Positions 1 to 64,000 of a stretch of DNA of 64,000 nt are shown here, one piece after another; positions within the stretch are counted from its first letter, which is position 1; each line of letters begins with the position of its first letter. A program made the translations under genes and the position numbers. Under the pieces are notes generated by a model that was not told the origin of the DNA, made no database searches, and saw nothing but the letters and a program-made list of their open reading frames with translations. The stretch is from Candidatus Hermodarchaeota archaeon (lineage in GTDB: Archaea > Asgardarchaeota > Thorarchaeia > Thorarchaeales > Thorarchaeaceae). The DNA lies in assembly GCA_048885865.1 (NCBI GenBank), contig JBHLLF010000018.1, positions 1-64,000 of the forward strand, given 5' to 3'.

Positions 1-540
1 CGCTTCCGCGGCACTTTTCAACTTTCGCTCGCGCTACATAGTTTACTATCGGTTTGGCTGAGTATTTAGGCTTCGCAAATTGCACTTGCGACTTTCACGC
101 GAGAAAACCAACCCGCGCTACTCGGGATCTCTAAACATGCCCGTGGTTTACGCCTACGGGGATATCACCCTCTGTGTCACGTCATTCCAGACGATTTCAG
201 CTTAGACACGTCGGCACTAAGTTCAGAGCCCACACACCACATCCCCTCACACTCTTCGCGTGAGGATTCGGTTTGGCCTTTTCCGCTTTCGCTCGCTGTT
301 ACTCACGGAATCACTATTGTTTTCTTTTCCTGCCCGTACTAAGATGCTTCAGTTCCGAGCGTTCCCCTTCCAGTTGTGACACTGGAATGACAGGGGGTAT
401 TAGCCCCAGCCAGGAAGTCCAATTCGGGGATCCTGGGATCAAAGGCTTCATGCGCCTACCCCAGGCTTTTCGCAGCTCGTGACGCCCTTCATCGGCTAGC
501 CAACCAAGTCATCCACCAGCAACCGTACAGCATATTGTAG
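1..540 (-). rRNA. rrl: 23S rRNA, 5' portion (continues past the window start)
   Basis: The reverse complement has conserved LSU 5' motifs: GGTGGATGACTTGG (510-517 region), GCCGATGAAGGGCGT, GAACTGAAGCATCTTAGTA, AGCGAGCGAAAGCGGAA, ACCGATAGT. The 5' end is estimated about 22 nt upstream of GGTGGATG. Confidence 0.95.
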
Positions 541-871
541 TCTTACTCTTGTGACCGGCACAGTATTACCTGTTGTCAAGGAGTTGTAACCATCGGTTGA
601 TTACGATTGTAACCCTAATCTTTGGTTGTGTATCAAAATCGAACATACATTTTGTGTACGTATGCCTTCATCCTCTGCAATCTCCACACATCGACCCTCA
701 GTGCACGGCACATCAATGAGCCATATGCTTCGACGGTCCTCCATCGGGAATGACTCCGTCCTCCGGTCTGGTCCCGATGGGCCTTCCTCCATGCTAACCA
801 CGGAGTCCGGACCTCACACGCACGCACCACTATGTTTGTGGGGTGCGCTCCGTCAGCCGTCATGACTGACG

Positions 872-882
872 TTTTAAAGCTT
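872..882 (-). promoter_or_regulatory. Candidate TATA box P2 of the 23S rRNA gene (AAGCTTTAAAA)
   Basis: AT-rich TATA-like element about 330 nt upstream of the mature 23S; shares AAGCTTTA with a second element at 985-996. Confidence 0.4.
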
Positions 883-984
883 GCTGTACGCCGAGGTTCG
901 CCAGAACGGCTCATGGCGACCTTCTATAGCCGCCAGACAACGCCTTCTCTACTCGACGAAAGCACACTATCTGTCCATCAATCC

Positions 985-996
985 AAGATAAAGCTT
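985..996 (-). promoter_or_regulatory. Candidate TATA box P1 of the 23S rRNA gene (AAGCTTTATCTT)
   Basis: Second AAGCTTTA element; tandem promoters are typical of archaeal rRNA genes. Confidence 0.35.
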
Positions 997-1102
997 ACGC
1001 CCGATGCACAGGTTTTGTGGCCTTTAGGTACAAGTTTCACTCCAACGAGCCTTTTATCACATATGACATCTATAGATTCTCTCTGAGGGCGGCGCGACTG
1101 CT

Positions 1103-1729
1103 ATGACTACCAATAACATCTACCAGGACCTATATGGTGCGAGTCCAGGAGTCATAGCTGCGATTATGGGACTCTTCACGTTGTTGACGCCGTATGGAGT
1201 TGTGCCTGGTTGGTGGTTTCTTGGTAGCGACTCAGTATATCCTGAAGCGAATATTCTATACTCACTTTTTTGGGTGCTTAGCCTCCAACCCACAAACGTG
1301 GGACTTCATAACTTTGTGGCCTACAATCCGGCTCTTCTCTGGACAACACTACCCCTCAGTCTGCCCAATGTCATTTTTGCTGTGAGAGTTGTGCGATACT
1401 ACCAGAATCGAGCTAGTAAAGACAGTGTGCTGAGATGGGCGCTGATTGCGCTTTTTATACCTATGCTCCTTCTGTGCATTGAATTACTATGGATTCTAGA
1501 GATACTCTACGAAACTACTGATTTCATCTATTATGGACCAATTCCAATTCAGATTGCAGTGGGACTGTTCATTTTGTACCGTATCCAAGCCCCAGAGCTG
1601 GTTACTCCATGGACAGAACCCGACCGGGATGAATCATGGTGGATAGAAGAAGATATCGAAGAGCCCTGTGTTGGAAAGCTCTTCATCACAATGGAAGAAC
1701 TTGACGAGATGTACAAGATATGGGACTGA
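1103..1729 (+). CDS. Hypothetical membrane protein
   Basis: 208-aa ORF with about 4-5 hydrophobic segments and an acidic C-terminal tail. Confidence 0.7.
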   Translation: MTTNNIYQDLYGASPGVIAAIMGLFTLLTPYGVVPGWWFLGSDSVYPEANILYSLFWVLSLQPTNVGLHNFVAYNPALLWTTLPLSLPNVIFAVRVVRYYQNRASKDSVLRWALIALFIPMLLLCIELLWILEILYETTDFIYYGPIPIQIAVGLFILYRIQAPELVTPWTEPDRDESWWIEEDIEEPCVGKLFITMEELDEMYKIWD

Positions 1730-1758
1730 TTTGCTTGGAGTGACTGCAAAGCTTCTAT

Positions 1759-2463
1759 CTATCCAAAGAGCGCGTTCTTCTGAATTTCTATCAGTTCTCG
1801 AATGCCTTTGGACGCAAGGTCAAGCAGTTTGTCGAGCTCTCCTCTCGCGAAAGTTGCGCCCTCACCTGTGCCCTGCACCTCAACGAACTCGTCGTCGCGC
1901 ATGACTATGTTCATGTCAACATCTGCATGGGCATCCTCCTTATAGCAGAGGTCGAGAAGCAGTTCACCCTTCACAACGCCCACACTCACTGCAGCAACAT
2001 GACCAAGGATTGGTGCTTCTTGGATCATGTCCATGTCAATCATATATTGAAGGGCATCGCAGAGAGCTACATATGCTCCGGTTATCGAACAGGTTCTTGT
2101 GCCTCCATCTGCTTGAATCACGTCACAGTCTATTCTGATGGTGTTCTCACCTAATCTTTTCATGTCGACAGCACTACGCAGAGACCGCCCAATGAGCCTC
2201 TGAATCTCAGCACCCCGACCGCTCATCCTGTTTCTATTAGTTCGGTCTTCTGTGGCTCTGGGGAGCATCGCATATTCGGCCGTGACCCACCCCTGCCCTT
2301 GATTATTGAGCCAACCAGGAACTCCTTCTTCCACCGTGGCAGTGCATATCACTTTGGTCTCTCCAGTGCTTATCAGTACCGAACCCTCGGGATACTTGAG
2401 AAAGTCACGTACAATCTCAACGGGTCTAAGAGCGTCATTTGCACGTCCATCTAGTCGGGTCAC
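1759..2463 (-). CDS. rph: Ribonuclease PH (bacterial type)
   Basis: Motifs [52 protein letters not shown]. Confidence 0.93.
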
Positions 2464-2604
2464 TGACTACAACTCCGATTTCACTGGTCGCATCCGTTCC
2501 TATTATTTCCCACGGGCGAATACTTCCACTAGATAGCTTTATTGACAAGCCCCTGCAAATACTGACCCAAGTCGAAATAGTATACAAGACGAAGAGGAGA
2601 TGTC

Positions 2605-3627
2605 GTGTTCGATCTACAGAGGAAGTTCAATACAGCACTGGATGACACAGTGAATGAGTGGAAGAAACACGACAGTGTGAAAGGAATCTTTGTCTATGGT
2701 TCATTTGCACGCGGCACAATAACCGCCAACTCGGATCTGAATATCGGAGTAATCTGGGATGATGTGGAGTCTCCAGCTCCGCTCCTGGCTGAGCATAAGG
2801 GCATACGTGTTGATATGACCTTCATCACTCCAGTAAGGATTGAAGAGGTGCTTGAAGGGAAGACAAGTGATGCTTTGCGTGTTGCACAGATTGTTGCGAT
2901 GTTGAGGAATGCCAAGGTAGTCCATGATAAGAAAGGAATGCTGAAGAAGTGGCAGAAGACAGCAGCGAACTTTGTATGGTCTGAAGATGCAATTGACAAC
3001 ATGAAACAACGGGCCATGCTGGCGCTTAACAATGCTACAAAAGCAGCTGAGGCGGAAGATACAATCAGCGCAATCCATGAATTACGGAGTGCCCTCTTTG
3101 ACCTTGGAAGGGTCATTGTGATGAAGAATAACTACTTCTCAATAATGAAACCATCAGAGGTTCTCACAGAAATACGACTCTTGGACCCATTGGCATATCC
3201 TCTCTTTCTCCGAACCTTTAAGCTGAAAGGTATGGAAGAAGAAGATCTCATGGAAACCCTAGGAGAGCTTGAGGAATGGATTGGGATAGCAGAGGGACGG
3301 TTTGGAGAAGGAACAGTTGATGAGTATGCAACAGACCTGCTGACAAGGGCTCAGCGGGAGTATCATGGCGCAATGAATTGTACACTATCCGGAGACTATG
3401 AACTCGCTGTACTCGAAATGCGAAGAGCCGTGGACAGCATTGGGAGAGCATTAATGGCACTCGCAGGAAAGTTTGAGGTTGATCAGACGAGCTTCGTTCA
3501 AGAACTCAAGGAGAATGAACCAGTATTCTATGAGAACATTCTTGTGCGTTATGGTGCATTCGAGTTCACAATGAAGGGGGTTCAGAGGAGTATAGGAGAG
3601 GCACAGTTCATAGCCCAACGACTCTAG
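2605..3627 (+). CDS. Pol-beta-type nucleotidyltransferase domain plus two HEPN-like helical domains
   Basis: FVYGSFARG...SDLNIGV motif followed by two similar helical repeats (AEDTISAIHELRSALFDLGR / SGDYELAVLEMRRAVDSIGR). Confidence 0.7.
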   Translation: MFDLQRKFNTALDDTVNEWKKHDSVKGIFVYGSFARGTITANSDLNIGVIWDDVESPAPLLAEHKGIRVDMTFITPVRIEEVLEGKTSDALRVAQIVAMLRNAKVVHDKKGMLKKWQKTAANFVWSEDAIDNMKQRAMLALNNATKAAEAEDTISAIHELRSALFDLGRVIVMKNNYFSIMKPSEVLTEIRLLDPLAYPLFLRTFKLKGMEEEDLMETLGELEEWIGIAEGRFGEGTVDEYATDLLTRAQREYHGAMNCTLSGDYELAVLEMRRAVDSIGRALMALAGKFEVDQTSFVQELKENEPVFYENILVRYGAFEFTMKGVQRSIGEAQFIAQRL

Positions 3628-3683
3628 AACCTTGTCAGGTTAGATTGATTAGGTGAGAGGCAATTCACCCGACTCGCGTCAAA

Positions 3684-4226
3684 ATGACATCCGACTCGAA
3701 ATCCGAGATTCTGAAGCTCACCAGTGTCACTTTGAGTAGAGACAAGCAAGACAAGATTGATTTGGAATTTGACAGATATTCAAAGGCAGTCAATTATGTC
3801 ATTAGAGCCATCCTAAAGAATCACATCTCATCCGGTAGGAAAACCTTCGAAGTTCTCGAGGGAGAAATCTCTAGCCAATTTGACCAAAGACATCAGTATG
3901 TGAGGGATGTTGTCAAGACTGCATGGGGAGAAGTCAGAGAGCATCGGAGATTGGCCCAGACTGTAAGGAGTATGCGTGACAAGGCTCCTGTCTTCAGAGC
4001 AGGAAGGATGATTTTCTCCCAACCAATTGTATCAGTCAACGAGAAGGGAGTGCATCTGCAGACAGCAAATAGGGAAAATGTGCCAATACCGTTCGATAAG
4101 AGGAGTCGGAATCGGTTGATAGACGATCTCGAGTCAATTTCTCGTGGAAAAACAGTATATGGAAGAGTCAGGCTCACCTGGAACAAAGAAGGATACATGG
4201 ACATTGACATTCGCATTGAGAGCTGA
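3684..4226 (+). CDS. TnpB/Cas12f-like N-terminal (WED/REC) protein lacking RuvC
   Basis: Pattern LKLTSVTL...RYSKAVNYVI...QYVRDVVKTA...APVF...VPIPF...VRLTWNKEGYMDIDIRI resembles the N-terminal half of IS200/IS605 TnpB; the ORF stops before RuvC-I. Confidence 0.55.
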   Translation: MTSDSKSEILKLTSVTLSRDKQDKIDLEFDRYSKAVNYVIRAILKNHISSGRKTFEVLEGEISSQFDQRHQYVRDVVKTAWGEVREHRRLAQTVRSMRDKAPVFRAGRMIFSQPIVSVNEKGVHLQTANRENVPIPFDKRSRNRLIDDLESISRGKTVYGRVRLTWNKEGYMDIDIRIES

Positions 4227-4242
4227 GGGCCTAACTTTCGCC

Positions 4243-5133
4243 CTATGTTTCATAATCCCAAAATGTCAATGCGCCTGAGTAATCAGTTGTATAGAACCCT
4301 GAGCCTTTGGGATTCCATCTTATTGATGAAATTCCAGTGAGCAAGCGATCCTGATTCTTCACCTTTCGCTTTTTGATTGACCAAACCTTAACAGACCGGT
4401 CCCAACTTCCAGATGCAAGATACGTGTTGGATGGGTCAATTGCGAGAGAAGTCACTATATCTGAGTGACTCGTCATTTCGATGACGTCCTTTGGGTTCTC
4501 AGGATCGATTGAAAGAATGACGCCATTGTGCAATCCGAGAAAGACTTTCGAACTGTCGTGTGTCACTGCTATTGACCTGATTCTTTCTTTCTGTTTGGCA
4601 ATGGAGGCTAGAAACTCAAAACTACTGAGGTCAAAGAGCTTACATTCCCCGTCCCATGAAGCTGTCACTAGCACAGACTCTTCACGTGCGAATACAAGAC
4701 CTGATACATCAGTTCTGTGAGCCTGAATATTCCTGTAGTTCCTCATGCTGTTGGTATAAAACACCTTGACTTCTCCATCTCGCGTGCCGGCAGCACCCCT
4801 GGCCTTTTCAGTTCCAACAGTTAGTGCCTTGACCTCGGAATTGTGTCGAAGGACAGGTATGTCTTTGGCAGGCCCAGTTGAGGTCCATCTACGTGTTGTG
4901 CAGTCCCAGCTTGTTGACACCAGTCCCTTTCCCCCATCAATGAAAGATACACCCGATACAGCAGCGTCATGTCCCTTCAGTATCCGTTTTTGATTTCCAG
5001 ATACTGAATCAAGAATGAAGATTTGTGAGTCCATTGTGCCACAAGCAATACGCTTTCCTCGAGGGTCCACTGCCATACAGGTTAGTGGTGGAATTTGAGT
5101 CTCAGTAGGCCTGAAAATGAGGGTCTTCTTCAA
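4243..5133 (-). CDS. WD40-repeat beta-propeller protein
   Basis: Repeated GH/H...SWD...W units (GHDAAVSGV..TSWDCT, AHRTDVSGL..ASWDGE, SHSDIVTSL..GSWDRS). Confidence 0.92.
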   Translation of the reverse strand: MKKTLIFRPTETQIPPLTCMAVDPRGKRIACGTMDSQIFILDSVSGNQKRILKGHDAAVSGVSFIDGGKGLVSTSWDCTTRRWTSTGPAKDIPVLRHNSEVKALTVGTEKARGAAGTRDGEVKVFYTNSMRNYRNIQAHRTDVSGLVFAREESVLVTASWDGECKLFDLSSFEFLASIAKQKERIRSIAVTHDSSKVFLGLHNGVILSIDPENPKDVIEMTSHSDIVTSLAIDPSNTYLASGSWDRSVKVWSIKKRKVKNQDRLLTGISSIRWNPKGSGFYTTDYSGALTFWDYET

Positions 5134-5202
5134 CCTTATTCACCCTGAGGAGGACTTTCAGAGGCTTATTCCATCACACCCTCTAAAATGTGTGTAACAT
5201 CA

Positions 5203-6219
5203 TCATTTCTTCAAACGACTATACACGAATAGAGCTGCAACCCCAACAACGCCCAAGATTAAAACATAGTAGCTGACTGGAAAGTTAGGAGAGAAGGGAA
5301 TATTTGTTCCAGAGTGAGTCACTAAATGGGTTTCTACAACTTCTCCTACTATCTGCAGGCTCTCTGCGCTGCATCTCTCAGGAATATCATCAACCGTATG
5401 CCAAGTTGCTGGGAAGGGATTGTGATGAATAATATCCACAGAAGGAATGCCAGCATCAAGGAATGGTTTGTGGTCATCAAGGATTGAAGCTCCAGGTGAA
5501 TCTAGGAATGTATCCTGATAGCCCATTTCTGCTGCCAGTGACCAAATTAAATCTTGAAGAGATCTTATCGAACTGCTTTCACGTTGAAGGCGAAGATCAC
5601 TGTCCCCAATCATATCGAGAAGAATCATAGAGCTGATGTAGGATACACGGCTAGGAGTTAACTGATCGACATAGTAGGTAGACCCAACAATCCATTCCCA
5701 CCCGTCTATGTAACCTGAGTCCTCAGCGTCAAAGAAGACCAGTTCTACTTCATCTCTGACCTCGATAGGCAATACACGGGCCATCTCAAGAAGCACTGCG
5801 GTTCCACTGGCTCCATCATTAGCTCCCAAGACAGGTCTGCTTCGATTCGCAGGGTCTGGGTCATTATCTGCAAAAGGGCGTGTATCGTAATGTGCACCCA
5901 AAATCACTGTGCCATTCCGTATTGGACCGTACCATGCAATAATATTGGCGCACGAAACATCCCGGTAGGTGAAGTTCTGGAGAGTTGTATTCCATCCATA
6001 ACTCTCCAGAGTATCAACAATGTACTCTCTACACCGGGATAGATTGTCAGAACCGGGCGGTCTAGACCCAAAATCACATTGTGCTAATAGATGAAACATA
6101 GCGTTCGTTCCATCGAATTCTGGAACGTAACTGACCTGCTGCGCGCTTCTACTTGAGAGGGGAATTATTAGAAGCATCAGAATGGCCCACGTGACTCTCA
6201 TTCTTCCACAGTCCGACAC
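5203..6219 (-). CDS. M28-family peptidase / glutaminyl-cyclase-like, with signal peptide and C-terminal membrane anchor
   Basis: GAHYDTR, GANDGASG, FFDAED, DMIGD, DDHKPF and WHT motifs; hydrophobic N- and C-termini. Confidence 0.88.
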   Translation of the reverse strand: MSDCGRMRVTWAILMLLIIPLSSRSAQQVSYVPEFDGTNAMFHLLAQCDFGSRPPGSDNLSRCREYIVDTLESYGWNTTLQNFTYRDVSCANIIAWYGPIRNGTVILGAHYDTRPFADNDPDPANRSRPVLGANDGASGTAVLLEMARVLPIEVRDEVELVFFDAEDSGYIDGWEWIVGSTYYVDQLTPSRVSYISSMILLDMIGDSDLRLQRESSSIRSLQDLIWSLAAEMGYQDTFLDSPGASILDDHKPFLDAGIPSVDIIHHNPFPATWHTVDDIPERCSAESLQIVGEVVETHLVTHSGTNIPFSPNFPVSYYVLILGVVGVAALFVYSRLKK

Positions 6220-6249
6220 CCAGCCTTCCTTCCGGCCCTATGAACCTTT

Positions 6250-7470
6250 TCAGGAGGAATGATTCAGCCTTGACCGCACCTGTTGTTTAAGAAATCTTGG
6301 CAGCTCTTGTGGGAGATCTTTGAGTATAGTATATGGAATTGCCGAGTAGCCAATTTCGCCTCTAGCAAGCTTCGCCAGAATATCTGAAGCGAGATGATAC
6401 GATGCCGCTGTCTTAAGGACGGTTTCAGCAAAAGTGGTCCCCCTTAGTCCAGCCCACTCAGCCATTGCAAAGTTTGCTTCGAACTCTCTCTTGCAGAGGC
6501 GATGGTATTGCTCAAGATAGTGGCTATCGTAACGACCAAACTCTGCAGCTCTGGCAATAACATCTGCTGCATGGATGCCCGATTTCATAGCATAAGCAAT
6601 GCCTTCACCCATCATTGGATCAACAAAACCAGCTGCATCTCCAACAAGGAGAGCTCGATCAGTGACATTTCTGCTTGACACACCATCAGCACCAAGGAAA
6701 TGCACTCGACGTTTCTCTAGTTTGAGTGGGATTCCGATTCTTTGCTCTATTTTCTTCCAAAAGGCGTCAAATGCTGGACGAAGCGGATACATGTGCACTG
6801 CAGCCCCAGCGATTCCGATACAGAGGTGTTCCCTTTTCGGAAACATCCATCCATAAGCCACTCGGCCTTCCACTGGTACAATCTCAAGAATGGATGGTTT
6901 GCCGTTCGTAGCAGTCAGGACTCCTTCTTCGCCCACATGGAAGTCACTCTCCATTCCAAGACCGACACGATTGAGGTTTTTCCTTGCTGGCCTGAGACCT
7001 AAGGATTTGGCTACTATGGAATTGACTCCATCTGCACCGACAAGAAATCGAGCCCTGATTTCCTGACCATCTGCCGTCTGAACTACTGCGTTCTTTGGCC
7101 CAGTGGATGCGTGTTTGACCTTTGTCAACTCCTTTATCTCTACGCCTGCATCCACGGCTCGCCTTGCAAGGAACTCGTCGAAACGTTCTCTGAACACCGT
7201 TATTCCAATCAGCTTCTCAGAGGGAAATTCAGCTGCACCACCACTTGGAAGAATAAACCTAAGACCAGTAATACGTCGTTCGACAAGACTAACAGGCAAC
7301 TTTCCTCGCAATATATGAAGTCCTCTGTACATAACAGCCCCACCGCAAGCCTTCTCTCTAGGATGCTTTGACTTCTCTAATAGAAGTGTCTTGAGTCCAG
7401 CTTTAGCACAATCATGGGCAGTAATAGAGCCAGCCGGACCAGCACCCACAACTATTACGTCATAGGACAA
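6250..7470 (-). CDS. Geranylgeranyl reductase family flavoprotein
   Basis: GAGPAGS, KACGG, GADG, YGWMFPK, GDAAGFVDPMMGEGI. Confidence 0.9.
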   Translation of the reverse strand: MSYDVIVVGAGPAGSITAHDCAKAGLKTLLLEKSKHPREKACGGAVMYRGLHILRGKLPVSLVERRITGLRFILPSGGAAEFPSEKLIGITVFRERFDEFLARRAVDAGVEIKELTKVKHASTGPKNAVVQTADGQEIRARFLVGADGVNSIVAKSLGLRPARKNLNRVGLGMESDFHVGEEGVLTATNGKPSILEIVPVEGRVAYGWMFPKREHLCIGIAGAAVHMYPLRPAFDAFWKKIEQRIGIPLKLEKRRVHFLGADGVSSRNVTDRALLVGDAAGFVDPMMGEGIAYAMKSGIHAADVIARAAEFGRYDSHYLEQYHRLCKREFEANFAMAEWAGLRGTTFAETVLKTAASYHLASDILAKLARGEIGYSAIPYTILKDLPQELPRFLKQQVRSRLNHSS

Positions 7471-7524
7471 CTTTCCGAGGTTCCTCCCACTCAGGATTTC
7501 GTTAGCGACCTTTGATTAGTGTTC

Positions 7525-8367
7525 TCATTTAGATTTACTGTTCTGCCGCACAACTTCAAAGGCCGCATTGTCATTCCAATCGTCCCCGATTCCTAGCTTT
7601 CTGCGTATAAGGGGCTCATAATCGGGATTGATTTCGTAACCAATAGAATTTCTTCCCAGTTTCCTTGCCGCAGCCATAGTAGTCCCTGTACCTGCAAAGG
7701 GATCAAGAACTGTGTCTCCAACAAAAGAATATAGACGAATGCACCTTCGAGGTAGTTCTTCTGGAAATGGAGCTGGATGGCCCTCTTGCTTTGCAGACGC
7801 AGGCTGAAATTCCCAGATTGAGTTTTGAGCCCAATTTGTAAACTCCTCATGACTGATTACTGATGATTCCTTGACCTCACTACTCACTGAAGGTCGCTGG
7901 CCTTCCTTTGAAAAAACTACAATCCACTCATAGGGATATGAAGACAGAATGTTCGGGGGATATGGATAAGAACCCCACGAACTGAATCTTGCTGCCTTGC
8001 GCTTGTCCCATACAAAAAGGGAGTGAAAATACATGTTGCCTAATGAGTCCATGAAAGTTTCCAAGTCCGTAATGACGGTCTTTGTGACGCGTCGCTTGAA
8101 CTTGGAGTTCTTCCCAGTCAGGAACAATGGCATGATGTTTATGATTAGCTTGCCATCAGGTACTAATTTCTTCACGCACTCCTTAAACACCTGACAGATG
8201 TCTGACAGGTATTCTTCATAGGATGTGGAACCTTGACCTATCTCCACTCCATTGCCATAGTCCTTTAGACGCCAATACGGTGGAGATGTCACAACGAGAT
8301 GAACAGATGCATCCTTCACATGTTCCATTGCTCGACTGTCCCCAATGACAACTAGGTGTTCGGTCAT
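7525..8367 (-). CDS. Site-specific DNA methyltransferase (beta class, N4C/N6A)
   Basis: TSPPY at the N-terminus; HPAPFP and VLDPFAGTGTT at the C-terminus. Confidence 0.92.
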   Translation of the reverse strand: MTEHLVVIGDSRAMEHVKDASVHLVVTSPPYWRLKDYGNGVEIGQGSTSYEEYLSDICQVFKECVKKLVPDGKLIINIMPLFLTGKNSKFKRRVTKTVITDLETFMDSLGNMYFHSLFVWDKRKAARFSSWGSYPYPPNILSSYPYEWIVVFSKEGQRPSVSSEVKESSVISHEEFTNWAQNSIWEFQPASAKQEGHPAPFPEELPRRCIRLYSFVGDTVLDPFAGTGTTMAAARKLGRNSIGYEINPDYEPLIRRKLGIGDDWNDNAAFEVVRQNSKSK

Positions 8368-8371
8368 AGTG

Positions 8372-9526
8372 TCATCTGCTCCGGTCTAGGTCCCAAACAA
8401 TGACCTGTTCCTTTCGATGCGTTTTGTTGATCTTGTCCCACATCTTGCTCGGGGTGCTAGTATACGATCTTTCAACGATATACGGTTCGTTCCATGGTGC
8501 AATCTCTGTAAAGAATTCGGACCCACGAATCAGTTCTCTATGAACCATCCTGTCCCCAACAACAAATATGATGATGGCGTCCTCCCTGACGACTCTGTCG
8601 ATCGCCTTCAGAGCCAGTTTCATGTCATCTCTGTAGGTCGAGTATCTTTGAATGAGTCCATCACGAACTGCTCCGCGGTCAATTCCAAGCACCTCCATGA
8701 CTATCTTCGTGTAGTACCCAGTGTAGTCAAGGGCATCGAAATATGGGGGACTACTGTAGACCACATCAATAGAATTCTCAGGAATGATGTCATAGATTCG
8801 CCGGGTATCATATTGATGAATTCTCGCATGTGGCTGACCTCTGACGTAGATGATGTGTTTACGCGCTTTGCGCATGACAATCTTGTAGAAGTCTACTTCA
8901 CGAAGAGGAGGATTGAGCTTCCCGATTGATGTTGATGTCCAGATCCAGCCATTGCACGCACGCGCGGCGACGCAGATAGAGCCGTATAGGATGGACTTCT
9001 CGAATGCTGAAAAACATCCGGAAACTGATAGCATCCGCATTATCTGATCTGCGGTTTCTGGATGAAAATAGCGCGATGGCGTAGATGGCATTGACAGATG
9101 CGGGTTGAATCGCTTTGCTTCCTCTAGCGCTGATTCAAGATTAGAGATAGTAGCATCAATATCGAGAGGCTCGGTCTTGCCACGAGCTATTTCACACGCA
9201 ACTGGATTATTGTCCACACCAATAGCGTTCATCCCTCTTGCCTGCGCCTCATAGACGATGGTTCCAGTTCCACAAAATGGGTCTAGAAGAGTATCAGTAG
9301 AGCTGAGCTGGCCTATGATATGAGCGGCATCAATGGCGGACATCTTGCCGCGATAGGGGTATATTCCGTGGATTGATTTCGGGTTACTGACCTTCTCAAA
9401 GCTCCTTAGGGTGATGGACTGATTGGTTCCAATAGGTCTGCACTCTGCTAGCTCAGTTTCATCCATGGTGGGAGAGGTATCATTTGGTACTCTAAAAAGG
9501 TGTGCAATAGCATGGGGCGATGACAC
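8372..9526 (-). CDS. DNA methyltransferase (alpha class, SPPY type)
   Basis: HGIYPYRGK and LLDPFCGTGT precede YSSPPY. Confidence 0.85.
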   Translation of the reverse strand: MSSPHAIAHLFRVPNDTSPTMDETELAECRPIGTNQSITLRSFEKVSNPKSIHGIYPYRGKMSAIDAAHIIGQLSSTDTLLDPFCGTGTIVYEAQARGMNAIGVDNNPVACEIARGKTEPLDIDATISNLESALEEAKRFNPHLSMPSTPSRYFHPETADQIMRMLSVSGCFSAFEKSILYGSICVAARACNGWIWTSTSIGKLNPPLREVDFYKIVMRKARKHIIYVRGQPHARIHQYDTRRIYDIIPENSIDVVYSSPPYFDALDYTGYYTKIVMEVLGIDRGAVRDGLIQRYSTYRDDMKLALKAIDRVVREDAIIIFVVGDRMVHRELIRGSEFFTEIAPWNEPYIVERSYTSTPSKMWDKINKTHRKEQVIVWDLDRSR

Positions 9527-9537
9527 AGATTGCTACA

Positions 9538-10317
9538 TCAACCATAGAATCGATCTATTGCCTTGATTGTCGCCTCTATCTCTTTCTCCACTGCCTCTAC
9601 CAACAAGGGGTCTTGTTCCCCTGATTCTTCAGACTCGTCAGTCTGTTCGACCTTCTGTGCTCCATGCAGGTTGCCATCGCAGGCCAATATGGATGCGGCT
9701 TCTAGCCCCCGAGTGGTGGCGAATACGAAGAGGAATGAACTCTCCATCTCAACACACTTCACCTTCGCTCGAGTCCACATGTCTAGTGGGTTCTTTTCTG
9801 GACTTACATAGTACACATCACTTGTCCAACAAATGCCCTGATGGACTCTATCTGGAGGCAGCAGCTTAGAAATCTCTTCGTGCAATGCGATCGCCCATTT
9901 CGGAGATGCCACTGCAGGATATTCCATAGGTGCGTAGTTGAGACCAGTTCGTTCATCACGAATCGCACCCGTCGGCACGACCACATCGCCAACTGTTACA
10001 GAAGGTTCAATCCCGCCACAAGAACCAATTCTTATGATGACTTCAGGACCAAGCCTCGACAGTTCTTCAACACAGATATGCGTCGAAGGAGTACCTATTC
10101 CGGTGCCTGCCATTGTCACAGCGACTCCCTTTGGAGTATAAGCGCGGTATGTGACAAATCCTCGATAACGTGCGACCTCTTCTGGATCCTTCATCTTGGA
10201 TGCCATCACGGGAATTCTGTCTGGATTTCCTGCGATTAGCACTACCTTTTCAACATCGCCTTCGCCTACTCTTAGATGGGGCTGTACTCTACGCTTCAAG
10301 GAACTCACCTGACACAA
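9538..10317 (-). CDS. Nucleoside (uridine/purine) phosphorylase
   Basis: AGNPDR, GTGIGTPS, IRIGSCG, CVEMES. Confidence 0.9.
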   Translation of the reverse strand: MCQVSSLKRRVQPHLRVGEGDVEKVVLIAGNPDRIPVMASKMKDPEEVARYRGFVTYRAYTPKGVAVTMAGTGIGTPSTHICVEELSRLGPEVIIRIGSCGGIEPSVTVGDVVVPTGAIRDERTGLNYAPMEYPAVASPKWAIALHEEISKLLPPDRVHQGICWTSDVYYVSPEKNPLDMWTRAKVKCVEMESSFLFVFATTRGLEAASILACDGNLHGAQKVEQTDESEESGEQDPLLVEAVEKEIEATIKAIDRFYG

Positions 10318-10386
10318 GTTATCTGGTGCATAACATGCTTTTCACTGTTAGGCTCAGTATATGTCAGAAGTAATTCTAGGGATAGA

Positions 10387-10575
10387 CTAGACACCCTGGA
10401 TTCTGCTGATGATGCAGTCAGCGCATATCCATGTTCTGCCGACATTGAACACCCGACCAAATCGTGGTGATATGGTGCCGCAGTGGCAACATGGAGAAAC
10501 TCTGGATTCGAAGTTTTCTGTGAGAAACACAAGCAGTAGAGACAGCATATTCATTCTTGGTCTTATGACCTGCAA
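10387..10575 (-). CDS. Possible small zinc-ribbon protein
   Basis: CCHC...ICADC pair at the C-terminus of a short ORF; start uncertain. Confidence 0.35.
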   Translation of the reverse strand: MQVIRPRMNMLSLLLVFLTENFESRVSPCCHCGTISPRFGRVFNVGRTWICADCIISRIQGV

Positions 10576-10701
10576 TTATCTTCACGTCCTCAGACCTACC
10601 GCAAGATTCCACCTTATTAGGCCCTATAGAAATCAGTCCAGAAACCCGTTAACCATAGATACGCTTTTCTTATCGGGAGGTCAGGCGTTAAGTGAACTGA
10701 C

Positions 10702-11085
10702 ATGACTGAGAGCGTCAAATTCGAGTACTATTGCTATCGATGCGGTGATATGAATTCTCTAGACCTTCCTAGTCCTAAAGCACCCGATTATCATCATACT
10801 GACCTCAAGTGCAAGTCGTGTGGAGATGGAACAAGAGTAATGGTGAGCAGTTGCCCAAATCCTGACTGTACACATTTCGTCTATTGGATCAATGACATAT
10901 CCATTCCTGATTTGGTGAAGAGCTTTGCAAAGTATATGACAACCAACATGCAGGCCCTGATTGACAAAGCTGCAATCCAAGGTGCGCGATTGAGTATTGA
11001 TACTCCCGATAAGTTCCAGATTCCAGCCGCCTGTCCCTGCGGCAGTCAGTTTAATGTCGAGATTGATATTCCGGACCTAGATTAG
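10702..11085 (+). CDS. Cys-rich zinc-binding hypothetical protein
   Basis: CYRC, CKSC, CPNPDC and CPC motifs. Confidence 0.75.
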   Translation: MTESVKFEYYCYRCGDMNSLDLPSPKAPDYHHTDLKCKSCGDGTRVMVSSCPNPDCTHFVYWINDISIPDLVKSFAKYMTTNMQALIDKAAIQGARLSIDTPDKFQIPAACPCGSQFNVEIDIPDLD

Positions 11086-11100
11086 AAAGATAGTTCTGCC

Positions 11101-12417
11101 TCAACAGTGGTAATACCCTATGAAGCTCTCCTGTTTGGGAAACAGTGTCGTGATAAGTGATTTTACGTGTCCGCCTACGAGAAAGTCAGTGTTATGCTGA
11201 TTCAATTCTTCAATTGAATACTGACCCAGAAGCAATCTTACAAAGTCGTTGGGCGGAGCTCTGAAGCTGAGGTTCTTTCCATCTTCATGAATACCGAGGT
11301 CCGTGATTTGCTTTATCTTACCATCTTGGAAATTTAGGACATAGCAATGTCTGTATGTGTTGATTGTCACTTCTTGGGTAAGTCCTTCAAACATTGTTTT
11401 TTGAAGACGCTTCTGAAGCACTGGACGGATTCGCTTTAGGAAGCGAATCATGTCAGGTATGCGAAGCTGATGCTTCCAGCCTCGACTCAAATTGCCGCCA
11501 AGGTCTAGGCCAACTTGAGACAGATTGGAAGTTATTGCACCTGAGAGCGCGATTCGATAGAGACTCTTCTCTTTGCACTTATCTTTCAAAAACTGCAGTG
11601 CACGCCTCACGCCATCATATGTTCGAATGCTGCTTTCTATCACATCAAGGAATCCTTTCCCTGGATCAGAGAGGGAGTGTTGAATGGCACTTTCTCTGGC
11701 AACCAATCGAAAATAGCCCTCAACCTCCTTTCCATCCTTCACGACATAGGTTGTGAACTCCTTCTCATACTCTCGGCGTTGCTGTTCCTGAATCTGCCAC
11801 AGCTTTCTGTCTCGGACAGATGATACCAGTGTTCGAGCTGTCATCTTTTCATACAGCCGCATAATTGAGTCAAGATTCGATTTTCTAGCAGGACCAATGG
11901 TGAAACGCAGCCATGCTGGTTTATCATCGGAGGGGACATCTGGTACCTGATCTGTTCTCAGAAAGACTGACCTCCAAGCTGGAATTATGAAATCGTATCC
12001 AAACTGACGATAGTAATAGGGAATCCCTTGGATTGTCGAGATTTCATATTTGCCACGAGCTAGTTCTTTCTCAAAGAATTCCTTATACAAAGCTCTTACA
12101 AGACCTCTCTTGCGATACTCAGGCAATGTGCCAACAAATCCGAGTTCCAGATTCCGTAATGTGACTCCCGAGTAGCCCCAGACACTAGGAATGGCGTTGA
12201 GTGAGGATACAAAGATTCCCTTGTCAGTGTCACGAATGAAGAAGTTCATCTCCCTCCCAAAATTCGGAAGAAGGTCGATGATTCGTCTCAGTTCCTCGCC
12301 ATCCTGTGGCTCATGAATCGTTGAATTAAACTTGATCAGTTCCTCAAGCTCATCATCTGTTTTGACAATGCCAAACTCAAGACCATCTGGGAGATGGGTC
12401 GATGCTTCATATGTCAT
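11101..12417 (-). CDS. Eis-like tandem GNAT acetyltransferase with SCP2-like C-terminus
   Basis: VGTLPEYRKRGLVR acetyl-CoA motif; YYRQFGY. Confidence 0.8.
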   Translation of the reverse strand: MTYEASTHLPDGLEFGIVKTDDELEELIKFNSTIHEPQDGEELRRIIDLLPNFGREMNFFIRDTDKGIFVSSLNAIPSVWGYSGVTLRNLELGFVGTLPEYRKRGLVRALYKEFFEKELARGKYEISTIQGIPYYYRQFGYDFIIPAWRSVFLRTDQVPDVPSDDKPAWLRFTIGPARKSNLDSIMRLYEKMTARTLVSSVRDRKLWQIQEQQRREYEKEFTTYVVKDGKEVEGYFRLVARESAIQHSLSDPGKGFLDVIESSIRTYDGVRRALQFLKDKCKEKSLYRIALSGAITSNLSQVGLDLGGNLSRGWKHQLRIPDMIRFLKRIRPVLQKRLQKTMFEGLTQEVTINTYRHCYVLNFQDGKIKQITDLGIHEDGKNLSFRAPPNDFVRLLLGQYSIEELNQHNTDFLVGGHVKSLITTLFPKQESFIGYYHC

Positions 12418-12489
12418 TTCATGAACACTTCTGTATTGCTGAGATTCATGCGGTCATGAATGTTTATGTCAGGCTTATACTCTCCAATA

Positions 12490-13155
12490 TCATTTGGGGT
12501 TGGCTGCATAGAAGTCGCAATATGTGGGTAAGGGACAGTCATGACACCGCGGAGACTTTCTCAGGCAGATTGTAGCGACAAGATCGATTATCCCCCAGTA
12601 GAATCGCTTGTGCTGTGAACCTCCAAATTCTTTCATGAACTCCCAGACCATTCTATCTGTTGGGTCTGAAACTCCAAGTGAGAACATGCGGTTAACGAGA
12701 TGGACTACATTGCCATCCACCATTGGTTCGGAAGCGCCAAATGCGAAGTTCATGACCGCAGCGGCACTATATCGACCGACGCCTGGTAAAGCCTCAAGAG
12801 CAGCCAAATTCTTCGGAATTGCTCCATCATATTCCTTGAGCACTGTCCTTGCCATCTTCTGCAAATGTGATGCTCTGACAGATTGGAGTCCAACTGTGCT
12901 TAGAGCTCGTTCAATAGTTGACTTCCGAGCTCTTGCAAGTCTTGCCAAGCTATCAAATCGTTGCATGAAATCAGGATATATTCGAGCTACAGCGGTTGCA
13001 GTCGTCCGTCGAAGGAGCATTTCAGCAATCAGAATCTGGAATGGATCCTCATTTTGTCGCCATGGAAAGTCGCGGCCATACCTCTCATACCACTTTATGA
13101 TAGCGTTCCTAACAAGTGCAGCTCTTTCACCATTGAGAAGCGGAGCTTCTCCCAT
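12490..13155 (-). CDS. HhH-GPD mismatch DNA glycosylase (MIG/MutY family, 4Fe-4S)
   Basis: RDFPWR, EMLLRRTT (MIG-like rather than MutY LQQT), LPGVGRY, VDGNV, CxxxxxxCxxCxxxxxC. The ATG at 13155 is preferred over the ORF-track start at 13206. Confidence 0.85.
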   Translation of the reverse strand: MGEAPLLNGERAALVRNAIIKWYERYGRDFPWRQNEDPFQILIAEMLLRRTTATAVARIYPDFMQRFDSLARLARARKSTIERALSTVGLQSVRASHLQKMARTVLKEYDGAIPKNLAALEALPGVGRYSAAAVMNFAFGASEPMVDGNVVHLVNRMFSLGVSDPTDRMVWEFMKEFGGSQHKRFYWGIIDLVATICLRKSPRCHDCPLPTYCDFYAANPK

Positions 13156-13168
13156 ATCTTCGCCCCAC

Positions 13169-13735
13169 TCACCCAAGCATGGATTTGATTCTTTCAACAA
13201 TCTCATTGAGATTGGCGACTACAGTTATGCCCTCCATTTCACGTAGTCTCGCCACATTCTCGAGGTCCACCTTCCGAGCGCGTATTTTGAACTTCTTTCC
13301 ATTAGGCGCGACAGTTTCAATCTCACCCGGAGTCTGGTCAACGGGAAGAAGAACAATGGGAGTCTTTCCTTTGGCGCATTGTGCCACTGCATTAGTAAGA
13401 AGTGTGTCCTCAATGCCGTAAGCAATCTTTGCAGCAGAGTTGGCTGTAAGAGGAGCTACAATAAGAATATCCCATTTGCCCATCTGGAGAGGACCTGCAA
13501 TGAATGGAACATTCGCATCCACTTCGACCTTGACATTGAATTGCTCATTAAGTGGTTGCCATAATCTGTACCAGTTTAGAACCTGACGTCCGGCCTTGGA
13601 AACAAAAATGTCAATCTTCACATCATGTTCTTTCTGAAGATCAATCATCAGGTCAACGGACTCTTGGATGAGATCACCACTCCCAGTAATTCCCCAAGCG
13701 ATTCGCATTTCAGTTCGTTCGTTTGTGGTATTCAC
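13169..13735 (-). CDS. afpA: Archaeal flavoprotein AfpA family
   Basis: IAWGITGSG, APLTANSAAKIAYGIEDTLLTNAVAQ, LPVDQ. Confidence 0.85.
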   Translation of the reverse strand: MNTTNERTEMRIAWGITGSGDLIQESVDLMIDLQKEHDVKIDIFVSKAGRQVLNWYRLWQPLNEQFNVKVEVDANVPFIAGPLQMGKWDILIVAPLTANSAAKIAYGIEDTLLTNAVAQCAKGKTPIVLLPVDQTPGEIETVAPNGKKFKIRARKVDLENVARLREMEGITVVANLNEIVERIKSMLG

Positions 13736-13777
13736 TACAGAAATATGTAGTGGATAGTCGATTTGTCACGGTGAGAG

Positions 13778-14773
13778 ATGATGTACAGAGCCAGTGTGGG
13801 CATAACAACCAATATGAGAGTCACTGCAACAGATTGGATTGCCAAGAATGCGGAAGACCTTGGAATTGATGGCATATGGGTGGGAGAAGACATCGATTTG
13901 GGACAGGATGTCTATGTTCTTACAACTGCAGCACTCCTCAATGCCTCAAAGACACGCGTAGGGACTGGAATAATTCCTATCACTGTTCACAAGATTTCAA
14001 CTATTGCCCGCGCAGCCGTTACAATGCAGAATACAGGAAATGGAAGATTTGTCTTTGGCACGGGGATTGGCGGCATTCAAGACCTCAACAATTTAGGCAT
14101 CATTGTGAAGAAACCTGTTACCGAGCTTAAAAAATGCGTAATGACCCTAAGGAAGCTATGGGCTGGAGAGTCTGTGACGATAGAAAGTGAACTGATGAAA
14201 CTGGACAACTACAGTCTGGGGCTGAAGAAAGCTGTTGAGATTCCAGTCTTCTTGGGTGTACGTGGGCCGAAGATGCTCAAGCTTGTGGGAGAAATTGCGA
14301 ATGGTGCAGTGCTCTCCGGTCCAATCGATTACCTCAAAGATGCAGTGAAGAGGATTAATTCATCTGCCAAGAATTCAGGAAGAGAGGACCCAGATATAGA
14401 GAAGGTCGCATGGCTCCCGACAATTCCTACCTTCAAAGGAGGGAAGGAAGCTCTCGCAAAACGAGTTGTAGCATTAGTGATAGCTGATATGCCTCAATCA
14501 GTCCTAGATCTTCTTGATGTAGACCAGGAGAGGGTTGAAAGATTAAGAATCGCAGTTTCGAAGTCCGGACCTGATGCAGGGATTCCGTATGTCAATCAAG
14601 AATTAATCGACATGTTTGCTATTAGTGGAAGCAGAGAGCACATGGTAGATAGGTTCGAATTACTCGCCGAGATTGGCCTCACTGAGGTTGTTCTTGGACC
14701 TCCATTTTCAGGAGATTGGAGAGGTGCCATGACTGAGATTTTCGAAGAGATAAGAAACCGAAAAGAAACCTGA
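13778..14773 (+). CDS. Luciferase-like (LLM), Mer-like F420-dependent oxidoreductase
   Basis: AEDLGIDGIWVGE, GRFVFGTGIG, GVRGPKMLKL, EVVLGPP. Confidence 0.8.
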   Translation: MMYRASVGITTNMRVTATDWIAKNAEDLGIDGIWVGEDIDLGQDVYVLTTAALLNASKTRVGTGIIPITVHKISTIARAAVTMQNTGNGRFVFGTGIGGIQDLNNLGIIVKKPVTELKKCVMTLRKLWAGESVTIESELMKLDNYSLGLKKAVEIPVFLGVRGPKMLKLVGEIANGAVLSGPIDYLKDAVKRINSSAKNSGREDPDIEKVAWLPTIPTFKGGKEALAKRVVALVIADMPQSVLDLLDVDQERVERLRIAVSKSGPDAGIPYVNQELIDMFAISGSREHMVDRFELLAEIGLTEVVLGPPFSGDWRGAMTEIFEEIRNRKET

Positions 14774-14804
14774 AAATAGCCCCGCAGTACTGCAGGGAGT
14801 TCAT

Positions 14805-16283
14805 TTACACATCGAAATAGTCCGAGAGGTTCAGGCTTTCCCGCTCAGTTGTCCAACCCTTGGACCCGAATCTCCAGAACTTGGTGAGATCAATCTCAGA
14901 CCTTGAGCCCTTAAGGTCTATCGTCATGATTGGATTCACAGACTTCACTCCTTTTTGCGATTCAAGGGAACGAAACAATTGGTAATATTCAACTTGATGT
15001 TCACTTGGAACCTGAACCCATACAATTATCCCCAAGGGAGATACAAAGTAAATGACTGCTGGCAGATGTACTATAGCACTTTGGATTCTATCCTTCCAGG
15101 TCTTATCGCATATTATCTCAAAGCAGAAGTTTGTTGTTAGACCTACACCTCTAAAGCTCGTGAACGGTTTGATTATATTTCTGTCATACCCCTTCCGGAC
15201 TGATCCTGTCACCTGTTTTGAATCGTAATCCATACCCTGCATCCTAATCCGATCTACAAGCACTCTAGGTGGGTCACGAAGTGCATTTCTGTAAAATGAT
15301 ATCACATTGAAGTCGTCTATAGTGAGTCCTCCTTGCCAACCCTGACACCTGAGCACACGAACCATCTTTTCTTCTCGAAGAGGAATGTCATCTTCGCCAA
15401 CTTGCTTAAAGGCTTCAGAGAATGACCACTCATTATTCTTCATGAGGCCGAGATTTGTGTCGGATCCAGAGGCCTCCTGAAGATGAAGATTAGAATAATC
15501 AAAGAGTATTGCAGCGATATCGCTAACATGCTCAGTAAAGGGAGCTATGTTCTCAGGGCCGGGTATAAGGAAAGATATGTAACCCAAGTCTGTCATTGTC
15601 GTCTTCAGTATGTTCTTGGTGAATGGATAAAGAGCGAATCCGTCCTCAACCATGTCCCATTCAATGCCCTCTGCCAACTTGAAGAACAAGATGAAGGGCT
15701 GTGCGCCAAACGCGGTCATATCCATCAGAGCGCTTACTCTAAAGACAAGGTTCTTCTGAAGGCGTTCTATCGAGCGAGCGATTGTCCGAGGAGTAACTCC
15801 AACCTCTGCCGCCGCATCGACAAGGGTGCACAATGGGTCCTTTTCAAGAAGCAATAGGACCTGAAAATCGCTGGGACTGATAGCTGTAGGCGGAGAAACA
15901 AATGCAAAACTGATAGCTGATTTGACAGAGTCCTTAGTAACCAGATTGAACTTCTTCAGTGTTCCGAGGTTTGACAGAATATTATCTTTGAAAGTCTTGG
16001 TGAGGGGGACCAAAGTGGGATTCGTGGGAAATTTCGCAAATTCAGGATGGTCCTTCAACGCTTCAGACGCATGGACTGCATCCTCCATTGTGAGTGTGCC
16101 TTCATACAGGCCCAAGTAGATCCGCATGACATCAATATAGAACTGGATAGACGACTCATCAGATTTTGGAATCAAATCGTCATATGGAGTGTGAATATCG
16201 ATTCGACTACTTTGTGATGATGCTATTTCTCTGGATGGGCCTCCAGTTTCTTGATGAGTCTTCTTCAATCTTCCCAACGCCAA
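14805..16283 (-). CDS. Tandem Lrp/AsnC-like (wHTH-RAM x2) protein with extra N-terminal domain
   Basis: DFQVLLLLEKDP..LVDAAAEVGVTPRTIARSIERL..DMTAFG, and a second degenerate repeat LTIDDFNVI..IIKPF..VGL. Confidence 0.6.
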   Translation of the reverse strand: MALGRLKKTHQETGGPSREIASSQSSRIDIHTPYDDLIPKSDESSIQFYIDVMRIYLGLYEGTLTMEDAVHASEALKDHPEFAKFPTNPTLVPLTKTFKDNILSNLGTLKKFNLVTKDSVKSAISFAFVSPPTAISPSDFQVLLLLEKDPLCTLVDAAAEVGVTPRTIARSIERLQKNLVFRVSALMDMTAFGAQPFILFFKLAEGIEWDMVEDGFALYPFTKNILKTTMTDLGYISFLIPGPENIAPFTEHVSDIAAILFDYSNLHLQEASGSDTNLGLMKNNEWSFSEAFKQVGEDDIPLREEKMVRVLRCQGWQGGLTIDDFNVISFYRNALRDPPRVLVDRIRMQGMDYDSKQVTGSVRKGYDRNIIKPFTSFRGVGLTTNFCFEIICDKTWKDRIQSAIVHLPAVIYFVSPLGIIVWVQVPSEHQVEYYQLFRSLESQKGVKSVNPIMTIDLKGSRSEIDLTKFWRFGSKGWTTERESLNLSDYFDV

Positions 16284-16294
16284 TAGCTATTGCT

Positions 16295-17362
16295 TCATTG
16301 TGAACTTTGTCTATGTGAGGGTTGTATCAGACTACCAAGTCCGCCCCACAATGAAGTTTGTTCTGCTATAAATGTGCACATCTCTGTGGTATCACCAGCT
16401 AATTCTGAGAGCACCTTTGAAATTGCCAGCAAACCTGCAGATTCCGGGAAATCAAGAATCAATGCTGTCAAAGCTTGACAGCTCATGACTTTTGCCTGTG
16501 GAAGAGTCGTTGCTTGCGCTTGGAGTATACGAGAGAGGTTTGATACGGCTCCTCGGTTATCCAGAGTTATAACAAGTCTCTGAGTCAGACCGATGTTATG
16601 AATACTCACATAGGGAATAGCATGGTCCCTCCTCATCGAAGATAGTCGGCGTCTGAGCGTTCTTTCTGATGGTGGCGATAGACCCAGCTCCTTGTATCTC
16701 GATGCCAGACCCATTGATGTGACATGATAGTCGTCCTCTATTGAACTCGCCACTACCAGATCTTCGTTAGTGGCTGCCACGGGATCGGTCTGAGTAGAAA
16801 GCTGAATGTCTGGCAGAATATCCGCATATCCTTTTGCCGAGTCAATAATAATACCAAACCTGAATCCATCGATAACCTCCCAATCCCTTCCATCAAAAAG
16901 ACCAAGGTTCATGTGATTCGACATATTCTCGGCTGAGCCAAAGACTAACGAGAGCTCATATGGCCTCTTTTGAAAGCGAATCAACTGGTTGAGGTAGTTC
17001 ATACCTCTCTGGTCAATTGGCAAGAGGGCCTCGAAGTAGATTCTCTTATCCATCATTGAGGATAACTCAGACTCAGCAAAAAAGATGGTGAGAGGGTTTG
17101 AAACCAGCCAACGCTTCAGCTTGGGTAGATTTCTTGATCCCTCATTATCATTAGCCCAGCCAAAAGTGAATCTGAGTCCGAGCTTGCCATAATCGAAGGT
17201 ACTGCGAATGCGAAGAGCGTAGTCCTTTTCGAGCTTTTTCCAAATCTGGTTGATTGCTGAACGTGTAACGCCAAGTGTTTCGGCTAAATCCACTTGCCGC
17301 ATTGAGGGTTCTATTACAATTCGTCTAAGAAGCGTGAGCTCGCCAGTCCCGAGAGATTTCAG
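16295..17362 (-). CDS. Tandem Lrp/AsnC-like (wHTH-RAM x2) regulator, probable CTG start
   Basis: QVDLAETLGVTRSAINQIWKKL..DYGKLGL and a second HTH SERTLRRRL. The open frame extends 20 codons upstream of ATG 17302 to CTG 17362, preceded by AGGAG, which completes helix 1. Confidence 0.65.
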   Translation of the reverse strand: MKSLGTGELTLLRRIVIEPSMRQVDLAETLGVTRSAINQIWKKLEKDYALRIRSTFDYGKLGLRFTFGWANDNEGSRNLPKLKRWLVSNPLTIFFAESELSSMMDKRIYFEALLPIDQRGMNYLNQLIRFQKRPYELSLVFGSAENMSNHMNLGLFDGRDWEVIDGFRFGIIIDSAKGYADILPDIQLSTQTDPVAATNEDLVVASSIEDDYHVTSMGLASRYKELGLSPPSERTLRRRLSSMRRDHAIPYVSIHNIGLTQRLVITLDNRGAVSNLSRILQAQATTLPQAKVMSCQALTALILDFPESAGLLAISKVLSELAGDTTEMCTFIAEQTSLWGGLGSLIQPSHRQSSQ

Positions 17363-17599
17363 AGTCTCGACTCCTATCCATCTTTATAGTGGCCATTTGT
17401 TAAGTAGAATATGTGTCTTATGGTTCCTTTCCGGATGGCCATTTGGAGAGATAACAAAGGCATTCTGCAAAGCTCTGCAATCGCGCTTCTAGTCTCGAGA
17501 ATCCAACAAATAATGCAAACTCCACTCCTTATTATGCGGATTGACCGCTGTTATCCTTGGTGTACACTCGGGACAATGCTATGGACGAAGAGATTCTGA

Positions 17600-17617
17600 G
17601 TGGATATGTATATCCAC
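17600..17617. promoter_or_regulatory. Palindrome GTGGATAT-GT-ATATCCAC, candidate operator
   Basis: Perfect 8-bp arms in the intergenic region upstream of the regulator pair. Confidence 0.4.
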
Positions 17618-18084
17618 GTAATACTAGGGTAAGATGAAGACCGACAGGCCTTTATGGTACCTAGTAAATTTCTTCGCCTAGAGCATAGTCTCTACGTCCA
17701 TACCATACACCATCGACCGGAGGTGAAAACGATCAGCTCGGAACAAATGAGAACACTCTACGAGAACATGACAGAGAGTCGTGTTGCACTGGAGCTGTTG
17801 TCAATCGGAATAGTTCACGGTATATCCACCGTGGTGCAGCCGCCGTGTGAAGATCTAGTACCGTTCTAGCCGTTTAGAGAGAAGACGGAAAGAACGGATA
17901 GGAGGCAACACGGTATCACCGGTTGATACACTTCACTACCGAGCGATGAACGTATGGTTTCCCAGAAAAATGAGAGAGAAAACGCGGAGGAGAGAACGAA
18001 CATGAATGACGCACGACCGTACAGCCCTGCACCAGAACCATGGTAATACGAAAAGACACGAAATGCATTGGAGGAAAACAAAGA

Positions 18085-18333
18085 ATGATTAGCGAGAAGA
18101 TGGCGACAACGCTAGCAGAAGTAGTAGTAACTGAAGAAGGTAGAGCGGTAAATCCGTTCACTGACTCAGAACTCATCAGACTCACTGCAGTCAACCTAGA
18201 GCTGGCAGTCAAGAACCTCATCGCATCCAGCACTCCGCCAGAGTGCATCGTAATCACTGCAGAACTCTGCACTCACAAACTCGTTGCAAGGCCTACTCCA
18301 AGCGGCGAGATTGAAGTGCGAGTCTTCGAGTGA
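18085..18333 (+). CDS. Small hypothetical protein (82 aa)
   Basis: GGAGG at 18070 before ATG 18085; protein-like composition. Confidence 0.7.
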   Translation: MISEKMATTLAEVVVTEEGRAVNPFTDSELIRLTAVNLELAVKNLIASSTPPECIVITAELCTHKLVARPTPSGEIEVRVFE

Positions 18334-18603
18334 GAGAGAAAAGGATGATTGGTTAGACTGGCCCATCTCAGGAAGGCTTGCGCCTTCCGTGATAGGACGG
18401 TCAGCGAGTTTGAGGAGTAAAAATAGGAAGAGGCCGAACATAAGCTCACTCTAAAGCCCAAGAAAAGGAGGAATGCCTTCATGGTATTTGACCCCTATCG
18501 GGGCTCCGAAAGGAGCTACGTGAACCCTACAATTCGGTGGTATAGCTGGATTGAGGGCCCTAGGCAGAAGGAGGGCTAGAGTTGAGAAATCGGGGCCATT
18601 TAA

Positions 18604-20112
18604 ATGAAAGAACTTGTTACGTCGGAGAGAGAGAATGGGAGCGACAATATCTTGGAAGACAGCTCCGAAAGACCGGATCCCGGAAAGAGAGAGGAAATGG
18701 ATGAAAGGGTTCCGGAGCCGACAGATTCTGGGAAAGATGGAAATCTCAGAGAATCGCTGAGAGCAATTTTCTCTTGGCGGAATTATTCTGTTTATCTTAT
18801 CACTTCATGGACATACAGCGGGTTTGCTGTGATCTATGGGTTCCTTACACTTTATCTATGGGAAATTGGGTGGGAGTTCATTCTTATTGGAGGGGCGATG
18901 ACTGCAGTTGCGGGCTTGATGGCACTCTCCAGATTCGTAGGTGGATATGTGGGAGATGTTTCAAACAGGAAAAACTTGTCTGTCATAGCGATGATGATGG
19001 TGGCTACGTACCATCTAATGATTGGAGTATTCATTGATCCAATTCTCATCTTGGGTGCGCTTGCACTTTATGGATCCCTTGGGATTGCTCAGGGGGGTTC
19101 GTCTGCATTCATTATGGATAATATTCCGAAGGAGCATAGTGGCTTAGCTCTGTCGCTATTTCGTATGGGGAATTCGTTCGGCATCTTGACACTGCTGGCT
19201 TTTGGCGTATTGCTTCCTATAATGGGATTCGATTCTGCGGTTCGTTTCATCTATCTGATCTCAGGAATCTTCTTGGTCTTTTGTGCAATAGGACGAGCAA
19301 TTTTCCTCAAAGGCGGCTCACGCAATAGGAGGATCAAACAGAAGTCGATCTGGAGGGATTTCCTTTCCGAGAATAGGACTGCAGCAAGACTCATTATGAA
19401 ATCGATGCCTGCAGTGCTGGCCATTGTCGTGCTAGATGGACTTAGCGACTCAATCTTCTCATTTGGTGCAGTCCTCTATACTGGCTCGGTCCTCGAATTT
19501 GATAAAGGTCAAATCAATGTCATGTTACTGGCACCCCTAGTCATATCGATCCCTCTTCTATTCAGAGTCGGACGCATGTCAGATGTAATGGGTATGAAGA
19601 GGACTACGATTCTTGTATACTCAATAATGCCTGTTTGTGCTACCCTTCTGATGATTGCTCCTACATTTGGATACTGGATACCCAGCTCAATAGTGAGTAT
19701 GGCGAACGCATTGCTACCAGGGGTAGAAGTAGTGTTTACTACACCCTTTCTCGCGCTTTTGCTAAAGTATACCAACGACATCCTCTGGGGACTTGTGCTA
19801 ATCACGTTAATACAGAAGAACATGCCACGCACGGACACTTCCAAAATCTTGGCTGTGCTATGGTCAATAGTCTATTTCATTTCATCAATAGGACCCCTCA
19901 TTGGCGGAGCTGTCTTCGAGTTCCTTGAGCCGCCTCTATTGTTCGCGATAATCATCGTCGCGAACCTTGTGATTCTTGCAGGCGTGGCTCGCTTCGGGGT
20001 AGAAAGAGAGCCAGAGGACCTGGCTGAGAGGATGCAATCAATGGAATTGACAATTCAGAAATTAAGAGATGAGATTGCTGAGTTCAGGTCCCGCAGAGGC
20101 ATGGCTGGATAG
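18604..20112 (+). CDS. MFS transporter
   Basis: About 12 TM segments; GGYVGDVSNRK and GRMSDVMGMK loop motifs. Confidence 0.88.
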   Translation: MKELVTSERENGSDNILEDSSERPDPGKREEMDERVPEPTDSGKDGNLRESLRAIFSWRNYSVYLITSWTYSGFAVIYGFLTLYLWEIGWEFILIGGAMTAVAGLMALSRFVGGYVGDVSNRKNLSVIAMMMVATYHLMIGVFIDPILILGALALYGSLGIAQGGSSAFIMDNIPKEHSGLALSLFRMGNSFGILTLLAFGVLLPIMGFDSAVRFIYLISGIFLVFCAIGRAIFLKGGSRNRRIKQKSIWRDFLSENRTAARLIMKSMPAVLAIVVLDGLSDSIFSFGAVLYTGSVLEFDKGQINVMLLAPLVISIPLLFRVGRMSDVMGMKRTTILVYSIMPVCATLLMIAPTFGYWIPSSIVSMANALLPGVEVVFTTPFLALLLKYTNDILWGLVLITLIQKNMPRTDTSKILAVLWSIVYFISSIGPLIGGAVFEFLEPPLLFAIIIVANLVILAGVARFGVEREPEDLAERMQSMELTIQKLRDEIAEFRSRRGMAG

Positions 20113-20133
20113 TAGTGCAGGAGGACGAGAGGA

Positions 20134-20781
20134 ATGAATGACAACAAGGAGAGAGCTAGGAGTATAATCAGGACTCTTGACAAGGCATACCCCGATGCTC
20201 CAGCCACCTATCTAATTCACAATAACGCATTCGAGATGCTGATCGCTACTCTTCTATCTGCAAACACCGCTGATGCATGTATAAATCAAATAACACCAGC
20301 GCTTTTTGAGAAGTACCCGAATGCAAAAGCTATGGCTAGTGCGGAGATTGAAGACCTGATTGAGCTGATTCGTCAATGCGGCACCTACAACAAGAAGTCA
20401 GTCTTTATTCGCGATTCAGCACGAATCCTTGATGAGCGGTATTCAGGTGAAGTACCAAAGACCATGGAAGAACTAATCGAATTGCCAGGAATAAGTAGGA
20501 AAACAGCGAATGTAGTGCTATCAGTAGTCTTTGGAATCAATGAGGGAGTAGTCGTTGACACACATGTCATGAGAGTTACTCAGAGGCTTGAACTCACTAG
20601 GGAGAAAAAGAACCGGTCTAGAGCAGAAAAGGATCTAATGGAAACGCTTCCAAGAAACCAATGGTATGAGTATGCACGACTCATTGGTGCCCATGGAAGG
20701 CGTACATGTAGTGCACGAAAGCCGAAATGTGAAGAGTGTGCTATCAATGAGCTCTGTCCAACAGCTGGACAATGGGGATAG
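20134..20781 (+). CDS. nth: Endonuclease III
   Basis: LIATLLSA, LPGISRKTANVV, VDTHV, CxxxxxxCxxCxxxxxC. Confidence 0.93.
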   Translation: MNDNKERARSIIRTLDKAYPDAPATYLIHNNAFEMLIATLLSANTADACINQITPALFEKYPNAKAMASAEIEDLIELIRQCGTYNKKSVFIRDSARILDERYSGEVPKTMEELIELPGISRKTANVVLSVVFGINEGVVVDTHVMRVTQRLELTREKKNRSRAEKDLMETLPRNQWYEYARLIGAHGRRTCSARKPKCEECAINELCPTAGQWG

Positions 20782-20841
20782 AAGAACTAGCGAAGAGTCT
20801 AAAAAGATGCAACAGTGGTTTCAGTAGCGAAATCACAATAG

Positions 20842-22143
20842 GTGAGTCCAGTGTTACACATCAAGTTCATTCGTGAGAATGTGGAGCTGATACGAGAGAA
20901 TCTGAGAAAGCGTAGAGATGATGAGAAGCTGAAGTCTTTCGACAGGCTCTTGTCACTGGATTCTGAGATTAGAGAACTCAAGCGCAAAATCCAAGACCTG
21001 CGAACTCAGAGGAATCGGATTTCAAGAGAGATAGGTGAGTTGAAGAAAGCAGGAGAAGATACAACCAAACTCAGCAAGGAAGCCAATCGAGTTAACAAAG
21101 CGATAAAGGAATCAGAGGAGAAGACCAATGCCTTGGATGCCGAGTTGAAGAGTATCCAGATGCGCATCCCCAATATCCTGCATGAGAGTGTCCCATACGG
21201 AGAGAGTGATGAGGACAACGAAGTTGTGAAGGAATGGGGCGGCAAGCCGAAGTTTGACTTTGAGATTCAGAGTCATGTTGACCTTTTAGATACTCTTAGG
21301 GTCGCGGACATTCCTAGAGCTGCAAAGGTTGCTGGCTCAAGGTTCTATTATCTCATGAACGAGCTTGTAGAACTGGATTTGGCGATGCAACAGATGGCCC
21401 TTGACATGCTAATCAAGAGAGGCTATACACCAATCTATCCACCCTTCATGTTGAGAAGAGAACCGTATGAGGGCGTCACAGACCTTGCAGACTTCGAAGA
21501 TGTGATGTATAAGATAGAGGAGGAGGATCTCTATCTTATAGCAACATCAGAACATGCTATGGCTGCCATGTATATGGGGGAGATATTCGAGCCTGGAGAC
21601 CTCCCCATCAAGCTAGCTGGAGTGAGTGCTTGTTTCAGAAAAGAGGCAGGCTCTCATGGCAAAGACACCAAAGGCATCTTCAGGGTTCATCAGTTCAACA
21701 AGGTCGAGCAATTTGTATTCAGCCATCCTGATGAATCATGGAAGATTCATGAAGAGCTCATGAAGAACGAAGAGGACTATGTACAAGCCCTAGGCCTACC
21801 CTACAGGATTGTGAATTCCTGTACCGGTGACATAGGAATTGTGGCAGCAAAGAAGTTAGATCTCGAGTTTTGGATGCCAGGACAGGACAGATATCGGGAA
21901 GGAGGCTCTAACAGCAATTGCACGGCATACCAAGCTACTCGGTTGAACATCAAGTATCGCCTCAAGAAGGGTGGAACGGAGAAAGACTACGTACATACCC
22001 TCAACAGTACAATGATGGCAAATCCGCGCACCTTTGTGGCAATCATGGAGAACTTCCAGCGTGAGGATGGAAGCATAGAGATACCCAAAGCGCTCCACAA
22101 ATATCTGCGCTCAGGGGTGAAGGAGATACTTCCACGGGAGTAA
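20842..22143 (+). CDS. serS: Serine--tRNA ligase
   Basis: N-terminal coiled coil, LIATSE, CFRKEAG, GIFRVHQFNKVE, HTLNST. Confidence 0.97.
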   Translation: MSPVLHIKFIRENVELIRENLRKRRDDEKLKSFDRLLSLDSEIRELKRKIQDLRTQRNRISREIGELKKAGEDTTKLSKEANRVNKAIKESEEKTNALDAELKSIQMRIPNILHESVPYGESDEDNEVVKEWGGKPKFDFEIQSHVDLLDTLRVADIPRAAKVAGSRFYYLMNELVELDLAMQQMALDMLIKRGYTPIYPPFMLRREPYEGVTDLADFEDVMYKIEEEDLYLIATSEHAMAAMYMGEIFEPGDLPIKLAGVSACFRKEAGSHGKDTKGIFRVHQFNKVEQFVFSHPDESWKIHEELMKNEEDYVQALGLPYRIVNSCTGDIGIVAAKKLDLEFWMPGQDRYREGGSNSNCTAYQATRLNIKYRLKKGGTEKDYVHTLNSTMMANPRTFVAIMENFQREDGSIEIPKALHKYLRSGVKEILPRE

Positions 22144-22668
22144 ATGGGAGCATCATCCTTAAAACGAGCATTTGTACAACCCAGCTTGGGGATACTAGTG
22201 ACCGATGTCCAAGATTCATTTGACCAATTGATCTCCCTCGCGATTCAGAGGGAGGAGGAAGCCTACGACTTCTACATGAAAGCTTCTGAGAACATCGAAT
22301 TGCCTTCGTCGAAGCAGTTGCTATTGGAGTTGGCAAAACAGGAGGAAGGCCACAAAAGGAAGCTCATGAACGCCCTCGGTGAAGGAGTCTGCGAAACGTT
22401 CACCTGCTCAACCATTGAGGAATTCGAGGGACACGACCTCTCGAAGTATCTCATAGAAATTCCTCTCGAGCCTGGTTCGACCTCTCAGGATATTCTCATC
22501 GTAGCTATAAAGCGAGAGGAAGGCGCGCGTGACTTCTACAAGAACCTCTCAGAGTTGACCACAAGTACATCTCATAGAACGGTCTTTGAGAGCCTCGCAA
22601 AGGAGGAGCAGGATCATAAGGATCGTCTAGAGAGCATTTACGACGAACAGATTCAACCATGGATGTGA
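22144..22668 (+). CDS. Ferritin/rubrerythrin-like protein
   Basis: Duplicated AIxREE...FY...LAxxExxH motifs; the start may be GTG 22198. Confidence 0.85.
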   Translation: MGASSLKRAFVQPSLGILVTDVQDSFDQLISLAIQREEEAYDFYMKASENIELPSSKQLLLELAKQEEGHKRKLMNALGEGVCETFTCSTIEEFEGHDLSKYLIEIPLEPGSTSQDILIVAIKREEGARDFYKNLSELTTSTSHRTVFESLAKEEQDHKDRLESIYDEQIQPWM

Positions 22669-22710
22669 CTCATGGGCTGTAAGTCAGCCCGCATCCCATG
22701 TACCATCTCA

Positions 22711-24006
22711 TTACGTCTTGTGTAGTTTTTGGGCAGCTATGAATGTCAGGCCGTTTTCCGTCAAAACACGAGCTGTCCGATTCACAGCATCGTGTTTGCA
22801 CATATAGTTGTGAAGTAGAGCTGGCATATCACCAGACTCAATGATTTCATTCTTTGCTCTGAAGTAGTCAAGAATGTCACTCGGATGTTCGCAGGCACAT
22901 TCAATTTCAGGAGTTCCGCCTTCGTGTTTAGCACTGATATTCTTGACATGGTCTGCCAATTCTACAAGTTCATCAAGTCGGTCGTAGGGCTGTCTTACAA
23001 TACTCTTGTATGTTTCAGTTATGTGATGCTCAATTCTGACCACATTCTCAAATCCGAAGTCTTTCCTGGCATATGCAGATAGCTCTATTGTCTCATTGTT
23101 TACGCTGTTAGATAGATTGTACCCAATCAGTGGCGAAGTGCCGTCATCTCTGCTGAAGAGTTTGGCTGTCATCAATGTCCACAGACTTGCATATGGATTG
23201 TCATTTCCCATGAAGACGCTGATCTTGAACTCCATATCAATGCCCAGCTTATGCATCATGTAACCCACGAGTACGCTTCCTGGATTGATATTGAGTACTT
23301 GTTTGACCCCATACTCCGTGTAATAGTGAAGGTACTCATCAGCCCACTTGAGAGCAAAATCATTGGGCATTCCAACTCCACCGAAATAGCCGGTGATTGT
23401 GTCTGGCCCTCCTAGGTGGATATTGGCTGGTGCACCATCAGGTCCTGGAAATGTGCCTTTTGTATCTAAAGTCTCGACGTAAGAGGAGTCTACGATCTGC
23501 ATCGCTGCGGCAAAAGCAATCACATCGTTGTCATCACTCTGCTCCTGCATGTTTCTTACTCGGATAAAACGGCCGGGCATAAGCTCCTGCTTCTCAATGG
23601 ATCGCTTCGCCTCCTCTATGACCCATGGGAAGTATTGGCACGCACTGATCTCAAGTGTGACTGCAAAACTCTCATCAAAATCCATGGAGTCAGCTTTATC
23701 CCCCAGAATCTTCCTCCGATAATCAAGAATTGTGATGAATGAATCGCTATCACGTTTCTCTTGAAGCCACTGGAGGTCTTTCACATAGGGAGAGTCTTTC
23801 TTCTCCAATTTGGCCATTAGGTTCTCGAGCCTACGAGCCTCATTCGCCTTCTTGTTGATTTCGTCAACTCCGCCATGCTTCTCAATGACATTTATGATAC
23901 CACTAATCAGAGGGTTGTCTTCCTTGAGAAGAAACTCGTTAATCTCGTGCAGGCGCTGCACATCTATCTCAAGCTTCTTTCTATCAGTCATACCGAAAAC
24001 TCCCAA
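22711..24006 (-). CDS. Conserved-looking hypothetical protein of unknown function
   Basis: 431-aa ORF with enzyme-like motifs (HLGGPDTITGYFGG, RIEHHITE, SAKHEGG). Confidence 0.75.
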   Translation of the reverse strand: MGVFGMTDRKKLEIDVQRLHEINEFLLKEDNPLISGIINVIEKHGGVDEINKKANEARRLENLMAKLEKKDSPYVKDLQWLQEKRDSDSFITILDYRRKILGDKADSMDFDESFAVTLEISACQYFPWVIEEAKRSIEKQELMPGRFIRVRNMQEQSDDNDVIAFAAAMQIVDSSYVETLDTKGTFPGPDGAPANIHLGGPDTITGYFGGVGMPNDFALKWADEYLHYYTEYGVKQVLNINPGSVLVGYMMHKLGIDMEFKISVFMGNDNPYASLWTLMTAKLFSRDDGTSPLIGYNLSNSVNNETIELSAYARKDFGFENVVRIEHHITETYKSIVRQPYDRLDELVELADHVKNISAKHEGGTPEIECACEHPSDILDYFRAKNEIIESGDMPALLHNYMCKHDAVNRTARVLTENGLTFIAAQKLHKT

Positions 24007-24153
24007 TCATAAGTCGGACTAGGTATAGCCAATGGGTGTCATTACAACGATGAAATTCCTCTTTAAAAAGAGCACTGATTTGAAGTGCCAAGCAGAATCA
24101 AAAATGGCGTTTGCTGAGGAGTTCTTCCATGAATTTCAGATTCCTGATGCTGC

Positions 24154-24747
24154 TCATTCAAGAGGCGTTTCGATCTGCTCATTCTGAACTAAAGTTAGGT
24201 CCTCTTCTTCAAACATATACAAAGTGTCTTGGAGAAAGCTCCTTGCAACAGGCCCTACGATTGCGGTGACGATTGAACCAACTGCCACTTGAAGCCAGTT
24301 TGCTGTAAGCAACTCAGCGAGTGCAGCTCCATATCCGTACAAAGGAATCTCTGCGAGGAAATATCCGGTCATCATCACAAATGAGGATACGATAAGTCCA
24401 ACCACATCCCACCTTGTCAATAGACTAGCACTTCTGGCTCGACTACTAAAGAGCCCCATCACCAACCCTTCACAGCCCTTTACAACCAAAGTGATTGGAG
24501 CGAAATGGACATAGCCCAAGATGACATCACCCATTGCTGAACCCACTCCCCCAGCGATGAAGCCGCCGAGAGGGCCAAGCAAGAGACCGCTTAGCATCAC
24601 TAGTGCATCTCCGAAATTGAGAAAACCTGAACTTGCGGGGAGTGGAATGGCAATCACTATTGTGGCAATTGTGGTCAATGCAGTTAGAATAGCCAATAAT
24701 GCCACAAATAGAGTGTTACTTCGCATTTTGGGTTTGAAGAACTCCAT
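24154..24747 (-). CDS. ECF transporter S-component (HmpT/PdxU-like family)
   Basis: IPLPASSGFLNFGD, GGVGSAMGD, APITLVVKGCEG; 5-6 TM segments. Confidence 0.88.
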   Translation of the reverse strand: MEFFKPKMRSNTLFVALLAILTALTTIATIVIAIPLPASSGFLNFGDALVMLSGLLLGPLGGFIAGGVGSAMGDVILGYVHFAPITLVVKGCEGLVMGLFSSRARSASLLTRWDVVGLIVSSFVMMTGYFLAEIPLYGYGAALAELLTANWLQVAVGSIVTAIVGPVARSFLQDTLYMFEEEDLTLVQNEQIETPLE

Positions 24748-24804
24748 TGTGTATCATCCTCCATTCATCATATTCTTCTCTGAAAGAAGGATATATAATT
24801 TTGA

Positions 24805-24818
24805 GCCTATATATAGGC
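24805..24818. promoter_or_regulatory. Perfect 14-bp palindrome GCCTATATATAGGC, candidate operator
   Basis: Lies between the TATA-like ATATATAA (24791-24798) and ATG 24829, in a divergent promoter region. Confidence 0.55.
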
Positions 24819-24828
24819 ATGATAAACG

Positions 24829-26322
24829 ATGTCACTTCAGTCAGGTTTTAGGTGTACTGGGTGTGGAAAGGAGTTTGTTCCGGAGAAATACATTAATTCT
24901 TGTCCTATATGCGGACAGATTCTAGAAGTGACCTATGACCTAGGCAGGGCAAGAAACCAATTCACTCCCAGGAAGATCAGAAATAGAGGGCCAGCAATTT
25001 GGAAGTACCTTGAACTACTTCCAATTCGAAGTGAAGCGAATATGGTTTCACTTGGAGAGGGAGGAACCTACTTACACCGGTGCGATGGGCTTGCAAAGGA
25101 CTTCGGAATTGAGTGTCTTTACCTGAAAGACGAAACAACAAATCCGACGGGAGCGTTTATTGATCGTGGGACCGCAGTCGAAGTGTCTGCAGCGAAAGAG
25201 CATGGGTTCAAATCTGTTTGCTGTGGCTCTACTGGAAATCTTGCTGCGTCACTTGTTGCCTATGCTGCTCGGGCTGGTCTTGAGAGCAAGGTGTTCATCG
25301 GTCAAAGAGGGAATGTGGATATCGGCAAGTTCTACCAGATCCTAGCCTATGCAGCAGATGTAGAGATAGTCAGAGATCATGAGGAGGCAGTGTCAATGGC
25401 ACGCCAAGAGGGTAGAAGAAGCCACCTCATAACATCGTCCAACCCACATTTCATGGAAGGAGAGAAGACAACTGTCTATGAAACATGTGAACAACTCGAT
25501 TGGACTGCGCCGGATTGGATTATTGCTCCAATGGGAAATGGCGGTCATGTGTCAATGATATGGAAAGGGCTAAGGGAGCTGGAGCAAATCGGGCTGATAG
25601 ATGCTTCACACACTAGGATTATCGGGGCTCAGGCGAGCGGTTGCGCACCAATTGTTGAGGCATTTAAGAGGGGGGTGAAAACCATCACTCCACCTTCTTC
25701 TGCATCTACGGTAGCTTTTGACATATGCGTAAGGAATCCAGTTTGTGGAAGTACAGCACTAATGGCAATTGAGGAGTCAGGCGGAATAGCTATTTCTTCC
25801 TCCGATAGAGAAATACTAGAAGCTGTGAGGCAGCTCGCAAGACGAGAAGGCGTCTTCGCAGAACCATCTTCAGCTACTACTATAGCGGCTTTACAGAAAC
25901 TCATTCACTCAGGAAAGATAGAACGGGGAGAGTCTATTGTTTGTGTCATTACTGGAATGGGGCTCAAGTACCCCGAGATAGCAAGGACCTTTGTTAAGGG
26001 GACTGGGCCTCTTGAACATCTTCTCAGTAGGATAGAGGGACGTAAAGTCACAACGAAACTAGGTCAGACCAAAATTCGCATTCTGCAGATACTCTCTAAG
26101 TGTGAATCTTACGGATATGGAATATGGAAGGCTCTGTTGGATGAGTATGGAATGGACCTTAAAATCCCGAGCATATACCAGCACCTTACAGAGCTGACCA
26201 GTAGCGGACTGATTATTAATACGCGAGTTGAGAAGACGTATGAAAACCGTCAAAGAAGCTACTATGCATTGACTGAGAAGGGAAAGTGGACTCTAAATCA
26301 AGTTAGAAAATTGGAAAGGTAG
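24829..26322 (+). CDS. Threonine-synthase-like protein (PLP Lys replaced by Ile) fused to a C-terminal PadR wHTH
   Basis: Zn ribbon, SLGEGGT, NPTGAFIDRG (canonical SFKDRG), STGN, PMGNGG, EPSSA, TGMGLK; C-terminal ILQILSKCESYGYGI..SIYQHLTEL..GLI..RSYYALTEKG. Confidence 0.85.
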   Translation: MSLQSGFRCTGCGKEFVPEKYINSCPICGQILEVTYDLGRARNQFTPRKIRNRGPAIWKYLELLPIRSEANMVSLGEGGTYLHRCDGLAKDFGIECLYLKDETTNPTGAFIDRGTAVEVSAAKEHGFKSVCCGSTGNLAASLVAYAARAGLESKVFIGQRGNVDIGKFYQILAYAADVEIVRDHEEAVSMARQEGRRSHLITSSNPHFMEGEKTTVYETCEQLDWTAPDWIIAPMGNGGHVSMIWKGLRELEQIGLIDASHTRIIGAQASGCAPIVEAFKRGVKTITPPSSASTVAFDICVRNPVCGSTALMAIEESGGIAISSSDREILEAVRQLARREGVFAEPSSATTIAALQKLIHSGKIERGESIVCVITGMGLKYPEIARTFVKGTGPLEHLLSRIEGRKVTTKLGQTKIRILQILSKCESYGYGIWKALLDEYGMDLKIPSIYQHLTELTSSGLIINTRVEKTYENRQRSYYALTEKGKWTLNQVRKLER

Positions 26323-26406
26323 GTACAGGTAGCGTACGTAGGAGAACTGTTTTATGTCATAACCTCGATGAGCTTACTATCCTACTGCTTTGAGGGAGGA
26401 AAGCCA

Positions 26407-26787
26407 ATGTCAAAGAAATGGATACAGACCGATGATTGGAAGAACGAGAAGCACGTGCCGTCTATCGATATAAAGAAGGTCGAAGATGGGAAGGCCTATG
26501 TCAAAGTAAAAGTTGGCAAGGAAATTCCACATCCAAACACGACTGCACATCATATCAAGTGGTGTGACCTCTTCTTCTGGCCAGAAGGAGCTAAGTTTCC
26601 CGTAGAGATTGGATACTGTACTTTCGATCACCACGGTGAATCTGCTGAGGGTCCTGATAGTAGTGGCATTTACAGCGAGCCAATTGCCAAGTTCGTCTTC
26701 AAGACCGACAAACCAGGTACGTTGATGGCTACTGCGTATTGCAACATTCATGGTCTCTGGAAGAGTGAAGCTGAGCTGAAACTCTGA
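26407..26787 (+). CDS. Superoxide reductase (neelaredoxin/desulfoferrodoxin-like)
   Basis: EKHVP, HPNTTAHHI, YCNIHGLW; ATG 26407 follows GGAGG. Confidence 0.92.
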   Translation: MSKKWIQTDDWKNEKHVPSIDIKKVEDGKAYVKVKVGKEIPHPNTTAHHIKWCDLFFWPEGAKFPVEIGYCTFDHHGESAEGPDSSGIYSEPIAKFVFKTDKPGTLMATAYCNIHGLWKSEAELKL

Positions 26788-26984
26788 AGGATTGACCATT
26801 CCTATAATGCAGGATTTGGCCTGCTATATCCGTGGGCCAAACTCCATTCTTTTCATACCAACTAATTCTCTACTCGCTGAGAGAGTTGAATCAGATTTCT
26901 CTCAACTTCACGATACAAGTGGCTCATCTTTTCTGGGTCCCGGGCGTGAATGAACACGACATCGACACAAACTATCATTCCGAG

Positions 26985-27242
26985 TTAGGTTTCCTTGATT
27001 ATTTCCGCGCCCCATATGGTGTTTCCATCAGTCAATCCATTCACACTAACACGCTTCCCCAACACGACAGCAAACTTCCCACTATCAAAGTCAGGAGAAA
27101 CAGCCTCCCACGGCATGATTGCTGACAGCTTGTACTCAGTGCCATCGTCCATCGTGACTGTATAGGAGTCGAATATCTTTGACATCAAACCCGTAACAGT
27201 TATCTCCTTTAGAGAGTCGCTCATGCTCTTTACCCCTAACAT
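26985..27242 (-). CDS. Small hypothetical protein (OB-fold-like)
   Basis: Beta-rich ORF of about 80 aa; the start may be MSDSL. Confidence 0.6.
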   Translation of the reverse strand: MLGVKSMSDSLKEITVTGLMSKIFDSYTVTMDDGTEYKLSAIMPWEAVSPDFDSGKFAVVLGKRVSVNGLTDGNTIWGAEIIKET

Positions 27243-27246
27243 CAGC

Positions 27247-27263
27247 AGTCACATAATGTGACT
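27247..27263. promoter_or_regulatory. Palindrome AGTCACAT-A-ATGTGACT, candidate operator
   Basis: Perfect 8-bp arms in the divergent intergenic region upstream of the micro-peptide operon. Confidence 0.5.
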
Positions 27264-27333
27264 CTATTCTGTGACCCTTAGTTGTGGCTCCGCATTATAT
27301 ACTCATTCTGTGTGTTAATTCTTGTGAAACATC

Positions 27334-27441
27334 ATGGCCCTGACTAAGAATACTCGGAAGTCATCTGTGAAGAAGAACACGAAGATGAGGAGAATAATCT
27401 CCACTGATGCCATCGGATTCGCATACGCCTTTCGGAGGTGA
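27334..27441 (+). CDS. Basic micro-peptide 1 (35 aa) MALTKNTRKSSVKKNTKMRRIISTDAIGFAYAFRR
   Basis: Manually translated; TATA-like TTATATAC about 35 nt upstream; paralogous to the next ORF. Confidence 0.7.
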   Translation: MALTKNTRKSSVKKNTKMRRIISTDAIGFAYAFRR

Positions 27442-27445
27442 TAAT

Positions 27446-27535
27446 ATGGCAATAGCAAAGAAAGCAACTCAGAAGAAGCAGAATAGAAAGAAGATCTCTA
27501 CTCGTGCAATAGCATACTCATACTTCAGGAGATAA
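27446..27535 (+). CDS. Basic micro-peptide 2 (29 aa) MAIAKKATQKKQNRKKISTRAIAYSYFRR
   Basis: GGAGGTGA RBS overlaps the previous stop codon; shares IST-x-AI...Y...FRR with peptide 1. Confidence 0.7.
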   Translation: MAIAKKATQKKQNRKKISTRAIAYSYFRR

Positions 27536-27551
27536 ATCGCAATGATTTACG

Positions 27552-27683
27552 ATGACAATTGCATCCAGTCTAACTTCAAAGACTCATGCCTTCACAACGA
27601 AAAAGCAGAAGGCCGTTGTCTTACTCGTGAGGAAGTCCTCATGCTGGAAGCCACGTGAGCACTTCCTCTACTACTTCTACTGA
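27552..27683 (+). CDS. Basic micro-peptide 3 (43 aa) MTIASSLTSKTHAFTTKKQKAVVLLVRKSSCWKPREHFLYYFY
   Basis: MxIA start, KKQK and an aromatic C-terminus like peptides 1 and 2; followed by a T-rich tract. Confidence 0.45.
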   Translation: MTIASSLTSKTHAFTTKKQKAVVLLVRKSSCWKPREHFLYYFY

Positions 27684-27700
27684 TACTTTTGCATGTGCAT

Positions 27701-28297
27701 CTACGTTCTCTGAATCCAACTGACAAGTTCAGCCGTCATAGCATTCTCTTTCATGAACTCATCCCGATATTGAGTCCGCTTGAACTGAATCCAGACATGA
27801 TGAAGGCCACCGTCAAAACCTATTATCTTAACAGCATCCTCGATAGGCCCAGGACGAAAGAGCGCATAGGTGATAATTAGGAACGTCGCGAAGATGGCAG
27901 CTGCAAATACCACCCACGGACTCGGACTGCCTCCACTCCAGAACTGGTTGCCAAATGTTAGTAATGATAGAATCAAATAGACCAGAGCCAGGCCATCAAA
28001 AACAATGCAGTACGATTTATACTGTGCCGCACCTTCGTCAGTGTAATGATGATTCTCGCAGACTGGAATTTGGAATATCTTCTTGACCGGCGTTGGCGAA
28101 GTACTTAGTTTCCGACCGTAATATGGAGACACATAGTCGAGGGATGGCCTCAAGGATTTGTATTGGTTCGGAATGATTGTGATTGGCATTAAATCCTCAG
28201 CGGGATCACCGCATATAGGGCACATATCCGGAAACTTCATCCTTTGAGTTTCAGCTCTAACTATCGGCTCCTCGAAAACAACTCTGTCAGGACTCAT
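27701..28297 (-). CDS. Hypothetical membrane protein with a Zn-binding motif
   Basis: FPDMCPICG...PVCENH plus two TM helices. Confidence 0.7.
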   Translation of the reverse strand: MSPDRVVFEEPIVRAETQRMKFPDMCPICGDPAEDLMPITIIPNQYKSLRPSLDYVSPYYGRKLSTSPTPVKKIFQIPVCENHHYTDEGAAQYKSYCIVFDGLALVYLILSLLTFGNQFWSGGSPSPWVVFAAAIFATFLIITYALFRPGPIEDAVKIIGFDGGLHHVWIQFKRTQYRDEFMKENAMTAELVSWIQRT

Positions 28298-28368
28298 TTT
28301 GCCGGATCACTTCTCAATTCGAAAATCGACTCTTCTCTCTAAGAGTGTGTCGAATGGAGTAATAAGTA

Positions 28369-29055
28369 TCAGTCGGAGAATGATTGGGAAGGTGACTCAG
28401 GGTAGAGGAATTTGTGGTCAATAAGCGGGCACAGGATGTCCTTGAAGCCGGGACACCTACTCCATCTCATTCTATACTCGCATGCCTTACACTCTTTCTC
28501 AACTTCAACAACTCTTCGGAATCCCAAGATAAGAACCACAATGAGATAGAGTGAGAAAATCAATGCGAACTTCATCTCTAGGTTTGTCATGAGACCGTCT
28601 GCAAGAAGAATCGCCCAACTGATACAGGCAAATGAAGAGCCTAGAAGCAGCTTCGAGAGAACTTTAAGCTTCTTGTTTTCAGTTAGATGAAGAACGCTCA
28701 TTGCAAATGACACCAGAATGAGAACCACTCCACTCCAGAAGAGAAAGGATCTATCAATCATCATGGGAACTGCAATGGTGGATACAATTAGGAGGCCCAA
28801 CGCCACGAAGAAAGAGAGTGAATTGAAGAAGCACCCAACACACCACTTTCTTCCTCTCAACGCGAAAAGATGAGCCTCATATGCAGTGCAGAAAGGATGG
28901 TGTGATGTCAGAAGAGGGCCAAGCGATCTGAGGAATTTCAAAGGTTGGCAGAGAATGAGCCTCATGTTGAACCTCAGAGGTCCTCGCAATTCGTCCATGA
29001 GGACCTCTTCACAGCGAGTCTTCTCCGGTTTTCCGCCTTCCTCTTCCATCACCAT
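28369..29055 (-). CDS. Hypothetical Cys-containing membrane protein
   Basis: HHPFC..WCVGC, four TM helices, C-terminal CKAC..CPG. Confidence 0.7.
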   Translation of the reverse strand: MVMEEEGGKPEKTRCEEVLMDELRGPLRFNMRLILCQPLKFLRSLGPLLTSHHPFCTAYEAHLFALRGRKWCVGCFFNSLSFFVALGLLIVSTIAVPMMIDRSFLFWSGVVLILVSFAMSVLHLTENKKLKVLSKLLLGSSFACISWAILLADGLMTNLEMKFALIFSLYLIVVLILGFRRVVEVEKECKACEYRMRWSRCPGFKDILCPLIDHKFLYPESPSQSFSD

Positions 29056-29090
29056 TCTACTTCCAAGAGTACCCTAGTCCAGACCGCTGT

Positions 29091-29531
29091 CTACGGGAAT
29101 GAAAATGGAAAGAGGGCAAGGAAGGCTCCTAATCCTCCAAAGAACGTGATGAAGACGAGGATTGCTACAACTATTGAGATGAGCGCTGCAATAATCCACG
29201 CAATGAGGGCTGAGCCCCAGCCAATATCATGGCGCAAGGTCAGGATGTATAGACTGATTATACACCCAAGGCATGGGATGAACGCGGTCAGTATACTGAT
29301 TAGAATCGCTGAGATGGCTGCGTCCATGAAATCAGTGTTAGTGCCTCCAACATATCGCAAAGCCCAACCTAGTATGAGAATATTGACTATAATCATGATG
29401 ATGCCAAAGAGGGCTAGAAATCCCAGCATGGCATAGATTATTCCTATAATCCATTCAAACTGCATTTTACAATCTCCACGAACGAGATGTAATGATTCGT
29501 GAACTACCAAGATAAAAGCGTACTGACTCAC
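29091..29531 (-). CDS. Hypothetical membrane protein
   Basis: Highly hydrophobic; the probable start is MQFEW. Confidence 0.65.
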   Translation of the reverse strand: MSQYAFILVVHESLHLVRGDCKMQFEWIIGIIYAMLGFLALFGIIMIIVNILILGWALRYVGGTNTDFMDAAISAILISILTAFIPCLGCIISLYILTLRHDIGWGSALIAWIIAALISIVVAILVFITFFGGLGAFLALFPFSFP

Positions 29532-29576
29532 GGGTTAGGGCAGGATTCATAACAGGAATGCAATCCCATCGAACTC

Positions 29577-30146
29577 ATGTACTACGGTGAAAAGGTCAAA
29601 CTCCGTGCCTTGGAGATGTCAGATCTGGACAATATCATGAAGGGCTGGAACAACTTTGAGATGCGACGGTTCCTAGCTGGTGCAATTCCCATGTCTCGAG
29701 ATGCAGAGAGAGAGTGGTTGGAGAAAGCATCAAAAGCAAAGCCCTGGCAGGACGGAGCCCTCAATCTTGTCATCGAAGACAAGAAGACTGGCGAGTTTCT
29801 GGGAACGACGGGCATATTTGATATTAGCAAGCAGACGCAAAGGGCCGAATTTGGAATTGCGATTCATAGTCCTGACAATTGGGGTAAGGGCTATGGAACA
29901 GATGCCACCAAGGTTATGCTCTGGATTGGTTTCCACGTCCTAGGACTCAACAGCATCTACCTTTACACAGCCTCATTCAATGAAAGAGGTCAGAAGGCCT
30001 ACGAGAAGGCCGGATTCAAGAGAATTGGCACCTTTAGACAAGCTGACTTCATGGAAGGGCGGTTTCATGATCTCGTAGCTATGGACATTCTCAAGGACGA
30101 GTTCCTCGAGATGTATCCTCCCGGCAAAGTTGTGGGAGAGGCGTAG
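29577..30146 (+). CDS. GNAT N-acetyltransferase (RimJ/RimL family)
   Basis: LRALE, AEFGIAI, WGKGYGT, NERGQKAYEKAGF. Confidence 0.9.
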   Translation: MYYGEKVKLRALEMSDLDNIMKGWNNFEMRRFLAGAIPMSRDAEREWLEKASKAKPWQDGALNLVIEDKKTGEFLGTTGIFDISKQTQRAEFGIAIHSPDNWGKGYGTDATKVMLWIGFHVLGLNSIYLYTASFNERGQKAYEKAGFKRIGTFRQADFMEGRFHDLVAMDILKDEFLEMYPPGKVVGEA

Positions 30147-30148
30147 GG

Positions 30149-31276
30149 CTATAATTGCTGTGCAAGCAGCGACTCTATAGTTCTAACCTCAATACTTGAG
30201 CCAATTGACTTGGCACCATCTGATAGATTTCGCAAGCAGAATGGACATGCAGTTACAAGGATGTCTGCTCCTGCGGACTCAGCTTCTTTGACCCTAAGAG
30301 CAGCCACTGCTATCGCATCTGCTGGTCGGCCGCTTCTGAAGCCCCCACCTGCTCCGCAGCACTTGCTGAATTTTCGGTTCCACTCCATCTCAACCATCTC
30401 TACGCCTGGAATGGCACTCAGAATTCTGCGGGGCTCATCGTAGATCCCAGCATGTCTCCCCAAATGGCATGGGTCGTGATATGTTATCTTTGCATTCAAC
30501 GGCCCAGGGGCTATTCTTCCATCTGAAATTAGCTGGTCTAAAAGCTGAACGCTGTGGATGACTGAGAAGGTATCCTCCTCATCTAGAATTAAAGGGTAGT
30601 AATGCGAAAACATTCTATAGCATCCAGCACAAGAGGCCAAGACCCTATTTCCGTCCCCCTTCAGCATGCGAGTGACTTGCAGAGCTTGTTCGCGCGCCTG
30701 CTTCTGGTCCCCGACTCGATAGACCGGGGATCCACAGCAGATATTCTCAGAGGTCACTCTGAAAGAAACCTCGGCTGCTCTTAGAAGACGCAACATATCA
30801 GAAACTTGTTCCTGCTCGCGATATAGCTCTGTGCAGCCCAGAAAAAGGGTGTAATCAGCGGCTTCTGCACCTAGCTCTGGAACGCTCTCTAGAAACGCTC
30901 GAGCCGCGTCTTGGTTTTCTGCATACGGATTGCCCGATTCTCTAGTCCTTTCGCTAATCTGTTTGTACCCCTCCGGAAGTGAGATGTCAGATTCAAAGAG
31001 TACTCCCTTCATCTCCTGAATTGCTGTACTCTGTTCATATCCACATGCGATGTCGCAGAGACCACAGCTAGTACAGGCAAACACTCGCTCAGCCATAATA
31101 TCGTCTGGTTCTAGACTTCCCTTGAGCCAATGGTAAAGCATTGTCAGCTTACCCTTTGCAGAATAGCTGTCAAGTCTGAGCTGTGAATAGGCAGGACAGT
31201 TCTCTCTGCATAGTCCACAACGAACATGCATACACGCCCGAGCCCACTCATCATACTTCTCTAGTCTTTCAACCAT
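30149..31276 (-). CDS. Fe-S oxidoreductase with CCG domains (GlpC/GlcF/HdrD-like)
   Basis: Two 4Fe-4S motifs, CCG, YHDPCHLGR, CCGAGGG, ACPFC. Confidence 0.9.
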   Translation of the reverse strand: MVERLEKYDEWARACMHVRCGLCRENCPAYSQLRLDSYSAKGKLTMLYHWLKGSLEPDDIMAERVFACTSCGLCDIACGYEQSTAIQEMKGVLFESDISLPEGYKQISERTRESGNPYAENQDAARAFLESVPELGAEAADYTLFLGCTELYREQEQVSDMLRLLRAAEVSFRVTSENICCGSPVYRVGDQKQAREQALQVTRMLKGDGNRVLASCAGCYRMFSHYYPLILDEEDTFSVIHSVQLLDQLISDGRIAPGPLNAKITYHDPCHLGRHAGIYDEPRRILSAIPGVEMVEMEWNRKFSKCCGAGGGFRSGRPADAIAVAALRVKEAESAGADILVTACPFCLRNLSDGAKSIGSSIEVRTIESLLAQQL

Positions 31277-32697
31277 CAGTCAAACCCCCTCTGTCCGCGA
31301 TTCAGGATGTTATTCGGATCAACCAGTGACTTAATGCCAGTAAGCAACTCCCATGCATCACCTAGTTGTTCCCTCACCCAAGGAGCAGATCTCAGACCAA
31401 CTCCATTGGCATTGGAAACACTACCGCCCAATTCTAGTGCGCGGCCATACATTCTCTCTTTGAATTCAAACCACTTCTCAATCTCGCGGGGGACTCTTGT
31501 GTCGATTGGAACACTGAAGTAGATACAGAATGGAATGGGTCCTCGGGGACCCGCGACAATGAATGCACCAAAGTCGACATCAATCCAACCGAACTCCTTC
31601 TTTAGTTCATCACAGAAGTCACTGTATTCCTGAAATCTACTCAGTGGAACACACGCGTCAATAAGGTCCGGTTCGTAATCAGTGTGAGAAAGAGCAAAAT
31701 TGCTCTTGTCAAAGGTTTCTCGATTGATGTTGACAGAATCCCACCATGACTCCGTTACTTCGTCCGACATCCGTACTCCATTCTCCTGCTCACAAGACCT
31801 TGATATCACCTCCAACATCTTCTCCACGAGGTCGGGGTCTCCAGAGCATCCAAAGAGAACAGCCATGGATAACTCCTCGGGAATGGGGGTCTTTGAGCGC
31901 TCCATGTATTGCACCAATGATCTTCTATCGAACGCATAGACCGTTTCAGGCCAGCATCCTGCACCGTGGACCCGTTTACATGCTTCCATTGCGGTGGTAA
32001 TGTCTGAGAAGGCGTAGCTGATTCTGTCACGGATTGCTGGAAGAGGATAGACCTTGAGAACCGCCTCCGTGATTATGCCCAAGGTGCCTTCAGCGCCAAG
32101 AAAGAGGTTCATGAGATTGTGAGATGGAACTGAGAGATAGCTCTTACCGCCTATCCGGACTCTCTTTCCGGTCCCAAGCACCACCTCAATGCCCAGCACT
32201 TGGTCATAGGCATATCCGTATTTGGCTCCAAAGATGCTTATCCCCATACAGCTCAAAGCGCCGCCAATTGTGGAGGAGAGGCAGCTCTCCGGTTGATGTG
32301 TAAAGAACACTCCATGCCTCAGCGCTGCAGCTTGAACCTCTGCCATAGTGACTCCGGCCTGTACCGTGATTGTGAGATTCTCTGGATCAACCTCAAGGAC
32401 TTGGTTCATGCGTTTAGTGTCGAGAACAATACCGCGATGAACTGCAAGGGGATTTCCTGACATACTTGTTCCCGCCCCCCAAGTGTAGAGAGGCACCTCG
32501 AATTCATTTGCCACGCTAACTATCTTCTCTACCTCTTCAACAGATCCAGGTTTTACTATGAGATCAGGAGTATAGTCGTCAGCTATGCCCTCTATAGAAT
32601 AGTCCTTTGAATACACAAGCCGATCACAGATTTCTTCGGTCACATATTTTGGACCTACAATTGACTTGAGCTGTTCGAGCAGTTTGGAGGTTGCCAT
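31276..32697 (-). CDS. FAD-binding oxidoreductase (GlcD/D-lactate dehydrogenase-like)
   Basis: GAGTSMSG, STIGG, GAEGTLGIITE, DPNNILN. Confidence 0.88.
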   Translation of the reverse strand: MATSKLLEQLKSIVGPKYVTEEICDRLVYSKDYSIEGIADDYTPDLIVKPGSVEEVEKIVSVANEFEVPLYTWGAGTSMSGNPLAVHRGIVLDTKRMNQVLEVDPENLTITVQAGVTMAEVQAAALRHGVFFTHQPESCLSSTIGGALSCMGISIFGAKYGYAYDQVLGIEVVLGTGKRVRIGGKSYLSVPSHNLMNLFLGAEGTLGIITEAVLKVYPLPAIRDRISYAFSDITTAMEACKRVHGAGCWPETVYAFDRRSLVQYMERSKTPIPEELSMAVLFGCSGDPDLVEKMLEVISRSCEQENGVRMSDEVTESWWDSVNINRETFDKSNFALSHTDYEPDLIDACVPLSRFQEYSDFCDELKKEFGWIDVDFGAFIVAGPRGPIPFCIYFSVPIDTRVPREIEKWFEFKERMYGRALELGGSVSNANGVGLRSAPWVREQLGDAWELLTGIKSLVDPNNILNRGQRGFD

Positions 32698-32888
32698 TCC
32701 TCATCAGACCTTTATTCAGTATCCACGTTCAATCGACTCCGAGTAATATCAGTATTGAATTGACACCCACCTGAGGGTAACAGTTGTATAGGGGTTGTCC
32801 TCTACGCGGTCATGACGCAAACCCAAAAGCAAGAGGGGTTGCGGACCGTCAGTGAGGTATACACCTTTCATTTCAAGAAGGAGGCTAT

Positions 32889-34898
32889 GTGATGTCGGAT
32901 GACCTTCAAAACCGAGCAATCAATACTATTCGCTTCTTAGCTGCCGATGCTGTCCAGAAGGCAAACTCGGGCCATCCAGGCATGCCAATGGGCGCAGCAG
33001 CCATGGCATATACACTATGGACCAAACACCTGCGCTTCAATCCGCAGAATCCAGATTGGCTGGACCGCGACCGATTCGTACTATCCGGTGGACATGGCTC
33101 CATGCTGCTATATGCACTCCTTCATCTCACAGGATATGACGTATCACTCGATGACATCAAGAACTTCCGACAGTGGGGTTGTCGAACTCCCGGCCATCCT
33201 GAAAACTTCTGCACGCCTGGAGTGGAAGTCACAACTGGGCCTTTAGGTCAGGGTATGAGCAATGCGCTTGGTATGGCTATTGCAGAGAAACATCTAGCAA
33301 CAGTGTTCAACAGACCCGGACATGAAATCGTCGACCACTATACTTACGCGATTGTCACCGATGGGGATTTGATGGAAGGAATCTCATATGAAGCTGCGTC
33401 ATTGGCTGGACACCATCAGCTTGGCAAGCTGATTCTGCTTTATGATGATAATCTCATCTCAATCGATGGTAGTACTGAAGTGACATTCACTGAACATCGA
33501 GGCGCCAGATTTGAGGCGCTTGGATGGCACGTTCAATCAGTCGGAAACGGCAATGATGTTGCTGCAATTGACCAAGCAATTGCAAATGCAAAGAAAGATC
33601 AACGGCCATCAATAATCATGGTCCGCACTCACATTGGTTTTGGAATGCCAAATAAGCAAGACACAGCGAAGGCACATGGGGAGCCTCCGGGCGAGGAGGA
33701 GCTAGAGGCAGCAAAGAAGAACCTTGGATGGCCCTTAGAGCCGCGTTTCCTAATTCCGGATGATGTGTTGCAGCATTTCCGAGATGCCATCACACGGGGA
33801 GCGGAAATGGAAAGGGCGTGGGATGCCAATATGGAGGAATACAGGCAGGAATATCCGAATTTGGCTAAGGAGTTTGAACGTCGAATGTCAGGCAGACTTC
33901 CCAAGGGCTGGGACAAGGACCTTCCAAGCTACGACGCTGATGAAACTGGCGTCGCAACAAGAAATCCATCTGGTGATGTGATTAATGCACTTGCTCCTCA
34001 TCTTCCAGAGCTTTTCGGCGGTTCTGCGGACCTCACCGGCTCAAACAAGACATGGATAAAGGGTCATCCAGCATTTCAGAAGGAAACCCCAGAGGGACGG
34101 AATTTCTTCTTCGGGGTACGTGAACACGCAATGGGTGCAATTGTCAATGGGATGGCAGCCCATGGTGGATTCATACCTTACGGTGCCACATTCTTGATAT
34201 TCTCAGATTACATGCGACCTGCGATTCGAATTTCCGCTCTCTCAAAGCATAGAAGCGTCTGGGTATTTACTCATGATAGCATAGGTGTAGGTGAGGACGG
34301 CCCAACCCACCAGCCGGTAGAGCAATTGGCTGCGTTACGTGCCATACCAGGCATCATAGTTCTTCGTCCTTGCGATGCTAATGAGGTAGTTGAAGCGTGG
34401 AAGATTGCGATAAACCGATCAGGTGGACCCACGCTTATGGCACTGACTCGGCAAAAGATTCCGATTCTTGACCGCAACGCCTACAGTCCTGCAAGTGGAC
34501 TTGCCAGAGGAGCATATGTGCTTGCAGACCTTGGAGAGGCCCCGCCAGATGTTATACTAATGGCCACAGGTTCAGAGGTCGGTCTAATAACCGATGCAGG
34601 GGAAAAGCTATCCGAAGAGGGTGTCAATGTTCGGTTGGTTTCATTCCCAAGCTGGGAATTGTTTGAAGAACAGAGTGAAGCCTATCGCAACTCGATTCTT
34701 CCTCCTGAGGTGAAAGCGCGTCTGGCTGTTGAAGCCGGTAGATCTCAGGGATGGGACCGTTGGGTCGGCGACAAAGGAGCAGTAATGGCAGTTGAGACCT
34801 TCGGTGCTTCCGCTCCGAATGAGATTGTATTCGAGAAGTATGGTTTCACTGTTGAGAATGTCATCAAGCATGTCAGGAAATTAATTGGTCAAGAGTGA
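32889..34898 (+). CDS. tkt: Transketolase (full-length, bacterial type)
   Basis: [41 protein letters not shown]. Confidence 0.97.
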
Positions 34899-34908
34899 TG
34901 AAACTCTA

Positions 34909-35562
34909 TTATGACAGTGTCTCTGCAAATTCGGAGATGATTCTCTTCTCGGCTCGTCTTAGTCGTTCTTGCATTGCCACACGCTTGATACCAAGTTTCT
35001 TGCACAACTGGTCAATGCGTGATTTACGAGGCATCTCATAGTAACCTGACTGAAATGCAAGAAGAAATGCTTCTTGCTGTTTCTCCGTTAAAGGGATTCT
35101 AAACGAAGAGGTTGGTTGAGACCTCAGTCGTTTAATACGTACGTGAGGAAACCGTTTTCGAAGTAATCGAATCAACTCTCTCAGGGTATTTTGGGATGGT
35201 GCCAGTATAGTATGATACTGGAGTCCATTTTCCACAATTATTGGAAGACGAGTCATGCACCCACTGTCAAGGATAGTTTCATGTATAGACGCCCTACTCA
35301 GCCTATGGACTACTCTGGTCCAATATGCGTACTGGGACCTATGAAGAATATTCACTTCCTTGATGCTTGCTGAAGACTCAAGGCTCTTGATGTAATTCTT
35401 GATTGCTTCCTCATCACCGATTGAAGATTCGGTAATTCCAAAGCCAGTATCCCCATTTATGGTGACAAGTGTGACACGAACTGGGATTTTGCGAGTTAGA
35501 TCACAGGAGTAGTAATCCTCTGCACCAACCTCAATAGTACACTGAAGGACCATTATATGCAC
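34909..35562 (-). CDS. Bat-like (HTH_10) transcriptional regulator
   Basis: C-terminal LTEKQQEAFLLAFQSGYYEMPRK...ERLRRAE. Confidence 0.88.
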   Translation of the reverse strand: MHIMVLQCTIEVGAEDYYSCDLTRKIPVRVTLVTINGDTGFGITESSIGDEEAIKNYIKSLESSASIKEVNILHRSQYAYWTRVVHRLSRASIHETILDSGCMTRLPIIVENGLQYHTILAPSQNTLRELIRLLRKRFPHVRIKRLRSQPTSSFRIPLTEKQQEAFLLAFQSGYYEMPRKSRIDQLCKKLGIKRVAMQERLRRAEKRIISEFAETLS

Positions 35563-35576
35563 CCGTCTTATGACGG
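35563..35576. promoter_or_regulatory. Near-palindrome CCGTCTTATGACGG, candidate operator
   Basis: Immediately upstream of the HTH_10 gene; 13/14 identical to the site at 59786. Confidence 0.5.
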
Positions 35577-35629
35577 CATCATACTAATTCGTTTCTAATC
35601 AATCTACTGACACGGGTGTATCCGCAGAA

Positions 35630-36583
35630 ATGGAGCCAGCTACTGATGTTGATGTTTCTAGCGAAGTCATGACCACCAAGAGGCACTACAGGGCTGTGGT
35701 AGAGGCTTTCTTTGTCACAGTACTTTGGGCATCTTCTTGGGTCATTATAAAATTCGGTCTCGAGCAGGAGGGAATTCCCCCCATCACATTTGCAGGTCTC
35801 CGATATGCTATTGCAGCTATAATCCTTCTTGTTCTAATACTGTCAAACTCCGCACACCGCTTGTCACTAAAGCAACAGAACAGACGATGGTGGTGGAGGA
35901 TATGTCTCTATGGAATCGTCTTTGTTGCAATCACTCAAGCGGCTCAGTTCATTGGTCTTGACCTACTGGATGCAATACCAGTATCGATGCTACTAAACCT
36001 GACTCCAATTGTTGTGCTTGGTCTGGGCATTGTGTTGCTAAAAGAGATACCAACTAGGACTCAGGCAGTTCTCGTGTTTTTGGTTGTTGCAGGAGCAATG
36101 ATATACTTCTATCCAGTAGACCTTGATCTCTCACAGACCATTGGCCTCATTGTGGTCTTGATCGGCGTATTGGCCAACGCACTCTCATCGATTCTGGGGA
36201 GATCAATCAACAAAGAACAGTCAGCGCCACCTCTGGTGATAACTGGGACTAGTATGACAATAGGGGCAGGTCTGATGGTTGCTACTGGTCTGATTCTAGA
36301 GGGGATGACAATAATAACTCCCACGGCACTCTTGTACATTCTGTGGTTGAGTGTTGTCAATACAGCGCTTGCGTTCACCTTATGGAACAGAGCGATGGAA
36401 ACTCTTCGAGCTGTGGATATCACCGTGATTAATAGCACGATGCTACCCCAGATCGTTGTCCTGTCCATAGTCTTCCTGGGAGAGATGCCTGATCTTCTTG
36501 ATTGGTTTGGCTTAATCCTAATGGCACTCTGTGTGGCTTTGATACAAGTACTTCAAGCAAGACGTATAGCGAACAATAGCTAA
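35630..36583 (+). CDS. DMT/EamA family transporter
   Basis: About 10 TM segments in two EamA repeats; LWASSW, FAGLRY. Confidence 0.9.
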   Translation: MEPATDVDVSSEVMTTKRHYRAVVEAFFVTVLWASSWVIIKFGLEQEGIPPITFAGLRYAIAAIILLVLILSNSAHRLSLKQQNRRWWWRICLYGIVFVAITQAAQFIGLDLLDAIPVSMLLNLTPIVVLGLGIVLLKEIPTRTQAVLVFLVVAGAMIYFYPVDLDLSQTIGLIVVLIGVLANALSSILGRSINKEQSAPPLVITGTSMTIGAGLMVATGLILEGMTIITPTALLYILWLSVVNTALAFTLWNRAMETLRAVDITVINSTMLPQIVVLSIVFLGEMPDLLDWFGLILMALCVALIQVLQARRIANNS

Positions 36584-36590
36584 GATGGAG

Positions 36591-36899
36591 CTAGCTTTCG
36601 CTGCCGTAATATCCCAAGCCTCTGGCTAGTTCCACATATCGCTTCCGGATGGTCGCTTCAGAAACTCCAGAGAACTCTGCTAGAGAGCTCTGCGTCACAC
36701 GATTCTTTGTTAGAATTGCAGCTACGTAGACTGCTGCGGACGCCTGTCCCTTTGGGTTTTGACCTGGGGGAATACCTGCCTCTGCAGCACGCTTCAGTAT
36801 CTCTTTTGCTTTTCTTCCAACAACAGCAGTTAGCTCCAGTTCCTTCAGACATCTGTGGATGAAGGACTCAATGTCGAGTTCGTCAGTATATTCGTTCAT
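36591..36899 (-). CDS. Stand-alone TFB C-terminal cyclin repeat
   Basis: GQNPKGQASAAVYVAA...TQSSLAEFSGVSEATIRKRYVEL matches the second TFB repeat with its BRE-binding HTH. Confidence 0.8.
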   Translation of the reverse strand: MNEYTDELDIESFIHRCLKELELTAVVGRKAKEILKRAAEAGIPPGQNPKGQASAAVYVAAILTKNRVTQSSLAEFSGVSEATIRKRYVELARGLGYYGSES

Positions 36900-37082
36900 G
36901 TAGATTTCCTCACAAAGATTGAATATAAGATGACTGAAAAACCGCGAATACTATTAGATTATCTTTTTATCCCGAAGATTAGACAACTTCCAGCAGGCCA
37001 AGTGGCTGGAAAAGGAGAAATAGCCCTCCATTCTCCAGTCCATATTTCGCGAAAATTCGATGACTTCTTTCTACATTTCTGA

Positions 37083-37316
37083 CTAGGTCTTCCAAGCCGG
37101 TTGAGTACTCATGTATTCATCAGTCTTCTTCTCAGCTGTTGAACGGTCTATTTTCTCACGTTGCATCCAGAAGTTGATCATCCCTTCACGGATCTCATTC
37201 CTAGGCTTGAGAGTTCCTTCACTATCACTGCAATAAACACAAGTCTTGTTGTTCATCTTCCCACCGCCGAAATCCTCAGCTTTAGTCATCGTCATTCCAC
37301 ACGATTCGCATTTCAT
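37083..37316 (-). CDS. Zinc-ribbon domain protein
   Basis: CESCGM..DFGG..CVYC...QPAWK. Confidence 0.82.
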   Translation of the reverse strand: MKCESCGMTMTKAEDFGGGKMNNKTCVYCSDSEGTLKPRNEIREGMINFWMQREKIDRSTAEKKTDEYMSTQPAWKT

Positions 37317-37398
37317 TGGTCATTCACCATATTGATTCCATGAGGAGGAGAAGATAAGTACCAATGTCCACATAGCTATACGTGGAGTTGCATATAGC

Positions 37399-38250
37399 TT
37401 GAAGGTTTCAAAGGATTGGATTAAGGACAGAATTCTCCTCGCTTTGGATCATGCACCCCATCATGGGTATGACTTGCTTTACGCTCTTCCCGGAGAGGCT
37501 AGGGAACTCCAACTGACCACACTCTACCGTTGGCTACATGCCATGGAAACAGAGGGGCTTGTGGAGAGTAGAAAGGAGTCAGGCCCTCATGGACCAGATA
37601 GGCGTGTCTACAGGCTGGGCCCTCGAGGAGAAACAAGGCTGCGAGAGATTCTAAAGGACGCAATTGAGATTGTCCTTCATTTCTACGATGCCTATCGACA
37701 TACGGCAGCAACTTACCTTCATGACGTACTGGATGTGGTGGAAATAGAGAGGATTGAGGGGAGAGTTCTACTGGCATCATTTCCTCTTTTCAAAGAGAGG
37801 GACATGAAAACCGTTGAATATCTAGCAACCAGACACGAAGGGTCACTTCTTGATATCCTTGGAGATACATCAATAATAAAGCGGACTGGAATCAAGTATC
37901 GAGAAATGAAAGGTGACATCTGTGATATAGCATCTCCAAATGAACGGTTTGCAGAGGTCTGGCTGATTGGTGTGCCTGAGAGGAAATCCTTCCCTCAGGC
38001 TATCGCCGAGTGCAAACGCGTCCTGAAAGTTGGAGGAGCGCTCAGAATTATGGCTCCGTTCGTATTCTTTGACGAGCCTACCAAACCCGGACTGGGAGAG
38101 TTCATCCGTGTGACATCAACGCATCTTTATCCCGAGCTGGGAGTGGTTGAAGGTGACGATGTTGGTGCCGTGATAGAAGCCAACTTCACTGAATGTGGAG
38201 CTTATGAAACATTTCCAGGCCTTGTGATTTTCTGGGCGGTGAAGACGTAA
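37399..38250 (+). CDS. PadR-family regulator fused to a degenerate methyltransferase-like domain
   Basis: HGYDL..TLYRWLHAMETEGLV..RRVYRL; C-terminal GDICDI..F..ECKRVLKVGG. Confidence 0.8.
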   Translation: MKVSKDWIKDRILLALDHAPHHGYDLLYALPGEARELQLTTLYRWLHAMETEGLVESRKESGPHGPDRRVYRLGPRGETRLREILKDAIEIVLHFYDAYRHTAATYLHDVLDVVEIERIEGRVLLASFPLFKERDMKTVEYLATRHEGSLLDILGDTSIIKRTGIKYREMKGDICDIASPNERFAEVWLIGVPERKSFPQAIAECKRVLKVGGALRIMAPFVFFDEPTKPGLGEFIRVTSTHLYPELGVVEGDDVGAVIEANFTECGAYETFPGLVIFWAVKT

Positions 38251-38276
38251 GCGATCTTGCGCAACCACTAATCCTT

Positions 38277-38318
38277 AAATAGTACGAAACCGTACTATTT
38301 GGTTCGGTACCGAACTAA
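38277..38318. promoter_or_regulatory. Two tandem palindromic operators (AAATAGTACG-AAAC-CGTACTATTT and TTGGTTCGGT-ACCGAACTAA)
   Basis: Related inverted repeats just upstream of the PNPOx-MarR operon. Confidence 0.65.
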
Positions 38319-38326
38319 TAACCGGG

Positions 38327-38803
38327 GTGAATGAAATGAGTGAAGATGAACTAAGACAGTTATGCAAAAGGCTGTTAAATGAGGCATGGCCAGCATATTT
38401 GACAACCATTGACAGAAATGGCTTTCCGCAGACAAGAGCCATGTTTAATCTTAGAAATAGGGAGAAGTTCCCCAAACTGGAATCACTATTCTCGAATCAT
38501 GACGACGAATTCTACGTGATCTTTTCGACAAACACGTCTTCGACGAAGATAGAAGATATCAAGGCCAATCCAAACGCAGCAGTTTACTACTGCCTTCCTG
38601 ACGAGTCGCGCGGTGCTATGATGGGCGGAACACTTGAGATAGTCGAGAATCTGGATACGAAACAGGCAATATGGCATGACGGCTGGGAGAGATACTATCC
38701 AGCTGGATACGACGACCCGGATCATACGGTCCTGCGTTTTCATGGGAGGATGGCAAAAGGGTGGAACCAGAGCAGGACTTTCCAGATTGAGATTGGTGAT
38801 TGA
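38327..38803 (+). CDS. Pyridoxamine 5'-phosphate oxidase-like (general stress protein 26) family
   Basis: YLTTIDRNGFPQTRAM, STNTSSTK, YYPAGYDDPDH. Confidence 0.85.
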   Translation: MNEMSEDELRQLCKRLLNEAWPAYLTTIDRNGFPQTRAMFNLRNREKFPKLESLFSNHDDEFYVIFSTNTSSTKIEDIKANPNAAVYYCLPDESRGAMMGGTLEIVENLDTKQAIWHDGWERYYPAGYDDPDHTVLRFHGRMAKGWNQSRTFQIEIGD

Positions 38804-39243
38804 TCTTGAGTATTCGCGAGGGAGGATTCCTAATCACTAAGGTACATCACCTCTCAGGGAGAATCTTTTCCAAGAAACTCAATGACTATGGTATTGAGGT
38901 TAGTCCAGGCCAAGGTAGAATCCTATTTGCGCTTTGGCAAGAAGATTGCATCTCCATTACTGAGTTGAAAAAAAGAACACAGCTTGGCAAGTCGACTCTG
39001 ACAGATATGCTTGATCGAATGGACACGGAAGGACTTGTTGAGAGAAAGGCTTCTGAAAGAGACAAGCGCAGGACCTTGGTTTCTCTGACCGAGAAGACTA
39101 AGAAACTTCATCAGAAATATCTAGCAGTTTCAAGGGAAATGACGGATTTGTTCTATCGTGGATTCTCTAAGGATGAAGTAGAAGAATTCGAGGAATATCT
39201 TCGTAGACTGCTCGACAACTTGGTAGAGTTTCAGAAGATGTGA
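38800..39243 (+). CDS. MarR family regulator
   Basis: QGRILFAL, KSTLTDMLDRM..GLVER..DKRR. Confidence 0.92.
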   Translation: MILSIREGGFLITKVHHLSGRIFSKKLNDYGIEVSPGQGRILFALWQEDCISITELKKRTQLGKSTLTDMLDRMDTEGLVERKASERDKRRTLVSLTEKTKKLHQKYLAVSREMTDLFYRGFSKDEVEEFEEYLRRLLDNLVEFQKM

Positions 39244-39263
39244 TGATGAACCATTGCGTCTAG

Positions 39264-39638
39264 TCAGTCCTCATCGAACTGTAATAGCTCAATTAGATTT
39301 CCGGCAGGATCTCGAACGGCCATGAAGACTCCTGCTGGGAACTTCTGAGGTGAGTCGTGTACGACATCAGCGCCGAGTCCCCTAAGCCTCTTGGCGACCT
39401 CTTCCACATCTTTCACTTCGATGCCAAGTGCCACTTGAGATGTACCAGGATATTGCACATTAGCGGGGTTTTCTGTCGTTTCAAGAATCAACGATGGCCC
39501 TTCATTCTCCAGATGGATTAGACAATCATCATACTTATGCCTTACTTTGAAACCGAGCTTGTCGCAGTAGAAGTCCAGGGCTTTGTCCATGTCATCAACA
39601 TAAACTCCTATCACGCATATACTTGTCAAATAGAACAC
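39264..39638 (-). CDS. VOC/glyoxalase family protein
   Basis: VDDMDKALDFYCDKLGF, RDPAGNLIEL. Confidence 0.9.
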   Translation of the reverse strand: MFYLTSICVIGVYVDDMDKALDFYCDKLGFKVRHKYDDCLIHLENEGPSLILETTENPANVQYPGTSQVALGIEVKDVEEVAKRLRGLGADVVHDSPQKFPAGVFMAVRDPAGNLIELLQFDED

Positions 39639-39702
39639 CTAGTGCTATGGAAGACGAATCAGAGATAAGCTTTGCATTCCAAGCACAATGAGATTACTAA
39701 TC

Positions 39703-40485
39703 TCAGGACCTATTTACACACCTCTTGGCAATTAGACAGGCTACTGCACCTGCACCGAGGCCATTCCCTATATTGACGACAGCCAGACCAGGGGCGCAGG
39801 ACTGAAGCATTGATGCTAACGCGGTTTCGCCCTTGCCTCCATGCCCATAGCCTGTCGGGACAGGCACACCAATGACCGGGATATCAACAAGAGATGCGAT
39901 GACAGTTGGCAAGGCGCCTTCCATACCCGCAAAGACGATTAGTGCATCGACCCCCTCCTCGATTATCGTCCCTATTGGTTCTATAAGACGATGAATTCCA
40001 GCCACACCGATATCATGGAACGTCAAGACCTCTACTCCCATTATCCGGGCTAAAGCCTCGGCTTCACGTGAGTACGCAATGTCTGAGGTCCCTGCAGTAA
40101 TGATAGCAATCTTGCCACTCTTCGGCGGATCCGACCAGTCATTATTGTGGATTAGAACAGTTAGATGATCTTCATGCCCAGACACATCGAAGACCAGTTT
40201 CTCATGAGCCTTCTTGAGTCCATCAAGTTTGCTTCGGTTGACTCTGGTGAGAAGTACTGCCCCAATCTTATCAATCACAACCTCGACAATACTGATGAGA
40301 TTCTCCAAGGGCTTTGCTTCTGCGAAGATAACCTCTGGGACACCACATCTCTCCTGCCGGCTGACATCAATCATTCCAATGTTGCCAACTTGAGTAAGAG
40401 CCAAAGCACGAAGTTCCCTCTCTGCTTCATCTATACTGATTTTCCCTGAAGAGAGTGCCTCAAGAATATCCCGTGTGCTCGTCAT
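39703..40485 (-). CDS. larB: Nickel-pincer cofactor carboxylase/hydrolase LarB
   Basis: PEVIFAEAK, AGTSDI, DIGVAGIHRL, AGMEGALP, VPTGYG, VVNIGNG. Confidence 0.92.
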   Translation of the reverse strand: MTSTRDILEALSSGKISIDEAERELRALALTQVGNIGMIDVSRQERCGVPEVIFAEAKPLENLISIVEVVIDKIGAVLLTRVNRSKLDGLKKAHEKLVFDVSGHEDHLTVLIHNNDWSDPPKSGKIAIITAGTSDIAYSREAEALARIMGVEVLTFHDIGVAGIHRLIEPIGTIIEEGVDALIVFAGMEGALPTVIASLVDIPVIGVPVPTGYGHGGKGETALASMLQSCAPGLAVVNIGNGLGAGAVACLIAKRCVNRS

Positions 40486-40555
40486 CGTATTCCTCCTGTT
40501 GCTCGGTGTATATCGTTTTGTGCCTTTCTCAATGTCTGTTTAGCAAGGAATAATC

Positions 40556-41518
40556 CTATTGCTCAGGCTCATGTTCCGAAATGACTAGACGGGATTTCCA
40601 TCTCTTGAGTGCCGAGGTGGTTTCATCTCGTACTCTATTGAGCACCTCAGCAGTCTTCTCGTTTTCAATGGAAATCAGTTCGGACTCACTTCGTTCTAAC
40701 AGCTCGTCTAGGTGCTTCAAAGGATGTTTTGCTCGGTCCCCCCAGTCCCAAATGCAACACCAGCGACGTGCTAATTCTGGCCCATATGCCTCCACAGCTT
40801 TGTCTTTCATCTTAGGAGTGGCTATTGTCCCGGGATGAAGCCAGGGCATATCAGTTCCATTTGCCTCCACACCAAAGATTGCATTGGAATAGAACGTGTA
40901 TATGGGAGAATCAATCCTGTCTGAGATCTCTTTCAGGCGTATTGCACCCTGGAGTCCACCAGCAATGGAGTAGACCAGAATTGCACGTACATCTGACGCC
41001 TGACTCAGCGTAGTTTCGATTATGCTCTCAACAGTTCCGCCTGTTGCGATTGTATCACCAATAAGAATCACAGGACTGGGTGAGAGTGCCTCGAAGTTCT
41101 CGTATGACAGGTCAGTCTTCCACCCAGTTGGAGTGAGATGACGTCTTGCACCTATGAAACAACGACTAATGGTTTCTCCAAACACGCAAGCAAAGGCTTC
41201 AGCCAGGCTATAGTAGATGGCGCCAGCAAGAGGCACAACCTCTGTGACTGAACTCAACGATGCTTCTTGAAACTCTGGAATCAGGTCAAAGGCAGCGCGG
41301 ATGAAATCTACACTACTATCTCTTGCGAAGTTGGCTAGCCGGGCACCTACCATCCATGGTTCAAGCAGAATCTGTAGTGCACTGGGAGACTCGATTATGT
41401 AGGTAGAAGGAAGAAGGTATTCACTTTCAACGCGTAGCACTCTAGATGATGTAGCTGCTTTGGAGGGAATTTCTTTGATTGTTGCACTTCTTCTTACTGT
41501 TTCTTGATCTATGGCCAA
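40556..41518 (-). CDS. Phosphoribosyltransferase-like protein
   Basis: ILIGDTIATGGT PRPP-loop variant; DWGDR. Confidence 0.7.
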   Translation of the reverse strand: MAIDQETVRRSATIKEIPSKAATSSRVLRVESEYLLPSTYIIESPSALQILLEPWMVGARLANFARDSSVDFIRAAFDLIPEFQEASLSSVTEVVPLAGAIYYSLAEAFACVFGETISRCFIGARRHLTPTGWKTDLSYENFEALSPSPVILIGDTIATGGTVESIIETTLSQASDVRAILVYSIAGGLQGAIRLKEISDRIDSPIYTFYSNAIFGVEANGTDMPWLHPGTIATPKMKDKAVEAYGPELARRWCCIWDWGDRAKHPLKHLDELLERSESELISIENEKTAEVLNRVRDETTSALKRWKSRLVISEHEPEQ

Positions 41519-41580
41519 GTATCTCCCTCAGCGTGTGTGGTATTACACAAAGATGCTAGTAAATCCTCGCCATAGGCCTA

Positions 41581-43536
41581 TCACTTGGCTCGACGTATCT
41601 CTTCGACTGCTTCAGGATTTACCAATGAAGCAGTATCACCCGGGTCCTCTCCCAGGTATGCAGCACGTATCATGCGTCGCATTACCTTTGCATTTCGAGT
41701 CTTTGGCAGATCACTGACAAATAGGACGGCTTTAGGAGTAAGTGGCTTGCCCATAGCTTTAGCAACCATCTGCTTCAGCTCCTCGCGTAATGCATCGGAA
41801 GGATCTTTGTCTGGCATCAAAACGCAGAAGACAACAAGCTCGTTCAATTTGATTTTGTGAGGGACTCCAATTGCTGCAGCCTCTGTAACTGCAGAATGAC
41901 TTACAATGATTGATTCAGCCTCGGCTGGTCCGAAGCGCTTTCCTGCTATCTTGATTATGTCGTCCGACCTACCCAGAATATACCATAAGCCATCTGCATC
42001 AATGGCGGCAAAGTCACCATGCACCCATACTTCAGGCCAGCGTGACCAATATGTGTCTTCATACCGCTGTGGGTCCTTCCAGAAACCACGTGTCATACCA
42101 ATCCAAGGCGTCTTTATGACAAGCTCTCCTACTTGATTCCTGACCGGCTGACCGTTCTCATCAAATACATCAGCAGCAATCCCTGGACAGGGCCCTGAGA
42201 ACGCACATGCCTTAAGGGGAAGCAACGGATTTCCCATGACAATTCCTCCAGATACTTCTGTTCCTCCGGAATAGTTTATGATTGGCACACGCGCTCCCCC
42301 GACCTTTTCGAATAGCCACATCCAAGGATCAGGGTTCCAGGGTTCTCCAGTAGAACCAAATATCCGAAGTGACGATAGATCGTGATTCTCAATAGGGCCC
42401 TCTCCACGGGTCATGAGAAGTCTGATGAGTGTAGGCGAAACACCAAGCACAGAGATTTTGTGCCGTGCGACCATTTCCCAAAGACGACCTGGACCAGGGT
42501 AGTCAGGTGCCCCATCAAATAGGAAGAATGTCGATCCAAGAATCAACGACCCGAAGACAAGCCAAGGTCCCATCATCCAGCCCATATCTGTCATCCAATA
42601 GATAGTTTCGCCAGGGTGAAGATCAGTACCGAATGCCATGTCTTGAGCGGCCTTCACTGGAAATCCGCAGTGAGTATGCACTGCTCCTTTTGCCAGACCG
42701 GTTGTCCCTGATGTGTAGATAATCATCAAAGGATCTTCGGCGTTTGTGAGTTCGGTTGAGCAGGATTCCGACTGTATTGATATTATGTCAGCCCACCAGT
42801 GGTCACGTCCATTTTCCATGCTAATGGGATGGTTTGTCCTATTTAGTACAATCATGTGCTCCAGAGTAGGAATTCGTTCTGCAGCCTTGTCCGCGACTGG
42901 TTTCATAGGGATGATTCTACCTCTTCGAAACGCACCATCGACTGTGAATAGCGCTTTTGCATCAGCATCTGCCAATCTGTCCACGATTGCACTCTCGCCA
43001 AACCCAGAGAACAAAGGAAGGATTATTCCACCAATCTTTACAATCGCTAGCAGTGCGACTGCAATCTCAGGGACCATTGGCATGAATATACCAATTGCAT
43101 CACCCTTTCCTAGCCCAAGAGACCTCAATGCGTTTGCTGCCTTATTGACCTCAAGATGAAGAGCTCCATAACTCATCGAGCGTGTTGCGCCATCTTCACC
43201 CTCCCACATCAATGCATCTTGGGATTCAGTAGGCGTTCCAATGTACTTGTCAAGACAGTTGTAAGCGATGTTCATCTTGCCACCAATGCACCACTTTGGC
43301 CACGCAATCCCTCTGGAAAGGTCTACAACATTCTCATATTGCTTGTCAAACTCAATATCAAGGTACTTCAAGACGGCATCTGTAAACCATGGGACATCCT
43401 CTGTTGAGCGGCTCATTAATTGATCAAAACTGGAAATCCCATGGAGCTGCATGAACTCAGTCAATCGTGCCTTTTCTATATATTCACGTGTGGGGCGCCA
43501 GACAATCTCGCCGCCGAACTCAAAGGTCTTGTCCAT
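41581..43536 (-). CDS. Acetate/acyl-CoA ligase (AMP-forming)
   Basis: YTSGTTG, STGEPWN, GRSDD, LPKTRNAKVMRR. Confidence 0.92.
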   Translation of the reverse strand: MDKTFEFGGEIVWRPTREYIEKARLTEFMQLHGISSFDQLMSRSTEDVPWFTDAVLKYLDIEFDKQYENVVDLSRGIAWPKWCIGGKMNIAYNCLDKYIGTPTESQDALMWEGEDGATRSMSYGALHLEVNKAANALRSLGLGKGDAIGIFMPMVPEIAVALLAIVKIGGIILPLFSGFGESAIVDRLADADAKALFTVDGAFRRGRIIPMKPVADKAAERIPTLEHMIVLNRTNHPISMENGRDHWWADIISIQSESCSTELTNAEDPLMIIYTSGTTGLAKGAVHTHCGFPVKAAQDMAFGTDLHPGETIYWMTDMGWMMGPWLVFGSLILGSTFFLFDGAPDYPGPGRLWEMVARHKISVLGVSPTLIRLLMTRGEGPIENHDLSSLRIFGSTGEPWNPDPWMWLFEKVGGARVPIINYSGGTEVSGGIVMGNPLLPLKACAFSGPCPGIAADVFDENGQPVRNQVGELVIKTPWIGMTRGFWKDPQRYEDTYWSRWPEVWVHGDFAAIDADGLWYILGRSDDIIKIAGKRFGPAEAESIIVSHSAVTEAAAIGVPHKIKLNELVVFCVLMPDKDPSDALREELKQMVAKAMGKPLTPKAVLFVSDLPKTRNAKVMRRMIRAAYLGEDPGDTASLVNPEAVEEIRRAK

Positions 43537-43618
43537 AGGTACTCAACATCCTCCGAAGAAATCTAATGATGTGCATCCGCCTAATATACAGTAGGATGCC
43601 TTTGCATATCCATGTTAG

Positions 43619-44665
43619 CTATCTCAAAAAGTGTGCCAGAATAACCTGATAGATTTCGAGAGCCTCTTGCTCTGTTTTTACTCCCTTGATGATTGCGTTT
43701 GCCTGTGGCATGAGAGTCACCTCTACATCAGATTTTGCACGAATCTTGAGCCATCTTTTTGCCTGCTTGATTTCATATGAGCTTCCCAGTCGTTCTGCCA
43801 TTGAGTCCAAATCCAACTCGATGGGCGATCCAGGAGTCAGATTGAAAGTGCCTGAACACAAAGTGGTCACTCTTGGCAATTCAGACGGGGCGTAAGATTG
43901 TTGAGTCGGTCCCAATGAACAGACTGGACAGTCTTCATCTCGACCAATATCAAAGAAGTCAAAGCTCAATGATGCAATGTCGATGAACATGAGTCGATTC
44001 GCCAGACGAGGCTCTCTTCCTGTGGCAAGAAGGACTGCTTCTCTCACTTGTATAGATGCCACAATGGAAAGAAGCTCTGGTGTCACTCCTACATTTGCGC
44101 AGGTATAGTCAGGATTGTCCTGCGCATCCCCCGAAAGGCAGTGGAGACAACCAGTCTTGTCAGGAATGAAGGTGCTCAAATTACTGTGAAACTCGATTGC
44201 TCCGGCGAACACATAGGGAATCTTCAGAGCCACACTGACACGATTGACAGCAAATCTGGTCTTGAAGGAATCAAGGCCATCAACTATGATGTCAGACCCC
44301 TTGAGGAGAGTTCTTGCATTGTCCTCGGTCAGAGAGGCGCTTATGGGGTCGAAATCGACATTTGGGTTAAGTAACGCAAGATTTGCAGCAGCAGCTTCAG
44401 CCTTAGGCATGCCAATGTCCACTGTGTTGTATACTGTTTGCCGTTGAATGTTAGATAACTCAACGATATCTCGATCGATAATTCGTATCTTACCAAATCC
44501 AATGGCTGTCAATAGTCGGAGAGCCGGGCTTCCCAAGCCACCTGCACCTACCACAGAAACGGTCGATGCAGCTATTGACTCCATATCACTCTCTGAGAAA
44601 TCTTGGAGGGCAAGCATCCTTGAGTACCGTTCTTTCTGTTTTGGAGTGAGTTTCATGGCCTTCAA
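43619..44665 (-). CDS. ThiF/MoeB/E1-like adenylyltransferase with a C-terminal extra domain
   Basis: RYSR, GAGGLGS, DRDIVELSNIQRQ, CLHC, TCANVG, CPVC. Confidence 0.9.
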   Translation of the reverse strand: MKAMKLTPKQKERYSRMLALQDFSESDMESIAASTVSVVGAGGLGSPALRLLTAIGFGKIRIIDRDIVELSNIQRQTVYNTVDIGMPKAEAAAANLALLNPNVDFDPISASLTEDNARTLLKGSDIIVDGLDSFKTRFAVNRVSVALKIPYVFAGAIEFHSNLSTFIPDKTGCLHCLSGDAQDNPDYTCANVGVTPELLSIVASIQVREAVLLATGREPRLANRLMFIDIASLSFDFFDIGRDEDCPVCSLGPTQQSYAPSELPRVTTLCSGTFNLTPGSPIELDLDSMAERLGSSYEIKQAKRWLKIRAKSDVEVTLMPQANAIIKGVKTEQEALEIYQVILAHFLR

Positions 44666-44796
44666 TAGAGTGGTGCAAGCCCAACTTAATCTATCGATAG
44701 GAGAATGGATGTGTTCGAAATCATGTACGGAAAATGTGTCTAGTGTGCAATGCGTAGGTGTTACAATCTATCATGAATATCCAGATGTTTATGTAG

Positions 44797-45288
44797 GTGA
44801 TTCACAGCGAAGGCAGTATGAACCTTATTGAGAAAATGGCACAACATCTCATCTGGGCTGACAAGACAATATGGGATATCGTGCAGCGACTGAATGATGA
44901 GGAATTCGATAGATCTCTTGGAGAGGGCGGGGGCAGCATCAGAAAGCGGTACGTCCATCTTGCACAAGACACATGGGAATGGTATCACGATTGGATTGAC
45001 AAGGACCCAGATGATGAGCCGGACTTTGATAGGATGAGCAGAGAGGCTCTGTTCAAGTTCCTAACGGACTACATCGATAAATTCCTCAGTATGATTGATG
45101 ACACTGTTGTGGACAGGATCACATTTGAGAGTGAGGGAAGGGACATCACAATCAGATTTGATGAGATTCTATTCCATCTCGTCAATCATGCAGCCTATCA
45201 TCGAGGTCAAATCGTCATGGCGCTTCGACTTCTTGGCAGAAAAGTGCAGATGACCGACTATGTTCCATACAGACGCGCAATTGCATAG
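44797..45288 (+). CDS. DinB family protein
   Basis: SIRKRYVHL...HLVNHAAYHRGQI. Confidence 0.9.
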   Translation: MIHSEGSMNLIEKMAQHLIWADKTIWDIVQRLNDEEFDRSLGEGGGSIRKRYVHLAQDTWEWYHDWIDKDPDDEPDFDRMSREALFKFLTDYIDKFLSMIDDTVVDRITFESEGRDITIRFDEILFHLVNHAAYHRGQIVMALRLLGRKVQMTDYVPYRRAIA

Positions 45289-45440
45289 AATCTACCCAAA
45301 TTGCCAAGAAGATAGCTCGCTGGTCCCATCCTAAGAATGAGAGTTCCGGTTCGCTTGATTCTATGCAGCTCGTCCACCGTGAACTCAGTCGTGATGTAGT
45401 CCACTGCCTCCCATTTGATCACGGTTTCATCACTCAGATC

Positions 45441-46937
45441 TTACTTCTTCAGAACCACAATGCTCTCTCTCAGTTTGAAAGACCTTCTCTGCCCAGAACG
45501 CCGGGACCTCGCCACCTCCACAGATTCAATCATGAAGCCAATATCAGCTCCCATCCTTGCCAAGATGAGATCCGCAGGAATATACACACCTGCAATGAGT
45601 GAATCACCGATGACTATGATGAGTGGTGCTCCCTTCCTGAGACCCCGGAATACATTCCTCAAGACATGATACACATCATCAAAATACTTCCGCACAACAT
45701 TGTGCATGTCTTTTCGCCTATAGCCCTCCTTTGAATTGATTCTATAGGCAACTCTCTCAGCAATCTCCTCAATCCAGGCATCTTCATAGGTATCAGACCT
45801 CTCAGAAAACCCTCTGATGACCGATCGCGAAACATTGTCACATGCCACCATTTCGTCCTTCAATCGACTAAGATCCTCATAGCTACCCACCATGTCAAGC
45901 CATGCCATCTCTATTTTGTAGTTAATGATGTAATCCAATCCATTGACATATGGAGGGCTTGTGATGGCGATGTCTATGGAACTGGGCTCATATTGGATTA
46001 GCCTTGAATCACCTGTTATTACTTCAACTTGACCTTGAGGTTGATTCTGAACATGTGTAAGGTCATCTATCATGTCGTGCACCTTCTCTCTGAATAAGTT
46101 GAAAGGTGCATCATCAATGACGGTCTTGGTCCTGTCATATCCCAAACACGGCGAACGTTTCAGGTTGCTGCAGTCAACCAATATGCTGGAAAAAGCCAAT
46201 CTGAACAGATCGCGAACCTTTGGCTGCATGACAGCCGATATAGACTGCTTGAGAATGAGTAGGTTGCTCAGAGCTCCTTCATTGAAGTGTGCCTTCCACC
46301 TCTTGAGGAAGGTTGGTGAGCTCAATCTTGGTTCCTGAGTCCAGTCAAGCCCTTCGAGTTCGCTTCGCACCATATTCACGTCCAAATCCCAGTCTGTCTT
46401 TACTCGTGTCATGAAGGACATTAATGGCGCGAGGTCGACACCAATCGCGTCTATCCCTTTCATTTTGGCGCTCACGAGAACTGTTCCACTGCCTGCGAAT
46501 GGATCGAGTACCCTCTGCCCAGGTTTCACATCATAGCGATATAGCATATGGTCTACAAAGTCAGCTGAGAATCCCTGCACATAAGGAGCCCACCTCTGAA
46601 TCTTCCTCTCCATGAAGTGGTTTGAAGAGAAGGTTATGGTAGCACCATCATAGATCGATAATTGAATGCCGTATTGGTCAACGAATCTTTCCTCATACTC
46701 TGCCGGACTAATGAACTCGGGATCATTTTCTATCTGTTCAAACTCCTTTAGAACCCATAGTCCTCGTCCCATCCGGACAACTGCACCGCGGTTTCGAAGA
46801 GCCTGAACACATCCGTCCACTGATTCGAGGTCTTCATTTATCGCTAGTGCAATCTGTTTGAGTGTCACACCTATTGTAGAAGAATTCCTCACAGTTTCGA
46901 CTACTCGGTCCTCCAACCCAGACAGGAAAAGCACCAC
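45441..46937 (-). CDS. DNA methyltransferase (alpha class, SPPY type) with N-terminal wHTH
   Basis: RWAPYVQGFS, VLDPFAGSGT, ITSPPY; N-terminal TLKQIALAI..LRNRGAVVRMGRGLW. Confidence 0.85.
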   Translation of the reverse strand: MVLFLSGLEDRVVETVRNSSTIGVTLKQIALAINEDLESVDGCVQALRNRGAVVRMGRGLWVLKEFEQIENDPEFISPAEYEERFVDQYGIQLSIYDGATITFSSNHFMERKIQRWAPYVQGFSADFVDHMLYRYDVKPGQRVLDPFAGSGTVLVSAKMKGIDAIGVDLAPLMSFMTRVKTDWDLDVNMVRSELEGLDWTQEPRLSSPTFLKRWKAHFNEGALSNLLILKQSISAVMQPKVRDLFRLAFSSILVDCSNLKRSPCLGYDRTKTVIDDAPFNLFREKVHDMIDDLTHVQNQPQGQVEVITGDSRLIQYEPSSIDIAITSPPYVNGLDYIINYKIEMAWLDMVGSYEDLSRLKDEMVACDNVSRSVIRGFSERSDTYEDAWIEEIAERVAYRINSKEGYRRKDMHNVVRKYFDDVYHVLRNVFRGLRKGAPLIIVIGDSLIAGVYIPADLILARMGADIGFMIESVEVARSRRSGQRRSFKLRESIVVLKK

Positions 46938-47021
46938 CGCTCTAGAACATATTCTTGCGGGTCTTCTGATATAATCAGGGCCTTGTTAAAGCATGTGGAT
47001 ATCAAGACTTTTCTAAATGAG

Positions 47022-47723
47022 TCATTCCATTAACTGAACCAACCATTCATGGATCGGTGTCATTTTCAATATATGTTCGAAACAGATATCCACTAGTTCT
47101 GGTTTCTTCAAGATGCTTATTGGTATCTTTGGCGAACTAGCATAAAGGCCATTGAAGCGGAGCAATTCAGCTCGAGGATGGTCTACATCATAGCCTCTAG
47201 GGACTTTCTTGTAGTGCTCACCTCCAATATTGTATCCCTTAAGGGACCTAATCTTGTCAACTGCTTTAGCTAGCCTTGCTCCGAAATCATTGTCCAGAAC
47301 AGATTTTCGATATTTCTCCAGGAGCGGTTTCGGAAACATCCACAATCCGCCATGGATTCCTCCACCAGTTTCATCCATCCCAATAAAGAAGCCAGGTCGC
47401 TCCTTCTTCTTTCCAGGCCCCTCCCAGAATCGAATTCTTAGTCTTGTGTTGTAGGGCGATTTGTCCTTGCTGAAACGTACATCACGATAGATGCGCAATA
47501 TCGATCCGCTACCATTGGTGTGAGTATCATAGACCATGTCTTCAGAGATGCTGGTGAGTCGTTCTCCAAGAGCAACCACAAAGCTCTGTGCAGGTTTCAC
47601 CAGAAGCTCTTGATAGTCGTTCTTTCGTTCATTGAACCACTCACGATAGTTGTTCTCTTTGAGTTCCGCGAGGAATCCCAGACCCTCTTTTGGAAAGCCT
47701 GTGAACGCTTGAATATCATCCAT
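47022..47723 (-). CDS. DUF2461 family protein
   Basis: FLAELKENN.REWF, RIYRDVRFSKDKSPY, KKVPRGY..DHP. Confidence 0.9.
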   Translation of the reverse strand: MDDIQAFTGFPKEGLGFLAELKENNYREWFNERKNDYQELLVKPAQSFVVALGERLTSISEDMVYDTHTNGSGSILRIYRDVRFSKDKSPYNTRLRIRFWEGPGKKKERPGFFIGMDETGGGIHGGLWMFPKPLLEKYRKSVLDNDFGARLAKAVDKIRSLKGYNIGGEHYKKVPRGYDVDHPRAELLRFNGLYASSPKIPISILKKPELVDICFEHILKMTPIHEWLVQLME

Positions 47724-47818
47724 TCTAGTAGCTCCTCATCCCAAATCATTCATTATAGTTAATCAGGCTCTTGATATAAGTGGATTTGCATCCATGATTT
47801 AATACTGAAATGAGAAGC

Positions 47819-47980
47819 CTACAGAACTAAATCGGATTTATTCACTGCGTGCTTTGTAATCTCAAGATTGCATGATTTTCGTTCTCGACACCAATCTTCA
47901 CATTTCTGTGCCCAATGCTCTTCCTTGTAGAGAAGCATGCATTCTTCGCATTGATATAATCCATTAACACGTTTGGTCAT
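47819..47980 (-). CDS. Small C2H2-like Zn-finger protein (53 aa), absent from the ORF track
   Basis: MTKRVNGLYQCEECMLLYKEEHWAQKCEDWCRERKSCNLEITKHAVNKSDLVL, manually translated. Confidence 0.75.
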   Translation of the reverse strand: MTKRVNGLYQCEECMLLYKEEHWAQKCEDWCRERKSCNLEITKHAVNKSDLVL

Positions 47981-48040
47981 TGCACGAGAAATACGAAACT
48001 GAGATGCTATTATTCTAACGATGTAATATCTGATGCATAA

Positions 48041-48802
48041 CTACAGTGACATTCCTCCATCAACTGAGAGAATTGTCCCTGTGCAAAAATCTGCTAGCGC
48101 AAGATACAAAATGCCATCAGCAATCTCTTCTGGAGCCCCCAGTCGTCCCATAGGCTGTCTTTCGATGAACTCCTTTCGAGCAATTTCAGGATCAGGCAGC
48201 TGAGATAGACGGTCAGCAAGAGATGGTGTGTCTGTGGTCCCCGGACAGATGCAGTTCACACGAATCTTATCATCTTTGTAGTCCATGGCCATTGCACGAG
48301 TCAATGAAGTAAGTGCTCCCTTAGAAGCAGTATAGACGGCACGATTACCAAGCCCCATCAGAGCTGCAACCGATGCAACATGAATGATAGTTCCTTTGCT
48401 CTCCTTTAGATGTGGATAGGCGAATTTGGAAAGAAGATATGGACCGCGGACATTGACTGCCATTGTTCTGTCCCAGTCCTCAGGACTTGTGTTATCGACT
48501 CGTCCGGGTAAGACGATTCCAGCATTATTTACTAGAATGTCCAGCCTGCCATAGGTATCAATTGCTGTTTCAACTATCTCCTTTGCAGTATCGGTGAGTG
48601 AAACATCGCCTCTAACAAAGACTGCAGATCCGCCATCTGAATGGATAGCATCAACAACGTGTTCGGCTTCTTCCAGGATGTCATTACCTACTACATCTGC
48701 ACCTTCCTTGGCGAATAATCTGGCAGTAGACTCTCCTATGCCTGCACCTACGCCCGTCACAATAGCTGTCTTCCCATCCAGTCTCATCATACGCCTCCTC
48801 AC
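48041..48802 (-). CDS. SDR family oxidoreductase
   Basis: TGVGAGIG, NNAG, YTASK, CPG. Confidence 0.93.
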   Translation of the reverse strand: MRRRMMRLDGKTAIVTGVGAGIGESTARLFAKEGADVVGNDILEEAEHVVDAIHSDGGSAVFVRGDVSLTDTAKEIVETAIDTYGRLDILVNNAGIVLPGRVDNTSPEDWDRTMAVNVRGPYLLSKFAYPHLKESKGTIIHVASVAALMGLGNRAVYTASKGALTSLTRAMAMDYKDDKIRVNCICPGTTDTPSLADRLSQLPDPEIARKEFIERQPMGRLGAPEEIADGILYLALADFCTGTILSVDGGMSL

Positions 48803-48810
48803 TCTTTTTG

Positions 48811-49239
48811 CTACTTGAGATCTCCAAGACGAAACTCACCAGTATAAGCTTGGAGAGGTGTCAGATTGATTGTTGTTTCTAATATCCCCAAATGATTGCC
48901 ATCATCGTCTCGGAGGGCATAGTATCTAATCAGAAGCTTGCGCGGAGTATCTCCATCTGGAAGGTCTATCCAGAAATCAATGTAGTCTTCCTCTCCGCTC
49001 TTTAAGCGTTCAATGACCAGCTCAACCTTATCGATACTTACAGCTGGATGACACATCCTGACATTTCTGCTAATTACTGCGGGCCCTCGCTTGAAGACCC
49101 GGATGCCATGTCTATTCCAAAACAGGACGTTGTCATCTGCATCGATTATGGTGAACTCCACAGGTAGTGTGTCTAGCACAGTTGATAGGAAGTCTATTGA
49201 CATTTCTTTCAAGGAATTTAGGAGTGGCTCAATCTTCAA
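48811..49239 (-). CDS. PAS-domain protein (PAS_10-like)
   Basis: LDTLPVEFTIID, RNVRMCHP, FWID, IRYYALRD. Confidence 0.85.
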   Translation of the reverse strand: MKIEPLLNSLKEMSIDFLSTVLDTLPVEFTIIDADDNVLFWNRHGIRVFKRGPAVISRNVRMCHPAVSIDKVELVIERLKSGEEDYIDFWIDLPDGDTPRKLLIRYYALRDDDGNHLGILETTINLTPLQAYTGEFRLGDLK

Positions 49240-49321
49240 TCATCACACCCAAATCAAATCCATGTCGGCGGCCTATTAGTCTGTCTAATAGAAGCGAGTT
49301 AGCACATCACTACATCAAGAG

Positions 49322-50023
49322 ATGTTAAATGGTCGTTGTGGCAAAGGGTTTGATGTATGCTGGTGTGAGGATATGAGTAGTGAGACGGACCAACTTGAGA
49401 AGAATCCCTTCAATATATGCATCTGGAAAGCAAAGGAAGAGTGTGGCGACTGTTCGCTTCACAATGAGATACACTGCGAGATGCATCGAAGTGACACGTT
49501 GATGTTTGGAGGCAGTGCAATGCTGTTCTTCATTCCTTCCATTGGGGGAATGCTTCTTGGTGGTATGTGGCCTTGGGTCATTGGATATTTCATCTATTGG
49601 CTAATCTTCTTCGAAATCTGGGAGAACAGGGTTCTTTGTAGTCATTGTCCATTCTACGCTGAAGATGGGGGGCAAGGCCACACTCTACATTGCTATGCAA
49701 ACTACGGACTGTATAAGACCTGGCCATATAATCCAAGTCCAATGAGCCAATCTCATCAGATTCAATTCCTAGTAGCTCTCACCATCTTTGGCGGCTATCC
49801 AATTCCATTCCTTATCTTAAGCAACCAGCTGCTCTTTCTTGGGTTGACAATTGCCGGGATTGGAATATGGTTGAGTGTGTTGAAATTCAATATCTGTCCA
49901 AGATGTGTTAACTTCTCATGTCCATTGAACAGCGTGCCGAAAACAACGATGGATGCATTCCTCAAGCGAAATCCGGTGATGATGAAAGCATGGATAGATA
50001 GCGGCTATGAGTTGAGTGCTTAG
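49322..50023 (+). CDS. Cys-rich hypothetical membrane protein
   Basis: LCSHCPFY, CPRCVNFSCPLN, 4 TM segments. Confidence 0.75.
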   Translation: MLNGRCGKGFDVCWCEDMSSETDQLEKNPFNICIWKAKEECGDCSLHNEIHCEMHRSDTLMFGGSAMLFFIPSIGGMLLGGMWPWVIGYFIYWLIFFEIWENRVLCSHCPFYAEDGGQGHTLHCYANYGLYKTWPYNPSPMSQSHQIQFLVALTIFGGYPIPFLILSNQLLFLGLTIAGIGIWLSVLKFNICPRCVNFSCPLNSVPKTTMDAFLKRNPVMMKAWIDSGYELSA

Positions 50024-50025
50024 AC

Positions 50026-50850
50026 ATGGGCACAAGTGTGATTCTGCTAGGCACTGGCACACCCAATATCGATCCATCACGTTCTGGACCGTCAGTCGCT
50101 GTCATAGTAGACGATACTCCATATCTCGTCGATTTTGGTCCTGGCGTAGTCAGAAGAGCCATTGAGGCTGGATTGAAGTCATCTCAACTGACACGCGGAT
50201 TTCTGACTCACCTTCATTCGGACCATACCGCTGGATATCCTGACCTAATTCTAACTCCTGCTGTGGATGGTCGGACTTCCAGACTAGTAGTGTACGGACC
50301 GAAAGGACTTCAATCAATGACTAATCATATCTTGGCGGCATATGAGGAAGACATTCGAGAGCGGCTAGACGGTCTAGAACCAGCTAATCCTGAGAGTTAT
50401 GTTGTGGAATGTCATGAGATCAATAATGATCCGCCTGGGATTGTGTATCAAGATGAGAGAGTTTCAGTTGAAGCATTCCCGGTTGTCCACGGCTCTTGGC
50501 CTGCGTACGGGTACAAGTTCACTTCGGCCGACCGCACCATTGTGATTTCCGGAGACACGACTCCAACTCCTGTTTTAGTTGAGAAAGCCAGGGATTGTGA
50601 TGTTCTGATACACGAGGTCTATTCTGCAATCGCCTTAAAGGACAGAACGGCGGATTGGATAAGATATCATACATCTGTTCATACCTCAACCCATGAACTT
50701 GCTGAGATTGCATCCCAGTCAAAACCGAAACTCCTTGTTTTATATCACCAGCTTTTCTGGTCGCGTTCTGAAACCGAACTACTCCAAGAAATCAAGAGCA
50801 GATACGGTGGGAAGATAGTATCCGGCAATGATCTCGATGTGTTCTTCTGA
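50026..50850 (+). CDS. MBL-fold hydrolase (RNase Z/AtsA-like)
   Basis: LLGTG, THLHSDH, SGDT, LIHE, HT. Confidence 0.9.
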   Translation: MGTSVILLGTGTPNIDPSRSGPSVAVIVDDTPYLVDFGPGVVRRAIEAGLKSSQLTRGFLTHLHSDHTAGYPDLILTPAVDGRTSRLVVYGPKGLQSMTNHILAAYEEDIRERLDGLEPANPESYVVECHEINNDPPGIVYQDERVSVEAFPVVHGSWPAYGYKFTSADRTIVISGDTTPTPVLVEKARDCDVLIHEVYSAIALKDRTADWIRYHTSVHTSTHELAEIASQSKPKLLVLYHQLFWSRSETELLQEIKSRYGGKIVSGNDLDVFF

Positions 50851-50853
50851 AGC

Positions 50854-52065
50854 CTAGAATAATGTGACTTCTACCATTTCGCCTTCTTCAATGACATCAA
50901 GATTAACTGGTAATATGATGTAGCCATCGGCATTTGCCATGCTTGTGATGGCACCAGAATGTTTGTACACTGGATGAGCCACACCATCTTCAATTCTTAC
51001 TGTCAGAAATTGCTGACGGCCGGATGATGAAACGATACGTTTGCCAATCTTTGCTGCCACAGTCTTAGGCGGCACTGGCGGCAGCCTTGCCATTTGTCTA
51101 ATGGCTGGAATAAGAAACACGTAGGCATTGCTGAGGCATGATGTAGGATATCCGGGCATCCCAAACACAGGAGTGTCATTAGCTAATCCAAACAACGTGG
51201 GTTTGCCAGGTTTAATCTGAACTCCGTGGAAAAAGACTTCACCGATCTCGGAGAGAATCCCTGCTAGTAGATCCTTCTCGCCAACAGAACTTCCCCCAGA
51301 AAGTACAACCATGTCGTGTTTACAGGCTTCATTTATCGCATTCTTGAGCAAGGGGTATTCGTCTCCTACAATATCATAGCGTTCGACTTCAGCGCCATTC
51401 TCACGAAGGACTGCTTCAAGCGTGAATGAATTGACATCGTAGATTTGCCCAGAAGAGAGTGAGTTTCCAGGGGCTACTATCTCCTCCCCTGTTGGGATGA
51501 CAGCAACACTTGGCCTGGCATAGACCTCAACATCAGTTCTTCCCAGCGCTGCTAGAGTACCAATCTTGGCCGGTGATAACCAGCTTCCAGCAGTCAGAAC
51601 AACATTGCCTTCTACAATATCCTCCCCTTTCTTTGAAACATTGGCACCGGGATAGACTGGCCGTGTCACCAGGATTTTGTTCTGGTGTTTCTCAGTATAC
51701 TCCACCATGACCACAGCATCTGCACCCTGTGGCAACGGCGATCCTGTAGCAATTTGGATACAATGACCCGGTGTGACCTCATTTTCAGAAACGTCACCAG
51801 CGTGGATGACACCTTTGAGCTCTAACTCAATTCCACCCTCATCCGCTCCAAAGGTGTCCTCTGCGATGACTGCATAGCCATCCATCGCAGACCTATTGAA
51901 AGGAGGTACAGAACGATCTGCCATAATGTCTGTAGCAAGCACTCTACCGGATGCAGCTGATATTGTAACAGTTTCTGTGGCATCAAGAGGCCTACAGTTC
52001 CTCAAGACCAGTTTCTCTGCTTCCTGTTGCGAAACGAGCAGTTTGAATGGCTCCATCTCTTTCAT
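50854..52065 (-). CDS. moeA: Molybdopterin molybdenum/tungsten transferase
   Basis: PPFNRSAMDGYAV, SGGSSVG, IKPGKP, PGYP. Confidence 0.95.
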   Translation of the reverse strand: MKEMEPFKLLVSQQEAEKLVLRNCRPLDATETVTISAASGRVLATDIMADRSVPPFNRSAMDGYAVIAEDTFGADEGGIELELKGVIHAGDVSENEVTPGHCIQIATGSPLPQGADAVVMVEYTEKHQNKILVTRPVYPGANVSKKGEDIVEGNVVLTAGSWLSPAKIGTLAALGRTDVEVYARPSVAVIPTGEEIVAPGNSLSSGQIYDVNSFTLEAVLRENGAEVERYDIVGDEYPLLKNAINEACKHDMVVLSGGSSVGEKDLLAGILSEIGEVFFHGVQIKPGKPTLFGLANDTPVFGMPGYPTSCLSNAYVFLIPAIRQMARLPPVPPKTVAAKIGKRIVSSSGRQQFLTVRIEDGVAHPVYKHSGAITSMANADGYIILPVNLDVIEEGEMVEVTLF

Positions 52066-52562
52066 CGATCAACCTCCCACAATAAATGACCAATGCTTGG
52101 AAGAATAATCTCTTTCAATGCGGTGGCCATTGCATTCTTTGAGCCAGGAAGACAGAACACCACCTTCTTTCCAATCAGTCCTGCAGTTGCTCGACTGTAA
52201 ATTCCCGGCAAGCCAATCTCTGTATGACTCAAGCGTCTGAAGTGCTCTCCAAATCCATCTAATGTCTTCTCGAAGAGCTGCCCTAACACATCTGCAGTAA
52301 TGTCCTTCCTGCCTACTCCCGTGCCCCCACTGGTGAGAATGACTCTAATCTCAGAATCGTCAATGTATCTCAGTATCATCTCTCTGATTGTATTAGATTC
52401 ATTTGGCACAATATCATAGGCGCCGATTTTATGCCCTTCAGCAATAGCCAGTTCCTTTGCAATCTTGCCTGACTTGTCGGTTGCCTCTGTGCGTGTGTCA
52501 CTGACAACAAGAACTGCGAACGTTGTTTCAACCTTCTGGTCCCTTCTGTGTTCATCACTCAC
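52062..52562 (-). CDS. moaB: Molybdopterin adenylyltransferase MoaB/Mog
   Basis: VSDTR, DKSG, SGGTG..DIT, SRATAG, LPGS. Confidence 0.93.
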   Translation of the reverse strand: MSDEHRRDQKVETTFAVLVVSDTRTEATDKSGKIAKELAIAEGHKIGAYDIVPNESNTIREMILRYIDDSEIRVILTSGGTGVGRKDITADVLGQLFEKTLDGFGEHFRRLSHTEIGLPGIYSRATAGLIGKKVVFCLPGSKNAMATALKEIILPSIGHLLWEVDR

Positions 52563-53425
52563 TTCAGATCGACCTTCTCTTTCTTGATTACTCGTACTCC
52601 ATCCAGACGAGCGGTTGGATATTGTCCATCTGAGTCCTTCTCCAGATACTTTGTCATGTCCCAGATTGAGAGAAGCGCTGTTGTGACTCCAACCAAAGCC
52701 TCCATCTCGACTCCTGTGGAATACGTGGCAACAACTTCACACGTGCCTGTTATACGGTCATCATGAAACTTGAAGGAGACATCAACCGAAGACAGGGGTA
52801 TTTGATGGCATAGCGGAATGATATCAGAAGTCTTCTTGGCAGCCATAATGCCAGCTATTTCAGACACAGAAAGCACATTCCCTTTCTTTGTTGTTCCTAG
52901 GCGTACTGCCTCTACTGTATTGGGATTGAGAATCAATTCACCAACCGCAACAGCTCTTCTGAAAACCTGAGGCTTCTCAGAAATATCCACCATCCTGGTT
53001 TCCGATCGCTCCTTTGCGTCGGTTTCTCCAACCCAATGATCGCCGCCGTCGTAAAACTCGTGCTTCCATATTGGTACAATTTCCTTCAATCGTTCAATGA
53101 CATGCCTGCATCCCTGAAATGCGTCAGCTCTATGAGCGGCTCCTACAACAATAATGACAATGTTCTGTCCAACCTCAATCTTGCCTTTTCTATGAACAAC
53201 TGAAACATCAGAAACTCCGAATTTGGAGATCGCCTCATCACGAATCTTCTCAAGTTCTTTCACAGCTTGTTCATCATCAGCCTCAAATTCCAGTTTCTCA
53301 ACGACCTTCCCTCGGCTCGTATCTCTGACACTGCCTAAGAAGATGACAATGGCACCCATCTCAGGTCGTCTAGTCTGCGATATGACCTGCTCAATAGAGA
53401 AGTCTTGATTTGTGACCTCTATCAT
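52559..53425 (-). CDS. MoaE-MoaC fusion protein
   Basis: N-half GAIVIFLGSVR..HR.G..AHR..LKEIVPIWKHE (MoaE); C-half MVDISEK..AAKKTSDIIPLCH..TGVEMEAL..WDMTK (MoaC). ATG 53425 overlaps the moaA stop. Confidence 0.92.
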   Translation of the reverse strand: MIEVTNQDFSIEQVISQTRRPEMGAIVIFLGSVRDTSRGKVVEKLEFEADDEQAVKELEKIRDEAISKFGVSDVSVVHRKGKIEVGQNIVIIVVGAAHRADAFQGCRHVIERLKEIVPIWKHEFYDGGDHWVGETDAKERSETRMVDISEKPQVFRRAVAVGELILNPNTVEAVRLGTTKKGNVLSVSEIAGIMAAKKTSDIIPLCHQIPLSSVDVSFKFHDDRITGTCEVVATYSTGVEMEALVGVTTALLSIWDMTKYLEKDSDGQYPTARLDGVRVIKKEKVDLK

Positions 53426-54423
53426 TTCGATTCCTCCTGCCAAAATGGCTGCCGTAGAGATGCTGCTTTGACATATGCCTCAAGCAACTCATTATCATAT
53501 TTACAATCAGACAGAAAGTGTCGGACATGAACTAGATTGTCTTCTCGATACAGACAGGGTTTGAGCTTTCCGTCAGATGTGACTCTAAGACGAGTGCAGC
53601 TCTTGCAGAAACTCGAATTGCCCATAGGTCTAACAACTTCCACCTCGACTGATTCATTCTCGACTGGAATGGTGTATCGTCTTCTGCCTTGAAGGGTTCT
53701 TTGCTCGATTTTTGTGGCAACCCGCTGAAACTGCTCTTCGATCCCATCGATTCTAGTTCTTTGATCATCGAGTTTCATATCGGGTTGCGTTGGAATGTCT
53801 TGAAGCTCAATCAACTGGAGGATTGCTCCCGAAGCGGCAGCAAAACGCATCATGGAGTGTATTTCGTCATCGTTGATTGACTTGATGAGTGTCATGTTGA
53901 TTTTCACTGGTGAGAGACCTGCATCTATCGCACTCTTTATGCCTCGTTTGACCTTTGATAGATTATTGAACCCTGTCATTCTTTGATAGGTTGGCGCACG
54001 AAGGGTATGAAGGCTCACATTCACTCTATCTAATCCAGCTTCCTTCAGGTCAAGAGCCAGTTCCTCGAGAAATGTGCCATTGGTTGTGAGTGAAAGATCC
54101 TCAACAAGTGGAGAGATCCTTCTGATTATTTCGAGTATGTCTGAACGTAGCAGAGGCTCTCCCCCAGTCAGCTTCACTCTTGTGACACCATGTGTCACAC
54201 CAACCTGCACAAGGCGCTCAATTTCCTCAGGGCTCATCTCGGGTCCATCCAGAGATTGACCCTCCGTATGACAGAAGAAACAGGCATGATTGCACTTCTG
54301 TGTGAGGGATATCCTCAGATAGTTGATGTGTCGACCGTAGGCATCAACAAGTGGCTCATGTGCACAGGTCGGCTCTCTCTTGCGCAGGGAGTCCTTGTCA
54401 GATTCTAACATGGATTTCAACAC
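53422..54423 (-). CDS. moaA: GTP 3',8-cyclase
   Basis: LRISLT.KCNHACFFC, LTGGEP, FCKSCTRLR..G.LKPCL. Confidence 0.95.
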   Translation of the reverse strand: MLKSMLESDKDSLRKREPTCAHEPLVDAYGRHINYLRISLTQKCNHACFFCHTEGQSLDGPEMSPEEIERLVQVGVTHGVTRVKLTGGEPLLRSDILEIIRRISPLVEDLSLTTNGTFLEELALDLKEAGLDRVNVSLHTLRAPTYQRMTGFNNLSKVKRGIKSAIDAGLSPVKINMTLIKSINDDEIHSMMRFAAASGAILQLIELQDIPTQPDMKLDDQRTRIDGIEEQFQRVATKIEQRTLQGRRRYTIPVENESVEVEVVRPMGNSSFCKSCTRLRVTSDGKLKPCLYREDNLVHVRHFLSDCKYDNELLEAYVKAASLRQPFWQEESK

Positions 54424-54496
54424 GTCCCCTACTTGTAGATTGATAATTGTTATGTTTGGTCATGCAGCTCGGTCTAATAGACATGTAGATACCAAC

Positions 54497-55579
54497 CTAG
54501 AAGACCACAACTGATGATGCCTTGAATGTGACATGAACCATGTCACCTATTCCAAGCTTGAGATCCTTCAGAGACCTCTGTGTAATCTGTACTGCAATCT
54601 CAACTCCAACATCAACCGTGAGCAAAATCGTGGAGTCGGAATCATCAATTCCCACAACGTTACCTGTGAGTGTGTTCCTGGCACTTGAGAGTATGCTTTC
54701 CTTTGAAACGATAACATCTTGTGGGGATATCCATATCGTTACTGCTCCATCATGTGTTCCCACTGCTTGAACAGACACACTATCTGTCAACTGGATTCGT
54801 AGTAGACCCCTCCAGGCTCGCTCTTCAGAGAGCCATGTGGCTTTTCCTTTGAATGTGTTGAGTGCTCTTCCTTCATCCTGTAGCTTCTCGAGTTCAGCCC
54901 CCAGCATGACATTTGGTTTGCCAATTCGTCCTATCGTTCCATCCTGAATGATAGCTGTCCTGTGTGCCAGCGTCTCGGCTTGAAACATGTTATGGGTTGA
55001 GATTATGATAGTGGTTCCACGCTCTGCATTAGCCTTCCTCAGAACCTCCTCAACAGCTCTGGCACTATCGATGTCTAGATCAGCTGTAGGTTCATCCAGA
55101 AGAAGTATCTCAGGATCGAGCACAAGAGCTCGAGCTAGAGCCACTCGCCTTTGTTCCCCTCCAGATAGACTGCGGGCCATTCTTGTTCCGAACCCCTCTA
55201 GGCCAACAAACACCAGAGTCTCCTGAACACGTTTTGCTATGATGGTTTCATCCATTCCTCTGATTCGAAGACCATATGCAATGTTCTTTGAAACTGATGT
55301 TCCAAAATGCACAGGCTTTTGGAACACCACTGTTGCGTTCTGCCGAAGTGACTCCCTGTTTTCATCAGTCACAGTGTCATCGTGGAATGTGACCTCGCCT
55401 GATGAGGGCGTTATCAATCCGCCAAGAGCTCGAAGAAGAGTTGTTTTACCCGCACCATTTGGTCCAACAATAGAAAGAATCTCGCCCTTTTGAACTTCAA
55501 GGTTGATTCCCTTGAGGGCATGAGTTTCATCAAGATAGACATGTAGGTCCCTTGCAGCAATTACTCCCAAAGCCACCAC
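54497..55579 (-). CDS. tupC: Tungstate ABC transporter ATPase with TOBE domain
   Basis: GPNGAGKT, LSGGE, DEPT, SARN..TOBE. Confidence 0.85.
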   Translation of the reverse strand: MVALGVIAARDLHVYLDETHALKGINLEVQKGEILSIVGPNGAGKTTLLRALGGLITPSSGEVTFHDDTVTDENRESLRQNATVVFQKPVHFGTSVSKNIAYGLRIRGMDETIIAKRVQETLVFVGLEGFGTRMARSLSGGEQRRVALARALVLDPEILLLDEPTADLDIDSARAVEEVLRKANAERGTTIIISTHNMFQAETLAHRTAIIQDGTIGRIGKPNVMLGAELEKLQDEGRALNTFKGKATWLSEERAWRGLLRIQLTDSVSVQAVGTHDGAVTIWISPQDVIVSKESILSSARNTLTGNVVGIDDSDSTILLTVDVGVEIAVQITQRSLKDLKLGIGDMVHVTFKASSVVVF

Positions 55580-56223
55580 CTCACCCGTTTCTCAGCAATT
55601 CTTAGAAGGATGTTGAATGCCAGCATGAGAGAGAGCAGAACGGCAGTAAGACCGAGGCCAAGAGCAATCTCGCCTCTTGTCGTTTCAAGTGCAATGGATG
55701 TGGTTAGGACTCTTGTAAGACCTTGGATATTTCCTCCCAGCATCAATGCGACACCAAGTTCTGAGATTGCTCTACTGAACGCAGCTGACACTGCCAAAAG
55801 AATCCCTCCTACAGACTCTCTGAGTACAGATGCAAAGGCACCTCTTTCATCGGCTCCAAGCGTCATAGCCAATTCGCGAATACTTGGGTCAACACTCTCG
55901 ACTGTTTCGGTGGAGATGCTGACTATTATTGGAAGAATCAGGATTGCCTGTCCGATGATCATGGCAAATGGAGAATAGAGTACATTGAGAAAGCCGAGAG
56001 GCCCTGCATTTGAGAACACAAGATATAGCAACAGTCCAAGTGCGACTGTAGGCAGTGCCATCAGACCGTTGACTACACCTTTGAGGTGTGACCTGCCTCT
56101 AAACTTCTTCAGACCAATAAGAACGCCCATGGGAATCCCAATACCTGCGGCAAGAAGTGCCGCAAGACTTGATACAAACAGACTCCGAAGGGTGATTTCT
56201 ATAATCTCAGTTTCTAATGTCAT
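55561..56223 (-). CDS. tupB: Tungstate ABC transporter permease
   Basis: LMALPTVALGL, GPLG, GGNI.G.TRVLTT.IALET. Confidence 0.9.
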   Translation of the reverse strand: MTLETEIIEITLRSLFVSSLAALLAAGIGIPMGVLIGLKKFRGRSHLKGVVNGLMALPTVALGLLLYLVFSNAGPLGFLNVLYSPFAMIIGQAILILPIIVSISTETVESVDPSIRELAMTLGADERGAFASVLRESVGGILLAVSAAFSRAISELGVALMLGGNIQGLTRVLTTSIALETTRGEIALGLGLTAVLLSLMLAFNILLRIAEKRVRWWLWE

Positions 56224-56243
56224 CTATCTCCCTCTTTCTTCTC

Positions 56244-57290
56244 TCAGTGAATCCATCCGGTCCTCAATGGGATGTAGAACATCTCAATGAGAGGAGGATA
56301 TAGTCCGTAATTTCCTGTTCTCCAGGATGGTGGACATTCGTATAGTGTTCCTCCAAAGTCAAAGAACGCAGTAGATTGTATCCAGTCAGAAACATCGGCA
56401 GGAGTTTGAGATTGAACAATGCTCGCGGCTGGATTGAAGAGGGCTTGACCATAGTCCTCTTGGCCATATGCTCCAATCAAATGTTGAGCCTCTGCTCCTA
56501 CCAGCCACTCAATGAACTCCATAGCCAAATCGAACTTGACACCCTCTACTTTAGTTGCATTAACTGCAATAGCACTATACACGTTGATGAGAGTCTGGTC
56601 CGACTCAACATGCTTTGCCAGAGTAATAAGCCCATCTGAGAAGTATTTCAGATATGTCCCGATGTCTGCTAATGTATATAGTCCCAATTCGTCAGCAGTC
56701 TGCAATGTAGTGCCCATGCCGCTCCCCGATGATAGGAACCAAGACTCCTCCTTTATTGTTTCATAATCCAGACCAGTCTGGGTCCACAACGAGATTTCCT
56801 TGGAGTTCGTACCAGAGCTATCATCACGTGATATCCATAGACTTGTGCCGTGACTCTGGCCGTAGTCATAGATTTGCTGAAGAGCAGTGGTTGTGTTCAT
56901 TCCGCCTATTCCAGCGGGATCATCACTGGGCCCGACCACCACAAAGAAGTTGTAAGCGATGATCTTTCGATTGACACCATAGCTCTGATTCATGAAGTGA
57001 AATTCTTGTGATGGCGAATGTACCAGTATTGCATCAGCATCTCCATTCATCGCATGCGTGATAGCAATACCTGTGCCGGCTGATATGAAAGCCAGTAGCA
57101 CTTGAGAGTGGGATTCTTCATATACAGTCTTCACCTCATCGAGAAGGCCAGTATCAAAGAGGCTTGTTGTAGTAGAGATTACTAGTGTTTCTTTGTCCTG
57201 AATCTGCGAGAAATACCACAAGGAACCTGCTACAGCACCAGTAAGAATTACAGCCAAGACAATCAGACCGATTTGCTGCTCTCGCTTCAT
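56244..57290 (-). CDS. tupA: Tungstate-binding protein
   Basis: STTTSLFDTGLLD, GTG.A, VH, SRDDSSGT..KE, GMG.TL. Confidence 0.9.
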   Translation of the reverse strand: MKREQQIGLIVLAVILTGAVAGSLWYFSQIQDKETLVISTTTSLFDTGLLDEVKTVYEESHSQVLLAFISAGTGIAITHAMNGDADAILVHSPSQEFHFMNQSYGVNRKIIAYNFFVVVGPSDDPAGIGGMNTTTALQQIYDYGQSHGTSLWISRDDSSGTNSKEISLWTQTGLDYETIKEESWFLSSGSGMGTTLQTADELGLYTLADIGTYLKYFSDGLITLAKHVESDQTLINVYSAIAVNATKVEGVKFDLAMEFIEWLVGAEAQHLIGAYGQEDYGQALFNPAASIVQSQTPADVSDWIQSTAFFDFGGTLYECPPSWRTGNYGLYPPLIEMFYIPLRTGWIH

Positions 57291-57447
57291 CGTTTACACC
57301 TAGTAGCCATTGCTTGAATCCTACATAGGGAAATAGCCCCTGAGCCGAACTCGATTCAACGCGTGGAAATGGAGCTTGTAATAAGGGTTATGTTTGGCCA
57401 TGCATATCGATAGCGATTTAGAACAGATGCAGTGGAAATTGAGAATT

Positions 57448-57735
57448 CTATGTGTCAGAGGAATAGAGCTTGGGAGAGAGCAGCAATGCAATTTGCTTCG
57501 CGCTCTCTTCTGACTGAAACTTGCGAAGTAGTAGTTTGCCTGATGGATAAATGGTGACCGACCGATCATCATCTTCAAGGACAAGTATGGCTGGAAGGCT
57601 GACTCGAATTCGCATTTTTGTCATTGCTGCTAGATCCTGGCTCAATGCAGGTAGGTCTAGTTTGATTTGCTTCTTGGGCCGCACCTCATATGCGGCTCCA
57701 TCAGTACAGAGCTTGAGGAGAAACAAATCAGTCAC
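57448..57735 (-). CDS. Small protein homologous to the C-terminal domain of the ThiF protein at 43619 (single TBP-like repeat)
   Basis: LC...P...I.LDL...L...VT.(Y/M)P....A..I pattern shared with the ThiF C-terminus; overlaps the thiI stop. Confidence 0.75.
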   Translation of the reverse strand: MTDLFLLKLCTDGAAYEVRPKKQIKLDLPALSQDLAAMTKMRIRVSLPAILVLEDDDRSVTIYPSGKLLLRKFQSEESAKQIALLLSPKLYSSDT

Positions 57736-58750
57736 TTCTACCTCCCTCCTTGAGGATTATGACTTCTGCCTCGGCAATCTCTTTCGCTAACCACTCCATG
57801 TCCATATCCTTCTCTGCAGGAGCAATCTGACCTAGATTAGCATGGATTGTTGGATATTCTGGAGGCAGTGAGCAGCAAGAAACGGCTTCATGAGCGAATT
57901 CGTATGTCCGAATCTTCATTGCCAATCTTTCTATGTCTACTTTGTCATCACCAATGCAGGGTCTGATAATCGGAATCTCGCAGATTGCGCTTTCCTCTGC
58001 ATGAAGGTTTCGTGTTGTCTGAGAAGCTTGTTCTCCAATTATCTCGCCTGTTACGATGGCGTCTGCATCTTCTTTGAGCGCTACTTCTTGAGCTAGTCTG
58101 TACATATTCCTCCTACAAAAGACACAGGTCATTTTCCTTGGAGCATGTCGTAGCACTTCAGTCAGGTCCTCACCATGTGGCACAACATACATCATGACTT
58201 CATGGCCGTATACATATTCGGTTAGTCTCTTTGCCTGCCTGATTGCTAAATCTCGGGTTGAATCATCTCCGTAGGGCACATTATCGAAGTGGAGAAAGAT
58301 TGGCACACAACCTCTCTTCATCATTTTATATGAAGCCACAGGAGAGTCTAAGCCCCCTGATATTGTGCAAACCACACGCCCTTGTGATCCCGTGGGTAGG
58401 CCACCTAATCCATCTATCGTTTCCGTTGAAACATATGCATTCTCATCACACCATTCGACTTCCACTGCTGGATTCTGTGATATGGAATCTGCCGCATCCG
58501 CTGTGGTCACCATAACCGGAGAAATCGAAGTAACACCAAAGATGCTTGCAGCGATTCCAACCACATCATTGATTGCACTCGTTTCGATGTAAAGAAACTG
58601 GCACTTGGACAGTATCTCGCCTACCGAGCAATTGTGTTCCTTTAATGCGGCTTTCAGATTGCTAATCAGGAGAGTAATCATCTGATCTTTGCTCTGCTCA
58701 GAATGATATTGTAGTTCTTCACACCTGAGCAAGACTCCATCATATTTCAC
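57728..58750 (-). CDS. thiI: ThiI/TtuI-like PP-loop sulfurtransferase with the THUMP domain largely deleted
   Basis: GLGGLPTG, ISGGLDSPVA, CVFCRR, TGE..G..ASQT, RP..G.DK, CC. Confidence 0.8.
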   Translation of the reverse strand: MKYDGVLLRCEELQYHSEQSKDQMITLLISNLKAALKEHNCSVGEILSKCQFLYIETSAINDVVGIAASIFGVTSISPVMVTTADAADSISQNPAVEVEWCDENAYVSTETIDGLGGLPTGSQGRVVCTISGGLDSPVASYKMMKRGCVPIFLHFDNVPYGDDSTRDLAIRQAKRLTEYVYGHEVMMYVVPHGEDLTEVLRHAPRKMTCVFCRRNMYRLAQEVALKEDADAIVTGEIIGEQASQTTRNLHAEESAICEIPIIRPCIGDDKVDIERLAMKIRTYEFAHEAVSCCSLPPEYPTIHANLGQIAPAEKDMDMEWLAKEIAEAEVIILKEGGRSD

Positions 58751-58919
58751 GGACTATTCTCCTCTATTGGTTCTCTCATTATTCATCAAACTACAGGACT
58801 TGGGTTTCAAGAACTTCAGCTGACTTTGATAAGCATAATGACATGACTGTTTGGCAGCTCCATCGCCTCATTCCCAAATCTTTTGACTAGTCAGGTATGT
58901 TGTACGTTGGGTCACAAAG

Positions 58920-59753
58920 ATGACGGGTATCAACCAGAGATTTGACAGGATCAAAAGGCTCTTTGAAGGAAAGAGGGTACTGGTCGCCTTCAGCGGGGGT
59001 GTAGACAGCTCAGTTCTTGCTCACATCTCACATGAGAGTGCCTTAGAAACTGTTCTTTTGACCGTGGACAGCATTACATTTCCCCGAACTGAACTGCAAG
59101 CGGCATTGGACGTCGCTGAGGAGCTAGGCATCAGGGTCGAAGTCATCGAAGTGGACGAGCTTGCCAATCAAGATTTGGTGAAAAACCCAGTTGACAGATG
59201 TTATCACTGCAAGAAGGAGCTTGCTTCTGTTTGGCTGAATACTGCAGAACAGTTGGGAATGGATATTGTCGTGGATGGAACTAATGCTAGTGACATGAAC
59301 GATCATCGTCCAGGTGCATTAGCTCTTGAGGAAGCAGGAGTCATCTCCCCTTTTAGAGAGTATGGCATTACCAAGGAGGACATTCGCAATTATGCTAGGA
59401 AGGCAGGCTTGTCCGTTGCAGAAAGACCTTCAATGGCCTGTCTTTCAAGTAGGTTTCCCTACGGCACTGAAATAACAGAGGACCGGGTGAGGCGTGTAGA
59501 CAAAGTAGAGCGGTACGTGAGGGAGATTTTTGAAATCGAGTGCGTACGTGCACGGTTCCATGGCGATGTGGTCCGCATAGAGGTCGGTCGAGAAGAGCGG
59601 GAGAAATTGTTTGATGTGGTCAAGCTGGACAGGATCTATGATCTAGCTAAGCAAGCGGGGTTCAAGTATGTCACATTCGATGTCGCAGGATACCGTACAG
59701 GGGCAATGAACGAGGTTCTTGAATCTCAAGCATCTGCACAGATTGATTCATGA
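58920..59753 (+). CDS. larE: ATP-dependent sulfur transferase LarE
   Basis: AFSGGVDS, NPVDRCYHCK, DGTNASD..RPG, ACLSSRFPYG, GYRTG.MN. Confidence 0.93.
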   Translation: MTGINQRFDRIKRLFEGKRVLVAFSGGVDSSVLAHISHESALETVLLTVDSITFPRTELQAALDVAEELGIRVEVIEVDELANQDLVKNPVDRCYHCKKELASVWLNTAEQLGMDIVVDGTNASDMNDHRPGALALEEAGVISPFREYGITKEDIRNYARKAGLSVAERPSMACLSSRFPYGTEITEDRVRRVDKVERYVREIFEIECVRARFHGDVVRIEVGREEREKLFDVVKLDRIYDLAKQAGFKYVTFDVAGYRTGAMNEVLESQASAQIDS

Positions 59754-59785
59754 CACTTTTGGCATTTCACACAGGTTTTTGAAGG

Positions 59786-59799
59786 CCGTCATATGACGG
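59786..59799. promoter_or_regulatory. Perfect palindrome CCGTCATATGACGG, candidate operator
   Basis: Just downstream of the TATA-like TTTTTGAA; matches the site at 35563. Confidence 0.55.
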
Positions 59800-59849
59800 T
59801 TGAAGAATCAAATAGCAATTAGATGTGAAGACGGTAGAGGTGTCATCAG

Positions 59850-60629
59850 ATGTCTACTCTTACAGAGAGTCTGAAAGAACTTGCGCTTGGTAGCGGATTT
59901 GCAGATGTAGGAATTACTACTCCTGAGAGAGTCAGTGATTTGTATTATGGATGGGTTGGTAGGATTCGAAAGATGAAGACACCTTCTGAGGAGCTAGAGT
60001 CCGCTAGATCTGTAATCATCATGACTCAGCAAATCTGGGATGACTCGTTCAGTTTATCCATATATCCGCAAGACTGGAAGGGGTACGGAATGCACTCAGA
60101 TAATGAACAATTCGAATCATACTATGTAGGCTATGAGGTCATGAGGAGGAAAGCTCAGCTCATCGTCGATTATCTGAAAGATAACGGATTTGAAGCGCTC
60201 ATTTCTTTTGAAATACCCTGTAAGACAACCGCGGTTCGGTGTGGGCTGGGTGCTCAAGGAAAGAACACTCTATTAGTGACTCCAAATCTCGGACCCAGAG
60301 TGATGTTGGTGTCTGTTCTCACATCCGCAGAGCTTGAGGTGGATGAGCCCTTTGAGGAAGATTTGTGTGGAGATTGTGAGAAATGCATTACAGCATGTCC
60401 AAGTAGCGCGATTGAACCATATAGGCTAACGATTCATAGGTGTATGACATATTCTGCTGAGAGTCCTTGTTCTCCGGATGTTCCTCCAGATGTGCGGAAA
60501 CTAGAGAAGAAGTTGGTTCGTCGACCAACAAAGAATAGCTTCATCGATTGTTCGATATGCATCAATGTCTGCCCAATCGGTAAGAAGCAAGGAACGCAAT
60601 ACTCTAAGGCGAAGACATCACAGACCTGA
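59850..60629 (+). CDS. QueG/reductive-dehalogenase-like 4Fe-4S protein
   Basis: AVRCGLG..GKN.L, GPRV, CGDCEKCITACP, CSICINVCP. Confidence 0.8.
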   Translation: MSTLTESLKELALGSGFADVGITTPERVSDLYYGWVGRIRKMKTPSEELESARSVIIMTQQIWDDSFSLSIYPQDWKGYGMHSDNEQFESYYVGYEVMRRKAQLIVDYLKDNGFEALISFEIPCKTTAVRCGLGAQGKNTLLVTPNLGPRVMLVSVLTSAELEVDEPFEEDLCGDCEKCITACPSSAIEPYRLTIHRCMTYSAESPCSPDVPPDVRKLEKKLVRRPTKNSFIDCSICINVCPIGKKQGTQYSKAKTSQT

Positions 60630-60635
60630 TGAGAG

Positions 60636-61352
60636 GTGACATCATTGAAAAGCGACATGATCAACCAGGCCTTCACAAATCTCTCTACACCACAAATAGC
60701 TGATGCCTGTATACGTCTAGATATTCCTCTGAGAATAGGCCCGCCTGGCATCAAGCTGATTGATAGTAGATTGCGCATTGCAGGTAGATCTCTTCCATGC
60801 CAACACTTTGGAAGTGTGGACATCTTCTTGGAAATCATGGAAGATGCAAATGAGGGGGATGTACTGGTAATAGACAATGGTGGCCGGGATGATGAGGGAT
60901 GCATTGGCGACCTCATCGCGCTTGAAGCGAAGGAACGCGGACTTGGGGGGATTGTCGTCTGGGGCACTCACCGAGACACCAAGGAGCTGGTGGAAATCGG
61001 GCTACCAATCATGAGCTATGGTACCTATCCCGCCGGACCCCAAAGAGTTGACCCACGAAGTGCTGAGGCACTTGAATTGGCTATATTTGGTGAGTTGACT
61101 GTGACCCGAGATGATGTAGTGTTTGGAGATAATGACGGCGTTCTCTTTGTATCACATGAGCATGTTTCAAGAGTATTAGAAGCTGCCAAGACCATATTGG
61201 AAAAAGAGCAGACTCAGTCTGCCGAGATTAGAGAGGGAAATAGTCTGAGTGAGCAATTACAGTTTGAGAGTTATCTTCACGCCAGAAGAAAAGACCCATC
61301 CCTCACCTTTAGACAACACCTCAGAAATATTGGAGGAGCAATCGAGGAGTAG
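60636..61352 (+). CDS. RraA/HMG aldolase family protein
   Basis: [25 protein letters not shown]. Confidence 0.88.
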
Positions 61353-61473
61353 CAATAGTGCATACTGGCGTGATACCGAGGTGATACGCTGGAAATTACA
61401 AAACCCTCATTTACACAGCTGAAATATCACTATAAGCATCAGATTGGAAGGAAGATAACGCCACCATCCCTGA

Positions 61474-62604
61474 ATGGAGGGAGTCTGCATCCCATTTGAA
61501 CTACACCGCCGACAATTCAAAGTCTGCCTGATTGGAGATGGATTTGTCGGAAAGACGAGCATCCGTCGCTCATTCCTAGGTAGTGTGTTCAAGCGGAGTT
61601 ACATTGCGACATTGGGAGTGGATTTTGCGCAGAAGACCTTTGTCATGGGAAAAACTCCAATCTACCTGTTGATATGGGACATAGCTGGGCAACCCCTTTT
61701 TCAGGGCTTGCGTAGACGATATTATGAAGGATGCAGCGGCCTCCTTCTGACATATTCCGTAGTCAATAGAGAGTCATTCGACAATGCATCGAAATGGCTT
61801 GTCGAAGCACATGGATTCATGGGCAAACTTCCGCCTCTGATTATTATAGGCAACAAGATTGATCTTAGACCAAGTCACACAAATGAAGAAACCGTTTCAT
61901 ATGAAGAGGGCCAAGCATTCACCAAGAGATTTGGAGAGAAGATGAATACTCCATCCATCTTCATCGAAACATCAGCATTGACTGGTGAGAATATCGACCA
62001 GGCCTTCAAGTCGCTCACCGAGATGATGATTGACGAAGCAGATGGTAGACCCATAAGGAGTGAGCGTGTCCAACTCAGGGTTGATAGGCCTACGGCTATT
62101 GATGAAGGTGTGGGCGATACAACAATTATGACTTCTGAAACTGAAGCAGCTCAGCCTGTATCAGACACTAGTTCTGTAGGGTCTGCTGAGCCAAGTGAAA
62201 CAGGAGCTAGTGAACCGGCAAGTCCATTTGCAGGAAGAATGGAGGTTGCTGATTATGTATCATCGGTCCATGAACCTGTGACTGATGAAAGGCCAGTCAA
62301 GGAATCACCCACTGAGATTCTTAACTTGCGTGCCGAGCTGAAGAGAGCTGAATCGGAACTCTCGAATGTCACCTCAGACTTGGACACTGCCCTACTCAAT
62401 CTAAAGAACACGGTACATGTCAAGAGAATCATGTACGAGCATTTGAAACGGCAGCTTCGTGAAACCAGACAAGAGTGGTCAGATGCCTATGACGACTATG
62501 TAAGGACAAATCAGCGAAAGAAGGCTGAGCTAGATAAGAGGAATAAGGAAATCGCGGAGCTTCGAGAACGTATCAGAAAGGCTGAGGAATCTAGGCCCCA
62601 ATAA
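61474..62604 (+). CDS. Rab-like small GTPase with a C-terminal low-complexity linker and coiled coil
   Basis: GDGFVGKTS, TLGVDF, WDIAGQ, GNKID, ETSA; heptad-rich C-terminus. Confidence 0.9.
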   Translation: MEGVCIPFELHRRQFKVCLIGDGFVGKTSIRRSFLGSVFKRSYIATLGVDFAQKTFVMGKTPIYLLIWDIAGQPLFQGLRRRYYEGCSGLLLTYSVVNRESFDNASKWLVEAHGFMGKLPPLIIIGNKIDLRPSHTNEETVSYEEGQAFTKRFGEKMNTPSIFIETSALTGENIDQAFKSLTEMMIDEADGRPIRSERVQLRVDRPTAIDEGVGDTTIMTSETEAAQPVSDTSSVGSAEPSETGASEPASPFAGRMEVADYVSSVHEPVTDERPVKESPTEILNLRAELKRAESELSNVTSDLDTALLNLKNTVHVKRIMYEHLKRQLRETRQEWSDAYDDYVRTNQRKKAELDKRNKEIAELRERIRKAEESRPQ

Positions 62605-62648
62605 CTGCATTTTCACGACATATCGTAGAGCTTATCAGTATATTAACA

Positions 62649-63206
62649 ATGGTTAATTCTATGAGAGCTAAATGCGACACGAATGCCTTCATCGCATTGT
62701 CAGGCCCACACCCGACGTATTTAGTCACGGCAAATGATCCAAGAGATAATAGTAAGGCCGCCATTGCTGTTGCATGGGCCACTCCTCTCTCAGTTCGACC
62801 CCCTTTATTCGGGATAGTGGTTTCTCCAAACAAGTCCAGCTACAATATAGTCAAGGAAGCTGGGGTTTTCACTGTCAATATAATGCCCCTTAATGCTCTA
62901 AGTGAGCTGTGGTGGGCAGGCACCCATACAGGCCGACAGTATGAAGACAAGATAACAGAGGCCGGTTTGACTCCAGTACCTGGGAAAACAGACAAGAATG
63001 CGACCTCAGTGGAAGAGGCTATCGCCTCCTTTGAGTGCAAAGTGAAGAACATGGTTCCTATTGGAAATCACACACTCATTGTGGGCCAGGTCGTTTCTGC
63101 CGATGCTATGGAGAAGTTCTTTGACACTAAGAAGGGTGCGTGGAATCCTGAGACTGCACGCTTGATCTATCATCTTGCGAACGAGGCATTCTTGACCAAT
63201 TGTTAG
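62649..63206 (+). CDS. Flavin reductase family protein
   Basis: W..PLS..PP, FTVN, FECKV, GNHTLIVGQV. Confidence 0.88.
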   Translation: MVNSMRAKCDTNAFIALSGPHPTYLVTANDPRDNSKAAIAVAWATPLSVRPPLFGIVVSPNKSSYNIVKEAGVFTVNIMPLNALSELWWAGTHTGRQYEDKITEAGLTPVPGKTDKNATSVEEAIASFECKVKNMVPIGNHTLIVGQVVSADAMEKFFDTKKGAWNPETARLIYHLANEAFLTNC

Positions 63207-63271
63207 AAAGAGTGATGCCGCAGAAGCAAGCCTGCAAAATCTGGCATACACAAAGGTAGCTAGAAATCCAT

Positions 63272-63592
63272 TTGGCCCAAGAGGCAAACGTTTTAGCTCA
63301 TCTATGGAAAGTTGTATATTGTAATGATGTGTTAACTATAATGAAGACCATGAAGGTTATGTCGAAACGAACAAAGCTGGACAGAGCTGAAATCATCCGA
63401 AGAGCGAAGGCTGAGTTCGATGGGAGATTTGGACTTATTGCAAGGAATTCTGATGCAACATGTTGCATGGAGTTTACCAGCGATTTGGGCTACGTCACAA
63501 TCGAGGTGATTGAGCATGACCATGAGAATGAGGTAATCCTGAAAACCCGGGAGTGGGAATACCAAGTGCAACAATTCATCCAAAGGCTATGA
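63272..63592 (+). CDS. Small hypothetical protein
   Basis: C-terminal GYVTI...TREWEYQVQQF; the true start is probably a downstream Met. Confidence 0.65.
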   Translation: MAQEANVLAHLWKVVYCNDVLTIMKTMKVMSKRTKLDRAEIIRRAKAEFDGRFGLIARNSDATCCMEFTSDLGYVTIEVIEHDHENEVILKTREWEYQVQQFIQRL

Positions 63593-63628
63593 TGATTCTA
63601 AGAAAATCAATCGAGGAGAGGTAAGGAA

Positions 63629-64000
63629 ATGACAGAGAAACTGAAGATGTCAACAACTATTTCCGCAAAGCCAATGGAAATCTATGAGTCATGGCTTGAT
63701 AGCAAGAAGCACAGCGACATGACTGGGAGTGAGGCAAAGGTCGAACCTAGGATTAACGGGAAGTTCACAGCATGGGACGGCTACATTGTGGGTAAGACGA
63801 TAGAGATGGAACAAGGAAAGAGAATTGTTCAGAAATGGCGTACAACTGATTTTCCATCTGGCAGCCCTGATTCTACTGTCGAGATCATTCTTGTAGAAGT
63901 TGAGAAGGGTACGAAAATCATCTTAATGCACACAGAGATTCCAGAGGGTCAGAAAGAAGACTATAAGCAGGGTTGGAAGGACTTCTATTTTGGTCCCATG
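63629..64000 (+). CDS. SRPBCC/AHSA1-domain protein (runs off the window end)
   Basis: Manually translated: IYESWLDSKKHSDMTG..FTAWDGYI..IVQKWRTTDF..GWKDFYFGPM. Confidence 0.88.
   Translation, partial: MTEKLKMSTTISAKPMEIYESWLDSKKHSDMTGSEAKVEPRINGKFTAWDGYIVGKTIEMEQGKRIVQKWRTTDFPSGSPDSTVEIILVEVEKGTKIILMHTEIPEGQKEDYKQGWKDFYFGPM

Follow-up and report, generated by a model that had tools for sequence, protein, structure and literature searches.

A candidate vitamin B6-responsive regulator combining a threonine-synthase-like pseudoenzyme with a PadR domain in Asgard archaea

Results

Organisation of the locus

The window analysed here—64,000 nucleotides of contig JBHLLF010000018.1 from a Candidatus Hermodarchaeota archaeon (GenBank assembly GCA_048885865.1)—contains a pair of divergent genes separated by a spacer of 81 nt: an open reading frame of 497 aa on the forward strand (24829–26322) and one of 197 aa on the reverse strand (24154–24747). 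Pfam assigned residues 73–376 of the longer protein (25045–25956) to the fold-type II pyridoxal phosphate (PLP) domain PALP (E 1e-64) and residues 418–490 (26080–26298) to the PadR-family winged helix, with the match spanning profile positions 1–74 of 75 (E 6.6e-12; 45.7 bits against a gathering cut-off of 27). The N-terminus carries a Cys4 ribbon (C9, C12, C25 and C28; 24853–24912), which is also found in archaeal unfused threonine synthase (ThrC). The shorter protein matched ECF-ribofla_trS (E 5e-33) and is encoded as a solitary ECF S-component.

The spacer holds a perfect 14-bp palindrome, GCCTATATATAGGC (24805–24818), and, 6 nt from it on the ECF side, a conserved TATA element on the reverse strand, TTATATAT (24791–24798), the function of which is inferred: it probably serves as core promoter for the ECF gene, and perhaps for both genes. 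A Shine-Dalgarno-like sequence, GGAGGATGA (24754–24762, reverse strand), was read ahead of the ECF gene, again by inference. A sequence-only reading of this window had described a Schiff-base lysine replaced by isoleucine at 25159–25161, a PadR fusion, a divergent ECF gene and the 81-nt spacer, all of which were confirmed from the sequence and by Pfam; the palindrome and TATA element that it reported are likewise present and proved to be conserved across the clade.

Directly downstream of the ECF gene, in its usual place, lies the gene for a conserved protein of 431 aa that has no Pfam family (22711–24006, reverse strand), which is ~73–97% identical across Thorarchaeota and has Atlas matches mainly to unnamed bacterial clusters. 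A hairpin followed by a T run (24089–24071) may mark a boundary between the ECF transcript and this gene. A rubrerythrin-like gene (22144–22668) and a desulfoferrodoxin/superoxide reductase gene (26368–26787) border the locus in most Thorarchaeota, which is probably lineage synteny.

Residues kept and lost in the enzyme domain

The 497-aa protein exceeds the curated thresholds for both PRK08197 and TIGR00260 and retains the STGN, GNGG, EP and TGxGLK motifs, as the earlier reading had noted. Its AlphaFold2 model (mean pLDDT 86.9) had ThrC as best match, with Foldseek returning an E-value of 2e-30 and a TM-score of 0.87 by target against 2zsj. Ile111 (codon ATT, 25159–25161) aligns with the lysine of SFKDRG in solved threonine synthases (K61 of Thermus thermophilus). 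Among 120 close homologues, of which those with names came for the most part from Thorarchaeota, this position was occupied by Ile in 103, Leu in 16 and a gap in one, so that a search for orthologues keeping the lysine returned 0 of 119. This conservation rules out an assembly error and, because Lys is absent while Ile or Leu is kept, Ile111 cannot be put down to recent pseudogene formation either.

Residues of the PLP pocket (D112, R113, G136, N137, G236, G238, E345, T375 and K380) are all kept and are invariant or nearly so among fused proteins. By contrast, the equivalents of T. thermophilus Thr88, Asn154 and Arg160, which we take to be the substrate-phosphate-binding residues, are Leu138 (25240), Thr202 and Phe208 (25450–25452); the original residues are absent from the fused forms and kept by 11–12 of 14 unfused ThrC proteins. 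The STGN loop of the fusions is partly kept and differs by clade. No replacement catalytic lysine was found among the conserved lysines at 100, 167, 213, 246 and 380, which are equally present in normal ThrC and so do not represent a new catalytic substitute. Set against an active ThrC, the protein has the fold-type II PLP fold and lacks both the Schiff-base lysine and the substrate-site residues. As judged from aligned residues, the fusions have retained the cofactor pocket but not the substrate site; absence of enzyme activity is inferred, without assay data. Two further thrC-like genes with an intact SFKDR lie elsewhere in the genome, answering the sequence-only reading’s call to look for a separate thrC.

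Phylogeny and distribution

We gathered 180 distinct fusions of ThrC with a winged helix from Asgard archaea, Bathyarchaeia, Nitrososphaeria and others. In a FastTree phylogeny of the enzyme domain only, rooted on unfused ThrC and with one partial sequence excluded, all 180 formed one clade (support 1.0). A group with Ile, Leu, Met or Val at the lysine position (74 rows) had support of 0.98; the remainder made up an Arg group, inside which Lys-bearing groups (of 11 and 7) were nested twice. Lysine loss is conserved among close homologues, with their Ile or Leu; the picture is refined by the wider family, which also has Arg in 86 members and Lys in 18. The Lys-type fusions are still without the substrate residues.

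NCBI names the Arg- and Lys-type relatives threonine synthase (NF004170/PRK05638). PRK05638 spans both domains and appears to describe Arg-type relatives; on fused proteins the label is very probably a misannotation. Its cut-off was passed by none of 14 control genomes, and a class-level search around one genome (G164) at a strict threshold recovered that genome alone. TK0259, considered as a Thermococcales member of the family, was rejected as its gene sits in a Phe/Tyr cluster; the other Thermococcales locus tags considered were wrong or not found.

One genome (G122; loci L241 and L253) has two regulator–ECF pairs (64% and 69% to the query), reflecting duplication or bin contamination. In 11 Bathyarchaeia loci (L116, L155, L171, L173, L177, L179, L180, L184, L189, L198 and L200) an intact thrC faces the fused gene head-to-head, and several of these loci have hom-, ACT- or ilvD-like genes close by (hom and ilvD being read from sequence only); this layout is possibly a trace of origin by duplication.

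Gene neighbourhoods

The same HmpT/PdxU2-like ECF S-component accompanies the fusion at about 78% of loci, lying within 2.5 kb at 54 of 71 Ile/Leu-type, 71 of 86 Arg-type and 15 of 18 Lys-type loci. Instead of the ECF gene, six loci spread over about five branches have pdxS(T) (divergent in four, downstream in two), and the two never occur together; at one of them (L175) pdxS-pdxT occupies the ECF slot of relatives, ahead of the same AIR-synthase-like gene.

Among solved structures, the S-component matched chain S of 4HZU best (E 1e-16, against 3e-3 for RibU). 4HZU is the HmpT/PdxU2 protein, and HmpT bound pyridoxamine by mass spectrometry, with pocket residues E41, H84, Q87, Y120, N140 and Q143 (PMC4860826). 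These map to D47, K90, E93, Y129, N150 and Q153, which are nearly invariant across 168 neighbours; five of the six are the same or conservatively replaced, the exception being His84, which is Lys in 167 of the 168, a difference that counts against the B6 assignment. We regard the protein as a candidate B6 vitamer transporter, its substrate being inferred from this likeness, without binding data. No pdxS was found in 61 genomes of the Thorarchaeota family, an absence consistent with dependence on B6 uptake; EcfT genes are present in genomes of this family.

Other genes recur in the same runs. An AIR-synthase/ThiL/HypE-fold gene lies downstream of the ECF gene (of pdxST in L175) at 57 Ile/Leu- and Arg-type loci (e.g. 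L166:8223–9233), and the present genome has a 43% identical AIR-synthase-family copy elsewhere (C3:28779–29822). A clear PdxK was not found in the present genome, which gave only a weak PF08543 match; the AIR-synthase/ThiL-fold protein is a candidate archaeal B6 salvage kinase. A GNAT acetyltransferase gene, sometimes with a radical SAM gene, occurs in the ECF-side run at loci L009, L014, L016, L017, L019, L022, L032 and L076, and an EamA transporter gene at two (L029 and L032).

Clade-specific palindromes

Perfect 14-bp palindromes number 242 in the genome against 218 expected, so rarity alone was rejected as grounds for significance, which rests instead on conservation. The palindrome is kept ahead of the regulator gene in close loci, and at least 9/10 of the clade consensus CCNATATATNGG was matched at 61 of 70 Ile/Leu-type loci against 12 of 1,678 in the background. 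Counted by target gene within the Ile/Leu clade, this motif (motif A) stands ahead of 42 of 55 ECF genes, four of five pdxS genes and 57 of 70 regulator genes, compared with nine of 623 others. In the Arg clade it precedes no ECF gene; there, a different palindrome, TAGTATAGTTNNAACTATACTA (motif B), is found ahead of 62 of 74 ECF genes and the single pdxS gene (1/1) against two of 672 others, lies just downstream of a TATA-like element and is essentially absent ahead of regulator or other genes. In comparative genomics, a motif that switches between regulator clades while staying with the target genes typically marks an operator. The consensus, however, came from the very loci in which it was then counted, and common descent makes these loci less independent than the numbers suggest.

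The spacing of 6 nt between palindrome and TATA element is fixed across the clade, with a variable intervening BRE region. A genome-wide search for the combined unit of TATA element and palindrome returned hits in 26 of 41 Thorarchaeota genomes and none with a reversed control. Among the 28 sites, 27 fell at the regulator–ECF gene pair and the 28th ahead of a GNAT gene, one that in other genomes separates the ECF gene from the operator. Separate operator copies occur ahead of GNAT in G122 (L254) and ahead of a radical SAM gene in L106. A motif scan of the present genome, which the earlier reading had proposed, gave one strong site (score 25, next 16.7), so the regulon here would comprise two genes; a wider one was rejected, the inspected matches at or below 16.7 being mostly within open reading frames or by unrelated genes. 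One such match (C14:59915) is intergenic, ahead of a fasciclin-like gene. The palindrome is best described as an operator-like motif: its tracking of the regulator clade was established by computation only, and DNA binding is inferred, without binding data.

Two further arrangements were seen: a third palindrome, CTTGTATACAAG, ahead of the ECF gene in Odinarchaeia-like Arg-type loci (L043, L044, L046 and L049), and three ATATAT boxes, 18–20 bp apart, in the divergent promoter of Njordarchaeota-like loci (L055, L060 and L096).

Discussion

Proposed mechanism

We consider it likely, with good though incomplete confidence, that the 497-aa protein is a pseudoenzyme one-component regulator that senses a B6 vitamer and controls B6 uptake and itself, its enzyme domain being a duplicated, catalytically dead threonine synthase. 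The sequence-only reading had already put forward such a pseudoenzyme regulator, and the conservation of lysine loss, synteny and palindrome supports it. Domain layout, loss of catalytic residues, synteny, clade-matched motif and the exchange of ECF for pdxST are computed; ligand, DNA binding, direction of control and the substrate of the S-component are inferred.

The regulator would act as a homodimeric transcription factor in which the dead ThrC domain keeps its PLP pocket and binds PLP, pyridoxamine phosphate (PMP) or PNP without a Schiff base, while the C-terminal PadR helix would bind the palindrome at 24805–24818. A modelled homodimer reached an ipSAE of 0.81 against 0.00 for the best control (20 of 30 solved homodimers and one of 23 monomers reached the mark set for homodimers), with contacts agreeing at 66% or more, pLDDT of at least 85 and confident contacts in the enzyme-like domain and following linker helices; this score may reflect likeness to solved ThrC structures alone.

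The candidate operator sits 6 nt upstream of the ECF TATA box, adjoining or over the BRE, and also between the TATA element and the regulator start codon, a repressing position from which autorepression is predicted. At low B6 the regulator would promote transcription of the S-component gene and limit its own, and ligand binding would switch both off, a logic mirroring that of bacterial PdxR. The least certain point is the sign of control at the ECF gene. Operators of RbkR, similarly placed some 5 nt upstream of the TATA box, are read as activating (PMC5397151), so activation is favoured, at only a little better than even chances over repression; activation in low B6 is barely more plausible than a block on TFB when B6 is high. 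In the Arg clade, the position of the operator downstream of the TATA-like element suggests repression.

Nature of the signal and other readings

The earlier reading had left open whether PLP or PMP, phosphohomoserine or threonine is sensed. B6 is strongly favoured on three grounds: pdxST can take the place of the ECF gene under one and the same operator, HmpT/PdxU2 is the closest match of the S-component, and no pdxS was found in the family; phosphohomoserine or threonine is disfavoured, since the substrate residues are lost and no operator stands ahead of thr genes. An amino-acid signal could survive in another form, as a PLP–amino acid external aldimine or an amino acid (threonine, serine or phosphohomoserine) together with PLP, linking uptake to amino-acid status. 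Fold-type II enzymes mutated to lack the lysine can hold external aldimines in place, and GabR uses PLP with GABA; the STGN carboxylate loop is partly kept, and the Bathyarchaeia loci place the fused gene beside an intact thrC. Such a signal nevertheless seems unlikely to us: that loop varies by clade, the Thr88, Asn154 and Arg160 equivalents are lost, operator targets are B6 genes only and motif B sits ahead of the ECF gene.

More doubtful still is a role in taking up some other micronutrient, for instance hydroxymethylpyrimidine (HMP), a precursor of thiamine, with pdxST adjacency incidental. HmpT-type S-components were first named for, and assigned to, HMP, one homologue is called ‘Thiamine precursor transporter HmpT’ in a source, and a ThiL-like AIR-synthase-family gene often comes next after the ECF gene. 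Against this, pdxST fills the same slot behind a clade-specific operator in both clades, the sensor has a PLP-binding fold, pyridoxamine is what HmpT bound (PMC4860826) and the common neighbour clusters, only a subset of which is annotated, showed no thi gene for biosynthesis.

We give slightly less credence again to an enzyme that is bifunctional or keeps residual activity—a trigger enzyme, as RbkR is, using another lysine or other chemistry, with regulation secondary—for which the NCBI label and the 18 fused relatives with Lys can be cited, but the conserved lysines are common to normal ThrC and the Lys forms are nested in the Arg clade without substrate residues. Least credible is that the palindrome merely reflects TATA boxes that overlap in a bidirectional promoter and is no operator of this protein: it contains TATATATA, could partly be promoter DNA and belongs to a class common in the genome, but its flanking CC and GG are 92–95% conserved, motif A does not occur in the Arg clade, where a palindrome of another sequence stands at the same target genes, and nearly all genome-wide sites lie at the regulator–ECF pair.

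Comparison with known systems

Beyond this locus, we lean towards, without being sure of, a broader interpretation: a widespread, undescribed archaeal family of B6 regulators, independent of PdxR and derived from a dead threonine synthase with non-covalent sensing of B6 phosphates, in which each of two subclades has a palindrome of its own, one upstream and the other downstream of TATA, possibly acting as activator and repressor, and the AIR-synthase/ThiL-fold protein is an unrecognised archaeal B6 salvage kinase. No published description of an archaeal B6 regulator or of the fusion family was found; most subscription papers were outside the search and a published prediction is possible. On this interpretation, many annotations as ‘threonine synthase’, NCBI PRK05638 among them, that are used in metabolic reconstructions of Asgard archaea and Bathyarchaeia would be corrected, and an ECF S-component common in archaea would gain a likely substrate.

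The regulator shares its fold with threonine synthase (TIGR00260, PRK08197) and differs by the lost Schiff-base lysine and substrate residues and by the PadR fusion. Among archaeal regulators, ThiR is likewise a vitamin regulator made from an enzyme domain. Like RbkR, the Asgard protein joins a helix-turn-helix to a metabolic enzyme domain and is associated with vitamin synthesis and uptake genes and with lineage-specific palindromes (PMC5397151). RbkR, however, is an active riboflavin kinase, and vitamin, fold and helix-turn-helix family all differ; without a homologous RibK or ThiN domain, the Asgard regulator is an analogue, not a member.

The closest functional parallel is with MocR regulators, whose helix-turn-helix is N-terminal and of the GntR type, and whose sensor is aminotransferase-like and of fold-type I, whereas the Asgard protein has a fold-type II ThrC domain without the Schiff-base lysine and a C-terminal PadR helix-turn-helix. 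Regulons of PdxR, in the MocR subfamily, contain pdxST, pdxU-type transport and often RimI/RimL acetyltransferases, with DMT transporters in PdxQ regulons, and MocR regulators are stated to be absent from Archaea (PMC5320631). Both systems pair a sensor derived from a PLP enzyme with a winged helix and point to B6 targets (here ECF, pdxST, GNAT and EamA genes); of the defining MocR features, the B6 synthesis and uptake targets are matched and the GntR helix-turn-helix and fold-type I sensor are not. On present comparisons, the Asgard regulator is of independent origin from MocR: a candidate archaeal B6 regulator with a defined putative operator and targets, in a group where MocR is reported absent, and a predicted example of convergence, in which another PLP fold has been recruited as a sensor.

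Follow-up and report, generated by a model that had tools for sequence, protein, structure and literature searches.

The 458-nt gap (27243-27700) between two minus-strand open reading frames (ORFs) in the 64,000-nt stretch of archaeal DNA analysed here (the window, which carries the 5' end of a 23S rRNA gene at 1-540) very probably holds, on the plus strand at 27247-27690, one self-contained expression cassette, consisting of an operator, a BRE/TATA element, a short leader, three translated and coupled microprotein genes (A1, A2, and B), and a 3' hairpin. The microprotein family is Thorarchaeota-specific, multi-copy, and confined to one Asgard archaeal family. No family, fold, or system fitting the defining features of the cassette has been described, and no literature on the microproteins was found. 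The best explanation as a whole, which joins this anatomy to a mechanism of binding, is tentative; its functional part, namely that the cassette encodes inducible intracellular binding microproteins, a basic pair with an acidic partner, which share a regulon, is possible but rather doubtful.

Gene A1 (27334-27441, plus strand; HMM E=1.6e-17) encodes a 35-aa basic microprotein that starts with M-A-L-x-K-N, continues with a Lys/Arg/Ser-rich middle part, and ends with a C-terminal S-T-x-A-I...Y/F-x-F-R-R helix. Gene A2 (27446-27535, plus strand; HMM E=7e-10) encodes a 29-aa basic microprotein, a paralogue of A1, starting with M-A-I-A-K-K and ending with I-S-T-R-A-I-A-Y-S-Y-F-R-R. The initial annotation described an unannotated operon of three related peptides under selection at the protein level, and this holds for the operon and for the first two peptides, which lie where they had been placed, share the C-terminal motif, are real paralogues, and have frames that are kept in related genomes. 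In five orthologous loci, substitutions at the first, second, and third codon positions number 11/9/17 in A1, 4/5/10 in A2, and 18/13/24 in B, an excess at the third position, and Nei–Gojobori dN/dS equals 0.54, 0.17, and 0.24, respectively; A1 is, with its value of 0.54, only weakly constrained. The third peptide, however, had been assigned a wrong frame and sequence. The frame at 27552-27683 is open, yet its codon-position substitutions (16/24/18) and dN/dS of 1.04 in five orthologues, against 0.24 for B, do not follow a coding pattern. The third gene is B (27542-27658, plus strand; 38 aa; HMM E=7.8e-18), since both conservation and the substitution pattern follow that frame: a DNA search of the window's own genome yielded paralogous copies on contigs C2 and C13, and the third ORF of the full C13 operon aligns with 27542-27658 and not with 27552-27683; in the B block shared by the window and C13 paralogues six codons differ, with four of the changes synonymous in the frame 27542-27658; and among 28 distinct B relatives conservation stops exactly at the stop codon of this frame. 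B is hypervariable in its N-terminal part and near-invariant at the C-terminal end, which reads (L/I)-(T/S)-x-E-E-V-L-x-(L/W)-E-A-T up to the stop codon.

The coding signatures, together with conserved ORF boundaries and hundreds of relatives, leave a negligible probability that the stretch is non-coding and represents a small RNA (e.g., a C/D-box sRNA) or chance ORFs. A weak Rfam match to sR43 at 27381-27438 (E=0.018, 20.4 bits) speaks for such an RNA, but this best hit of a search with nothing above threshold lies far under the gathering score of 45. The C/D-box sRNA candidate (RF01128) was therefore rejected on the basis of its score, the lack of a terminal CUGA box, and the protein-coding nature of the stretch. 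Two further observations concern the frames themselves. In one orthologue of the gene at window 27446 (locus L035, G015:C9), the A2 start codon is ACG and not ATG, which could mean that A2 is no longer translated or starts non-canonically there, or could be a sequencing error. A2 and B share a frame in most cassettes, with one stop codon and two further codons between them, and five public gene calls of 69-90 aa (P0046, P0053, P0058, P0060, and P0074), obtained in a search of 1.84 billion proteins, resemble A2-B fusions. They were considered as Rosetta-stone evidence and discarded: in P0046 (L065:1142-1354), the one checked, a TAG stop codon is read as Gln, an artefact of gene calling, and all five share the R-Q-I junction.

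Upstream of A1, the TATA-like element and the 17-bp palindrome (27247-27263) named in the initial annotation are present, and both are kept in at least 34 loci (29 fetched loci and 5 variants) from at least nine genera. The palindrome is part of an operator array (27247-27289, plus strand), in which GTCACA-N3-TGTGAC (27248-27262) is followed by GTGACC (27271-27276) and GTGGCT (27284-27289), with half-sites approximately 13 nt apart, and the array ends at the BRE. The 42-nt operator pattern, with up to three mismatches allowed, was found 1-6 times per genome in 58 of the 61 genomes of the family; reversed as a control, it matched nowhere in them. The strong BRE/TATA core (27290-27302, plus strand, with TTATATA at 27295-27301) is invariant in type I loci and, judged by the archaeal consensus, is the putative promoter. 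The 15 nt directly before the first ATG (27319-27333, plus strand), which form the leader/initiator region, are conserved across genera and contain no Shine–Dalgarno site for A1, which makes a very short leader likely; with the transcription start estimated from the TATA distance, the A1 transcript leader is probably very short. Two promoter types exist in the cassette family, and the window's copy is of type I. In type II, a TTTGGT-N-ACCAAA palindrome abuts the TATA box; the genome under study has two copies of it, one in front of the four-gene cassette (C13) and one immediately downstream of a lone A1 (C2, L063:4288-4314).

It is also worth describing the genes near the window's cassette. 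The minus-strand ORF at 26985-27242 encodes 85 aa, is unassigned to a family, and gives weak DUF1344/DUF5818 matches. Its start lies only 5-23 nt from the operator palindrome, so the operator may control this ORF too. Two genes upstream of the cassette, 26368-26787 (plus strand) encodes a desulfoferrodoxin-type superoxide reductase (Pfam E=1.5e-27), which is probably unrelated to the cassette, and 24829-26322 (plus strand) is a 497-aa ORF resembling a threonine-synthase-type PLP enzyme fused to a C-terminal PadR-like winged helix-turn-helix (wHTH) domain. An orthologue of the 198-aa neighbour used for the empty-site comparison was found in none of five congeners.

The genes within the cassette are tightly packed. 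Intergenic distances are 4-7 nt; A1 and A2 are 4 nt apart, and the usual spacing between the A2 stop codon and the B start codon is 6 nt across loci. The Shine–Dalgarno site for A2 (GGAGGTGA, 27434-27441, plus strand) is located inside the last Arg codon and the stop codon of A1, an arrangement that recurs in related cassettes, and the site for B (AGGAGA, 27527-27532, plus strand) is located inside the two terminal Arg codons of A2. From this placement and the short spacing, A1, A2, and B are predicted to be translationally coupled. The double use of terminal Arg codons as the next ribosome-binding site had been pointed out before, as had its possible contribution to the RR match between the first two peptides, and both points agree with the present data: the "RR" ends of A1 and A2 are partly explained by the terminal Arg codons encoding the Shine–Dalgarno site of the next gene.

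An RNA hairpin at 27627-27671 (plus strand), overlooked in the initial annotation, closes the coding part of the cassette. Its core arms are formed by 27629-27641 and 27656-27668, the loop region contains GAAG, and the whole is built from the last nine codons of B, the TGA stop codon, and approximately 10-13 nt of the 3' UTR, with the B stop codon within the 3' arm. RNAfold gives the same stem-loop at the B stop codon in most of 29 loci. In an ungapped alignment, 80.5% of cells pair, compared with 28-49% when the partners are slid; three pairs covary by double changes, one of them dividing G-C to U-A as 10:9, and the score was unmatched in 500 shuffles (0/500). The synonymous positions of the Ala and Thr codons of B covary with the opposing variable codon. 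G-U pairs are frequent, which points to an RNA structure rather than a DNA palindrome. Hairpins of this kind in 433 kb of fetched loci were all located at B-type stop codons (25 of 25). The T-tract reported downstream is weak in the window, where the run (27687-27690, plus strand) has four T, and it is clear in related loci, 17 of 28 of which carry a T-rich tract (at least 6 T in 8 nt, within about 30 nt past the stem). Its probable role is to terminate the transcript or to stabilise the 3' end. The near-invariant C-terminus of B is thus under a double constraint, as protein and as RNA, and as the RNA hairpin alone can explain much of B conservation, B may matter less as a protein.

The location of this hairpin raises the question of whether the ORFs act mainly in cis. 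In such a mechanism, translation of B would open the hairpin and affect termination or mRNA decay, and A1 and A2 would be leader-like elements for a downstream MFS gene. The B stop codon inside the 3' arm of a conserved hairpin, the clustering of conservation in the final 10-13 codons of each ORF, a feature also of arrest peptides, and the position of A1-A2 upstream of an MFS gene in some loci are consistent with it. However, most cassettes are followed by a convergent gene, so there is nothing downstream to regulate, the codons that encode the preserved A motif vary, many genera retain the A1 as well as the A2 type, and dN/dS of A2 is low (0.17). A cis-acting role is therefore quite unlikely. 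The hairpin could also be a target of the peptides. It was considered that A1 and A2 bind the GAAG-loop hairpin of their own operon, and perhaps other RNAs or the ribosome, and so set termination, mRNA stability, or translation, with B as an antagonist; we judge this very unlikely. Short basic peptides and a conserved purine-loop hairpin (here GAAG) are likewise combined in one transcription unit in λ N/boxB and Tat/TAR, but the cassette hairpin is located at the 3' end inside the coding region, there is no sequence similarity, and peptide–hairpin binding is hypothetical. Were such an RNA–peptide switch real, the Asgard lineage would have its own, purely microprotein-based version of the N-boxB or Tat-TAR logic.

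Beyond the window, 58 of 59 genomes in the family to which it belongs contain 1-14 matches each to an 80-sequence profile of the basic peptides, whereas the 191 genomes searched from 27 further families of the phylum contain none, a distribution that goes well beyond chance. An earlier profile, based on five basic peptides of the same genome, had matched 19 of 24 genomes of the family. The matches lie mostly in open frames of approximately 31-40 aa, with a minority in longer ones. Among 1.84 billion protein representatives, only 68 small proteins were recovered; the search with B gave 11 database proteins, all named "hypothetical", and the name Candidatus Thorarchaeota on one of them fixed the lineage. 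Pfam and NCBIfam scans of all three peptides (E<=1) yielded no match, PDB profile searches gave no match for B and otherwise only a similarity of the N-terminus to yeast Pop7 that is attributable to chance (E=1.3), and the A or B motif was encountered in larger proteins of the same genome as chance matches only. The general order of a cassette is an optional acidic P0, A1, A2, and B, with B absent from some cassettes. The genome under study contains at least five cassettes (C18, which is that of the window, C2, C13, C1, and C22), of which the C2 copy consists of A1 only and the C13 copy is the four-gene form. The C22 cassette (C22:47729-47954, locus L090) is divergent, with one A-type gene (33 aa), one B-type gene (39 aa), and a variant operator; it was missed by the B profile and detected only via the GAAG-loop hairpin at the stop codon.

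The genomic positions of the cassettes are conserved as well. Type I cassettes occupy several such positions, e.g., directly after PolX in at least five genomes; at the PolX locus of the genome under study, the contig ends 123 nt past PolX. At the four-gene type II cassette, the conserved neighbours are a divergent wHTH gene of approximately 250 aa on one side and a convergent UbiE-type methyltransferase on the other. The conservation of these positions across genera (after PolX and between the wHTH gene and the methyltransferase) argues for a host function and not for a selfish element. The ~250-aa gene faces the palindrome beside the TATA box of its cassette, and its product weakly resembles PH1932 of Pyrococcus horikoshii (PDB 1uly/2cwe), an ArsR-type wHTH protein (E=0.017). 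This likeness is marginal and concerns the paralogous C13 cassette, while the window's copy has another operator, and the role of the protein as a regulator is putative.

The pairing of basic and acidic small proteins in a multi-copy family, with a fast-evolving N-terminal part of B, would also fit a toxin–antidote or conflict module, in which the basic peptides are toxic and acidic B (and P0) neutralises them. Type II toxin–antitoxin systems are variable or mobile in location and patchy in spread, but here the family is near-universal in its own archaeal family (58 of 59 genomes) and synteny is conserved across genera. A separate regulator and a regulon shared with housekeeping-type genes are unlike a selfish module, no match to the operator pattern was found on viral contigs, and some cassettes lack B. 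It is unlikely that the cassette is such a module.

The regulon indicated by the operator is not limited to the microproteins. The type I operator also precedes MFS_1 transporters of ~480-518 aa, A1-A2-MFS_3 operons in several genomes, in which MFS_3 takes the place of B, and a 408-aa bactofilin-domain protein. Weaker copies of the operator in the genome under study are located before a bactofilin-domain gene (C6), an MFS gene (C11), and a gene for a 154-aa wHTH-like protein (C1). In the neighbourhood survey, limited to the 25 commonest Pfam families (59 matched in all) of 112 nearest neighbours, MFS was found in 7. Pointers to nucleic-acid or ribosome biology in the neighbourhood are restricted to PolX beside some copies. 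The transporter and cytoskeletal members of the regulon would be no less compatible with a role in export or at the envelope than with nucleic-acid binding.

Two explanations start from the transporters. The first assumes that A1 and A2 are exported via the MFS exporters of the regulon and act outside the cell as signals or antimicrobials, like leaderless bacteriocins, phenol-soluble-modulin-type peptides (PSMs), or pheromones. In its favour, several short leaderless paralogous peptides are encoded in tandem, A1-A2-MFS_3 operons exist in several genomes, a second MFS gene also follows this type of operator, and the family is multi-copy and lineage-specific. Leaderless bacteriocin operons (aureocin A70, enterocin L50) and the PSM operons of Firmicutes likewise encode 2-4 short signal-less paralogous peptides back to back. 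Those peptides, however, are hydrophobic or amphipathic and membrane-active, and they are encoded with ABC exporters and immunity genes. The A peptides are strongly hydrophilic (GRAVY -0.70); they lack a membrane-active amphipathic core as well as any signal sequence or processing motif. ABC exporters, peptidases, and immunity proteins are missing from the 25 commonest Pfam families of the 112 neighbours, and most cassettes have no adjacent transporter. MFS pumps, moreover, are not known to export peptides of 30 residues, which counts against this explanation. As for pheromones, RRNPP-type signalling relies on an exported propeptide and an adjacent receptor–regulator with a peptide-binding repeat domain. 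A and B have no signal sequence or hydrophobic segment, and no TPR family was found among the 25 commonest neighbour families or at the operator sites of the genome under study. Export of A1 and A2 is improbable, though it deserves some weight. The second explanation is that A1, A2, and B are small-protein modulators that adjust, by binding, the co-regulated MFS transporters or the polymer of bactofilin, in the way that SgrT, MgtS, and AcrZ act on transporters of bacteria. The operator common to the peptide, MFS, and bactofilin genes and, in some loci, the position of A1-A2 directly upstream of an MFS gene in one operon suggest such a role. Most known transporter modulators are membrane peptides, with SgrT as an exception, but A1 and A2 are soluble and basic, and up to 14 A-family matches per genome stand against one or two transporters. 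The chances of this modulator role are small.

The methyltransferase next to some cassettes bears on the earlier proposal that the peptides are RiPP-like precursors. A class I (UbiE-type) enzyme adjoins 13 cassettes, and it could be asked whether RiPP-like or cofactor precursors are matured by enzymes encoded elsewhere, possibly including this one; the conserved Tyr-rich C-terminal motif and the multiple precursor-like copies would be in line with that. A RiPP precursor is expected to have a co-located modifying enzyme, but no radical-SAM, YcaO, Lan, cyclase, or protease family occurs among the 25 commonest Pfam families of the 112 neighbours. The methyltransferase, the only candidate, is convergent, not co-transcribed, and missing at most copies, and no leader/core pattern is apparent in the peptides. 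Precursors of this kind are highly improbable, and the earlier proposal was not supported. As a separate observation, the C13 methyltransferase (L064:3131-3937, plus strand) contains an N-terminal Trm112-like zinc-ribbon segment (NCBIfam E=1.9e-7, below cutoff), and it is possible that it represents a fusion with its own activator.

The chemistry of the products narrows the choice further. The 81 members of the A family have a median length of 33 aa, net charge of +6, pI of 10.6, and GRAVY of -0.70; the B family is acidic, with a median pI of 4.8. Neither A nor B has a transmembrane or hydrophobic segment, and the longest hydrophobic/small run in A, with A, G, and Y counted in, is 10 residues. 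The suggestion that the peptides are membrane-active cationic antimicrobials is at odds with the hydrophilic median and the lack of a long hydrophobic run. The conserved parts of the A peptides are the first 5 residues and the last ~12, and no cleavage motif or signal sequence was seen in them. The extreme C-termini vary (YRR, FRR, LYR, YNR, VVR, and others), and because of that variation docking motifs of the HbYX, PIP-box, FtsZ-tail, and EEVD type were considered but dropped. The loose echo of the histone H3 tail noticed earlier in A1 is not a family trait, as position 2 is Leu, Ile, or Phe in nearly all of the 81 members, the Lys/Arg positions vary, and the equivalent of position 4 of the H3 tail is variously K, T, S, or E. 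AlphaFold2 is confident only for the C-terminal helices, that is residues 25-34 of A1 (pLDDT ~85) and residues 29-36 of B (pLDDT 88). The predicted A1+A2+B complex scored 0.03, which weighs neither for nor against binding.

Binding of nucleic acid or the ribosome by the peptides, which had been put forward from the start, is possible and is part of the mechanism proposed for the intracellular binding microproteins. It assumes that a dedicated DNA-binding regulator would switch on the cassette, its paralogous copies, the two MFS transporters, and the bactofilin-domain protein together. Induction would result in stoichiometric amounts of two basic microproteins, A1 and A2, each combining a disordered Lys/Arg-rich part with a short amphipathic Tyr/Phe-rich C-terminal helix. 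These would dock on a polyanionic intracellular target (RNA, ribosome, or DNA), while acidic B, and in the four-gene version also the acidic fourth protein, would act as their buffer or chaperone. Transcription would end at the hairpin, which would also shield the 3' end of the transcript and so permit high, short-lived expression.

In its logic, such an arrangement comes closest to a regulon of small proteins for stress or dormancy, e.g., the small acid-soluble spore proteins (SASPs, alpha/beta-type and minor) found in Bacillus and Clostridium. These are likewise encoded by many scattered paralogous genes for very small hydrophilic proteins under one dedicated type of promoter or regulator; bulk production under a single condition is presumed for them as for the Thorarchaeota family. 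Here, too, small genes in multiple copies stand behind one promoter type (1-6 operator sites per genome), but the likeness is an analogy in logic and not homology, and there is no Pfam match to PF00269 (E<=1). The Thorarchaeota genes, unlike those for SASPs, form three-gene operons with an acidic partner in a non-sporulating archaeal host, and SASP-like DNA binding is to be read as an analogy only.

Asgard archaea are the closest known relatives of eukaryotes, and, to our knowledge, their small proteins are almost entirely without annotation. In one Asgard family, almost all genomes encode members of a microprotein family not described before, with as many as 14 genes each and with an operator of its own, in an unusual design in which the coding sequence of the last gene doubles as the 3' hairpin of the transcript. 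The peptides are short enough for synthesis, which would allow a direct search for their binding partners. Given how widespread the family is and how closely it is regulated, it very likely takes part in a physiological programme that defines the lineage and is absent from the present annotation.
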